Origin: Lepidodermella squamata
Taxonomy: Eukaryota > Animalia > Gastrotricha
Reading direction: 5' to 3'
Assembly (NCBI GenBank): GCA_047495785.1
Contig: JBLDXI010000032.1
Coordinates: forward strand, 2,232,001 to 2,296,000
Length of the DNA stretch: 64,000 nucleotides
Numbering within the stretch: the first letter of the stretch is position 1; each line of letters begins with the position of its first letter. Of the stretch, positions 1 to 64,000 are shown one piece after another. Both the position numbers and the translations under genes were made by a program. The notes under the pieces are model-generated. The model was not told the origin of the DNA. It did no database searches and saw nothing but the letters and a program-made list of their open reading frames with translations.

Positions 1-2
1 CA

Positions 3-251
3 ACGAAATCAGCTCCCACTACGACAACTACAACGACTACAACGACTACGACAGCTGCGACAACTTCAACGCAATCCGCGACGACCAGAGTTTTGGATCG
101 AGTTGTTTCCACTCCGGCCTCGTGGAGCGCTAGTAACAGTAATAATTTGATAATTGCAGCTGCTGTCGAACGGAAATCTTCCGAGCCGGTGATAGCCCTT
201 ATGATTGCAACCGCCACTATTTGTCGACTGTTATGGAATAAGATCGCTTGA
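3..251 (+). CDS. 3' end of a Thr-rich (mucin-like stalk) protein with a hydrophobic C-terminus, possibly GPI-anchored; 5' part lies outside the window
   Basis: Frame 3 is open from the window edge: TKSAP(T)nAATTSTQSATT...EPVIALMIATATICRLLWNKIA, TGA at 249-251, followed by AT-rich UTR-like sequence. Confidence 0.55.
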   Translation, partial: TKSAPTTTTTTTTTTTTAATTSTQSATTRVLDRVVSTPASWSASNSNNLIIAAAVERKSSEPVIALMIATATICRLLWNKIA

Positions 252-1980
252 TTTTCTGCATGACGCTGAATTGAATTCTTCTCAAACAAGCTATTCAAGA
301 TAATTATAATTTTTTCAACTACTTTTTAGAAATATTGCACCGCTTTTTCACAATTTTTGGCTTTGGTTGCTTTTTTTACATTAAAAGGTTGAGGGCTGTT
401 ATTTAATTAGTTAAATTGATTGATATTACTATCTACAGCGCAGCCACTTTATACGAAGGTAAAAAAATCGCAAAATACAACAACAATTTCCCTCATTGAA
501 AAAAATTGGTCGACCAATATTTTTATCCCGAAATTTAAAAATTGAATAAAAATTAAGCCTAGGGTTTGATAATTTTACTGCTAATTTTACTCGATTTATT
601 GTCTTCAAGTACAAATTGGCGGCGCTTTAGTATATTACGAACGGCTAATAAAACATTTTTATTCGGTTTTCAGTTTTTTTGGAATTATCAGCCAACATAG
701 CCATTATCATCAAAAGTGGTAACAAAACATTTCTCAATTTTAGCGAAATCAATATTTTCAAAACCGGCCCCATTAAAGCACGGTTCCGCGTTTATAGTAT
801 TAGTTACAGGCTTATATATCCGGCCTCCACCTTAATATTACGAGCCCGCGATGAGTCATGTGCAACGCACTTTCGTCGCTTCAGGCCGAGAAGTGCGCGC
901 GCAAGTAAATTTATTAATATTATTATCACTCTACACACCGTCGCATAACACCTTTGTAATATAATAAAAATGCGCTGTACTCACTCTGCTGCCTATGCGT
1001 ATACTATTTATCCACATTATACAAGCCAGGCATGCTGCCGTGCGCCGACGATGATGATGATGCACGTTATTTGTGTTGTTGTCGTGTCTCGTCGTCGTCG
1101 TCGGTCGTTGTGTCGCTAGCCGGCTATATTCGCATATAGCCGCGTCGTAAAGGCTCGTCCTGTTGTGCGCATGCTTTGTATACCTGCCTGCCTATGCTTT
1201 TCACTACTACGAAATGTTTATGTGTGTGTGCGCGCGCACATGGACATACTATATTCAATTCTGCCCTACCTTCTACCTACACATATACGGCAGCGCTTGT
1301 GATTCACAATGAACCTCAGCCAAAATGCAGCCTAGTAGTACCGAACTTTGCATGTGTTGAACCGCGTTAAATTCAAGGCCAAACTTTTTAATTCAAAATA
1401 AGCCTCGATATCTATTGCTTGCGACAATTTTAATCTCTGTTATCTCTATATCATTTGGGCAATAAATTTCTGCGAAATTCTGGCCTTATCGCTGGCCGAG
1501 GGAGTTGATTAGGCCTGCGTTAATAAGTTGCGCAATCGATTTAGCAAAAATGTCACCTTAATAAAAATTAGGCGCGTTGCGCAACACCAAATTAGCATAT
1601 ATCAGCTAGAAACGAACATTCAATCATGTTTAGATCTTAATATATTTTAGCCAGATATTATTACCTACTCTCTGGTAATATTACAGATGTTTGTGCAATT
1701 ATTCTACTGAGGCATTTGGCAAAATTTGCATATAAAATAGCAAGTCATTCAAGCGTATTTACGGATTGCGAGTTTTAGCAACCGGGAAGCGCATAAACAC
1801 CAGCCACAACGATTAATTTCAAAATAAATGGCCCACATTCGCATTATGACTTGCGCCCACCTTAAAATTTAGAAATTTTCATGTTTTTTTCTTGAATTTA
1901 TAGGGACACAAAGGCGAGCAATATAATTTAAATACTCTCACCACATTCATTCGACAAAGGTTGTGATTAGCATTGTCGAC

Positions 1981-2221
1981 ATGGGTTTCTACGACGTCAG
2001 CTCAACTACAAACGTCTGCCTAGCACTGTCGGTAATCGTACTCGTGCTCCACATCGTCGGCTACTCAACTAACGGCTGGACGTATCACTCGATCAACGTG
2101 TGGAAAATCAAATTCGGCCTGTGGAAGTACGAAAAATGTACCGAGTACTCGTTCCAGTCAATCCAGCCCCTTGAGATTACCTGCTTCTGGGACTGGATTG
2201 AGGACACGGAAATAACAGAAA
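1981..2221 (+). CDS. Alternative first coding exon A (TM1+ECL1) of the claudin/PMP22-like gene
   Basis: MGFYDVSS...LALSVIVLVLHIVGYSTNGW...KFGLWKYEKC...C carries the claudin W-GLW-C-C signature. It ends at a phase-1 donor A|GTGAGT (2222), compatible with the shared exon at 3130. Confidence 0.7.
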
Positions 2222-2661
2222 GTGAGTTGAAATAAATTCTAAAATACCCTGGTACCACAATGGTACCGACTAACAGATGCTTTGCTATAGCGATTAAAAG
2301 TCGTAAAACTGCCTTATCGCAAGATAGACCGTCGGCTTGATGACTCAACAAGCCGACTATTTCTCGTTTCTGTATAGGCGACGTGATAAGATAAAAAAGG
2401 CCAATACCCCCACATACTTTTGCACTATATCGGCATTTCTATCCGTAATATTGTTCAATAGTATCGTATGAAGCAAAAATAAGCCCCGCTTTTACCATTT
2501 ACCATGCATTTCAAATAGGCTCGTGACGGCTGGCTAATTTTTTCAGTACATGATACTATATAGCAGCTTATACAACTATTATTTTTTGTAACACCCTGTA
2601 ATCCTCGCGTCATTATATTTTTATTGCTAGTCGCGATAATATAATACCAATCGCGATCACC

Positions 2662-4304
2662 ATGGCCGATTCGGAAAAAGGTTCCGATCGGTTGTTGAGC
2701 GATTCGACGTCGAACGCACCTGGCGGCCCGAAACCGGTCGCGTATCAACAGCCGCCGGTATTTTACCCGCCGAAAACCCTTAAAAACCGGTACCGCGATG
2801 ATGGTACCAGCGGGTTTTACTCGGTTTGCCGGCGATACAGTGTCCTGTTGGTGTGTGGCATTAGCTTACTGGCCCTTATGGTGCACATTTTCGGCTTTGC
2901 CACCGAAGGATGGGCCTATCATGATGTTCACATTTACAAGATGAAATTTGGCCTGTGGCGGTACACCCAGTGCTGGGACTACTCATTTTTAGGCGGAGCT
3001 ATGAACTGCTTTGACGATTATATGACAGAGAATGCTAAAGGAGGTCCGTAGTCTTTTTCCTATATTAATATTTTAAATTTCAAATTGAAATTTTGAAACA
3101 ATAATTTACATTAATTTTACCTGTTTCAGATTGGAAAATGGACATGAAAAATATCGGCAATTATCGAGTCTATATTACTGGATGGATCAAAGCGTCGCAA
3201 GCTCTCGAAAGTTTAGCTCTCATCGGCTACGTCATAACATGCGGTCTAATCATCGGCCACGTTTTCAGCTCAGAGGCTCGCGAAAATCGAAACGTGGAAA
3301 TCGCTTTCATCATCAGTTCATGCGTAACAAGTTAGTTTTACCAAATTTTTTGATCATTCGAATTTTTTAAATAGAAAATTTGGGTTTTATCAGCAAAATT
3401 TAAAAAGGTTCTACGACAACTGAGACCCGACAACCGAGAAAACGACAACTGAGACCGGACAACCGAGACCAAAATATAAATAAATAATTTTATTTTCGCT
3501 AACCGAGACACCGACAACCGAGACAAAATAATTCGATTTAATTATTAATTAAATCTCGGACAACCGAGACTCCGACAACCGAGACACCGACAACTGAGAC
3601 CAAATAATTATAATAAATTAAATTTTTAATAAAAGCCTAAATTGAAGCCGAATATTGAGCATATTCAGCATATTGAGACCCCAATCCAGCCCTAACCCTA
3701 ACCCTAACCCTAACCCTAACCCTAACCCTAAAACGTAAAGTATATGTGAGTAAGCCATTCCTTTGTAAATTTAATTTATTATAATTATTTGGTCTCAGTT
3801 GTCGGTGTCTCGGTTGTCGGAGTCTCGGTTGTCCGAGATTTAATTAATTATTAAATCGAATTATTTGGTCTCGGTTGTCGGTGTCTCGGTTAGCGAAAAT
3901 AAAATTATTTATTTATATTTTGGTCTCGGTTGTCCGGTCTCAGTTGTCGGATCTGAGTTGTCGTGGTCTCAGTTGTCGGAGTACGTTTAAAAACTATTTT
4001 CGGAATTTTAATTTTATTAAAAATTTTAAAATATTATTTGACGCATTAAAATGTATGATTTTTTTTTATAGTGCTATTGGCCCTAGTTGGTGCGATTACT
4101 TATGCTGTGAATATGATGGAGCGCTGCTGGTACAGTTCTGCCGATTGTAGTATGGGCTATTCTTTCGGACTGGTCATAGCCGGCTGTATACTATCACTGT
4201 GCGCAGCTTCGCTCAAGGTTCTCGAAATGGTCGGCATGTTCCGCGACTACGTTCAGCCGCCCGCGGTTTACGATCCCGCCCAAGTCTACAAGGCTGGCTA
4301 TTGA
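2662..4304 (+). CDS. Claudin/PMP22/EMP-family tetraspan protein, isoform B: join(2662-3043,3130-3330,4072-4304)
   Basis: GW...KFGLWRYTQC...C in ECL1, WIKASQAL before TM2, MGYSFGLVIAG before TM4. Four hydrophobic segments and phase-consistent GT-AG introns. Confidence 0.85.
3407..3985. mobile_element. Foldback/MITE-type non-autonomous DNA transposon with about 219-bp TIRs built of about 15-bp subrepeats and a telomeric-repeat core
   Basis: Arms 3407-3625 and 3767-3985 are near-perfect inverted repeats with CGACAAC(C/T)GAGAC units. Flanked by an 8-bp direct repeat TTTAAAAA (3399-3406, 3986-3993). Lies in a claudin-like gene intron. Confidence 0.9.
3690..3731. repeat. Interstitial telomeric repeat (CCCTAA)7
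   Basis: Seven perfect CCCTAA units in the spacer of the MITE. Confidence 0.97.
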
Positions 4305-4877
4305 AAATAATCCACAAAAAAAACGAAGTCTACCAAACTTTTTTACGCGCCCAAAAATTTATATAGAAAAATTTGTTAAAAAAATCCATTTTGTACAAAG
4401 ATGATTTCGAACGACTATATTACTCGCTCGTGTAAAATAATACTTATATATTTAGAGGAAACAAATGGCTATATTTTAGTTGCTAAAGCCTCTTGAACCT
4501 GTTCGGAGCAGTTGCGGTTGCGCGGACCACCACAGCAGCACGGTTGTGCAGGAATGTAAATAGCTTACATGTACACTCGATGAGCTGATAGAGTTTATTG
4601 TACAGTTCGATTTTATTCAAACTTTTATATAACTGCGAAATGTATAATGAGAAATCGCACCACCATTCTGCTATCCATATTTCTTTCGTTCGATATGAGT
4701 AACATCATCACTGTTTTTCGTGTCATTTTTTATTACTATATATGGAACGCAAAAATCGAGTCAATGAAAGAAAACGGAAGCGTTTGACGTTACTTGTTAT
4801 TACTTCATGTTCTGACTGCATTTTATTGCAATTTTATGCACAAGAAAAATCCGAATAAAACAACAGCGTTTTTACTA

Positions 4878-5340
4878 CTACTTGTTTTTCATCTCAAATT
4901 CAAGAAGGGCTCGCTTGATTTTACTGTCCGAAATTCCGCCGTACGTACCGTAAGAAACGTCATCAGTTGATTGCCGTTTTCGAGCTTCTGCGATTTTGTC
5001 GACCTGGGCCGATGGGACAACGCGGTGGCACGGGCGGAAGAGACAGAATGCATTTTTACGCATTATTTGCCCGACAGCGCGAGCGTATCGCCGGCCCTCG
5101 CCCGCCTTAACATCGCTGTTTGCCAACTCGGCCAACTTGGCGTAGGATACAATTTGACCAGCTGGAACTTGTGAGCGTAACGCTTGCCAAATCGAGAGCT
5201 CAAACTCGCTTTCTCCTGAAACATAGCGAAAAGGTGCTATGACTCATTGTAGTGTTTTTTTCATGTTATCACGAATAGAATGGCGGCGGATGAAAAACGC
5301 TGGTATGACCTTTCAACTATGAGAGCTTCCGTGGCGCAAT

Positions 5341-5380
<40 letters not shown>

Positions 5381-5867
5381 GACCCCACCCGGGAGCGATT
5401 ATTTTTCATTTTTTTTCATTTCATTTTATTTATTTTTAGTTTTCGAAGAATTTCAGATGATTACAGCTTTCAGCAATCAGTCTAACCCTGTGCTTTTATC
5501 CCCTAATTTATTTTCGAGAAAAGAAAAAAATATTTCGACTTCTACTGTCTCACCTTTTCGATATTTCTTGCAATAAGGCGGCATTTCTGGTAATTCACGC
5601 GACTTCTCGTAGAATTTTAGAGAGCTAAGCATAGCTGAAGCACTATAAATAAAAAATTATATCTGAAATATTGGTAATTTTCAAGACAAACATTTTGTCA
5701 TTTTCGTCGACAGTATTCTCAACTTTTTCAACCTTGTCGTCCAATTCGACCTTGATTTCATGGAGACCTTCAGAGCAGTAGGCGACATCGACTCGAAGGT
5801 GCGATTCGAGTGATAGCTTCAGAAAATATCTCAACTTCCGTAGTTTGCAAGATATTGCTTTCGACAT
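4878..5867 (-). CDS. MGMT: O6-methylguanine-DNA methyltransferase (3 exons: about 5867-5692, 5642-5554, 5215-4878)
   Basis: FELSIWQALRSQVPAGQIVSYAKLA...ARAVG...PCHRVV active site...YGG...KRALLEFE. Intron phases join into one open frame. Confidence 0.9.
5325..5397 (+). tRNA. tRNA-Asn (GTT)
   Basis: Acceptor stem GCTTCCG/CGGGAGC, A-box TGGCGCAATGG, anticodon loop CTGTTAA, T-loop GGTTCGA, oligo-T Pol III terminator from 5402. Confidence 0.97.
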
Positions 5868-5989
5868 TGTTAAAAACTAGAAACATCAATTTCAGCATTA
5901 TTTATTGTAAAAGCAATTGACCGGGCAGTTTTGCGAAGAAAAACGAAAAACATTTATTACTAAAATTGTCATTTCGAGGAAAAAATTGT

Positions 5990-7476
5990 TCAGTTCATCA
6001 CAATCTGCTTGACAGCGCGGTCTTTCAAGTTGATGAGGCCAACAGCCTTGGTTTTAGCGAAACTCGGCATTGAGACCATTAGGACACCCTTGCTTTTGTC
6101 GCTCGAAGCCGACGAAGGGTAATACCATTTTGAGCGAATTTTGTCCGACAAGTTGGCGCAAACGTATACGTGAGGAGCCTCCGTGATAACAAACGGATCT
6201 TTTTCGATCAAAGGATAGCATGCTAATAGGAAATAAAGACGATCAATTATTATTCGTAAAATTGAAGGAAACTCACAAAGCGTATCAGGTGCAGTCGGAG
6301 CAAGAAGGCGAATTTTGAGAGTTAGTTCCATCGCATCGAGTGGGTCTTCGATGTTTGAATACCGCATAATATCAGCAATGTTTTGACCCGATGTGACCAA
6401 GAATCGGATGCCATCAATAGTGAATGAATAAGGATTAGTAACCAAGCTGAGACCTCCGCCTCGGCAGGAATTCGGGAACATTGATCGAATAATCGGTTGT
6501 TGCGGCCAGAATAAATTAGCCGGGTCAGTCTCGCCCGGCATAATGTCTACGTTAACTGAACCCTAAAATGTCGGCTTCGTATAAATTTTCGAAACTTATT
6601 AAATTACGTACAGTGATGGAGGCGAGCTGGACGTCAAGTGCATTCATTGGTTCAACAGTAGGAACGGCGGCTTTTTTCGTTAAATATTTCGCCTTGTTGA
6701 GGTAATCGCGTTCGTGAACTGACTGACTGAGGGAGTTTCCGGCAATAATCACGCGGGTGACATCGCTAGACTGAACCATGCCTGGTAGCTTCATCTCCGA
6801 TAATGAAGAGCCGTTCAACCAGTCGCAAATCAAGTGAAAATGTGGTATATGGTCGCAGCTGTTGGTGGCGAATTCAAGCCCAGATACGAACATTAGATAT
6901 CTAGATATACAGAAGAAGTCAATGAAATCGATGAGAAATTGTTGGACAAAACTTGTCAGTGTGTGCAGACGGTACAGCAGGCGGGATATCGATATCAGGA
7001 AAAATTAGCTGTTCAACGATGAAATGACCACGGTTTGACTCGGCCTCATAGCCGTAGACAGCAACTGCAGCTCCTGATACTAGGTTGTTGGCATCAATAT
7101 CACCACCAAGCTGCACTTGCTGCAATTCATCCTCCAAAATCAGCCGGTCATTAGCACTGACGTAACGATCTCGAACGGGTTGTGCCTGGAACCCGTACTC
7201 CTCACCCAGCTCTTTCAGGATGTTTGGCTTGAGATCCATGTCTTTAAAGAGTGTGCCGATGAGAATACACTTGACACCGACAGTCAATTCATAAAGCTCA
7301 AATATCGGGACGTCGCTGCCAAACTGTTCCGCCACCTTCTTTTTAAGAACTTCTCGCAAGACAGTCAGTCGTTGAGAGCACAAGTGAGCGTATTGCTTCG
7401 TATAATCTCGACTGCTGACCAAATAACCATCAGAGGTATTCGAGTAGGTACTTGATACTCTTTCGACAGCTTCCAT
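5990..7476 (-). CDS. POLD2: DNA polymerase delta subunit 2 (4 coding exons)
   Basis: QYAHL, GTLFKDM.LKPNILKE, LILEDELQ, RVIIAGNS, VDIMPGETDPAN..WPQQP, VTNPY, TSGQN, APTAPDTL, DPFVI...PHVY motifs. Confidence 0.95.
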
Positions 7477-7760
7477 GTCGGTAATTCAAAATCAAACCTA
7501 TTTATTTTGAGATATTGCTTGATGAAAAGATTCATGACTCGTTAGAAGTAACTTCAGAAAAAAATCTACACTTCAGAAGTACTTGACTTACGATGCTTGG
7601 AACAATAACCGAGAGGGCTGAAAAACGCGCATACTTGAAAGGATCATAGTGCAAGCCACCGTCAGCTTTCTTTGTGCTTAGCCGTGAGGCCTGCCAGCTT
7701 TCTCTTTCAAGAGGCAATAGCGACTCGATCGAGCAAGAGAGATTTTCCAGGCTCCCAAAT

Positions 7761-7772
7761 TTACCCGCCAAA
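7761..7772. promoter_or_regulatory. E2F-like site upstream of POLD2
   Basis: TTACCCGCCAAA, one mismatch to TTTCCCGCCAAA. It lies upstream of a candidate 5'UTR intron (donor about 7591, acceptor about 7499) of a replication gene. Confidence 0.4.
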
Positions 7773-8561
7773 ACAATGCATTGTCAATTTATATATAGTA
7801 AGTTTTCAAATAATACTTTAATTTGTTGTTAATAGCATTTTCTATTTTTAAGTATACCTTAGCGACGTATATGTTGCTATGTGTTTTCCTGAGTTCTCGT
7901 GGCGTCGAAAATCCCACGCAAGCTAAGCTATCTCAGCTTCTGATTCCGTGCTGACTGCTGGTGGATATTATGCTCGCGTTGTTTTTATGTAGCTGCTGGT
8001 AGTCGTAAATTCCTTTTCTGGATGATTTTCCGAATATCCCGAGTTTCTGTTCACAGAAGGCTTGATGGCGAAAATTTCCGCTCGCGAATATTGTCTACCC
8101 CTCAGTTTAGGGTCTTCGCGAAAATTATCGCGTATACAGTAATTGATTTACTATTGAACGGAACAGCAATCTTAAACAGCCATACTTACTCGCCTGTTGG
8201 ATCATCACTGACGGCGGAGAAGTCAGTAGGAAGTACTCATCCGCATTTTTATGCGGTTCTGAATAGTCACGTTATGCAGCAATAACTGATCAGTTTCTTG
8301 ATATTGCGCCAATCACAGACTATAGCGTTTGTAGAGATGTTTTCATGATATAGCGATCCCAAGTTTAGCTGAAGTAATTTCTGATTCTTATCATCGATAT
8401 TTCATTTTGACGGGTTACAAGGTATAAACGTGCAGTACTTCCAAGAAGTTCAATGACCACGTCTGAAAAAGTGCCTTACTTTCGAGGAGCTGATTTCTGC
8501 TCAAATTATATTGCTTAGTTAAAATTTGGTAAATCATTGATTTGTCTAGAGAGATTTTCAA

Positions 8562-9738
8562 ATGCCATTTATCACATTCGAAAAGCCGAATTTGTGGGAT
8601 GAAGCCTGCTACGGTAAGAACTGATGATTTATGAAAATTTAAAGTAAATGAATAAATGAACTCATTTGCAGAGGTTCAGACGGGCAGCCTTGAAATTCCT
8701 CTACCGCCAGGCGGAATTAAATTTAATGCCTCAGTTCATTCGCCGGTATTTGCTGGTTACTCCTACCAGCAAATAAAAGTGAGTGACTCACCACTTATGG
8801 GGCATTTTGACTCGGCCCGCGCTCATCCAAGTACATATGGATATTCGATGGCCGTCATGACGAAAGATGAACCAGCCGCCAACGAATCAACCTCCAATAA
8901 AACAATCTCCCCGCCGAAGCAGATTCCTCCAACGGAATGTAAGTAAACTGATATTCCGTTTAGCGCAGTGCAATTTAGCCGCTGGTGATAATTTTTAGGT
9001 TCAGCGGTTTATTACTTGGTCAACTATGTTTTCCCAACAGTATCGACAGCTCTTGAGGCAATGCTTGTCCAAGCAAAGGCTGAAAAATGCTTCGAGCGTA
9101 AAAGGACACGATTTAATGCGTGTGATTTTCTGACTGAATATCTTTACAAAAACAACCCGTCGATTTCTGAAGAAGAGCGACAAAGAAGAGCAGATGTTTC
9201 GCTATTCGATATTCCGTTCGCTCGCGATTGGCTACAAGAACATCCGCGCAAACCCCTTCCTCTGTCGCTAATTTGGACAGAAGACCAAGCTGCAACAATT
9301 CTACAATCCGGCTGGAGAGGATATCTGGTTGGATTATACAGAAAACACTATTTCCTATATAACAAATTGCTTTTCCTAATTAGTTACGTCGTCAACCTGA
9401 AGTTCAAGAGCTTCGAAAGTGGCAGAGGGAGTGGCGGGAAGAGAATCGACGAGTGCTGGATGGAGAAATAGACAAATTATTTAGTCGAGCTCAAAGTCAA
9501 GCTAGCTCAGCTCAGGTATTTCTACTGATACCCATACTCGTTCTGTTAATACTTAATGTATTTTATACAGTCCCCTCGCAGTCGCCCTCCATCGAAACGC
9601 TTGTCTGCTCAACGGAATCGCAGTGCCAAGCGACAGCAGGTGCAGAGCACAACAAGTACCAGCGGTGGCGTAATCAGCGAAAACGGCAGCGGTAATGCTC
9701 AGCCAAATCCTCAAACACCGCAAACTCCATCACAATAA
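8562..9738 (+). CDS. IQCK: IQ motif-containing protein K
   Basis: YVFP...LEAML..AK..KCFERKRTRFNACDFLTEYLY..NP, LFDIPF, HPRKPLPLSLIWTEDQAATILQSGWRGYL (IQ motif), PEVQELRKWQ. Multi-exon. Confidence 0.88.
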
Positions 9739-10008
9739 GGCCATGGACAGTTGAAGTCTCGCATGCTTTATTTGTGAACACTCATTTTTCATTCATGTTT
9801 TGAGAAAAATATTTTTGATTTGATTTGTGTCACCAGTTAATACTTCGTGGCATCAGCAGATGTGAGAAAATAAAATATGAAAAACATCACAGAATTGCCA
9901 TAATATCAGTCAAAGATTTGCACAAAATAATGACTACCTAATAATAATCTAGCAAGCATGATGGCAGTAGCTATCACATTTCAAGCGGAGGAAAGTTGTC
10001 AAAATGCC

Positions 10009-10599
10009 TCAGTAATGATCGACAAGGTAACGGGCATTGAAAGCAGCACTTCGAAGGCGTTGATCATACAGAAATTTGAAGAATGGATAGGCGACATACT
10101 GAAACCAGTAGGCTCGAATCCCGGACGAAATTCTGATGTTCATCATGGTCCGAGGCTCTTGATGTGGCGACTTGGTTTCGTAAAACCAAATTTTGTACTT
10201 GAGCTGCAGCCAGCTGTCATCGACGAATTCGATCGTGCGCGGAGGATCATAGGTCGCCAGAACATGGACGTAGTAGAAATTACCTGAAATTCATATAAAG
10301 AATTATCCTAGGCCGGAGTCAAATCGAAAATGCTCACCTAAGAGAGGAATGTTGATAGTTTCACGGTATCTTTTGCCCTTTGTTTTCGGGCCTTCTTCAA
10401 CTTCGATGAAACCAGCTACGCCTGGGTACCATTCCGAGAATTTTTCCAAATCACCAATGATATTGAAAGCTTCTTGCTGAGTCTTGGATAACAAGACTTG
10501 CTTCTCAGCAACAACAAGGTCGGAGTTGGTTGAAAAACTGTAGAGCAACGCGAAAACGAGGGCGACAATAGAATACAGAACTAGTCGAACGCTGAGCAT
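10009..10599 (-). CDS. N-terminally anchored SRPBCC/START-like (polyketide cyclase-like) protein, 2 exons (about 10599-10338, 10284-10009)
   Basis: Hydrophobic N-terminus, then EAFNIIGDLEKFSEWYPGV...KGKRYRE...YDPPRTIEF, typical of the SRPBCC fold. One phase-1 GT-AG intron restores the frame to TGA at 10009-10011. Confidence 0.7.
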
Positions 10600-10777
10600 T
10601 TTTATGGCAATTAATTACTTCATAAAAATCTAAAAGCAAAAATAATTTTTGTCACATTTTATTCAAGTTAAAATTGCAAATATTGACTATTTTTGGTGTA
10701 ACACAGCTCGAATAATGGTAATGAATGAGATCACACACGAGATGCTGATAACTTAGTGTCTTTATAGACAATATTTT

Positions 10778-13007
10778 CTACTGAACAATCAAGCGATCAG
10801 CTCCGAATCCACCTTTATTAGCCCGAGTCTGGGCTCCAGCTTGTGCCGCGCCGGCGTTGCTCGCCGAAAGTGGGCTGGTTCGAACTTTGGCCTCTACCAA
10901 CTTCATAATTTCGCGCCATAGACGGACTTGTTTTACAGCCGCTTCACCGCCAGCCCCGCCCAATTCATGCTGCTGCTCGCGGAGAAGTCGACTCAACTGC
11001 TCGGCCTCCCCGATTCGGCGTGACATAATCTCACGGAAACTCTTCTTCCTCTCCTGCGGATCAGCCGACGTCAAACACCGCATTTCATCAGCAATTCGTT
11101 GCTGGTTAACCTCCAGCTGCTGCAAATGCGTGTTGTAATTGTAAAATTTGCCTTGTTCGTTGAGAAGTTGCTCCCGTAGCCGGCCGACCTCTTGTTCCAG
11201 CCGCGCCCAATTGCCAGCAGCACTTGCCGCAGCCGAGTCATAGCCGGTTTTCCGCTCGGCGTGAAGCGCCGACAACTCCTGAACAGCCTGGCGAAGAGGC
11301 CGGACTTCTTTCAGCATCGGCGCTAGAGAAGCTTTCTTCTCAGCGATTCGGGCGTTCAATCGCTTGACCAAATCGGCCATATCTGACAGGGCTTTACCTT
11401 TACCCTCATCGACGTCGGCCTTTTTCGACGAAACAGTCTCGAGACGCTCTTGAGTAGCCCTCGCCCCAGCAACGCCGCGGTTCGATTCAGCCATAGATAG
11501 GTGATTACCCGCGTCGTCATCGCGCTGTTTCAGAATTTCAAGAGTACGAGTCAAAATTCCGAGTTCCGAAATTTGTTCCTGTACTATCGCTCGTTTCGAT
11601 CGGAAATCAGCGTTTTTCACTTTCAGTTTCCCGGCATAAGAGCGGAGTTCTTCCTCGGTACGGCCAACGTATTGTTTAGGCGCTGAGGTTGTGTTAACAG
11701 ATCGTTGCGGCACGTTATCGCCCGCATTAGCATTCGCCTGTTGCGCTTTAGCATTTGACTCGGCTTCCAGCGCAGCAGCTTCCTGGCGCAGTTCGAGGAG
11801 ACGGCTAGCGACAGACTCTCGCTTAGCCGCAACTACGGTCGCCTGTTGTCGGAAAACACTCAACTGCTGCTCCTGTGAATCAGCGGCTAAGCGCTGCTCG
11901 ACCAGCCGGTTTAGATCAGCAGCGGCCTCAGAGACGCGACTTCGAAGTGCGCCGACATCGCTCGCCCCAACAGCCGGTTCATTCGCCATTTGTTGGAGGG
12001 AACGAAGCCTTCGTTTAGCCAGAGTGACTTCTTTCGGCAAGTCATGCTCGGCTAACGCGGCGTTAGCTGCCACGCTTTGTTCCAGCCGGTCTAGGAGCCG
12101 CTGAGCCCCGGCCCCAGCATTAGCTTGCCTAGCCTCGCTCAGCTGTTGACGAGTTCGATGGACCCTTTGCTCGAGATGGGACATTGCAGATCGTAACGTC
12201 GCTTTTTGCTGATTAATCTGCGCTTCTTTGTCTCGTTCTTGACGCACAGCACGGGCTAGTTCAAGCAGTTTCCCAGCTCCCTCAACCCCGGCTCGGTGGT
12301 TATTAGCCTTTTGCTTCAACCGTTCAACACGCCGAGCGACTTGCTCACGTTCTTGCTCCATGTTTTCAATGTCAGTTCGAACCTCCTGGGTACTTTCGCC
12401 AGCCCGTCGAAATTCGTCCAGTTGCGAGTGGATGTCTTTGAAGTCGGCTAGCGCTGATTCATACTCGGCGTTGAGTGCGGCTAATTCGTCGTCTTGCAAA
12501 AGCTCGATTGGCACGTCAATTTTTCGCAGGAAATGGCCGAGATAGGCTCGCGTTTTCACGTCTTGCATGTTTTGGAGCAGCCATTCAAGCAGCGGGTAAA
12601 CGTGAGATTTCTCGCCCAAAACCAAGCCCTGCCGAAAAGCATTCCTAAAATTTCAAAATATTATCAATTTTGGTTATATTAGTTGAAAAATGATCTTACA
12701 TAGCTTCAGGACCATCGACTCCAGCCGGCTGATATCGCAATATCTGCAAAAGTTGCATGACTCGAACAGCAGTTTGCCCGGCATTTTCCTGCCGAATATC
12801 CACCTTATGCTGAAAATAATATATATTTTATCAATTTATTATCAATTATTATAAGAATCATACCCGGGCATCGACTTCACCGATGACATCATTCAAAATT
12901 TGAAGCAGCTGATTATTGTCCAGAGCATCGAAAGTGATCAAATTGTAGCTTTTGTTGAACGGTGGTTTGTTCAAAGCATCAACGATCGAGCGAATCTGCT
13001 CAGACAT
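10778..13007 (-). CDS. IFT81: Intraflagellar transport protein 81
   Basis: [30 protein letters not shown]-terminus, [16 protein letters not shown], long coiled coil, [14 protein letters not shown]-terminal DRLIV. Confidence 0.95.
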
Positions 13008-13273
13008 GATTAAAATGCGTCTAAAATCATTTAAAATACAAGTTATCTACCACCACTTTATTACCACAAGGACAACTGGTGTCGCAAAGACTTGGCTATA
13101 AAGCGGTGTTTCACAATGGCTTCGAAAAAATGATAAAAAAAGTGTCGAGTATTTTGCGTAATAAGCACGTAAATAGCGACCAATACGAATGAGCATAATT
13201 ATTAGTTGGCTAAGCTTCATCATCAACAAAAAATGAGCAGTAGTGAACTTGAGGTAGTTAAAGGTACAGAATA

Positions 13274-15283
13274 TCATCTGTCAGCTATTGCCTCCGCGCT
13301 ACCGCTGACTTGAACATTTCCATCTGCCGCTGATATTGCTTGATTTGGTCCTCCAAAGTAGCTATCATCCGAACATGATCAGCCCGAATACGAGTCAATT
13401 CTCGATTTCTCGATTGTTCTGTAAAAATCAGCAATTTTCACAAGTGCAATGTGGTTTTCTTCAAAAAATGTGCCACGCAAGAAAGCTCGTTTGAGAATTT
13501 AGATTGAGAATCACTCAGTAAAAGGTGAAAAAGTGAAAATGTATAAATTGTCCGCCTGTTAATACGACATTTCTTGATTTCCTTATTTAAATATCAATAA
13601 CAACAGTAAAATTAATATATCCCACAAATATCAATGTGCCTTACCTTCCTGCAGCTGAGTCTTGACTTTCTCCAAAATATCTTCCACATCATCACATCTT
13701 CGCTTTTTGTCATCCATCAATCGGTTAATTGTATTTTGCCGCATATTCAGTTCTCTTCCCAAATCGTTGACCATTTTCCGAGTTGATTCATCAGCTGTGG
13801 CCATTTTAGCATCACAGGCTAACAGCGTAATTCGAGAATCCTCTTCAGCTGCTTTCACCTTGTAACGATATTGCATTTCAATTTCGATGCACCTTTCTTT
13901 TGCTTCGGTCAACTCCCGCTCAATGTCGGTGCGTTCCTTGCAACACTTGCCGTGTTCTTCGCTCAATAGAGCGACTTGTCGCTGTAATTCATCGATTCGA
14001 GACTGTTTAACGTGAATATCGCTACTACATCGTTCGGACAGTTTCGACAGGGCTAGTTCGAGTTTCTCAACTTTCAGCAGCAACTGCTGCTTGACAAATA
14101 AAGCTTCGTCTCTAGCGCACTCAGCAGCAGCTGCCCGACGAATCGCCTCCGATTTTTCCGCTACATCAGTTTGAGTGGAATTAGCGATACTAGTGTGTAG
14201 CTGCTCATACATTGCATCAACATTTCGGTAGTCTCGCTGAAGCTGCTCATATTTCAGGCGCCATTCCGTCAAGTCCAAATTGAGGCGATCATTGTCTGAT
14301 TTACAGGCGTCCAAATCTTGTTGCATGGAATGCCTTGCTCGTTCAACTTCGGCTTGAACTCGCTCTGAACACTCGCGAAGTATTATCGTTAAATTTTTCT
14401 CCGTTTCACGCTCTTTTTCCGCTGCTCTACCCAGCTCGGCACAAACTGAGCTGTGTTCTATGGACAGTTCTGAATACAACTTCTCCGTCTCCTTCAGTTG
14501 CAACAGCAGAGACATGTTCTCGCGATCCAAAGCTTGCATTTTGTTTTGTAAATGTTCTATCAGCTTATGGGCCTGATCTCTCTCATGAGTGACGGCAGTT
14601 GCCTGTTCGAGGGCCATGTCCGCGCACTTTTTCAGTTCGCTAGCCTGAGATCTCGCGTCAGCCAATTCGGAGGCCTGCCTTTTCAAGGCGCCTTCGCAGT
14701 TTAACAAATCGTTCTTCGACTTTTCGAAGGCAGAGCAGCACGTGACAAGGCGTTGCGAGAGCTCGATTATATCATTTTCGCGGTCAACAAGTTGTTCAGA
14801 TTTCTGTTGAAGCTCACAATTAACAGACTGAAGCTGAGCCTTCAGAGCAGAATACATGGATTCCAAGTTTTTAAGCTTTTCCAAAAGTATCTTACAAGGA
14901 TCGTCAGGAGTGATTTGGCGATTCTGTAAGTAGTTAATGACGTCATCGGCTCTATTTCGCTCATTTTGAATATTTGTGCGCAGTTTAATGAGTAGCTCCA
15001 CAACATTTATCACCGTGTTTCCTGCTGATGCGTCAATTTTAAGGAAGCTTGACATTCCTTCTTGAAGTATGACACGCTCTTCATTGGAAAAGCTTTGCAG
15101 CTTGTTGAGAATGTCAAAAAGCTTAGCGAATATAACATGAAACATTTCATTGATTTGAAATGGGTCGATGTCTCCATCGAGATTTCTAACATTGCCGCTT
15201 TCTTCTGCTATGCCTCGACTGGAGCAAATACGCTTGAATTCGTTGAAAAGATTCAGCAACTGACTTGTTTCGCTGTCACCCAT
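13274..15283 (-). CDS. SCLT1: Coiled-coil protein resembling SCLT1 (centriole distal appendage), exons about 15283-13645 and 13418-13274
   Basis: C-terminal half aligns by eye with SCLT1 as I recall it (ECSERVQAEVERAR, AECARDEA, ADESTRKMVNDL...NRL, ILEKVKTQLQEEQSRNREL). Coiled-coil similarity can mislead. Confidence 0.6.
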
Positions 15284-15421
15284 TATCTTCTAAAATTCTA
15301 AGCGCAATTTAATCACTAGAAACAAGAGCAACATTAATTATTAAAATCAAAGTGCTGAGGTAATTTCTTAATGTGAATTTCTTAAGATAGTTTAGCTTTG
15401 GCAACTTTGATACAGCCCTCA

Positions 15422-15436
15422 ATTACCATAGGAAAC
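15422..15436 (-). promoter_or_regulatory. RFX X-box-like element upstream of the SCLT1-IFT81 cluster
   Basis: Minus strand GTTTCC-TAT-GGTAAT, about 140 bp upstream of the SCLT1 ATG. A second half-site GGCAAC lies at about 15400. Confidence 0.55.
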
Positions 15437-16068
15437 GTGAATAGGAACGCAATTACAAACAAATATCAACAGTAACATCTTTCGGGCGTGGCAGAGCCTA
15501 AAGAAGGGATTTCATGCGCAACTTGAGCCAGCCACAAAAGGGATCGAAATTAAAAATGGCAAAATACGCGGTACGAAAACTATTTTCCATTCGCCGGAGC
15601 GGTCTGCTGCGAAAAAACCACTTTTCATTAAACATTATCACGGTCTCAAGCCTCAAGCCAAAAGTCATCACGATCGGTAAGTACTTCGGTTCATCATGGA
15701 AAAAATCCTATAAACATACAAATTTAGCACAAGAAAAACCTGGGGTATTGGATAGAAATTAATAGTACATGGAACATATATTTAAGCAATCGCCGAAAGT
15801 TCCTCTTAAATGCGAGAGCTGGGGACTGAATGGCCAACGGCAACTCAAAACAAGAAACTAAAGACGCGTAAATAACAAATTCTGTCCAATATTTAATATC
15901 TAAAATAATCCATTTACACGCAGAATTACTTTTATTGCCGTGAAAATGTAAAAACTAATGATTATTTTGAAACTCGAGATAACAGCTGATTGGTGCCAGG
16001 TAATCCACGTTGCACATGCACTTGAAAGGTTTTTAAAACCTGGCTGTTTTCTTTCAGGAGAGAGATGC

Positions 16069-16076
16069 TGACGTGG
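16069..16076 (+). promoter_or_regulatory. UPRE (XBP1/ATF6-type) element upstream of PDIA4
   Basis: TGACGTGG in context GCTGACGTGGC, followed by TATAAG. A CCACG and an ATTGG box lie at about 15989-16009. It sits upstream of a canonical UPR target. Confidence 0.6.
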
Positions 16077-16451
16077 CGTTATAAGAAGGGTCTCGAACCT
16101 TGGTAGTTACTTCAAGCTACTTGCCGGGGCTCTCGACCGGCTTATTTATGCCCATCATTAACTCAGTACTTGAAGTTAAATAGCGGGGAATAGCTGAGAG
16201 AATGTTATTACTCTTCTGTCACTTCTTAATTTATTAAACCTGATAGGTGATAGTCTCTCATTGATGTTTAGATTTTTGCTCAGTTGTTAGTTAGTTGTGT
16301 TGATTAGTGATTTTTTCTTGAAACATTAAGAATACTAACCATAGCATTATGCCTGATGTGTGAGAAATGGTAGATAAATTTCATCCTACTGCCTACTGCG
16401 CATTGTTATTCTCTCGATCATCTGATATCTCTATTTAGATCTGATGAAATC

Positions 16452-18476
16452 ATGACTTCATTAAAAAGATTGATAATATTCGCCGCAGTTTTCGCGTCAG
16501 CTTTCAGTGACGAGACTACCCCCACTGTTGAGAAGGGTGTATATGTTTTGACGACAAAGAATTTTGACAGCTTCATTCAGGAGCATCCTTTCGCCTTCGT
16601 TGAATTTTATGCACCTTGGTGTGGTCACTGCAAGGTATGCTTTGAAATTTGAAACTGATGAAATATCCATGTTACATTGATTAAAATTTCAGTCATTGGC
16701 ACCGAAATGGGAGGCTGTGGCAAATCAGATCAAAGATAGGAAGTTCGGAGACAAATCTGTTGTCCTCGCCAAGGTTGATGCCACCGTTGAGACTGAGTTG
16801 GGCACTCGTTTTGAGGTGCAAGGATACCCCACTCTCAAGTGGTTCCGCGACGGACAGGCGAGCGAATTCGATGGCTCTGGCCGCGAGGAGAGCGACCTTA
16901 TTTCCTTCATCGAAGAGCACGCAGACCCCAACTGGCAACCACCAAAGAGCAAAGTCGTCGATCTCACCGGAGCCAACTTCACCGAGTTTATCGAGAATCA
17001 TGACATTTCCTTGGTTGAATTCTACGCACCTTGGTGTGGTCATTGCAAACGTTTGGCACCGGAATACGAGAAGGCTGCCCGTAAGCTCAGCGAGCGCCCA
17101 ACCGGAGCTCCCATTCCTTTGGCTAAGGTCGATGCTACGGCCGCTGAAAACACTGATTTGGCGAAGCAATATGACGTTACTGGCTACCCGACACTGAAAG
17201 TTTTCCGTCAAGGTCGTGTTTTTGATTTCAAGTCAAAGGGGGCTCCGGATGAACATTCGATCGTCGCGTACATGGAAAAGCAAGCGCAACCTGCTAGCTT
17301 GAAGATTGTCGACAAAAACAACTTTAAGAAATCAGTCGAGAGCTCAGTTGAGGATATGGTCGTTGTTGGATTTTTCGAATCTGAGACCGATAAATTCTAC
17401 CAAACCTACATTGAAGCTGCCAACGAAATGCGCGACGATGACTTCAAGTTCTTCCATGTTATTGGCCGTGAGGCATGGAAAGACTACGATGTGTCGAAGC
17501 CTCTAGTCGCTATCTACGTGCCAACTCGTTTCCAGACCAAGTACGAACCTAAGCGCCATGAATTTACCACTGCCGATGCCAAGCGATCGGAAATTGTCGC
17601 TTTCATTCAAGCAAACTCGGTTCCCCTCGTTGGCCATTACAACTCGAATACTCGCGAGAAGAGGTACAACACCAGGCGTCCGCTTTGCCTGTTCTTCTAC
17701 TCGGTCGATTTCTCGCACGAATATCGTGACACCACCCAGATGTGGCGTCGCAAGGTCGCCGATATTGCCAACGACTTCCGTGATATTACCTTCGCTATTG
17801 CCAACGACGAAGAGTTCGAAAGCGTTATGCGCGAAATGGGCCTCGAAGACTCGAGCGAAGAAATCAACGTCGCCTGCTACGATTCTAAGGGTACCAAATT
17901 CCCTCTTGATCCTCCGATGGAGGAATGGAGTGACAAACACGTCCGAAGCTACCTGAACAAGATGAAAAAGGGTCAACTGAAACCTTTCTTCAAATCTCAA
18001 CCCGTCCCGGCGAAGGGCAAGGATAAAGATGGCCAGGTCACTATTGTTGTGGGCAAAACTTTCAACGATATCGTCATGAACTCTGACAAGGATGTCTTGG
18101 TCTTCATTCACGCGCCTTGGTGTGGCCATTGCAAGGTTGGTTTAATCGAAATGCTTATTTCCTTCCTTAATTTTTGTGTCTTGTTTTAAAGAACTTTGCT
18201 CCTGAGTACAAGAAGTTGGCCGAGAAGGTCATCCCGAAGGAAGGCAATAATTTGATTATTGCTAAGATCGACGGTACTGGCAACGACCTTCACCCCAGCT
18301 TTACTGCTACAGGCTTCCCGACCATTTACTTCGCGCCAGCTGGTAGCAAAGAGACCCCACACAAGTATGAAGGCTCTCGTACTGTCGACGACATGATCAC
18401 CTTCATGAAGCAGCACTCGACCAAGGCTTTCATCGCCGACAAGAAAACCGACGATTCGAAGAAAGAAGAGCTGTGA
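16452..18476 (+). CDS. PDIA4: Protein disulfide isomerase A4 (ERp72), 3 exons
   Basis: Signal peptide, three APWCGHCK thioredoxin sites (a0-a-b-b'-a'), C-terminal KEEL. Confidence 0.96.
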
Positions 18477-19052
18477 AACAAATCACTCAATTATTATGAC
18501 AAGGACACTTATCAACAGTGCAATCTGCTGAAAATGTCTGATTCTAGGTCGTGATATAATGGCATGCTTATTGTTTAACTTAATATTTATTCACTCATGG
18601 TAGAGTTTTGTTTTGTCGGTGATATCATTTTGTGTTCTTGTTTTTCTGGGCGTTGTCTTGCCGTTTTAATGTGTTGTATTACTAGCCTTTAAAAGCGCTC
18701 AGGTGATCACAACAAAACGAGCCAAAGATGATTACTGTGGTCTTTCTGGGAGCTGTTCTCATTATTGATGCAATGTCATGAGCGTAAACTAAACATCGAA
18801 CGACCTATATATTATCATTCGTTTGCGGAAAAGGGATCGAAACAACTGCCTCTGTTTCACTTTTTTGTTCTGCGTGCATGATTAAAATGAAAGCAACGTA
18901 GGCTTTAATGAACAGCGGCTATTTTTGAACTAGAAATTTTGATTGAATGAAAAGAAAGAAATCGAGCGAACATGACTTGAGAAAGACAGCAGCCAGATAG
19001 AAGCTACCCATTCATCATCAACATCAAAACATCCCGTACTTCCAAAACCAGC

Positions 19053-22000
19053 ATGGAACCCACGATTAAACAGCAACACGCTATTGGCGCTTGTGGCTTA
19101 GTGGTGTTCTTCACTTTGTACGGGTAAGGTTGCCGATCATGATTTGAGAAAAGTAATTTAACGCTATTTCGTTTGCAGCGCCTCAGCATCGCTGCTTGTT
19201 TCAATTTTCGTATCGACCCTGGTCATAGTCGTCGGCCTGTTATCGTTCTTTGTCACGTCTTTCATGTTAAGGTGGATTTGACTAATTTTTATCCAATCAC
19301 AAGTTTCGAATGTATGTTTTATTCCAGAATGAATGGAATCGCGTGTCTCCCATCATTTTTCCACCCTGAAACTAAAAAATTACGTTTTCAAATATGGTCT
19401 GGGAAGTACATTCAAGCGTCAAATGACCAAGCGCTTCTGACTTCCCTTACAAAATCGTATTCGCAACTACCCCTGATTCTCGGTGAGCATCGGAAAACGC
19501 CTCTGCCTATCCCAGCCAAAGTTGACGATGCGTTAGAAGGTCAGTGATTATAAAAATTGATTTAATCTAGAATAAATTTCCGATTTCTTAAGAACTGATT
19601 GACGCATTCATCCGGTTTTACATTTGTTCTTGGTACGTCGGCCGAGTAAGCGAGAAGCCTGATTTCATTGAAGAAGTTCGACATTCCCTGGCCTGTGTCT
19701 TGCGATCTCTGTACGAGCTGCTGCTAGATGCGGATATGGCGGGTGTTGTGAGCAACAAAATCGCGCCAATTTTCTTGAAACACCTTTATATCGCAAAAAT
19801 TTATGGGAAGAAGCGAAACGCGCGAAGTGTCTCGGCAGCAAATTTCACGACATCTGAATTATCGCGGCAAATTTTGTCATCCTATTACGCCGGGAAGCGC
19901 GTTCATCCCGCTGCTACTAGCGCCGAAAACGAGGCGTTGTACCTTCGATCGGTTGTCGATATTTTGCTACCGCTTTTATGCCCACCTGAATTGCTGGTTG
20001 TCCCATCGAGTCGATTATTTTTACGTGAAGCTGTCGCCGCAAAATTGCTGTCATTGGTCAATTATTTGGCGAACCCAATTACTGTGAATAAATTACTGTA
20101 TTTATGGGCGAGCCCGGGTCGCAAGTTCCCGGGCAACGTATCAAGTTGGCGATTATTGCTAGCTGACTACGGCTGGCGACGAACTAGAACGACGCCTTTG
20201 CTGTGTTTCTCCCTGCAAGAAATCACCCCGGAACAAAACGCGGCTCCTTCCCAGTTCCACAGTCGACTTTTATACGCGTTTCAACAATTTTTAAGGCGGC
20301 ACGGATCAACCTATCTTGACATCTACATTTTATATCAAGAAATCAGTGAGTTGCCTTTTTTCGAAAATTCCTCCTTAATGAATTATTTTAGCTGTTGAAA
20401 TTATTCCTGTATTTGGCGATGCGCGTCTCTTGGCTTTCGATGCGTCGAAAACAAATCAGTCAGTTCGGAGGAAGCTTTTCAGTAAGATTCATGAGCTGTA
20501 CCGGGCTTATGTCGATCCAAGCGCTCAACGCAGTCCGACTTGTGCCGATATTGCCGATGAGCCGGTCATGGGATCGGATCCTTGTGATAGCGAAGGCGTT
20601 GAACTCGCCGATGCTTGGCGCAGAAGTAACATTTTCTCCTGATTTTCGTTAAATTTTCGCAAATTTAAATGTTGTAGTAAGCTTAGCCGGTCAAGACAGC
20701 CTGGTTGACCCGGATACGGTGACAATTTTCCACCGGATTAAGCAGCACCTGGAAAACCGACTTCAGCCATTGATTTACGAGTTCAATCAAAGCGATTTAG
20801 CCGTGACTGTGTTCAAGAGCATCTCTTCAACCAGTCAGCCACCGGTCCGCGAGGCTCCAACCCGGAAACAGGTCATGGAAAGTTTGACGAAAAGCGCGTA
20901 CAAGTTCAGCGCAACGAACGGCAAATTACTGACCGATTCGAACGGGTCGCTGAATGCTGTCCCGCCGCCTGATGACCAAGACCAGTCGAGTTACCAGCAG
21001 CAGCTATCCGTGCAAACCAGCGGCCATCAGTCGCTGCGAGTGAGTCAAGGAACTCCACCTGCTCGTCAATTGTCGCCGTCTAGCGTTTCAAATGATGGGA
21101 AATGCATTTCGCCGAGTCCGAGTGGTGGCAGTGCGGACACGGCGTACAATTCGTCGGCAATGCAACCATCTTCCTCATCCCTGCTGCAAACTGACATTCC
21201 CGATCTATCAACTTGGCGCGTTTCGATTCCATTCGTCGAGTTCTCGCCGACGAATAAACAGTCGCTAACCGGCTCGCAACAGTCTATTCCGATCTACGTC
21301 GTCTCGGTGAGGCGCGTCGATTTTGTGACCGAAGAAGGAAGTCCTGAAGATGCGGAAAGCGAAGACAATAACCGGTTCTATATGCCAGGAGGTAAAAATT
21401 CGCGTCATAAAATTCTCCTGAAATGTTTGAATTATCCCTCTCAATTTATTTCGCAGCTATATCAAATATAAAGGGTACACTAGTTTTGCTTGAAAAAAAG
21501 CTTTTAACCCTGTCTCGAGGAATGTAGCACGTTTAACTGACAAATATATCTATACTTATTATTTTAGTTGAACCAATACGTAATCAAGACGATGTGTTTC
21601 GTTTGTCTGCTTCATCAGATGAAAATAGAAGGCGCTGTTGGAATGTTCGAAGGTACGTTTTCTCATAAAATTCACAAGCGTGAGTTGCGTGGTAAAGAAA
21701 AAAAAACGAAGCCCGCGGGAGCTTACTTAGATCCGTAACCATGTGCTTTGCCATTCTAATAATCATCAGTTTTAATTTGATTTGGATCAAGGCGTGATTT
21801 GTTGTGCCTAATAACTAATATTGGACTATTTTTTAATCATATAATCACTCGCGTCATCTATCGGTCAACTTTCAATTCACAGTATATTATGTGGGTCAAC
21901 TCAAGTGATTTTATGATTTAAGGGCCAATTAAATACATAATGCTTTGCTTAACTTTCGTTAATAACCTCTCTAACTTGTGTTATTTCAATTTTATTTAAG

Positions 22001-23204
22001 ATATTTGGACCAGTTTTACCTTTTGGAGCAAAAGTTGAAAGAGCGTTATGGCGAGTTGATTGACTCGTCGTTACCACAACGCTCGCGAGTTTTCGTGCTA
22101 TACCGCGAAGATCGAGCTTTCTATGAAAAACGCCGCCGCATGTTTGAGCGCTTCCTTCAATCTCTGTTCGAAAAATCAGAACTCCGCCACAGTCGGCTAC
22201 TTTACAACTTTTTGACTTGTGACGAAGGCTTCAATCAGCGATCACCCGGTGAAAGTAGCATTGGTCGCAAAATTCTGCGTTCAGTTCTCGTAAAATCTGA
22301 GGTAAAGCAAGAATTTCTTTCAATATTTTGAAAATTATCCCTATTGGTTTAGTCTAAGCCGCTAGATGCATTCATGAATGGTTTTCAACAAGTTGCTGAA
22401 GCCACATCGCTGCCAAATACTGCCTCAGGACCCTCGAAAAGCAGAAATAGCAAGTAAGAAAAAATTAAGGAGGAATTTTTAATTTTTAATTTTAATATTT
22501 TACTCAGGCGCACGAAATTTGATAGCGGTCAAGACAATGATTCGGTGCGCTCGTTGACAATTGGTTCGATTTCAACCGATGCTGGGTACTTGTTGGACGA
22601 AAGCAACTTGTATCCGACCGATCCGTCTCAAATTTTCGGTGACAATGCCAAATCGTTGCTTGAAGGTGCCACTTCGCTTGATAGCAGTGAAATCTACCCT
22701 GCCTCGGCGTTTCCCAACGCGATTTACGACCTGATCTCATCTCTTGCTGTTGACGTTGTGTCGAAAAAGGTTGCGAATTACCAGCCGCTGAGTTGCCTCC
22801 TCGATCCTGCCGTTATGATTGGCTCGTTCATTTTCCGAAGCTCTGTCGAACCGCTGATCAAAACCCGCCTACAAAACATGCTGCAAGTAACGTTGAGTGA
22901 AGATAAAGTCGCCGGGTGGGTTAAAATGTTGAAAGATTCGCTGGTTGAAAATTCCGAGGGTAAGCCAAGTGAGCCGGCGACTTGGAATTCGTATCAAAAA
23001 GCTCGCGATCAGGCAACTCGAGCAATGACGCAAGAAGCTGGGGTTCCTGAGGAGATGGCCACCTTAATTGTAGACACCCTGCAAGAACCCATTGCGAATA
23101 AGCAGCTGCTGTACTTGTTACTCGACGCCTTTGTCGAAGAAGTTTGCCCGTCTCTTCGATCTAATGAGCAACCTACTGCTTCCTCTAAAATCCCTAGCAA
23201 GTAA
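19053..23204 (+). CDS. SNX14: Sorting nexin 14-like (TM-PXA-RGS-PX-PXC)
   Basis: N-terminal TM segments. PXA (SWYV...PDFIEEVRHSL, LRSVVDILLPLL), RGS (LYAFQQFLRRHG), PX (DLSTWRVSIPFVE, FYLLEQKLKE), PXC (NKQLLYLLLD). Confidence 0.85.
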
Positions 23205-23829
23205 TTTTCTGTCCTGGTATATAACTATTTTTGTATGCGTAAAATAATAATGATATTGACGGTGCGAAATAATATTGTATGTTGAATTTCCTATATTAAT
23301 GCAATTGACCAGTCGTATTCAGTTTTCGCATCGAAGTGAATGATATTCCTACCGCCTTGTTTCTATCACAGTTTTACCTTGCGCGTTTTAAGTTACTTGG
23401 CTAATTAATTTTCCGGTTTCCTTTTTATTACAACATCTTTTTCGCTGTATTAATCGAAATATCAGAAGTTTCTCGAAAATGCAGTAATTCCTATTTTTGT
23501 TGAAAATATTGTGGAAATAACTATGGAGCATGTTCCTGTGATACGCAATACTGTCTAATTATAACTATGACAAACTAATTTTTGTTGTCGAGGAAACTAA
23601 ATTTTTGTGACTCGGGCTGCGTTGTTTCACGGCCGATGTTTTAATATTGTCTTTTACTTCTTCTGTTTTCTGGCTTTGTTTTATCATGCATTGGAGCTAA
23701 GTAATTTCAAATAATGGTTTCTGGAGAAATAATGAACTTCTGATGCAGTAATTTTGATGGAAAGAATTAATATAAAAAGATGTTTTCTATTATTTCAACT
23801 TGTTTTATTGTAACGGTGTAGGTTGAATT

Positions 23830-26800
23830 ATGTATTTAAGAGGGATTCTCTTGTGTATGCGAGAAGATGACGGAGAAACCGTGCGTTTGCTGTACAACAG
23901 GTATGCAGGGCACCGGAATTATCGGAATATTGAACATTATTGGTTGGTTATCATATCTCAGGTCTTTCCCGACTGCTGAGCTGAAAGCGAGCCAGTTGCA
24001 CGAGCAGCACTATGTTCCATTTTCTGAATTTGTAAATGACCTAAATGGGGCGATGGCTCGGTTGGCTGCTGATTCGAAGGTTTTTCTTCTAGGAAATAAT
24101 AAAAAATTAAAGCGGCAAATTATTTTCACACAGAAATTGTTTTTGAGTAATCCGGTCGAAGGTGATGCGGCTCGAAGCGAGCAGCAGTTCTCGATTCTGT
24201 TCGCAGACCAGTATAAACCCGTTTACGCGCTAAGAATGTCTGATGATCGCAAAATGTGGCCTGTTGTGATGCTGGAACAAGGCGATATTTTAGCTATGGG
24301 CGTGCCTTTGGTTGAAAAAGTTGGCGATCCTGAGGCTGTTCCATTACACAAAATGTTCGTCCTACTGTTTTTATCTCCACCTTAATTAATTTTTGAATTA
24401 TTTGGAAAAATAGCCCAGTATTGGCGCCAACGTACGAGCTATTAATTAGTATCTTAGAATTTGTCAGTCAAAACCCTGGCCAGGGTCCAAAACTAGTCAC
24501 GGGAGCTGGGGTAAATTCTTGAAATATTAAGGTGGCTATTTTATATGAGTTTACTCTTTTAGTTGCCGCAAAATCGGCTCAAAGATTTGACTATGGCTTT
24601 GACAGTTTGCTGCCCATTTGGGTTGATACAGTCGACCGATCTGCAAAAATTCAGGCGGATTTTACGGGCTTCGATATCACCTGGTGCCGAACTGCTGCCT
24701 GCGGAGATGGATACCGATTCTCGACCGGTAATTACTCTTTTTAACACCTAGCGCGGGGTTATTATGGACAGGGTAACGGGTAACGCCTGAAAGATTAAAA
24801 CCCGGTTTTTTGCATAAAAAATCTTCATTTTACAAGCTTTCGTACAAGAAATCCACGGCTTTCCCCGGGAACTTCTCGAAAATGAGTCTGTAAATGAAAA
24901 AAGCTTCCTCATTTTGAGCAGCGAAGATGCGTGAGTCGCCAATTGTTGCAGGGTCGATGTTGGATGATTCCGCATAGGTCAGCTTAATGAGACGTGGTAA
25001 ATCGCCACGACATTCCAGAGGACGTAAATGGAACTTGACTTGAGGCTAAGGGTAACATTTTCACTGGTCTTTCCATTGCCAGTCGTGAGTAGGTCATCTT
25101 TAGAGTGAGGATTGCCATTTTGAACGCGCATGTTAGTAGCTAAAGTGAAAACTGTAACAACTCGCCGTAGAGGTGAACGTTTGAAGCAAGCTTTCCAGTA
25201 ATCAGTCACGCTTAAAGCTCGGCGGACCACCTCCTAGCAAAATGACTTCGCCACTGAAGGGCGAATCGGGCTTATCCAAAAAGTCGCGAGATGTGAAGTC
25301 CAAGGCCTCGAATGCAAATCGGTGCAGCATTGGTGCCTCGTCAATGATGATCAAATCTGACTGTTTGAGGAGTTACGCAGCGTGAGATTGCTTAGAAATG
25401 GAGCATTTGGACCCTGATAAGAGTAATCATGTAGAAAATGTTCAGCCGTGTTCAACCGCTGTATTAGAAAGCTCCTTACGAGTAACGCAACGGAATTTTT
25501 CTTCTGAGCAAGGAAATCGGAAAAGCAAGGCTTCGAGCCGAGATACTTTTTCAGCACGAAATCAACTTCCCAACTACACCGACATCGAATAGCAGTTTGA
25601 AAAGCGTGTGGTGATTCACGTTGCCGACTTACGTAGCGTGAATAATGTGCAAGAGTATTTATCAATTCTTTCACCAGTGGTTCAGCATTTCAGATTTTAC
25701 AACCAATTTCAGGAGATGCAAGATTACATAATTAATTTTGAGCTCAGTCGTAAATTCTTCTTCGAAACTAACAAAACTTTGGCAACAATATTTTCTTTGT
25801 CTTGAGCTCAAGTATTAATCAGTCCAACTGCACATTGTGCGATTACCTTTCTAGACCAGGCGGACTCGCAATTTATCTAATTCATTTTTAACCATCGTTT
25901 GAACCGTTAGGACGTTTGAATGTTTTCCGAAACAGCAAAATGCGTCGTTGGCGTGGCCGCAGTTTCATCATTGGCAACCGTGCTTCGTCCATTAGTGTGT
26001 CCGGAAAAGAAGCAAGAGAAACAGAAATTGCGAAATGTGTCAGGTGGAAGCAGTGGGCATTGTCGGACGTGATGACCAATTAACCTAATGAAAAATATAA
26101 AATTTACTTCAAATTTCCATATATTGTTAAACAATTTACCGTATGTCGCGACGTTTCTGGTACATAGTGAGAGTTGGCAAAGTTCAAAAAAGGAAAAATG
26201 TGTCCTAACCTTTGATCCTTCGCCTCCACCTCATGCTATTTCATAGACAACAGCAGCCAATGCGAAGGGTAGGGCGAAGGCGAAGGGAGCTCCTCCTCCA
26301 TCAACGCGAGGTCGGTTACTTGCACGTGTCAGGCTTAGCCACGGGAGTGGAATACCTAGACGAACCGCCGGATTGACCAGGCAAGACTGACCACGTAGGC
26401 TTTGCCTTTCACTTTTTAGTGCAACGTCGCTAGTAAATGGCCAGAATCTAAAAATCGCGATTTCGGGCGTGAAATTCTAGAAATCAGCCCCGCTAGAAAT
26501 ATGCTGAAATTTCTTGGGTTAAATTTAAATATTCAGTTTTTAAGCTGATTTTCTCCGAGAAACATGATTTAATTCAAATTTAAACCCTCGTTATCGTAGC
26601 TATTTGGTTTTTAAATCTTCATTTTTTATTTAAATTTAGACCCCAGCGTTTCGGCCAGTTTTTCCCGCCGATAAAGAAACGGTTTCAGCCCTGCTAGTCG
26701 AGCGTGTCTCCTGCATTCAAACAGCCGAATCAATGATGACAAACATCTCCGGGTGCTGCTGGCTGTGCGCTGAACTGACAAGTGCCAGCCCGGTTGTCAC

Positions 26801-27775
26801 CGTGCCAGTTTGCCTGCCGGTTGGCGAGGAGAACAACTTGCAGCTGTTCATCAGCCCGCATTCGACCATTGAAAAGCCAGCTGCGGCGAAAAGTTCCAGC
26901 CCAACGCCGCCTTCGACGCTTATGCTGTCGGTTATACCTCCGAATGAATGGTTCCCGCTGTTTATCTATGAGGCCAAAACTTCACCTGAGCCGCCTATTT
27001 TCGGCTTGCTGCTAGTCCAGGTCAGTTGAAACGGAAAATTCATTTTTTTGGAGAGCCTTTTGAGCTAGGCTCAACAAATCCGGATTAATTCAACAATCCT
27101 AATAAATTACCTTGAAATTCTCCGCGATTTTCTGTATGAGGACTGGCGCTCCCTTGCTATATTTATGCGTAAATTTTTAGGCCTCGCAAGCTCTGTTCAA
27201 GCTGACGTTGCAGCTGAAACCGGCTGCCTCTATCAAGAGCGTCGAATTGAACGACCTAACAGCTACCATAGCCCTTCCACCTCAACTGTGCGTACCTCAG
27301 ACGAAATCAGCCGGCGTCGAGCCATTGAATGTAACTCACGGCGATATTGGCGTCGATTCATCCGATTCTGAATCGGTTAAAATCGTCTGGAGAGCTGGCA
27401 ATACAAAGCTACCAGTTGGCGATAAACCAGCTACGCTGAAAGGCAGCTTAGCTACAACTTCCACGGTAGACGCGGCTGATTTAAAGAATTTGATCAATGG
27501 CCTATTCGCAGATGTAAGGAAATTTTGAAAAATCCTCCTTAATTATTTTATTTTTTTATATTTTTTAGTTGAAGTTTTCTTGGCGCGGTCCTTTAACATG
27601 TACCGGAATTTCTATGCGTTTGATGGACGCCAAGGTCCAACCGACTAGGCTTCGGCCTCGCTTTGCTTCAGGTGAAAATTTGATTCGATTATGTACCAAG
27701 TCTTTCTATTAGTTTTTTTAATTTCCAGAATGTCGAGTAGAAACGGTGACATATCGAATTTACAACACCGCTTAA
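23830..27775 (+). CDS. AP5M1: AP-5 complex subunit mu-1
   Basis: MYLRGILL...LYNRSFPTAELKA...HYVP, MWPVV...LAMGVPLVE, LPFGLIQ, PAFRP then a mu-homology domain (IVWRAG). Long intron about 24730-26639. Confidence 0.8.
24748..25520 (-). mobile_element. Decayed Helitron RepHel (PIF1-like helicase) fragment inside the AP5M1 intron
   Basis: Frameshifted minus-strand peptides SKCSISKQSHAA*LLKQSDLIIIDEAPMLHRFAFEALDF..RD...PFSGEVILLGG and ACFKRSPL...LATNMRV...LLTTGNG match Helitron helicase motifs. Candidate CTAG 3' terminus at 24748-24751. Confidence 0.85.
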
Positions 27776-28484
27776 TGCAATTTTATCGCAATATATTTAG
27801 CGTAGTATTTTTATTGTATTTTGCATCCGGCTATTGATATCGATAAAAGTGCGATGATTTGCTAATAATTATTATTAATGACACGACACGAAATGTGATT
27901 GAGGTGCTGATACACCTTCGCAAATTTATTGTAAACATATATTTTGTAATAAAAGAATGAAGAAAATACTTTTTATCCCAGCCGTACAGATTTTTCACTG
28001 TAAGATGCGAATTTTAAGGTGATCACCGACTGAAGATGATAGGTTGACTCACCTGTGCCCTGGAATTCACGGGACATTTTATCATTTCAAGAAAACAACT
28101 AAAGCAGCTGCCGCCGCGCTCGCTCAGACTTGTTACGGCGGTTAGAAATCGATACTGTCGCTAAATGTGTTCTCCACAAATCGGTAGTTCATTTGAAGTG
28201 GAGATAAGAACTGTTATTAAAATCGAAAAAACGAACCATATTTATCGCCAGAATAGGTACTGGCGTGAAACATGTATCAGGAAAAAACGACCGATTCTTA
28301 CACTTCCAGGCGGCAAGGCGAGTCATCGCTAAAAAACTGCGCATTGCTCGCCGATAAGAAACGCACCCATCGGCTTTTGCTACTCGCTTTTTTGCGCTAT
28401 CAAACTTCCTGTAATATCTTTCAACTTTTTATATCGGTCGCATTTTCGGACATTTAAAGCAAATTTTTGTCAACCTAAACAAAA

Positions 28485-29947
28485 ATGGTGTGCACCTCAT
28501 TTGCGGGCGAGGTTTGCACGTCCGCGTGTGTTCAAAAGGTTCTATGGACGTTTGTATACCCAGCTATTGTTATCATCGGGTTCGCGCTCAACCTCGCCTC
28601 CGTAGTGTTATTCCGGCGGGGCACATTGGCGATTTACGCGCCGAAAATTTTCAACCGAAAAAGCGTCAGTTCCGGCGAGATGAGCTTAATTCGGCAAAGC
28701 AGTGAAGCGGCCGATCCCCGGTTGCGAAATTCAGCTGAAACAGGACCGCGGCGTAGCAGTAACACTGGTATTATTCGGTTTAGATTCTCCGGCCCCGGTT
28801 ACACGTTCATCGAGACCATGTCTTTCAACAATCTGTTATTTTTCCTGAGCGCGGTTCCGCTGTTTTTTGTACGCTGCAATGCCGATTTTTGCGGCTGGCA
28901 AACTGGCTGGCTTGGCTATCTGCTCGCCGTACTTGTCAAGGAAATTTGCTTCTTCTTTAGTAATTTGCTACATTGGACAAATGTAAGATTTATTCTAGAA
29001 GATACATCTTTAAAGAAAATGGAAATTTCAATTGCTTTGTAAAAAATTTCAAATTGACCTTTTGTTCTCCAGAAAAATTAGTTTCTTTGCTTTGGCTATT
29101 TAGGTGATAATCGTTATGTGTTATGGAATCCAGCGATGTTGCGCTGCCACAGGCCTAATCAAGCATCAAAAGAAATTCACCATCAAAACCACCCGCTACT
29201 GCATAGCATTGGCTTTCCAGGTAAGCTATAACCGTATTTTTATTCAGTTGTTCCTTAATTTTGATTTCACAGATATCCCTATATAAGGAAATGCTTGTTG
29301 AAGCTGGGCGAGGAGCAAGGAAACAACCGTCGATGAACCCTGAAGAACTCGAATATATTTGGATTGTCGGTCAAGACGAGAAACGTGTGGGTATTGGGAT
29401 ATTAGGCGACTACGGCAGTGCCCTCTTTGACCCTGTAATTTCCGTCGCATTTCTAGTTGCGCTTTGCGCATCATTCAGCTACATTCTAGTCGTCGCCTCT
29501 ACCCCGTTGCGATTAAGTAAAATGTCGGCGAAAGTCGGTGAAATCAATCGAGATGTAAATCAAAGCGAACAGAGGCCGAAGCCTAATGCCGAGCGAGAAC
29601 GCCGTATGACGATTGTCTACCTGGCAATATGCACTGCTTACATGTTCACCGTGATATCTGACCTGCTGGTGAAGATTTTCCAGAAAAACGAAGTTCTATC
29701 CACGAGCAGTTACTGCGACGAGCGAATTGCTATCACGGAGCTATTCAACTGCACGCTTTTCATAGCCGAAATGAGCGCCACCTTAATGAATATTCTCGGC
29801 AACCGCATTTTCCGCGCTGGAATTTCGAGTTTCATCATCAGACACTCGTCAACCGTGAATAAAACCTCGTCTGTAACAGAGAACAACATCGAAGCTAGCC
29901 GGCAGTCGGTTCAAGTTGATTTTCAACCCAGAACAACTACATTTTGA
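28485..29947 (+). CDS. Divergent rhodopsin-class (peptide/chemosensory-like) GPCR, 3 exons
   Basis: Seven hydrophobic segments. YP....GFALNL in TM1, AERERRMTIV before TM6, GNRIFR helix 8. Introns about 28983-29104 and 29221-29272. Confidence 0.7.
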
Positions 29948-30120
29948 AAATGAAATTCTTATTTATTATTTCACAATTAAATTTTAAATAAAACGCGGCA
30001 ATTAAACGGCGGATGGATTATACAATAAAACACGTGTCATGATTCGTTTTTTTTCATCAAATTCGATAGATGATCAATTTCTTTTACCACAGCAAAAAAC
30101 GTGCAGTGTTATTTTTCATG

Positions 30121-33100
30121 TTAGTTGAAAAATTCAGACGGAGGGTCCGGGTAAACTTCGATTGGCTTCATGTTGGAACCGCTGCTCGTAGTCGACGTCA
30201 GTGACTGGTTATCGCCGTCTGATAACGTCTGACGCTTCGGATGAGAGCTGTAAACAGCGCTATTCGCGCCCATTTGCCGGCGTTGGGCTTTAGCTAACAG
30301 TTCGTCGAAAACTTCTTTCATCGAAGCGTTTGATTTATGGTGTTGGTGATTCGAAGCCTTTTTCGCTATTTCATTCGCAGCCGTAGCAGCTCCGACAGTT
30401 TTCTTGAGAGATACACCAGGTTTAGGTCCAGGTGGAGGGGGTGGCTAAAAATTAGAAAATTGAGTCATTAGGGTAGAAAGCGGTCAAGCAGAAAATACGA
30501 ATTTTAACTTTCAGGTGGATTTTGTAAATCGAAATTGTTCACATCTTAACTCTGAGGGCAATAATTAGAGCGAATAATTCTGCAATCGAAAAGCGATTAG
30601 TTGAGGGTCGATAGACCCTGCCAAGACTGCCAAGACACGAGAAGGCTTAAATTCTAAATAAAATCGGAAAATTCATGTTGGCAAGAGCGTTTAAATTTTG
30701 ATAAATTCCAGAAAATTCTGCATATAAAACTTCCGAAATTCCGAATTTTTTTCAAACATTTATTGCTAATTTAAAAAATGGTGCTCATTATAAAATCCAA
30801 AAATGGCGTTAATTGCATTTGGTGCTCAATCGGATTTTAGATTAAAAAAAATCTACAAGAAAATGGGAAATTATTTTGCGGCCGACCGTCATAATGTAAA
30901 TACCCCAAACAGCAAACGCGACAAAATAGCAAATTTTTCAATTTGCGACATAACAGCATAAACGCTGTGCATCTTTTACCTGGTAATTTTTCGCTATTTT
31001 GTCGCGAAATAAAAAGTTTGCTGTTTTGTCGCCGTACCTAGCCCTTTCTTTTGAATTTGCCCTCTCTACTTGCGCGATTTCAAGCAAAATTAAATAAATA
31101 ATAGATTACCGGTGGAGGTGGCGGCGGTGGTGCCAAAGATTTAGATCCCGACGAGATCGAATCAGCGCCGCCGCTGGCGCCACTGCTCACCGACATGCGC
31201 TTCTGCTGATAGCTGTAACTCGTCGTTATCACCAGCGTCTGATTGTCATTCCCATTTGTATACTCATCGGCATTAGCAGCTGTGTAAGTCGGTCCGTTTC
31301 GATTCGACGGCGGCGAGGATAGCGGCGGCGTTGCCGGCAAGCTCGAATAATCGCTTGGCAGTAACTTATTATTCGCCGCATCGGTGAAATTACTCAGCGG
31401 TTGATCATCCGGCGAAAAAGCCGGCGGCGATACAGCCACGTTGCTGTTACTCGTAACTTCAACATTTTCAACATTACTCTCAGAACTTGGCTTCGGGCTC
31501 GAACCCATTAGGGTGGTCAAAGCTAGTGGGAACCAGCCGTATTGGCTTGTGGCAAGATTTCGACCCATTTGCCAGCCATTCACGACCTCGCGGCTCATCG
31601 TAACAATTTGATCGCCGACTTCGAACGAAATTTGCGGCCGATTCAGATCGGTCGACTGCGCGGAGAAACTGAACGCCGCCAGCCTGGTTTGGCCCGGTTC
31701 CAAGCTGGCACCGTTCGTCACAACACTGCCGCTATTTCCATACTCTTCATCATCAATCGCGTGCCGGTTGACCGCGTACGAACTGAGTGAAGTGAGGCGA
31801 GACGCGGCTAGGGTGGTCGGAAACTGCATGGCGTGGAGGCTAACACTTGCCGGGATGTTAGTCGCGCTCTTGAAACTCGTACTTGTTTGCAGCGTGTTCT
31901 TACTGCTAATTGTGTTCGATTTAAATTTACTCGATTGCTTCGCGTAGATCGACCGGTGGTGGGTCGATGGCGACGATGACGACTCGCTGTGGTTGCTGAT
32001 ACTCGCCCGGGTCGCGACGCCGTGTGACGTCAGCGATTCGGTGCCTAGAAATATACTGGCATTTTGCAGGCTGTTCTCAGCCTGGTGGTCCGAGTCGATG
32101 CCGTTAATAGCCGGTGAGCTGGTGTTTTCCTCGGTATAGCTGCCAGCCGCCGATTTTGTGAGTGAAGAAAACGCAGCACTTGCGCCTTCGATGACTAGAG
32201 ATGTTTGCGTTGTAACGTCTAACAGCCGGTCTAATATTCCTTTAAAAGCCATTTGCTCAGCTATTTTGGCCTATGGGAATATTGGTAAGAGCTAAACTGG
32301 AAATTATTGAAGGTTAATTTTACCTGGTTCAACTCGAATTCTTCGAAATCCTTCAAACGCTGTTCGCAATCAGCTATAACTTGCATTCTCTAGGTATTGA
32401 CAAATTATTTGAAAAAATGGAGGTCAAGATTTAAGATTTATTATACCTCGGCATCTTTTTGAGTCGGTTGAGCTGAATACGTCTTTCTTCGCTCTTTCTG
32501 CTTCTTTGCGAGAAGTCTTTCGACAGGTTTTCGCACGGCTCGAGAATTCAGCTTAAATTTCTTGTACATGGCCTGGAAAATTCAATATAATGTACGAATT
32601 TTTACGAAAAATACGGCTCAGTCATACAGCGTATCTTTTGAGTCCGATAGCCAAGTCTTTTTCAACAGGAGTCATAAATTCCTCCTCAAAAATCTTGCAC
32701 TAAAATTCGTGAAAAAAATCAAATTAAATTAATATTTTTCAAACATTAAAATTCGTACCAGTTTAATAAGTTGGACGATGGATTCTTTAAAAACTCGAGT
32801 TATTTGGAGAATTGCCATGCCGATCCGCTTTGTCTCACCGTCCCCATCAACATCTGAAACTTGGGCAGAGAAAGCCAGCGAGGACATTGCCGAAAAGTAG
32901 TTATCAGCCAACGGCATAGTAACAGCTACAAATCAGAAGGATTTTAACCTAATTAAATTCGATTTTTTTTTACTTACTTTGGAACGATTTATTAAAAGCC
33001 CGGCCAGCGTGAAGCATTTGCCGAACTGCCGGGCCGAACTCGGCGAGTAAATTCTAAACAAAATTAATGGGTGTAAACATGATGTTTCCTCGTTCGAGTT

Positions 33101-33139
33101 TTGTCAACTTACGCTGTAAGTCGTATGAGTTCGATCCAT
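30121..33139 (-). CDS. IRSp53/BAIAP2-like I-BAR (IMD) + SH3 protein, multi-exon
   Basis: NLLAEFGPAVRQMLHAGRAFNKSF (IMD helix 1), IGMAILQI. SH3 (QISFEVGDQIV...NGWQMGRN..TSQYGWFP). Pro-rich tail. Confidence 0.85.
30907..31038. mobile_element. Degenerate palindromic MITE remnant in an I-BAR gene intron
   Basis: Nested inverted repeats AAAACAGCAAAC/GTTTGCTGTTTT and CGCGACAAAATAGC/GCTATTTTGTCGCG. The right end TTGTCGCCGTACC resembles the terminus of the 3407-3985 element. Confidence 0.6.
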
Positions 33140-35190
33140 GATTAATTTACTCAATGATATAGTTACTTTTTATCCGCAGGTAGCTCGCATACTTGGCTTG
33201 GTTATAAATAAACTAAAAAGGTGCACGGTTTACATAATACACAAATTAAGCGTTTTGTTTGTTGTTGACGCCGCCGCCGAGAAAAAGCCTGCTCTCAAAG
33301 ACTACTGCGCACTATACAGCTGGATTTCATACGTAGCGTGGGTAAAAAATTAGTTTTTCTAAACGATTTTTATCACGTATAACGCGCGTCGCATATCTAA
33401 ACGATTTGGGATCAGACGTCGAAAAAATAACGTGGCTTCAGCCGTTAGTTGGTTAGCTATAGTTTTTTTCGTCTAACGCCACGCCGCGCACTAGCCCGCG
33501 CGCAAAATCAATGTTTTGTATCGCAACCGATCTCTCGGAGCACCGCTGTCAATTAATTACACCGAAGTCGATAAAATCCGCCGCGTGTTATTCACTAACA
33601 CGGGGTATTCCGAGCGGAAGTCGTATTTCAGTGATGAAGCATCTACCCGCGAATAATTACTCGACAATTACACGTGCTATGATTGTGTTGTTTGTTTTTC
33701 TCAAAAATGCTCGAAAAAATAGCGAATACACGTGCCTATTTAGGCGACAATAAGCCGAGGGCAATTTTTATGCCTGGAAGGGCAGCAGTTACTTACATCG
33801 ACAGCAGAAAATATACTTAATTTGCTCGGCCTAGGTAAACAAAGCGAGAAAAATGCGCGGATAGTCATCGCACCGCGCTAAAAATATTAATATTATGATT
33901 TTATTCGCCATGGTTACAACTATTTTTAATGTAATAAGCGAAGCGGTTCGGGCATTTTTTATTGCGCCGATGATGATACTTTTTGCGCGCTGAAGGGTAA
34001 AACTCAACCATATTAATATTATAGTGATATTACTAATAGCGAATTGATGACGTGTAATCACGAGTTGATTTTTTGGCTGTGTACTGACTGTATGGCATGA
34101 TATTATAACGAGGAAAATCGAATGGCCCTAAAGTGGTGGTACCTGCAATTTTTTCACGCTCCGCTGGGGCCGGACGACGACCGGTCGCCTTCGGGGAATT
34201 GTTGGTCTCGGCAAAATATTCGTGAAGCGTTTAGGTGCATCTGCTGAAAATTAGTAGTGGCCACGAGGGTGGAAAAACGGTTGCATATATTCCAACCGAA
34301 ACGATGATGATGATGCGGGGGTGGGTGGGGCTAGCTCGTGAAAAATTGTTGCCATTAAGCCATTTCGCAACAGCTTCCACCTGCGTGAAAACGCTCGCGC
34401 GCAGCCTCGACAGCCATAAAAACCCGCAGAGTATATAATATAAATAACGCCCATAATATCGAGGTGTCAAGCCGCCCATTGACGTGTCTGTTTCGCGCGC
34501 CGACGTGAGGTGATAATCGTAACTTTTCCAGCCCGCAGCCAACTAATCCGGGTTAATAATCGGCCACACGAGTCGCATATACTGCCTCGAATATTTATTG
34601 CCCAACATTCTCCAACTCTTGCGCAATTTTTCAAGAATGAGTCATCAGTATTACCATTATTTGATTTTTATTCTGATATATCCGCTCGAGAACAGGAATG
34701 AAAATTAGGGTATTAATATAATAAAAAAGCCACTGGTTACGTTAATATTTTGATATAAAAATTCAGATTGCGCCCTCTATAGGAATGAAGAAGAGAAAAG
34801 CAGCGAATAGACGGATGAGCTAGGAAAGTTTCGTTGTATACTTTGAATAAAATGAGCAAATAAGCCGGTTCAAACCCGTCGAAAAAGGTGACGGCACAAC
34901 CGAAGCATGCATGCGAATTATTGAATAAACCTTGTAACATGCTTTGAATAGAATAAACGGAATGACCCCGTCATATGCGTAGAAAAATGACAGTAGCAGT
35001 GAAGGAAGTAATATCATATCATATCATCAATGAAAACGATTATGCCGACCCAATAGTTGCAGTTCAGTCGTTGTTTTCAAGAACGGTTGCTTATATAACA
35101 ATAGACCGCGTTTGGCACTGAGTTCTAGCATTTCATGCAAAACTAAGAGTAGAAACAAGAGTTGCTCATAAGAGCTGATGATTCGATTCC

Positions 35191-36966
35191 TCATTTTCGA
35201 ACACTGATCGGCATTGTCGTAGCTTTCATGGCGCTCTGGTCCTGTGTTTGTCGCAGGTACGCCTCGACAGCCGCTTTTTTACTCTGAAATTCACGAATCT
35301 CATTCTCCAGCCTTTGACGCTCTTCTTCCTGGCGACGCTTGAAATTTGCATGCTCAGTCTGAAAATGAGAAAATATGAGAAAATATACAAAAATCAAGAA
35401 AAATGAAAAATCCGCCTTAAAAATTCTATCAAAATAAAATATGAAAGTAAAATGAGGTATTTTTTAGAATTTCTAGGAAAATAGAGTTGGTGGCCTGCGT
35501 GCCCTTCTATTTCCTCGAATTTTGTACCAACATATTTTTTTTCATGAATATATTTTCGAAATAAAATAATACCTAATAAAAATCCCAAAAACTGCGATGA
35601 GTTGAAAAAATAACAGTTTAAAGTTTTCAGCATGATTTCTTGAAATTTGAAATGTCAAATTCTAGGCCTCTATGATCCACCTTACTTCGCTAAAATCCAA
35701 TTGTCAGTTCAACGGTCAAATAATAATAAAACCCGCCTTAAAATGATACCAAATTTAATGAACTATTTTAACATAAATTTAAGGAGGATAACCCACCTTT
35801 AACGCATCCAATCGAGATGCCAACTCTTGTTCCGCCTGCTTCAGACTCGCCTCGGTCTCTTTGACACGAGCAACGAACCCCTGGCGGACCTCATCTTCAC
35901 GGCGTTGCAGTTCAGCCGTGTGGTCGCGCAAACGCTGCGCATACGTCTCACGAATGCCTTTACCGTCTTCGTCGGAGAAGCCCAATTCAGACAGCCTCGA
36001 TCGGCGGTAGGCCTCGTAGTGCCGCAAATGGGTCGACTCGATCAAATCGTACATATTGGTTCGAATAACAGCATCGCGCAGCTTGATGAAATCGCAATGC
36101 GCATCGCAATCGACCTGAGCCGTGCCCCATGGGTACTGCCTCGCTCGGACCGCTTTCCCAGCGGTTTGGCGAACATCATCCCGACTTCCAATGATCGCGA
36201 ATGGAATAGCGCTGTTCCACTGGTTGTTCGATTCGGCCAGTTCAGGGTCGTCCGTCGGGAATTGATAGATCGTAACAGCATTTTCGCGCAATTCCTGCGT
36301 GATTCGCTGCTTGAAACGCGTCAATTCTTGCCTCGTCAACGTATCTGCCTTGGCAATGACGGGAATAACGTTGATTTTCGCAGCCAACGCCTTGATGGCG
36401 ACTAAATCCAGCGCTTTCAACGAATGGCCAGTTGGGGCGATTAGATAGAAGCAGAAATGAACGCGAGGATCGGCAGCTGGTGAAGTGTGCATCGGAGTTC
36501 GGCGTAGACGTACTTCCTCCTCGAGAAACGCATCGAATTGCGCGTCGATAAACTCGATTATCGGGCGAACTGAGTCGGTTTTGTTCAACTGATCGCCGAA
36601 ACCGACGCTTTCAGTTACAGACAAACGCAAACGAACACCGCCCTCGACGAGTTCCTGAGTGTGAGTTTTCAGGGTGACCTCATTGTGGTCGTGGGTGCCC
36701 CCAGCGCCACCCGACGTATCGCCGCCACCCATCAGCCGGGTGCTGAATAGGGTGTCAATTAAGGTGGACTTGCCGATGCCGGTTTCGCCGACGACAAGCA
36801 GGTTCAGAGCGAAAGCGTCGGACATTATGTGGCTGACCCATTGTTGTGGGCAGTTGTCGAAGCCGACAGATGCAAACATTTTCAATTCGCGGGGCGGGTC
36901 GGACTTAACGCCGCGAGAGGCCGGCAGAGGAGGCGGCGGTACAGTCGGTGGAGCAACAGGTTTCAT
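35191..36966 (-). CDS. Septin, SEPT6/8/10/11 group (2 exons)
   Basis: VGFD..P.Q.V, NLLVVGETGIGKSTL, VGFGDQ, IAKADT, ARQYPWG, C-terminal coiled coil FVARVKETEA.LK. Confidence 0.93.
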
Positions 36967-37342
36967 TTTTTTAGTTAAATAACCTAAAAATCGCATAAAA
37001 TATATTTCAATAAACATATTTTAAGGGGGATTTTTTGAGAAGTTACAAAAAGCCTAAAATACGTGAACATATTGCGGGTTTTAATTGCCACGTTTTGTCG
37101 CCAAAAGAAACAAATATGAGAATAAAGCTGCAAGATCTCTTTGTCACTTCGTAATAATTCAAGTGAGCACCGGACTCAATCTATACGTCGAATACAACAC
37201 TCAAGGCAGATACTGATGTGAACAAACAAGGCGCCGCACGTGATCGAAGGCTGATTCAGTCTTTAAATATACGATTGCATGAAAACCCATTCAAGAGATC
37301 GAGAAATCGTACGAAAATAAATTAAAATAGAAAAATTCAAGT

Positions 37343-38439
37343 TCAATCTGAATCTATTGTTGGCTGGCAAACCGCAAGTGAGGTGAATGCCATTGCACTT
37401 TCGTAATCATCAGTACGTGAAACCGAGCAAATCGATTGTTGATCGACTAGAAGAGGAGAATTGCCAGGGTAGGTCAAACTGCTGGAGGACGGGCGACGAC
37501 CCGCCTCGGCCAGTTTCCGAGTAGCATCGACGTAGCCTTCGCCGAGCCGCGATTTGAAATGAGCTTCAACTTGAGGCGACAACATTTCATCCCGCCAAGC
37601 GCAGGGATCAACCGTTAGCCGCCCGCCATACTGAATAGGTAACGCTTGCTCGCCAATATCGGCCAATAAACCACTGAATGATTTGCCATGAACAACAATC
37701 TAAAATTTCGCGGGGATTAATTAAAAAATCCTCCTTCAAATTTACGAATTACCCTTTCTCGCAGTTTTTCCTTAAGGAAAAACCGAAGAATTGATAAGAA
37801 GTACTGCATGAACGATGGACTGTTGATAAAATGAATCGCTTTGAGTCGAACTGGAAAGGCTTCTTGCACAATGTAAGTCATTGTTCGGATTCGATCGCGG
37901 TTAACGTGTTTGAACTGCTTCCAACCCATGCCAGCAGAGTCAGACAGCAGAACTATGCCGTTGATTTGAATCTTCTCATCGACAATAATCCAATCGAGGC
38001 TGAGTAGCAGTGTTTTCAGAATGTCAGTTACGTGGAAAGCGTCTGGATCCCACAGGCCGGGTCTCAGCCAGATAACCCGCCTGCCTTTCGCGTCAGGGTG
38101 TGGTAAAACATTGACGATGCCGCTTTCGAACACCTTGCGAACGCTCGAAGGCAGGAAAGATGAAAAAATCTCAGGATGCCTCGTCCTCACGTCGTAATAA
38201 CGGCGCAGTGAGGCGAATGCTCGATCGTAGTCGAATTTTTTCGCTCGAAGAAATCGCAGCAGGAAGGCGTAGTCAGTCGGGCAGCGTAAATCCACGGAAT
38301 CGTTGACCATTTGTCGCAGGGCGAGTACATCTCGATCCCGCCATTGCGGCCTTTCGTTCAATTCCTTTTCAGCTCGTTGCAGCAACTCGTCCGAAAGCGA
38401 GCAAACGTACTCCGGTGGAGAGATACCAAACTCAGCCAT
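37343..38439 (-). CDS. CRAL-TRIO lipid-binding protein (alpha-TTP/clavesin-like), paralog 1 (intron 37700-37752)
   Basis: AEKELNE, DYAFLLRFLRAKKFD, QINGIV, QEAFPVRLKAIH, LP.QYGG. Confidence 0.92.
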
Positions 38440-39425
38440 TCAAGTCATAATTAAACTCGACCTAAATAATTAAAAAAAACAAGCATTTAAATGAGATTTC
38501 GACTATTTTAATTTTGCGGTTTCAGGCCACTCATCATGACGCCAAATAAGATAAATGTAGCAAAAAACATCAGAGGAAAATAAGATGATAAAATTACCAT
38601 TTCGATTTTCTTTTTTTGACACAGCTGTTAGCCCTTGTTTATAATATGTCATATTTTCTCAAGCACTAGGCAGGAGTATTGATATAAAAAATAACGAACG
38701 CACCGGAAACGAACATAATAAAGACAAGACGGAAACAGGACTACGGGAGCGTGAAAGAATGGAATTAATAGCGTGAAACATGCGGGTTGGTTGTATTCAA
38801 GGGACCAGGATATTTCATTACAAAGTAAACACATGCGACTCGATATAATCAGCATTTTCGATAAGAAAAACAGTTGGAATTGAGACAAAATTCTAGAAAA
38901 AAATCGATAATCATTATGTGTTTCACTAGTAGTATAGCGACCAATAAATATTCAGCACAACGTTAACAACTGCGAACCGTCTTAATTCGTTGTTGTCATG
39001 GCATAATAAATTTTTTCTAAAATTTTTGCAAATAAAACAGGCGGTATAGTATAAACGAGACACATTTATGACAAAGACACAGAAAACGGCAAGTCCTCCG
39101 ATTGAAAAAATCGCATCTATCGACAATCCAACATTTGATTATTCATATTTTTCCGATAAAAAAGTCAAAACAGCATGGAAGCTCTTCGAGAAACATTCAG
39201 AGTGACTTGTGATCAATCAAGTTTTACATCAAGCTTGTGTATTTACGATTAATGCATTGCCAAAGAAAGAGACGCAGTCAAAAATGTTGTTCCATACGAA
39301 AATTAAAATAATTATATAAGACATGGAGACTAAACATTCGTAAATTGCATTTATTTAAGGAGGATTTGTTATTATTGATTCCACGAAAAAAAGAAATCCG
39401 CCTTAATACACTAATGCAGTGATTT

Positions 39426-40391
39426 TTAGTGGCTCAGAGAGGCGCCTTGTTCGAGTTGATGATCGCCAGGCTGGTGAGTAGGGTCGATGGTGATGATTGG
39501 CACGTCTTCGTGGCCTTCGCCCTCAATTCCGTCGCCGAGGTGGCGTCGATAGTACGCATCGGCGTCATGCGTTACCAGCTGCTCTCGCCACCAGTCTGGT
39601 TCCATGATCAACCGACCGCCGTACTGTTCAGGAATAGCGAATTCGCCCAGGTCTTCGAAAAGGCCGTACAGGCGAAATCCGTGAACTTGAATTCGCTGCT
39701 TCAGCTTCTCCTTCAGGAAAAATCTGACAATTCCGAGCAGATATTGCAGCAAAGCTGGTGCATTCATGATATGAACGGCCTTCAAACGAACTGGGAAAGC
39801 TTCTTGAACGAGGAATAGCAGTAGTTTGATACGGTCTTTACTCAGCTGGCGATATTGCTTCATTCCTAAATTGGCACAGTCAACAAAGAGAACCAGGCCG
39901 TTAACTTGAAAGGCCTCGTCCCGCAACAGCCATTCCAGGCTGATAAGGATAGACCGCATTATAAGGGAGAGAGGTGTGGTCTCGTGGTGCCAATGGCCTG
40001 GTTTAATCAAAATAATTCGACGGCCCTTCGCGTCAGGTTCCGAGAGAACTGTCACGATATGTTCGTCGAGGATATGCCGAACGGTTGTTGGGTGAAATTC
40101 GCGAAAAATATCCGGGTGTTGCCGGCGAACTTCGTAGTAGCGACGCAAACACGCATAGGCTCGGTTAACATCGAATTTCTTCGCGCGGAGGAATCGCAGA
40201 AGAAAATACGGGTCGGTAGGGCACTTCAAATCGCCAGCGTTCATGATCATATGACGCAGATTTGCTACATGAATCAGCCGTTCCTGCGGCTTCTCGCCCA
40301 GTTCATCCAATGCGACTTGAAGATCTTTCGGGGAGAGGCTACACGTATATTCGTTTACCATTTCGTGTTTAGAGGCAGGGTCTGGATCCAT
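39426..40391 (-). CDS. CRAL-TRIO lipid-binding protein, paralog 2 (intronless CDS)
   Basis: FLLRFLRAKKFD, QVNGLV, QEAFPVRLKAVH, IPEQYGG. Clearly homologous to paralog 1. Confidence 0.92.
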   Translation of the reverse strand: MDPDPASKHEMVNEYTCSLSPKDLQVALDELGEKPQERLIHVANLRHMIMNAGDLKCPTDPYFLLRFLRAKKFDVNRAYACLRRYYEVRRQHPDIFREFHPTTVRHILDEHIVTVLSEPDAKGRRIILIKPGHWHHETTPLSLIMRSILISLEWLLRDEAFQVNGLVLFVDCANLGMKQYRQLSKDRIKLLLFLVQEAFPVRLKAVHIMNAPALLQYLLGIVRFFLKEKLKQRIQVHGFRLYGLFEDLGEFAIPEQYGGRLIMEPDWWREQLVTHDADAYYRRHLGDGIEGEGHEDVPIITIDPTHQPGDHQLEQGASLSH

Positions 40392-42020
40392 TACACACAA
40401 AAATAATAATATAAATTCTAAAAAAAAATATAAAAGTAGTTTAGTGATTTTCTTTTCCCTTTAATTCACGTGCTTTGTCTCCCCATCTGTTGTGAAGTAA
40501 TTATTACACATGCAATCGCTGCTGCTGGGGATCAACCGAGTAGTAATATTAGCTAAAACTAACACCGGCAACGCCCCGAGCAACAGCGACTGCGACGCAA
40601 CAACACGAGACGACGACTATTCATTAACAATTTTTAAAAGAGGCGAGAAATTTGTCATCTGAATGGCCAAGTTTTTAGCACTAAAATAGGGTGTCTGTCG
40701 TCGTCGTCATCATCATCAAACCGATAACAATAATAAGAATCATCATTGATAATAGGAATAATAGCTCTCAATAATCTGTTTCTCTTTTCCAACATCAGAA
40801 GGAACCGGATTATTTTTCAATGAAGTGTTTTCAAAACTAACATCTCCGACTTATCGACATGCTTCGAGCTAAAATTTGTGTTTCTTTCACTTTTTCAAAC
40901 CGAGGCGCATCATGCAAAAAACTAAAGCAGCCGTCGCGAAATTATTTACATCAATCGATTCTTTGTTTAAAAAATTATAGAGGGAAAACACGATTGCAGC
41001 TCGATGAAAGGAAGAGAAAATTAATTAATTTTTTGTATAGTAAACAAGGAATTTCAAGAGAGGTTTGTTCATATTTCATAGAAAAAATTGTTGTTCAATC
41101 TCACCTAGTTACACACAGCATAATTTTGTTCAGCTTTTTACACACAGCACTAACCCAGAAAGATAACGAGCGAACGGAAGGAGAAGTGGAAAGAAGAAGA
41201 GTTCAGCAGCAGCAATTAAATTTGGACCTAGTAACATTTATTTATTGGGCGTGGCAATAAAACGAATTGATGCGAGGAAGAGAAGGGCGAGTGTAGCTCA
41301 TTGATGCATAGTGGTGACTTTTTTAAATTTTTTGACGCGAAAATCGATTCTATTCGACAATAATAGTTGCGCAGATGAATACTGAGCGGCTGGCTAGTAG
41401 CTCCCGATAAGCTGCTAAAGCTGAGCGAATGCTTTCTCGAACAGTAATACTAAACAAGAGAGAAAAAGAGAAATAGCTCAGCGGCATCGCCGGCCGAATA
41501 AATGCGGTCTCGATTTATGTTTACGTTGGGTCAATTGCAGTACATGTTTATAGTAACGAAATAATATATCAAAAATATCAAAATCAAAAAAAGGCTTCGA
41601 ACAAACGTGAATTGATCATTTCTTTAATGCAGCAATTTTCATAATAATAACATTATCAACAACGACGTTATCAAGGGAGAAGTAATCAAATCATCAAAAT
41701 TTGTTATGTTCGCGACCTCTTGTTGTTGATACAGTAATAACGGTGATTAATATGGTTAAGGAAGCCCTCAAGTTCAGGTAAATGTTGAGCGGCAGTCTAT
41801 CAACGTGTATGTGTAAAAAAAACGGGCAGCGACAGCATAAATTCATTTGTTCCATAGCAGCAGCAGCCATGACACAACAGCGACAAAAACCAGTAATTTT
41901 TTCATTTCAATCTTTTCATATTCGTAGAACCAATGAAAGATGATCACCAGCATCAGCAGCAGCAACGTAAAAATATATAGTATTCGAACACTTAAAATAG
42001 CATCAAATTTTCAACATTTT

Positions 42021-45000
42021 TCAAACGGCCTGGGCAAGCAGCCTGTCATCACCCGCTATCAACCGCCGGTGTTCGCCATCACTCGTCCGTTGAGTGTGCA
42101 TCGGGGTCATCGGCGCCAATTCACCCGGGTCGCCTCCATCGTCGCCAACATCAGCACCCGGGTAGGGCAGCCGCGATTTCCGCTTCCGCAACCAGCCGAA
42201 CCAGGATGAATTTCGGGGTAGCACAGAGGCCCGAGGCCCGGCCGGCCACATCTCCCCCGCCCCGTTGTGGTGGCTAGGCGAGAAAAACGGCTTGAACGTA
42301 TCGCCCGCGCCGTTCATCGTACTCGGGGTTTCGTAGTAACTCGCCGAAAAATCACCCTGCAGCCCGACTGGCTTAATCATCGGGATGGGCCGCTGATCTC
42401 GCCGTTTTTCAATCAACTCCCGCGCTGAACACATCGGAGTCTCAACGTCGTAGGTTTCATCGAAAAGCCGGTAATCGATTTGATACGTGCCATCTTCCTT
42501 CTGATACGTGATCAGGGGCGTGAAACGGTGGCCCCATTTAATCTCAGCTGGTAGGTATGACGTCTTCGCCTGGGTCGACATACCCGTCGACTCGACTACA
42601 CCCTCGAGAATGACAATCAACTCAAACCGCTCGTCCCGTAGAGATTTGTACGAAATATTGAATAGAGGGCTGTTTTCGTCGATCACGTGACACGCGATTA
42701 GAGGCCAGAACAGGTACAGCTGCTGGTCGCCACACTCCATCTTCAACTCGACGTTGTGCTGGTAGAGTGGCAGGGTCTCGCCCTCGCGGGTTTCGCGTTT
42801 TTTGACCATGAGAGCGCGAATTGTTCCGTCCAATATGTGCGATTTTCGCATATCACCGATGCGGATAAGCAAACACAGGCGACCGTCGCGTTCGCAAATA
42901 ACCGCGTGCTTCGAGAACATCAACGTCTCGGCGCGCTTAAGAGGTCTTGACAGTTTGGCAAAAACAATACCAGCCATGAAGGCCTAGTAAAACACACCGC
43001 TGTAATACTCCCACTCGGCGTAATTAGCATAATATTTTTTACCTGCAATAATACTGAGAAAACTGACTGGATCATCATCAAGCCGATGGCGTGAGGGCAC
43101 TCGTCCGTAGTGTGCCGGAAGCCATAGCCGATCGTGTGCTGAGTTTCGATGGAGAAGAGCAAGGCAGTCGGGAAGCTATTCACATATTGCACGCACGGCT
43201 TCGTTCCGTTCTGTATTACACATCGGCGTAGTAAAAAGCGAACATAAAATTAGCGCAGGAATCGAAAGATTTATCATCGGATTGTCTCAAAATAATAAAC
43301 AAAAACAACGTAGAATGAATGAACACCAAAAACAACAACGTAATGGGCCGACAACAAAAAGGCGCTACGCTAGCAGTTCTAGACGGCGCTACGTCACAGA
43401 CTACTTCATGTACGAAAACATATCTATAAGCATGCTGTGAAAACTTACACAAATCATCAGCGTTTATCAATCAAATCGCTGAGTGGTGTAGCAATATGAA
43501 AAGCAGTTGAATAAATCATTATATTAGGAAAATGAGGCTCGGGTATTGATTTATTTAGACGTCAGAGGGGCGTTTGAAGGGTGAGTGTATATGGTTTCTA
43601 TCAAAATTGCGCAAAACGCAGAAAAAATATTTTTAAGCCGGACGTTTCATTTCTTTTTCTTCATGATCTCTCAGTCCGATTGACTCGTATATCAGTCTTC
43701 ACTGTCAACTGAATTCGAAGACTTTTAACACCTCGTCTCGCGCCATGAAAAAAACTCAATTGTTTACTTGTCATTAGACGAATCCTACAATGCTGTAATA
43801 CGCACTCATTCTCACTCGAAAACATAAAAGCGTGTGACGACAATAAAATAGCATATAATTGCTCAGCTACTTGAAAAATAATAATAATACCCCTTATTCA
43901 ATAAAATAAAATGCAAGACTATTGAATTGTAAAAAATGGAGTTCAGTTGGATGTTTGTCAGCGTGTGTTTGCAAACACCTAAATTAAAGGCTGCTGAAAA
44001 ACCAGGGCGTAAAAACCACACGCTACGGCGATTTTTGAAAAAGGCGCATTTCTGCTTAATTGAGCCCCGTCCTCGCCCCTGGATGATTTCCTTAGTCTCA
44101 GAAAAGGCTAAAAATATACTGAAGTCAAGGTACGTGAGCCGGATGGCAGCTTCCGAGCAGCTCAGTTTTACGCTGAAAAAATGATTAACTCACTTCTAAA
44201 TTGCCATGAGGTGGGCCTTCGACCAGATCTTCATGAAGATAGGCGACTAGCCACCATATTGCCGCGAAAAACACCCAGGAGACGAAGAAACTCGATGAGA
44301 ACAGCAATATCGTCCACCGCCATTGCATATCAACAAGCGTGGTGAAAATATCCGCCAGGTAGCGCTGCGACATCTTGTGAACATTCGTCGCCGAAATGTT
44401 CGAGTCGCCATTTTTGAAAATGAGCCGACGACGTAGCTTCGACGAATTTTTACTCGTTTTATGAATTGACAGCGCAAGCGCCCCGATTGTTGAGCCGGCT
44501 GGCACTCCGTAGTCGCGAACCGTTGAGCGCCGATTCGCCGCCCGTTGTTTAGACACCGAGGTAGGGATCGATTTCGAGTAGCGTAAGCCGGTCAGGGACC
44601 GGTCGTTAGTTGACGATGACTCCGCCGGGTTTTGCAGCGTGTCGCGACTCAGCCCGGTAGGCTTGTCTGAGGCGCGGGACGATGGTGGCCAGTTGTCGTT
44701 ATCCGTGTTGGTTAACGGGCTGGAGAGGTCTTTCGGCATCGTGGGCAAGTCGCCAGACCGCGCCAGGTCCGAGGCTGACCTGCTTCGCTGGAATTGAATT
44801 CGATGTCGAGGGCGGGTGGGCAGCAGCTGCTGTGGTGCTGCTGGCATTTGAGCGGGTGGGTGCGGACTTCTGACCAGTGGCGAGTTTTCATGTGAGTTCA
44901 CAACGAAACCGCTGGCTCCGCTGCTTTTCGCGACCGCAGGTGTAGCAGCGCCGTCGTTGTCGCTGTTGTATAGCTGCTGTTGCGGGGAGACCTGCCGGCT

Positions 45001-45048
45001 GCCACCACTCTCCGAATTCTCGTTGGCAGCAGCGGACGTTCCAGTCAT
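42021..45048 (-). CDS. Inward-rectifier potassium channel (3 coding exons)
   Basis: [34 protein letters not shown]...[41 protein letters not shown]. Confidence 0.96.
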
Positions 45049-45313
45049 AGTTCGATCGAACTATTAACCGTTCATTGCTTTAGCCGAGCGAACGTGCGAT
45101 GAGTCAGCCGACGCATAAAATTAATCAGCAATCAGCGGAAATGACACGATTTAACAAACCCTAAGTTGTTAAATAAGAAAAAATTAAGGCGGGTTCATCA
45201 ATAAACTTTTCACATTTTTTTATTATTCGCTCGTCATGCGCAATATATCTCACACTATGGAATTTATTTCCTCACATCTCGCAGCAGCACCGTAGAATTA
45301 AGCGTTTTGACGT

Positions 45314-46726
45314 TTAGCTGGCAATGCTGACCTGCCACACGCGAATGATGTTGTCGGAGTAGCCGGCGAAGAGGGTCTGGCCGTCGGCGGACCAGCCGAG
45401 AGAGGTGCAGTCGGGGCTCTTGCTGTCGCGGGTGTTCGAGCCGATGGTGGTGACGCGTTGCTCGTCGACCAACTGCTTGTCCTCCAAGTTCCAAATCTTG
45501 ATGGCCGAGCCGACAGCGGCGCAGAGCCAGTAGCGGTTCGGGCTGAAGCACAAGGCATTGATGACACCTCCGGCCTCCAGGGTGTACAAGTGCTTGTCTT
45601 CGTTCAAGTCCCACAGGAACGAGCGACCATCCTATTATAGTTAAACACACACATACAACCAGTTTAAAACGAGGTAAGTATAATACACGGAACTCGCTCG
45701 CAAAATAAAATCGCAAGTACTGGTGATGCGAATTCCACCACCACGCATGATGCATTACGTAGCGGTGTAATTCATGCGCGAGTACAACAGGTCACGAAAT
45801 GAATATCAATTTCGCAACATTACGCGCCAAAATGAGGAATAAAACCACCCATAAACATTGTATATGTTTTTTGAGCCATTTTAATTGCTATTTAAATGTG
45901 CGGCTTACCTGGCCACCAGAGGCGCAGAGCGAGCCGTCGGGCGAAACAGTGACGGTGTTGATGTAGCCGCTGTGGCCGTAGTGGTTGGTGCGGAGTTTGC
46001 AGTTGGACAGGTTCCACACCTTGACGGTCTTGTCCCAGCCAGAGCTGACAATGATGGGGTTGTTGACGTTCGGCGAGAAGCGGACGCAAGAAACCCAGTC
46101 GGCGTGGTTATCCTCCTGTCACGTAGCAAAGGCCGATATAACAAACAATCTTGCACTAATCCATTATCAAACTTACAACAATGGTATATTTGCATTGAGC
46201 AAGGGTGTTCCACAGCTTGATGGTGCGGTCGCGAGATCCCGAGACAATCTGACGGTTGTCGTTCGAGAACGCAACGCTCAAAACGTCCTTGGTGTGGGAC
46301 GAGAAGCGGCGAGTGGTCTTGCCACTAAAACAATATAATGATCACGTTTCAATTGGCCCTTTAATAAGCTCAATTAAGCGGCTTACGTCTGCAAATCCCA
46401 GAGGCGAAGATCCTTATCCCAAGAAGAGGAGAGGGCGAACTGACCGTCCGAGGACGTCACGACGTCAGACACAAAGTGGCTGTGGCCGCGGAGCGAGCGC
46501 TGGGGAATACCATAGGCTCCTTCTTCCCGGAGAAGTTTCCACAGAATCAAGGTCTTGTCTGGTAATTGTTTAAGCCCAATAAATTAAAGCATTTTGTTAA
46601 ATGAGAAATTTTACCTCGCGATGCGGACAGAACCATATCAGGGAAGCGGGCATTGGTGGCGATCTGAGTAACAGCGCCGGTGTGGCCTTCGAGTTGGCCC
46701 TTAAGAACGAGTTGCTCCCGAGACAT
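45314..46726 (-). CDS. RACK1: Receptor for activated C kinase 1 (WD40, 40S ribosomal protein)
   Basis: [75 protein letters not shown]. Confidence 0.97.
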
Positions 46727-48014
46727 CCTGGTATTAGCCAGTAAATTCTCTACTAAAAAATGTGCTCAAAATTAATTTCATCAAATTGTAAGCAGAGCTA
46801 CTGAGAATTTTCAACTCAAGTAAAGAGTAAAGTAAAACCCTAAGGCAATTAATTGGGTTTTTACAGCGATGAGGCATAACACTGCTAGGAGGATTCATCC
46901 TTTCTCCATTAACGCCGGGAGTTGAACGATGCGAGCTCTGGTGGTATAGCGCCATAGTTCATAGAGACCTGGATCACACTGGTTATACATGTCTCAATCA
47001 CTCTTACGTAGGGTAAATGTTACGAAGGCAAAGGCTACAGAACATATCATAGCGCGAAATGTATTTGTTGATTAATGCTCCAGATAACACTAAGAAATGA
47101 CAAAATTGCAGCCACATGCAACTTGCAACGACAAGCAATCGGCAATCGGAAAATTTTAATTTTAGTTCCCATGCCGGACCAGGGGGCTTGGGATTACAAG
47201 GAAATATTCCCAACTGTTACCTTTCATTGCAACACAATCTGAGAATTCGTACATAAGAGCGATCAAATTCGTATTCTGTGAAATGCGAAATAGTGTTCAG
47301 TAAAACAGGCATTAGTGTAAAATCTCTCCCAGATAACCATATACCGGTTACCCGCCGACAGCTGACTGAACATACCAAGATCATAATGATGACCGGAAAC
47401 CTAACACGGACCAAGACATTTACTGGGTTTACTTGTACATGAACGCTTAATTACAGACTTCAGACTTGCAGCTCACATCTCAATACTATTAATGAATGAG
47501 ACCTCGAAGACACAGCGGCATAAGTGAATCGTCTTGAATCGAGAGAAAACGATTCCAAACTGCTATGTGCTTAAATTCAAGATAGCAGCGTATCAGCGGT
47601 TTCGCTTATAAACTGATACAGATTATCGCCTCAACACCTGGATGAGTTAATGCTAAATGCGGTGGAACACAAAAAAACGAGGTAAACAACGGGTAATAAG
47701 ACGCGAACGGAGAAAAAGTATACCGGAGCAAAAAGCAGACATACCAAGAATTTGCGTGGCGTAATATCGCAATGCAATAGTTCCGCAATAAAAGCACTTG
47801 GCATAGGGATATCTTGGAATCACCGTCGGTGTTAACGGCGATCAGGCGTCGGAAGCAGTGCTCGCAAGAAGCGCCGGACAGCTTTAACGCGGAGTGCGAG
47901 GGCGCGGGGGTCTTTTTCGTAATTCCGTACAAAATAATGATAAAATTAGTGTAATAATAATTTTAACTATGATTAAGCAGGATTTTGTTTACATAGTTGA
48001 AGTCGAAAGGTACA

Positions 48015-48026
48015 TTGGCGCGAAAA
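48015..48026. promoter_or_regulatory. E2F site flanked by CCAAT boxes in the RACK1/TOP2 divergent interval
   Basis: ATTGGCGCGAAAATTGG, which is TTTTCGCGCCAA on the minus strand. About 1.1 kb upstream of the TOP2 ATG. Confidence 0.5.
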
Positions 48027-49154
48027 TTGGTTAATCAATTATTCGAAATACATCGAAAAATGCGATGCGGGAATAGAAGTTAGAAGGTTCCGGCTTCGCC
48101 TTTCGCCTGAATTGACCTGATTTTGGTGGTTTCTGGTTACCTTAGCGCTATACCATTTACCTCATCTCAGAGGATAACACTTTTTCAACCATCCTCCACC
48201 TCCCTGATCCCTGATTTTGCATTAAGAAGCGCTTAAGATGGAAGACTTAAATCTCCCTTAACTTTCCCGAATTACTTGGTTGCCACTTGAGAAAGTCATT
48301 TTGAAATTTGAATATAATCGTTCCTCGCTGGCCTTTTTGTAATACTTGTTGATACGGAATGAGTTATAGGTTTATTAAAAAAAGGCCCCGGATATATTAA
48401 CTTCTGTCTTTGCCCTTTGCCCTTTCTCCGATCCCCAATCCTATTTATGCCCAATACAGCCTCTGCATTCCGGCCCTTGTACGATTCTTCGTCATTTGCA
48501 CGGAAATAAGTATTCTACTTTCCGTTGTAGAAAATAACGAGGAACCGGGAACGAACAATTGGAAATCACAATGCCCTTACTGCATGTAACCTGAGCTGTT
48601 TGTTGTTGTATTGCTCTATTCTCTAATTTCGTTGCTAGTGTTAATGTTTCAGCGCACCTCATGATTGATGAACAGCGTTTTGATTTGGTTTAAAGCGGTT
48701 TTGTTTTCACCACCTATTCGCCGATCAATACATTGCAAGGTAAAACGAGTTGACGATTTTTTTCAAGATTGCCGATGAAACTGAAGCGAATATTCGCATA
48801 TACATAACTCATAGAAATCTTGACCATAGTGTTTACACGGTTGCTTCTATCCTTCTCAATTTTAGTATTTGAAGTAAAAGTTGACCCGACGCTAGTTGAC
48901 ACTTCTAGTTTGCGCCATGGCTAGCGAAGTCGGCCACGCATCCAATCCTATAGTAAGTTGATTCTACTCACTCCTTGCTTATCGCTTATCACTGGTAATT
49001 TCACTTTATATGCACGACCCTCATCTCTCATATAATACCCCCAGAAAATAATTTCATAATGCTTGATTCTATCGAAAATTACTGAACCTAAAGCATTATT
49101 TTTAATAAAAAATGTCACGTAGATTATACCAGTGCACTTGTTAGTAATTAGTTT

Positions 49155-52100
49155 ATGAGTTCAACCGAGCGAGTCCCTCTTTCTGTAAGTCTTTATTCTT
49201 TTCCTGGTAACATTAATTTTTCTGTTCATGAATTTGCAGCCATCTCAAGCGAAAGATGGCGGAAAGAAAGGCGACTCGGAGGGCGGCAAGAAGCGGCTAT
49301 CCATTGAACGGATTTATCAGAAGAAATCACAATTGGAGCACATCCTGCTCCGCCCCGACACGTACATTGGTTCAGTCGAATCTGTTACGCAGTCAATGTG
49401 GGTTTTGGACGAGGCTGAGATGAAGATGGTCACGCGCGAAGTCACATTTGTTCCTGGCCTTTACAAAATTTTCGATGAAATTCTAGGTAAATATTCCCGC
49501 TATTTGAAGGGTTCCGTTCACATGAGTTTTCCCCAACGTAGTAAACGCTGCTGATAACAAACAGCGCGATCCGACGATGACTTGCATTAAGGTTGACATA
49601 AAACCTGAGGAAAACATGGTTCGTGTGTGGAACAATGGTCGCGGTATTCCGGTCACTATGCACAAGGGTGAAAATATGTACGTACCCACCATGATCTTCG
49701 GTCACTTGCTCACGTCGAGCAACTTCGATGACGATCAGAAGAAAGTTACTGGTGGTCGTAACGGTTATGGCGCCAAGCTTTGCAACGTTTTCAGTAAAAA
49801 GTTTGTCGTTGAAACCTGTTCTGTTGAATATGGCAAAAAGTTCAAACAGGTAAGAAATTAGCTAAGAATTTTTAAACTTGATCAAATTTGCTTTTATAAT
49901 TTCAGGTTTGGACGAGTAACATGGGCAGTACCACTGATGCGACGATCTCTGATATAGGCCCGAACACCGAGGACTACACATCCGTCACTTTTTACCCTGA
50001 TTTGACGAAGTTTAAAATGGATTCTCTCGACAGTGACATTGTCGCCGTTTTCACTCGCAGAGCCTATGATATCGCTGCCTCTTCTGGCTGCAAGGTCTTT
50101 TTGAACGGCAAACGCCTCGCAATCACAAATTTCAAGCAGTACATCGAATTGTTCACTAAAGATCACGTCGATGATAACGGGCAACCGTTGAAGTTGATTT
50201 ACGATAAAGTGAACCCTCGTTGGGAAGTCGCCGTCGCTCTGAGTGAAAAAGGTTTCCAGCAAGTCTCCTTTGTCAATAGCATTGCGACAACGAAAGGTGG
50301 TCGTCACGTTGACTACGTTGTCGATCAACTGACCTCGAAGCTAGCTGAAGTCGTCAAGAAGAAGAACAGCAAAAGCAGTGTTGCGGTCAAGCCGTTCCAG
50401 ATTAAAAACCACCTGTGGGTTTTCGTAAATTGCTTGATTGAAAACCCGACTTTCGACAGCCAGACCAAGGAAAACATGACCTTGCAAACAAAAGGTTTCG
50501 GCTCAAAGTGTGAACTAACCGAGGCCTTCATCAAAAACGTTCAAAAATGCGGAATTATTGAGAGTATTTTGACCTGGGTCAAGTTCAAGGAACAAGCCCA
50601 ATTGAACCAGATGTGCACTGGTCGCAAGAAGAATACTATCAAAGGAATTCCGAAATTGGACGATGCTAACGAGGCTGGAACTAAAAATTCAGATAAATGC
50701 ACGCTGATCCTTACTGAAGGAGACTCAGCCAAAACGTTGGCTGTCGCTGGCCTGTCTGTTGTCGGTCGAGACCACTACGGCGTGTTCCCACTTCGCGGTA
50801 AAGTGCTGAACGTTCGCGAAGCTTCGGCGAAGCAAATCGTCGACAATGCTGAAATCAACGCGCTGATCAAAATTTTAGGTTTGCAATACAAAATGCCGTA
50901 CGACTCGCCAGATTCGATCAAATCCCTTCGTTACGGCAAAATCATGATCATGACCGATCAGGATCAGGACGGTTCTCATATCAAAGGTCTCATCGTCAAT
51001 TTCATCCATCACAACTGGCCGAATTTGTTGAAGCACGGTTTCATTGAGCAGTTCATCACTCCGATTATCAAAGTCAGCAAGGGCAAGGATGAAAAATCGT
51101 TCTACAGTATTCCGGAATTTGATGAGTGGAAACGCGCAACTGCTAACTGGCACACCTATAAAGTGAAGTACTACAAAGGTTTGACCTCTGAGGGCTTAGG
51201 GTTTGATAAAAACTTGTAACTAATCACTTGAATTTATTTAATCTGAACACAGGTTTGGGTACCAGCACCTCAAACGAGGCTAAGGAGTACTTCAGTGACA
51301 TGGCGCGTCATCGCATCCAATTTGGCTACGGCGGTCCAAGTGACGACGAAGCGTTGTTGCTTGCCTTCTCGAAAAAGAAAATCGAAGACCGTAAGGAGTG
51401 GCTGACCAAGTGGATGGAAGACCGAAAGCGTCGATTGGACGGCGGTGAATCAGAGGTAATTGAACAAATTTTAAGGAGGAATTTTTTTTTATAGCTCATC
51501 AATTTTTCAGCTGTATTTGTACGCGAAAGACACGAAACGAGTTACTTACAACGATTTCGTCAATCGTGAGCTTATCCTCTTCAGCAATATGGATAATGAA
51601 CGTTCGATTCCTGCGCTTATGGACGGTTTGAAGCCCGGCCAACGCAAAGTTCTATTTGCGTGTCTCAAGTTGAACCAGGTGAAAGAGGTCAAGGTTGCGC
51701 AATTGGCCGGCACTGTCGCCTTTCACTCAGCCTACCACCACGGCGAGCAGTCTCTCATGTCAACAATTGTTAACCTGGCGCAAAATTTCGTTGGGTCGAA
51801 CAACGTGAATCTGTTGAAACCACTCGGTCAGTTCGGTACTCGTTTGCATGGTGGCAAAGACAGTGCCAGTGCTCGTTACATTTTCACGGCCCTATCCACG
51901 CTGACCCGGTTGATTTTCCACAAGGACGATGATGCTATCCTGCGCTATCTCTTTGACGACAATCAACGAATTGAGCCTGATTACTACGTACCAATCATTC
52001 CGATGGTGTTGGTCAACGGAGCCCAGGGCATTGGTACTGGTTGGTCGACCAATCTTCCGAATTACAACCCGCGTGAAATCGTCGCCAACATTCGTCGCAT

Positions 52101-54689
52101 GTTGAACAACGAAGCGCCTGTGCCGATGCTGCCGTGGTACAAAGGTTTCCGCGGTGAAATTCGTCAGTTGAGCGAACAGAGATTTGCGACCTTCGGCGAG
52201 GTTGCGATCATCGATGAGCAGACGATTGAAATCACCGAGTTGCCGATTGGCGTTTGGACTCAGGATTATAAGGAGAAAATTCTTGAAATCATGGTCAATG
52301 GAAATGGTGACAAAGTTCCGCCTGTTATCGATAGCTACAAGGAATATCACACCGACGTCACGGTAAATTTGCTGTTTTATGTTGTATTTAACCCAAATTA
52401 AGTCGCGATTATTGGGAACAGTTTTTGCTATTTTCCCCAAAAATTCTATATTTTGAACTTTAAAAGAAAGTCAGAAGTTTCAAATCTTTTCAATTGTGAT
52501 TCGATCATTTTATTAAAATAATCCGTTGGTTTCATTCCGGTTAGGATTCCGGTTAGGAATTTTAAAATTAAATCATTTAAAAAATTTTTAACCATAATTT
52601 TGGTTTTAAGGTTCGATTTGTGATCAAAATGACGGCAGCCAAGTTGGCTGAAATCGAGGCACAGCCCGGAAATTTCTACCGTTTCTTCAAGCTGGCAAAG
52701 ATGATCTCAACCTCCAGTATGGTCCTGTTCGATCAAAACGAGTGTCTGCGCCGGTACGCCAACGTCGAGGACATCATTAAGGAGTTCTTCGCCTACCGCC
52801 TTCAGCTGTACATCAAGCGTAAGGATTACTTGGTCGGCGCGTTGCAAGCCGAGTGCAAGAAACTTGAAAACCAGGCGCGTTTCATCCAAGAACTCATCGA
52901 TTCAAAACTCGACATTCGCCGCATGAAGCGTAAAGAACTCATCGCCCTACTCATCAAGAACAAATACGACTCAGACCCGTTGAAGCTGTGGAAGGAAGAA
53001 CAGGCGAAGAAGGAGAAGCGCGAAGTCTATGATGAGCAGGACAACAACCAGGCTGGTAACCAGGGTGAAGACGCGCCCGGTGGCGCCGGTGATAACGACG
53101 ACCCGCTTGCTATTGCTAGGCCCGGCCAGTCGAGCCACCCGGTCGCGCCTGGTCAACCCGACTTCAATTACCTGTTGACGATGCACCTGTGGTCGCTGAC
53201 CTACGAAGACATCGCCGCTTTGATGGCGCTTCGCGACAAAAAGATGAGCGAACTGGTGAAACTGCGTAAAACCACGCCGAATGAGATGTGGATTTCTGAC
53301 CTGGATAAATTTGTCGCCGAGCTTGAAGTTGTGGAGAAGGCTGAGAAACTCGCGGCTGAAGAGGCATTGACGAAGGCTGCCTCGAAACTAGCGAAAGGTG
53401 GCCGACCTGTCAAGGCGAAATTGCCTGGCGAGGATCAGTCGAAACCAGCCCCGAGTGGTCGCCGCGTCGAGCCTACGACTGATTGGCTCAAATTGGAAGG
53501 CGCCGCTCCGAAGGGTAAGGGCAAGGGCAAAACGGCCGCTCAACGCGACCTGCTCGATTTCTGGGGCCCGGGTGGTGCCGAGGGTAGTGATGCGGAGGTC
53601 GAGGCCCAAGTCGGACCAGTCCGGTCTCTGGCCGAGCGTCTGGGCCGGTCTATCGATTCGGAATCTGAACTCGGCGACGGTAAGAAGAAATCCGCGGCTA
53701 AAAAACCAGCCGGTTCGACCGCCCCTAAAAAGCCGAAAACTGAAAATGGTGATAAAGCACCAGCTGCGGCGAAAAAGCCAGCGGCGCCTAAGAAGGAATC
53801 AGCTCCGAAGAAGGACGCACCTGTGAAAAAGCGCAAAATCAACTCTGATGACGAGGACAGTTTTGAAGCCGATGACGTGATTTCGTTGGGTTCGGACGAC
53901 GACGATGACGCGCCGCGCCGTGAAATTCGTGAGCGTAAAAAAGCTGTCAATTACGCGATGTTTGACGACGATGAGGACAGCTCGTCGAAGGGTGTCTCGT
54001 CAAAGGTTGACGAAGTGGACGAAATGGAAGACGATGATGATGATTTCCAGATCGACGATGATGACGACGACGATGACTTCGCCCCGAAAAAACCTGAACC
54101 GCCGAAGGTAATTTTAACAGGATTTTCTCTAAAATTGATATTTTAAATTGATTTTATTAGGCGAAACCCGCTGCCTCAACCTCAGCTCCCAAGCCACCGG
54201 CCCCGAAACCAGCAGCATCCAAACCAGCTGCAGCGCCGAAAGAAGCAAAGCCTAAACCAGCGCCTAAGGTATTTTAGAAAAATCCGCCTTAATATTTTTC
54301 AAGAAATGATTTTTGCGTAGCCCAAAGCTGTGAAAAAGCCTTTGAGTGATGACGGCGATTCTGACTCGGATTTCGGATCCAAGAAGAAAAAGCCAGCCAA
54401 GAAGCAGTTGAGCGATGACGAAAGCGATTCAGATTTTGGCGCGAAGAAGAAGAAAAAGCCGGCGGCGGCGAAGAAACCTGCTGCGCCCAAGGCTGCCGCT
54501 GCTAGTAAGAAGAAGGCTGCTGTTGCGTCTGACGAAAGCGAGGACGAGTTCCGCCCGCCGTCCGGCTTGTCCGACGAAGTTACCGCCGAGCGGCCGAAGC
54601 GTGCGACCGCGCGGGTTGCTGCTAGCAAGTACGTTGTTGACAGCGACAGCGAAGAAAACGGCGACCTCAGTGATATCGATTACGATTGA
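49155..54689 (+). CDS. TOP2: DNA topoisomerase II
   Basis: YQKKSQLEHILLRPDTYIGS, GGRNGYGAK, TEGDSA, PLRGK, DQDQDGSH, YYKGLGT, YHHGE, catalytic SARYIFT. Acidic/Lys-rich C-terminal domain. Confidence 0.99.
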
Positions 54690-54982
54690 GCAATTGCTAT
54701 GACATTTTTGCAGCACAACGTGATGTTTTAGTGCGAACTTTTTCATTTTGCAAGATTTGATCTGATGTTAACCGGTAACGCTTATTATTCCGTTGTCTTT
54801 GTGTCTGCCTCTTTCTGTCTATTTAGCATGGCGTAAATGACGTTGCGTACTTCGTATTATTTCATTAAACATTTTGGCATTTTACCTTGTTTCGCGTGAT
54901 TTTTTCATCGGTAATTTTTAATTTCAGCTCAGCATCCTGTTGAAAACTAGCGGTTAAGTGGAAAACTGGTTCGATCCTGCAT

Positions 54983-55192
54983 GGGATATAGTGAAATCAT
55001 TACCAAATTATTGAATTCAGTACCAAGCATCATTGAATTCCGTACCAAATTATTCCAAACAGTTCCAAATCCTCAATTTAAAGACCTAGTCTTCAACCCT
55101 AACCTAGCCCTAACCCTAAGCCTTACCAGTTAAAAAACGAATAAAATGGTTAGGTATTGAATTAAATGAAATTTGGTACGTAAGATTTTCCC
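54983..55192. mobile_element. 210-bp Mutator-like MITE with 9-bp TSD and a degenerate telomeric core
   Basis: Perfect TSD ATCCTGCAT (54974-54982, 55193-55201). GGGA...TCCC termini, subterminal TACCAAAT..TGAATT repeats inverted at the right end, AACCCTAACCTAGCCCTAACCCTAA at about 55095-55119. Confidence 0.85.
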
Positions 55193-55775
55193 ATCCTGCA
55201 TTCTAACTTACAGGTATATGAGTGGAACGAATTCGGTCTATCTAAAATCGAAGCTGGAAAATGAAACATTCCATGAGTGTGTTACCGCTGGCTAGCTTAA
55301 AACAAGGGCTATCTTGGAAAATTGAATAGTTTTGAGTAGTTCCCGCTTGATAGCACCTGAATAACCGCTGTGCAGTTCCTGAATTGAACGGCTTATTCTT
55401 AGTTGCTTTCAATTTCCTTGGTTTTTCGCGAACATGAAAATGGTCACCCCAACGCAAATCCACTATTTTTATAAAACCTTCTGAGCTGATAAGCGCGACA
55501 ATAAATTGACAACAAATTACTAGTTCGGAACAAGGTTTCGAGGGTATGGAACTATGAATGCGCTGGTAAAAGGGATTCATTTGGGTATTCAAGACTCGTG
55601 TCACACGTCACATGGCGGTATTGATCACAGAAAAAACGGATGAAATACCAGTGTGTTTGAGATGCCTTTTCGTGATTAAAATAAAATCACCAACTACTCA
55701 GTGTTCAAGTTCAAGTGTTACAGTTCAGGAAATTTTCGAAAAAAGAACGTTGACCCAATTATACCAGGTCCCGCA

Positions 55776-57802
55776 TCAACCTCGATAAGTCGAAGTAGCC
55801 GATGGCGGCGGGCGGAACATCCAATCGGGCGGTTGCTGTGGTGTTGGAGCAACGGGCTCGGCACTCATCATCGACATCGGACGAAACATGCCAGGTGGTT
55901 GGAAAGCGCTATTCATGCGCGAGTCTAATGTTGCAGTGTGCATGAGTGGATGCCCAGGCGCTGTGGGTAACGGGGTGTGAGGCGCCGCCGACATCATCAT
56001 AGGTGGCGGCATATATATTTGCGGTTCGAAAGGTTCGGCGGCTGATGTCATCATTGGCACAGGGCCACGGTTCCAGCGCATCTGGCCAGCTGCATCATAC
56101 GGATTGAAGTAAGCCATTTGCTTCTGCTCATCTTCCTCTTCGCTAGAAGATGACACTAATCGCCCACCATCGTCGCGCCCATCTTCTTCTTCGTCGTCAT
56201 GCTCCTCGCCAGGATTTTTACGCTCACGGAATACCTGACAAAGCCCATGGATTTGCTCTTTGAGTGCTTCCTTTAATTAGGCAGAAAATAAAGAGCCCTC
56301 TGGCAATCGAAGATGCAAATCAATAGTCAAACCTGAATTAAACGAAGGGACATGACTAGAATTGCCATGCCGAAAACAACGTAGAACCAAAGCAATGCAA
56401 GTTTTCCAGAAGTATACTTTTCAGTATTTGTACCCACAAATCCTTGGAATATCAACTGCATTTAAAAAAACGACAAAAATTTGAAATGAAAACCTGGGAC
56501 CAAATCGCCGAAGCCGATTGTTGCAACAGTGATGAACTGTTTTAAGCCATAATTTTCGAAAAGATTCCATGGCAATATTTAAATTTACCGAGAAGTACAC
56601 ACCGTCGACGAATGACCAATTTTCTGTGACCGAGAAAATGGAGCCACCTAGAAAAATGACACTCACCAGAATCACTACGGACATGCTAACGGGTACAATG
56701 TTTTGCTCGCGCAGCTCATCTTCGGCCTCTTCCTCCGACGAATCTCCGCCCGAGTCATCCTCCAGGGCATCGATAAAAGCTGCATGGGGAGCATCTTGAG
56801 CTGTCCGCCACTGGGCTATCATGCGAGCTCGCATTTGACGCCTATGGTCAGCGTCCATTTTACTCGTGCGCCATAATTCGCAACAGCAAATCTATTGGAA
56901 GCGCATGGTACATGTTATTCAATTGCCTCTAATGCACTCACGTTGTGATAGACGTAGTGCGCGATTTCAGAAAATAGTGAGCCGACGTTATTCAACGCTG
57001 CCAGATAGATAGGTATCCCTACTACAGCAAATGCCATGACGACGCAACGCCCCCAGAAGGTCGCTGGTGCTATATAGCCGTAGCCAATAGAGGTGACAAC
57101 AGTGACGCAAAAAAAGGTTGAAGACATGTAATTCCAAGCATGATCCATCGTATCACAGTCCCGACCATTCCAGGAAGAGTTACGGAAAGACAGCATCAAT
57201 GTGTGCAGTGTGTAGTTGAACTGAGATAGACGCTCGGCTTTGGTGTACTGAAAATTTTTTGCTGTCGAATCGATGGCGGTTAAGGCTCCGTCCACGGCCA
57301 ATTTGTACTTGTCGCGATTCTACGGAAAATTACAACAATTACGAGTGCAGGTTTAGCTATATCGACAATTTAAGATTATAAAAAACGGCTGCAAAAATGA
57401 CCCTTGATCACGAATAATCCTTACCGAATTGCAAGTAGCAACTTCGTTGAAAGACTCAACGGTTGAAAACATCCACCCGCCCATAGCGCAGAACAGCATA
57501 GCGAGAGTCATAACCCCAGCAGTTTTCCCTACCCACAAGAGTATGTGACGGATGTGCTCCTTTCGCCATTTCTCCTTCAAAAACTGGTCATCCATGAAGA
57601 AAGCGGCTACCTCTTGGCTGACTTCTGGGGTGAAATCAATTGGCTTGCGGCGCCGAGTTCCATCATCAAGGTACTCCGAGTAATCCAATTCGTCAGCAAA
57701 TGCCGTATTATCATCAAATGCAAGAGCCTCGTCCGCATGCTGGTTCCGAGGTGTCATTGCCAACTTAGACCCCAACATGAAACCTCCACCGCCGGTAGCC
57801 AT
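55776..57802 (-). CDS. Two-pore-domain (K2P/TWK-like) potassium channel, multi-exon
   Basis: GGWMFSTVE, WNYMSSTFFCVTVVTSIGYG..AP.T..GR, ENWSFVDGVYF, FITVATIGFGDLVP, YVVFGMA. Confidence 0.92.
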
Positions 57803-58375
57803 TTACCACTATACCTATATAAACTTTATTCTAATACATTCAAATTCATGTTAAATGTTATAACTATGTATCACTTTTAAATTATCAAAAAGTATTTTCC
57901 CTTATACTACACGTTAAAAGTGAGCATCCTCATCCTTTCTAGTGGAGAAGGGATCAAATCTCAGCGTTGATCAAATATATCCTCTTATTACTGTCATAAA
58001 TTATTAGTCTGAATCGACGATCGAGGTTTGTTTTATCCACAATGAGCTTGGTTACGCATGAGGATGCATAAATGTTTTTGTTTTTATTGCATTTTTGGCG
58101 AAACCATAAGTATCGATTCGAATTGATTCGATAGTGGCGAGAGGGAACCCAGAAAGAATAAATAGATGAATATATCGTTAAAACAGTTTATTTGGTGGGC
58201 CTTAAATTGAGCTAGCATCGTCTCCGCGTAACGGTGTAAATGCCAAAACCACTAACACGCGGCTGCGGGATCCTTCAATCATTCAATCATTCAACTGTTT
58301 CATAGAGGAAAACTTTTGTTCAGTATGATACTGTGCCACCCCGGCCTCCCCACAATGAAAAAAATTCAATGATTA

Positions 58376-58534
58376 CAGTGAAGCCTATGATCGTGAACTC
58401 CACTTATCATGAATATAAGCTATGACGTGAACTGGGTTTCCCGGAACGGGCATCGAGTGTGAACCTCTGCTGAAAGTGAACACGAATTCCGGAATCGCGA
58501 GAGTTCACAGTCATCATCATCATACATTTCACTG
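58376..58534. mobile_element. pogo/Tc1-mariner-type MITE with TA target duplication
   Basis: TA|CAGTGAA..TATGAT..GTGAACTC ... GAGTTCAC...ATCATA..TTCACTG|TA, with internal GTGAAC repeats. Confidence 0.8.
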
Positions 58535-59039
58535 TATCTAGATAAAATTGCTACCTGGTGATCACCGATTTACATGTTGGTTGATTCCCGGCATAACTGA
58601 ACCTGCGGTAGGCGGTAACTGTCTTTTTCAGCGACAACCGAGTTGGTTACAAGTGACATTTTTACAGCCGATTAGACGAAATCAGGGAATCGACCAAAAA
58701 TTGGTTATATCCGACTTCTAGATGTACCTATTTTTATCGATTTTCCACTAGGTTTTATTCGTTCAAAACAGGCCTCATCATAAAAATAATGCACTAATTA
58801 AAGCGAATTACTAACCCTCTTGAGCTCTACAGTGCCTGTAAACATTGCAGACTCTTAATATTGCGTGAAAGAATAGCCTAATGATAGCCTGAGGATAGCC
58901 GAGGATGGTCTGAACTTGATACCAAACCCTCCACTTGAGCATTCCTTCGTGTCAGGTGATTAATAACAAGCAATAACAAGCGCATTGTAGCATGTTTGCA
59001 CGTACATTGTGTTACTCTCCCCCAAAAACAACGATCACT

Positions 59040-59392
59040 CAAGTTTTTGTGTTTTGTTCGCCACTTTGAATTTGAATCTCTGATTTCTTTGAAATCTGCC
59101 GGAATCCTCGCCTACCTCCTCACTCTGTGAAGATGAGCGCGTGTAGAAATAACCTAAGCTATAAATTCTGCTTCTCTAGGCGTGTTCGTGCTGCGTGGAA
59201 CCGTCTGTCTTCTGTTGCCGTAAATAATTCTCATCAAGTGTTCTGCAACTATATTAAACATAATTCCGCTCTATTTGATAAACATGTAACATCTGCGGTG
59301 AGGCGCCTCGAAATCACATCCTGCTGATCATTGAAATTTACCATTTGCTAGCTGTTCATTACGACTTGCAAATAAAAAATGACTATGACTTA
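59040..59392 (+). mobile_element. 5'-truncated CR1/L2-like LINE 3' remnant
   Basis: SDFFEI..NPRL..HSVKM...KFCFSRRVRAAWNRL resembles the CR1 ORF2 C-terminus (GH..KL...FFS.RV...WN.L). Ends with AATAAA and a short (ATGACT)2 tail. Boundaries approximate. Confidence 0.7.
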
Positions 59393-59879
59393 AGTCTTCT
59401 CCTCAACTTTAATAAAAAGTCAGCAGATCTCGTAGAGGTTCCAGCAAAGAATTCGGAATTTATGTATAATTAACCAATTAAAACTATTCAATAATCAAGT
59501 AATCCTTTTCCTCTAGTTGCCCATAAGTAAGTTCCGATAAGTCCGATTCGCACGCAGCGCAAAAGGCTAGAAAATGTGACTTTGATTGGTTTAACGAAGA
59601 TCTTTGCTTTGGAGCTTTTCGCGAAGCTTCGATAACTAGCTGTGATAATTCGAAACAAAAGTGTGAATCGAATAGACATTGGAACCTAAGACATCGGGAT
59701 CCAATAGACCTCGCGACTTGCGACTTCGACAAGGCGAGGCGAGATGGCGTTTTAAGCAAGAATTACTGCGGTCAAAAATACTTGCAATTGAGATAAAATA
59801 TTATTATCAAATTAAAAATATTAAGTTGTTGGTAATTATTTGCAAATTAATTTTAAAGCATTGACTTTGACACCCAGGT

Positions 59880-59885
59880 CACGTG
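59880..59885. promoter_or_regulatory. E-box (CACGTG) upstream of NOL9
   Basis: GTCACGTG in a GC-rich patch about 470 bp before the NOL9 start region. Ribosome-biogenesis genes are classical MYC E-box targets. Confidence 0.3.
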
Positions 59886-60350
59886 TCATAGGTTCCCGCG
59901 GTTGCCCGCGCGCTCAACTTCACCGTGAGAATTCACTTCATACCTGGACTGCCCGCAAGAAAAAAGGAAGAAGCCAGAAAAGAGAAGAGAGTATCTCCTC
60001 GGAGAGTGAATCCCTCCGGTGGTAGCTCCTCGGCGAGCAATTAATCGATGTAGAAGCCTTCTCCTCCGAGAGGAGGCTAGAGAAGGCTACTCTGAGGTGC
60101 CTTCTCTTAGAGTAGCGCCGATAGCACAAAATACAAAATACAAACCGGCCTGTAATTCGATGAGTCATAATTGTTACAGTGTTTGCGGTGTGCAAACTCC
60201 TTATGAAAATCACTAGGTTTTGTTATCACAGCTGTTCTTCAGGACGGTCTGAAATATCCTTCTCTTTCGTTGCCCTATTGTGTTGGTGTGATATATTTTT
60301 GCGAATTGGACATCAATTTGTGAATTTTTACTGTGCTAGGTAGTTAAAAA

Positions 60351-62455
60351 ATGACCACCTCAACTTCAGCAATGCCATCTGGACAACCTGAGATTTGCTC
60401 GCTATCACGGGATTTCAGTAACTCAGAAGATGCAGCCATCTCATCTGCGCCATCTGAAAGCACCATCAAAGCTACCGTTTCGACTTTCAGGTACTCTAAT
60501 GAGACACCGCCTCCTCCATTTGTTTATAATTAGACGTGAAGTTCATGTAATATACCAGGTGATGAACGGAGCGTTCTATTACTACTGCCAGCTGGCCGTA
60601 GATTTCCTCTGACTGGCGTCTGTGATGTAACAATACATCGTGGTTCCATTAAAGTTCTGGGATACTGCGCGAAGTCGGGCGAATCCATCCGAATTTACGC
60701 CCCTATCACGTGCAACCAATATCTCATCGAGGTGAATGAAGGAGATCCGACGAAAGATATTTTGACGCAGTTTCCTCAGCTTGCCGAGAGCGTTGAAAAG
60801 ATGTCGCAATTTTCGAAATTCGCGGTTATTTCAGTTACGAATTCCGGGACACTTTCACCGTATCAGGTAGTTCAATCAGCTGCGCTACTTGAAGGACGAC
60901 ACCTTTCGCCTCAGCTACTCGAGAAAGCATCGGTATCAGCTGAAACAAAGGCTATCTACGAGCGTACTGGGGCTATCTTCGGCCTGGATAACCGCCCCTG
61001 CATCGAGTTCTGGCCTCAACTGTCATCTGCAATGTCTACAATAGTGCAGGTTTTTTTACATTTAAACCGGCTTTCGTGTCGTAATAAAAGTAATTGACTA
61101 TTCGATTAGCAATCTATGAACCACAATTTGGAAACGAATACATCCTCCACCCGACCAATAGTAATTATGGTTTGTGGCGAGAAGAGTGCCGGAAAGTCGA
61201 CAACATGTCGAGCGATCGTGAATAGCCTGCTGAGTATGAAGGCATTTCAAGAAAAAGGTGTCGGCTACTTCGAATGCGATGTTGGCCAAACTGAGTTCAC
61301 ACCAAGCGCTGTTGTATCTTGGACGTTGGTTAAGCGTCCACTTTTTGGGCCCCCTTTCATGCATATGAAGAGCGTTGTCGATAACTCAGCTGCAGATCCT
61401 CAGTTCATTGCATCCTTCTACGGTGATCTGAGTCCCGGACAATCGCCGAACAGGTATTACGAGTGCTTGAAGTCTGTTTACTCACGAATACCTGCAGCCA
61501 CTCAACAGGTAATTTTAATCTGCAACGTTTTTTGTCGCTATTTCAATTATTTTATGTACAGAGCGTGCCTTTGGTTGTGAATACTATGGGATGGATGAGA
61601 AGCCTGGGCCTGGCTCTCCTCGTGGATACGTACAGACTGGTTCAACCTGATATAGTTCTTCATCTGAGGTCAGCCCAAGACACTGCTCCAAATCTGAACC
61701 CTGCCTTTTTCTTTTCTGCTGATGGTATAAATTCGACCCCGGTATACGCTAACGGTAAACTGCCTCAACATGAATTATACGACATTCCTGTCCACCGTCG
61801 ACAGCCTCAAAATCCGAAAACTGCCAGCCCTTCGCCACCTCCGTTCTTCCTTCGAGCTTTGTCAACGATCGGGCATTTAGCTATTAGCAAATCTGTGATT
61901 GAATCATCGTCTTTGAAAGCCCTTCCGAAATGCCAGTTACCTGTTGCTGAGAATTCAAATATGCGATACCTATTTGCGGGAGTTTGTCATGAGAGGGTTC
62001 CTGCCAGCGAAACCAGTCGTGCTTTATTGGGAAGTTTGGTCGCTTTGTGCCACATTGACGTCAGACTACCGAACGGAGCTACCCCGCCTCAGTTTCTGTT
62101 AACCTTGCCGACTGGTTGGATCGGGAATGAATGGTTGGGTCTGGGTATTGTGTTGGAAATCGATGAAGCTGGTCGCAAAGTCACGCTTGCGACTCCATTA
62201 GCCGAACACCCGGACATTCTAGCCCGAGTAAATTGCTTGATGCGAGGCTCTGTGACCATCACAGATTCAGCCATTGCCGAAATTGTCCCTAGTCACTTGA
62301 GGCAATGCGCTCCGCCCCAAGGTGTTTCAGTGCAAGGAAGCGGACATGCAGAACGAGACGACGGACCGTTCGACGCTCAGCGTTTTGGTGGCCGGCGGGA
62401 TTTTATGCGCAGAAAGCGGGGCATGCAGCAACTAGGTCAGTCACCGCAGCAGTAA
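60351..62455 (+). CDS. NOL9: Polynucleotide 5'-hydroxyl kinase NOL9/Grc3 (start codon uncertain: 60351 or 60430)
   Basis: N-domain LLLLPAG..FPLTGVC.V....GSIKVLGY, P-loop GEKSAGKST, ECDVGQTEFTP, PLFGPPF.H, PLVVNTMGW, GLGIV..ID, VNCLMRG. Confidence 0.92.
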
Positions 62456-63053
62456 TCTTCGCCCTTTTTAATGATTGCGTATTTGTGCAAATAAAGTTTG
62501 ATAATAAAAATGCAATTGATCCATATCATCTGGTGTGCTTATTTTTCTATTCCTCCTGTATCGATCGCTGATATTAATATGAGTATTGATTTGTCGCAGA
62601 GCGCCGCCATACCCCCAAGTGGCTCACGGTTGATTAGAACACAAATATTGAGCGTGATGGCACGTGAAAAAACGCGTCGTTGTATGAATTATTTACTGCG
62701 ATTAATTTTGCTCATGGCAAACGTTGAGCGCGCACGGAGGAATCGATTTTGGCAGTTGAATAATCTACGAACAGGTAAAATAGGCCGAGCAGGGGAGCGT
62801 AGTTTTTTTAACATATCGCAAAATTCCCTGCTATTTAATACAGTAATGATAAGCGGTTTCTACATCAAGAGCTTTCGAATTTTAGTCGGAAAGCGTTCTT
62901 ATTAGCTATGTAATTCAAGATAGTATCGAACGAAGAAAAATACCTCTGAGGATCATATGACCGTGACGCTCTAGGTCGACTTGACTTTCCTTTAAAATTC
63001 TGTAGGCAGACAGCATTTCCGCACATTTTATTATCAATAATTTTCTTTAAAAA

Positions 63054-64000
63054 ATGGCGAAAACTCTGACGTTACCCGACTGCGTGATTTGCTACCGGGA
63101 AGCTCCAGATCACCCGGTCGCAACCCCATGCGGGCACGTATTTTGGTAAGATCTAACCGATTTTTTTTGGTGTCCATAATTTTAATTTGTAATTTCAGCA
63201 AATCATGCATAACAACGGCCCTTCAAATGAAAAGACATTGTCCTATTTGCCGGAAAAAAGTAGCACCCAAGAATTTGATTCCAATTATAGCGAGTGAGAC
63301 GGTCGTAGAGGACAAGGATGACGACAGTGAAGATTCATCGGGTTCACCCAGCACGAAAACGAAATTGCAGATTACCTGCGCAAAATGCTCGAAACCGCCG
63401 AAAGGTCCCGAGTTGGCATCTTGCGGGCACGCGTTCTGGTAATTGATTAATCTAATCCTAGAGAGATTTAGATTTATTTTCGAATTTTCTAGCCGGCCGT
63501 GTGCTCACCTGTGGTTCGAGCCCGAACTGAAGTGTCCGATTCATGACCTGCGGCTGGATAGGCGGCGGCTTTCTAGTCTTTTTTGTGACGGAGCAGGATG
63601 CAGAAGCGCAGTTAGCACTCGAGCCCCCTCCTCAAGACTGCCCCCATTAAAGCAGAACCTAAGACATAGCTATGAAGAAGATTCATTCGACAGCGACGAT
63701 TCAAACTCCGATAGCAGCAGTTCGAACACCGACAACGAATCGGAAATAGCTTCGATCAGTGATAACGACCTAATTTTAGTTAATAGATTTGTATTCTCCT
63801 TGCCCCCAATCGGGCGAAGGGGATCCGACAGCCACGATGGGCACATTTTCCCACAGCTCCTTGTGCCGCCAGCTTTCGCTCTACTTCAACATATTGGTCG
63901 CCATCCAATTATCCTGATGCAGCGCGGATTTCTGCCACGCTTAGGAAGAAATAATCGGAGCGGTTCGCAGCAATCGCAAGATGAACCGGAACCTCAAAAC
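63054..64000 (+). CDS. Tandem double-RING-finger (C3HC4-type) protein, 3' end beyond the window
   Basis: CVIC..PCGHVFCKSC..CPIC and CAKC..SCGHAFCRPC..CPIH, joined by introns 63146-63198 and 63439-63492. The frame stays open to the window end. Confidence 0.85.

What the first reader, a model, noticed from the sequence alone, without database searches (positions are those of the whole stretch)
10009..15436. Candidate RFX-driven ciliary operon SCLT1 -> IFT81 -> uncharacterised SRPBCC protein
Seen: three co-oriented genes with 266-bp and 178-bp spacers. In each spacer an AATAAA (13062-13057; 10663-10658) lies only about 27-35 nt before a TTTTAG acceptor (13022-13021; 10631-10630) just ahead of the next ATG, so 3'-end cleavage and the acceptor nearly coincide. 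The best X-box sits upstream of the first gene. IQCK, another cilia-associated gene, converges on the cluster's end. Inference: a functionally coherent ciliary polycistron with unusually short intercistronic spacing (like C. elegans SL1-type operons), which nominates the third gene as a new ciliary component.
Basis: partly seen in the sequence, partly recalled or inferred. Interest (0 to 1): 0.82.

Follow-up and report, generated by a model that had tools for sequence, protein, structure and literature searches.

The report
Conserved SCLT1-IFT81-SRPBCC trio, possible operon
Two cilium-building genes (SCLT1-like and IFT81) and a small unknown membrane-anchored SRPBCC-fold gene lie head to tail with very short gaps in a compact, probably rotifer, genome, in the same order as in a distant relative. 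This is the layout of an animal operon, but co-transcription, the spliced leader, RFX control and a ciliary role for the third gene are all unproven.

Summary
The three minus-strand genes are real. RNA-like contigs confirm all four introns.

- **Gene 1 (590 aa)** is a divergent SCLT1. In 1.84 billion representatives, the only named hits outside its own family are two SCLT1-like proteins.
- **Gene 2 (706 aa)** is IFT81.
- **Gene 3 (178 aa)** has an N-terminal hydrophobic anchor and an SRPBCC fold. It has no sequence relatives beyond one sister species.

That sister species has saturated synonymous sites but the same order and orientation, gaps of 171 and 173 nt, and an unpaired YTTTAG acceptor 9-19 nt before each ATG (6-30 nt in the window).

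However, IFT81 mRNA ends about 40 nt after its stop, roughly 108 nt before the next acceptor, so AATAAA at 10663 is not its poly(A) signal. Only the SCLT1-to-IFT81 junction fits "cleavage next to acceptor".

No spliced leader or polycistronic RNA was seen.

The "X-box" is non-canonical, ranks sixth in the window and is not conserved. Still, stand-alone IFT81 genes in four other lineages carry a top-ranked X-box-like site 26-86 nt before the ATG, and this one has none in its spacer.

Verdict: a plausible operon (about 0.5) and a new member of a known kind. The same scan flagged another "ciliary operon" elsewhere in this genome.

The parts
13285..15283 (-). G1: SCLT1-like coiled-coil gene, 590 aa. 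Exons 15283..13645 and 13418..13285 (stop included), with a 226-nt intron at 13644..13419.
   Evidence: Gene model. The splice joint 13418|13645 is present in X1 contigs. A profile search of 1.84e9 representatives hit only Priapulus and Tubulanus SCLT1-like proteins (E 4.5e-5 and 1e-4) plus one unnamed fragment. hhalign gives 96.3% probability, E 1.6e-9 and 1.8e-9.
10778..13007 (-). G2: IFT81, 706 aa. Exons 13007..12864, 12809..12700 and 12644..10778, with introns of 54 and 55 nt.
   Evidence: Pfam IFT81_CH matches at E 3.6e-15 and 3.3e-13. It is 72% identical to P0001 and 35-37% identical to IFT81 of birds and other lineages. Both introns are skipped in X1.
10009..10599 (-). G3: 178-aa protein with an N-terminal hydrophobic anchor or signal and an SRPBCC-type fold. 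Exons 10599..10338 and 10283..10009, with a 54-nt intron.
   Evidence: Gene model; the intron is skipped in X1. It is 67% identical to the relative's orthologue, with dN 0.27 against 0.23 for IFT81. The Atlas model of the orthologue matches bacterial SRPBCC/Polyketide_cyc2 clusters at TM 0.62-0.68 by query and 0.72-0.88 by row for the single-domain clusters. The Pfam Polyketide_cyc2 match is only E 0.02.
15290..15295 (-). Unpaired TTTTAG acceptor 6 nt before the G1 ATG.
   Evidence: X1 has no cover at 15300-15690, and its contig stops at 15271.
13021..13026 (-). Unpaired TTTTAG acceptor 13 nt before the IFT81 ATG.
   Evidence: An inverted joint in X1 puts an RNA 5' terminus at 13019/13020, the first exon base. 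No leader letters are attached.
10630..10635 (-). Unpaired TTTTAG acceptor 30 nt before the G3 ATG.
   Evidence: An X1 inverted joint lies at 10625-10627, and there is no cover at 10626-10737.
13057..13062 (-). AATAAA, the likely poly(A) signal of SCLT1, 35 nt before the IFT81 acceptor AG.
   Evidence: It is the only signal-like hexamer in the 277-nt spacer. Arithmetic on the X1 depth bins puts the end of cover near 13050-13060; this step is inference.
10761..10766 (-). TATAAA, the likely poly(A) signal of IFT81, 12 nt after the stop. The mRNA ends near 10738.
   Evidence: An X1 contig begins at 10738 with 7 unaligned letters, and 10626-10737 has no cover. Hexamer list.
10658..10663 (-). It lies in the intercistronic stretch and is not in mature IFT81 mRNA.
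   Evidence: X1 depth is zero at 10640 and 10643. The depth bins are fully explained without any cover of 10626-10737.
15422..15436 (-). X-box-like site GTTTCC TAT GGTAAT, 139-153 nt before the G1 ATG.
   Evidence: Score 11.8, rank 6 of the window under a half-site PWM with a 1-3 nt spacer. Not conserved in L001.
15392..15405 (-). Second X-box-like site, GTTGCC AA AGCTAA, with one perfect half-site.
   Evidence: Score 9.0-9.2. It is one of 4 sites scoring 9 or more in the 1168-nt intergenic region, against 0.84 expected.
15284..16451 (.). Divergent intergenic region between SCLT1 and a PDI-like gene on the + strand. This is the presumed promoter region of the run.
   Evidence: Pfam Thioredoxin matches on 16452-16652 and 16696-18189. 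The relative has the same divergent arrangement.
9016..9738 (+). 3' part of the converging IQ-motif gene. Its 3' end abuts or overlaps the G3 3'UTR.
   Evidence: Pfam IQ motif at E 1.8e-4. One X1 contig runs from G3 past 9700 for a further 197 nt.

Best explanation
This is a conserved, co-oriented cluster of a distal-appendage gene (SCLT1-like), an IFT-B gene (IFT81) and a small membrane-anchored SRPBCC-fold gene. It most likely works as an animal operon.

Proposed mechanism:
- Transcription starts in the divergent intergenic region upstream of SCLT1.
- The precursor is cut and polyadenylated after each cistron. For SCLT1 this is about 230 nt after the stop, at AATAAA 13062. For IFT81 it is about 40 nt after the stop, at TATAAA 10766.
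- Each downstream message is capped by trans-splicing of a leader onto the TTTTAG acceptor. That acceptor lies about 20-35 nt after the SCLT1 cleavage site and about 108 nt after the IFT81 cleavage site.

Shown: the genes, their identities, the introns, the mature-RNA boundaries, the acceptor motifs and their conservation.

Inferred: co-transcription, leader addition and the promoter position.

RFX input through the X-box-like sites at 15436-15392 is possible, at about 0.3.
For: - Gene models and introns are confirmed by RNA-like contigs.
- The identities are supported: SCLT1-like, IFT81, SRPBCC fold.
- A relative with saturated dS has the same order, with gaps of 171 and 173 nt.
- YTTTAG lies 6-30 nt before the ATG in 6 of 6 genes, against P of about 0.02 each by chance.
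- The spacers are otherwise unalignable.
- Mature RNA is absent just upstream of all three acceptors, and the 5' termini lie 0-4 nt from two of them.
- Only about 20-35 nt separate the SCLT1 3' end from the IFT81 acceptor, which leaves no free room for a promoter.
- Stand-alone IFT81 in four other lineages has a top-ranked X-box-like site 26-86 nt before the ATG (scores 9.3-15.7 against a background of 0.64 per kb). The spacers here and in the relative have none (best scores 4.5, 2.0, 2.9 and 0.9). Four sites scoring 9 or more lie upstream of SCLT1, against 0.84 expected.
- Earlier scan notes report leader addition on other genes of this genome. These are leads only; I did not verify them.
Against: - None of the 29 X1 contigs carries leader letters, and none runs on for 20 or more unlike letters.
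- No contig bridges a spacer.
- The 5' termini at the acceptors without a leader would also fit transcription starts.
- The whole 13.5-kb neighbourhood, including non-operon neighbours, is collinear in the relative, so conserved order is not specific.
- The genome is compact throughout.
- The X-box is non-canonical and is not conserved in the relative.
- A poly(A)-like + strand end at 13156 could mark divergent transcription from an internal IFT81 promoter.
- Published operons are depleted in cell-type-specific genes (PMC12460157).
Confidence: 0.5

Rival explanations
1. The three genes are separate or 'hybrid' transcription units. IFT81 and/or G3 have their own compact promoters inside the upstream gene's 3'UTR or spacer. 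The acceptors serve ordinary trans-splicing of short monocistronic outrons. The cluster is simply inherited synteny in a very compact genome.
For: - No polycistronic RNA or leader was seen.
- The SCLT1 3'UTR is unusually long, about 230 nt against about 40 nt for IFT81.
- Two X1 contigs end at 13156 followed by A9 on the + strand, with GATAAAAAAAG 16-22 nt before. This looks like a short antisense poly(A) RNA of a bidirectional promoter.
- The 108-nt gap before G3 could hold a minimal promoter.
- The whole region is collinear, not only the trio.
- G1, the first gene, has the same acceptor, so an acceptor does not imply a downstream operon position.
Against: - Neither spacer has a conserved block, an X-box-like site or a TATA element in either species.
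- Four stand-alone IFT81 genes keep a proximal X-box-like site, and this one does not.
- Only about 20-35 nt lie between the SCLT1 cleavage site and the IFT81 acceptor.
Confidence: 0.38
2. There is no trans-splicing at these genes. The TTTTAG|A motif is part of an initiator-like core promoter, and the RNA 5' termini at 13019/13020 and 10625-10627 are true transcription starts.
For: - The 5' termini sit 0-4 nt from the motif and carry no extra letters.
- The motif is very uniform in the relative (CTTTAGAT in all three genes).
Against: - The motif equals the 3' splice sites of the four confirmed cis introns, with a pyrimidine tract, an AG and a GATAA-like branch region 17-25 nt upstream.
- The inferred start bases do not follow the pyrimidine-purine rule (from established knowledge).
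- Earlier scan notes report a leader joined at such sites on other genes of this genome (unverified).
Confidence: 0.1
3. Whatever the transcription mode, G3 is a passenger and not a ciliary component. It would be a secreted or membrane-anchored small-molecule or lipid-binding SRPBCC protein that merely sits next to IFT81.
For: - The N-terminal hydrophobic segment (Kyte-Doolittle 2.37 over residues 1-19) has one upstream Arg and an acidic flank. This predicts a signal or type II anchor with the domain outside the cytosol (the topology is inference).
- The nearest structural and feature neighbours are bacterial SRPBCC clusters of the same size, plus one arthropod cluster of hypothetical proteins.
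- G3 is absent next to IFT81 in four other lineages.
- Operon partners in known animals are usually functionally unrelated (PMC12460157).
Against: - G3 is as conserved as IFT81 (dN 0.27 against 0.23).
- It keeps its position and spacing in the relative.
- The contig depth figures are of the same order as for IFT81 in the one RNA run, although such depths cannot rank genes.
Confidence: 0.6

Closest known systems
SL2-type operons of Caenorhabditis elegans and other nematodes
   Same: Co-oriented genes, a gap of about 100 nt between the upstream poly(A) site and the downstream acceptor (IFT81->G3, about 108 nt), an unpaired 3' splice site before each ATG, and one promoter-sized region only upstream of the first gene.
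   Different: No leader, specialised or otherwise, and no polycistronic RNA has been shown here. The contents are two cilium genes rather than mixed housekeeping or germline genes. The lineage is probably rotifer-like, not nematode.
SL1-type operons of C. elegans and the operons of Ciona and Oikopleura, where the poly(A) site abuts the acceptor
   Same: At the SCLT1->IFT81 junction, AATAAA lies 35 nt before the acceptor AG. Cleavage and the acceptor would therefore be about 20-35 nt apart.
   Different: This does not hold for IFT81->G3. The SCLT1 3' end is inferred from depth arithmetic and was not mapped.
Spliced-leader trans-splicing in Rotifera (Pouchkina-Stantcheva and Tunnacliffe 2005; 23-nt leader listed in PMC3795323)
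   Same: A compact genome with short introns and lone acceptors before most ATGs. Other agents of this scan place the genome near rotifers and report leader addition.
   Different: The canonical 23-nt rotifer leader is not encoded in the window. Scan notes describe an unrecognised 30-nt leader candidate. I could not see any leader on these three genes.
RFX/DAF-19 X-box regulon of ciliary genes
   Same: IFT81 is a classical target type. Four stand-alone IFT81 loci fetched here carry a strong X-box-like site 26-86 nt before the ATG. X-box-like sites are enriched upstream of SCLT1 in the window.
   Different: The proposed site has a 3-nt spacer and lacks the terminal C. It ranks sixth in the window and is not conserved in the relative. 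The PWM was written from memory.
SRPBCC (START/Bet v 1-like, Polyketide_cyc2) ligand-binding proteins
   Same: The fold of the G3 orthologue, in the Atlas model, matches bacterial SRPBCC clusters at TM 0.62-0.68 by query and 0.72-0.88 by row for the single-domain clusters.
   Different: No significant sequence-family match. G3 has an N-terminal membrane anchor or signal. Sequence relatives were found only in one sister species.

Membership tests
Spliced-leader-resolved operon | Two or more co-oriented genes with gaps too short for a separate promoter | tested here: met
   Stop-to-ATG gaps are 277 and 178 nt. The gaps from poly(A) site to acceptor are about 20-35 and about 108 nt. The relative has gaps of 171 and 173 nt.
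Spliced-leader-resolved operon | Downstream mRNAs carry a trans-spliced leader at the acceptor | tested here: inconclusive
   RNA boundaries lie at or near the acceptors, but none of the 29 contigs of the only RNA-like run has leader letters. Contigs cannot show absence.
Spliced-leader-resolved operon | A polycistronic precursor spans the intercistronic regions | not testable with these tools
   Only assembled contigs of one run were available, and none bridges a spacer. Nuclear, nascent or long-read RNA is needed.
SL1-type operon (cleavage site adjacent to acceptor) | The upstream poly(A) site lies within a few nt of the downstream trans-splice site | tested here: not met
   IFT81 mRNA ends near 10738, 108 nt before the G3 acceptor. 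The SCLT1->IFT81 junction is compatible but was not mapped.
RFX X-box target | A canonical X-box (two half-sites, usually with a 2-nt spacer) within about 250 nt upstream, conserved in relatives | tested here: inconclusive
   The site at 15436-15422 has a 3-nt spacer and one half-site mismatch, and ranks 6th in 64 kb. Four sites scoring 9 or more lie in 1168 nt against 0.84 expected. The relative's best score is 7.3, at background level.
SCLT1 (sodium channel and clathrin linker 1) | Collinear sequence homology to named SCLT1 proteins that exceeds generic coiled-coil similarity | tested here: met
   There were only 4 hits at E<=1e-3 in 1.84e9 representatives: the gene's own family, two named SCLT1-like proteins (664 and 704 aa) and one unnamed fragment. 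hhalign gives 96.3% over 265 and 225 columns. Atlas features rank SCLT1 clusters 2nd to 5th. No reciprocal search was possible.
IFT81 | N-terminal IFT81 calponin-homology domain followed by a long coiled coil | tested here: met
   PF18383 matches above its cut-off on both exon pieces. Full-length hits to IFT81 proteins.
SRPBCC superfamily | Helix-grip fold with a hydrophobic pocket; a family HMM match | tested here: inconclusive
   The fold is met in the Atlas's own model of the orthologue (pTM 0.73, TM 0.62-0.68). Pfam Polyketide_cyc2 reaches only E 0.02, below its cut-off. There were no NCBIfam or PDB sequence hits. My AlphaFold2 model failed, with pLDDT 33.
IQCK | Orthology to IQ motif containing K | not tested
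   Only a single IQ motif was detected, at E 1.8e-4 here and E 1.3e-3 in the relative.

The most novel reading that the evidence does not exclude
This would be a cilium-dedicated operon in a rotifer-like animal. One RFX-responsive promoter upstream of SCLT1 would drive a distal-appendage gene, an IFT-B gene and a membrane-anchored SRPBCC ligand-binding protein as a single precursor resolved by trans-splicing. IFT81 would have given up the proximal X-box-like site that it keeps in four other lineages fetched here. G3 would be a new, lineage-restricted ciliary or peri-ciliary membrane factor.
Probability: 0.13. Interest if true: 0.75.

Novelty: new member of a known kind. Interest (0 to 1): 0.42.

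Why it matters
Animal operons are usually described as bundles of unrelated, broadly or germline-expressed genes. Finely regulated, cell-type-specific genes are reported to be excluded (PMC12460157). An operon made of two ciliogenesis genes would be a functionally coherent, tissue-specific exception. It would show how a transcription-factor site can be shared by moving genes behind one promoter.

It would also give a testable guilt-by-association lead for an otherwise orphan SRPBCC membrane protein.

As it stands, the solid result is more modest: a correct annotation of a divergent SCLT1, of IFT81 and of a new small protein, with mapped RNA boundaries.

Tried and rejected
- **Leader detection.** The canonical rotifer 23-nt leader is absent from the window. 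Exact look-ups of two intronless window proteins, meant to fetch RNA contigs with 5' ends, found nothing.
- **G1 identity.** Pfam, the word search (only the sister species) and PDB gave nothing. Atlas features were ambiguous among centrosomal coiled-coil families. Only the exhaustive profile search settled it.
- **G3 relatives.** The word search found only the same gene. Pfam, NCBIfam and PDB were blank. Pattern scans of JGI metagenomes and of bacterial and archaeal genomes were blank. AlphaFold2 on a 5-row alignment failed, so no fold search of my own was made. The spliced 178-aa protein has no reference, so it was never submitted whole. The relative's called product includes 17 intron-derived residues.
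- **More relatives for footprinting.** An IFT81 pattern scan of JGI metagenomes was blank.
- **Loose X-box consensus.** It matches 409 places in 64 kb and was rejected as uninformative.
- **The 76-codon ORF in the first spacer (13277-13047).** Rejected as a chance ORF in a T-rich UTR. The spacer is not conserved.
- **Alternative IFT81 acceptor at 12803.** Rejected; RNA uses 12809.

Full report
**What is there**

Reading the minus strand of 9000-16500 and testing splice combinations gives three complete genes.
- G1: 15283..13645 + 13418..13285, 590 aa.
- G2: 13007..12864, 12809..12700, 12644..10778, 706 aa.
- G3: 10599..10338, 10283..10009, 178 aa.

Two sequencing runs hold the stretch. Contigs of run X1 skip exactly the four predicted introns (54, 55, 54 and 226 nt). 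X1 therefore behaves as RNA and confirms the models. I gave read laying 5,991 letters.

**Identities**

- **G2 is IFT81.** Pfam IFT81_CH matches at E 3.6e-15 and 3.3e-13 on two exon pieces. It is 72% identical to a metagenomic protein and 34-37% identical to IFT81 of birds and other lineages.
- **G1 is a fast-evolving SCLT1 orthologue.** Pfam, the word search and PDB left it open, and Atlas features were ambiguous. I therefore spent the exhaustive search on a three-sequence profile. Among 1.84 billion representatives, only four proteins reached E<=1e-3. These were its own family, two proteins named 'sodium channel and clathrin linker 1-like' (Priapulus, 664 aa; Tubulanus, 704 aa) and an unnamed 280-aa fragment. 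hhalign gives 96.3% probability over 265 and 225 collinear columns.
- **G3 has no significant family match**. The Atlas holds a model of the relative's orthologue (pTM 0.73). That model matches bacterial SRPBCC/Polyketide_cyc2 clusters at TM 0.62-0.68 by query and 0.72-0.88 by row for the single-domain clusters. The nearest feature neighbour is an arthropod cluster of 190-aa hypothetical proteins. The first 19 residues are strongly hydrophobic. My own AlphaFold2 run failed (pLDDT 33), so the fold claim rests on the Atlas model.
- **The converging gene** has an IQ motif only. The label 'IQCK' is untested.

**Conservation**

- The 72%-identical IFT81 lies on a 13.5-kb metagenome scaffold (L001). 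Two further samples hold the same species (L002, L003).
- The order there is: PDI-like gene (opposite strand), SCLT1-like (580 aa), IFT81 (696 aa, no introns), G3 (intron at another position), IQ-motif gene (opposite strand), then POLD2 and MGMT. This is exactly the order in the window.
- Amino-acid identities are 44%, 72% and 67% for the three genes. dS is saturated. dN is 0.55, 0.23 and 0.27.
- The spacers (171 and 173 nt) cannot be aligned with those of the window.
- Even so, each of the six genes has a YTTTAG 6-30 nt before its ATG. The motif occurs at 0.63 per kb per strand, so P is about 0.02 per gene.
- The motif equals the acceptors of the confirmed cis introns. The lone acceptors are therefore real signals.
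- The whole scaffold is collinear, so conserved order alone does not single out the trio.
- In four other lineages (L004, L005/6, L007, L008/9), IFT81 stands alone between opposite-strand genes, with no G1 or G3 nearby.

**RNA boundaries**

- X1 has no cover at 15300-15690. Its G1 contig stops at 15271.
- X1 has no cover at 10626-10737. The depth bins are fully accounted for by the listed contigs.
- A contig starts at 10738 with 7 unaligned letters. IFT81 mRNA therefore ends about 40 nt after its stop, 23 nt after TATAAA (10766-10761).
The gap from poly(A) site to acceptor is about 108 nt, which is classical SL2-like spacing and not 'SL1-type'.
- For SCLT1, AATAAA at 13062-13057 is the only signal-like hexamer in the 277-nt spacer. 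My bin arithmetic puts the end of cover near 13050-13060.
- AATAAA also lies 24 nt before the AG of an IFT81 cis intron. G1, which has no upstream gene, has ATTAAA before its own acceptor. Part of this pattern may be A-rich branch-region composition.
- Inverted 'fold-back' joints place RNA 5' termini at 13019/13020 and 10625-10627. These are 0-4 nt from the predicted exon starts (13020 and 10629).
- No contig carries leader letters, and none runs on for 20 or more unlike letters. This neither proves nor refutes trans-splicing.
- Earlier notes of this scan report a leader on other genes of this genome, and an unrecognised 30-nt leader gene array. I could not verify them. The canonical 23-nt rotifer leader (PMC3795323) is not in the window.

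**X-box**

- The loose consensus matches 409 places in 64 kb and is uninformative.
- I wrote a half-site PWM from memory, with a 1-3 nt spacer. The best site in the window is at 20125, inside an ORF.
- The 1168-nt region upstream of SCLT1 holds four sites scoring 9 or more, against 0.84 expected (P about 0.01).
- The relative's 537-nt region has none above background; its best score is 7.3.
- As a positive control, stand-alone IFT81 genes of four lineages each have a site of locus rank 1-4, scoring 9.3-15.7, 26-86 nt before the ATG. Background is 0.64 per kb at a score of 9.3 or more.
- The IFT81 and G3 spacers here and in the relative have nothing (4.5, 2.0, 2.9 and 0.9).
- IFT81 in this lineage thus lacks the proximal site seen in those four other lineages. 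That fits control from upstream of SCLT1 but does not prove it.

**Reading**

- The best explanation (about 0.5) is an operon transcribed from the region upstream of SCLT1 and resolved by cleavage plus trans-splicing.
- The main rival (about 0.38) is separate or hybrid units, with promoters inside the upstream 3'UTRs. One unexplained observation favours it. Two X1 contigs end at 13156 followed by A9 on the + strand, with GATAAAAAAAG just before. This looks like a short antisense poly(A) RNA.
- A pure initiator reading of TTTTAG|A is unlikely (about 0.1).
- Separately from the transcription mode, G3's ciliary role rests on adjacency only. Its signal or anchor suggests a lumenal or extracellular ligand-binding domain, so I rate 'passenger' at about 0.6.

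**Known and new**

- Spliced-leader trans-splicing is established in rotifers, and reviews list operonic transcription there too (PMC3795323; PMC12460157). The mechanism is therefore a known kind.
- A full-text search found no paper linking intraflagellar transport genes to a spliced-leader operon in an animal.
- Operons elsewhere are depleted in finely regulated genes. A proven cilium-specific operon would be a notable member.

Noticed in passing
window 13100-13156 (+ strand end at 13156): Two contigs of the RNA-like run end at 13156 and continue with A9 on the + strand, with GATAAAAAAAG 16-22 nt before. This may be an antisense polyadenylated RNA inside the SCLT1 3'UTR. Several contig variants differ in the lengths of the T-runs at 13125 and 13135.
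   Followed up: partly
window 15868-15858 (-) and L001 1762-1772 (+): The 11-mer CGCGTCTTTAG is shared between otherwise unalignable SCLT1 upstream regions (about 0.2 expected by chance). It ends in an acceptor-like TTTAG. In L001 the X-box-like GTTACTACCATGAAC begins 25 nt after it ends.
   Followed up: partly
window 13419-13644: The SCLT1 intron is 226 nt, while the other three introns here are 54-55 nt. The relative has no intron at this place. The depth bins suggest some residual RNA cover inside it. Without splicing the ORF would end 4 codons later.
   Followed up: no
window 10778-13007 versus L001 3889-5979; window 10284-10337 versus L001 6330-6380: Intron turnover between the two species. 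IFT81 has two introns in the window and none in the relative. G3 has one intron in each species, but at different codons (after codon 87 and after codon 59).
   Followed up: partly
window 9503-10009: One RNA contig runs without a break from the G3 3'UTR into the last exon of the converging IQ-motif gene. The two convergent 3'UTRs therefore abut or overlap.
   Followed up: no
window 10621-10629: The 30-nt G3 5'UTR holds a minimal upstream ORF (ATG AAG TAA) directly after the acceptor.
   Followed up: no
window 5325-5397 (+): A tRNA-Asn(GTT) gene (Rfam 68.7 bits) lies on the + strand, opposite to the minus-strand ORFs of the POLD2-MGMT stretch.
   Followed up: no
L004 7962-7975; L005 7975-7987; L007 6778-6792; L008 4699-4712: Stand-alone IFT81 genes of four unidentified metagenomic lineages each carry a strong X-box-like site 26-86 nt before the ATG. 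This is a useful positive-control set for RFX motif models.
   Followed up: yes
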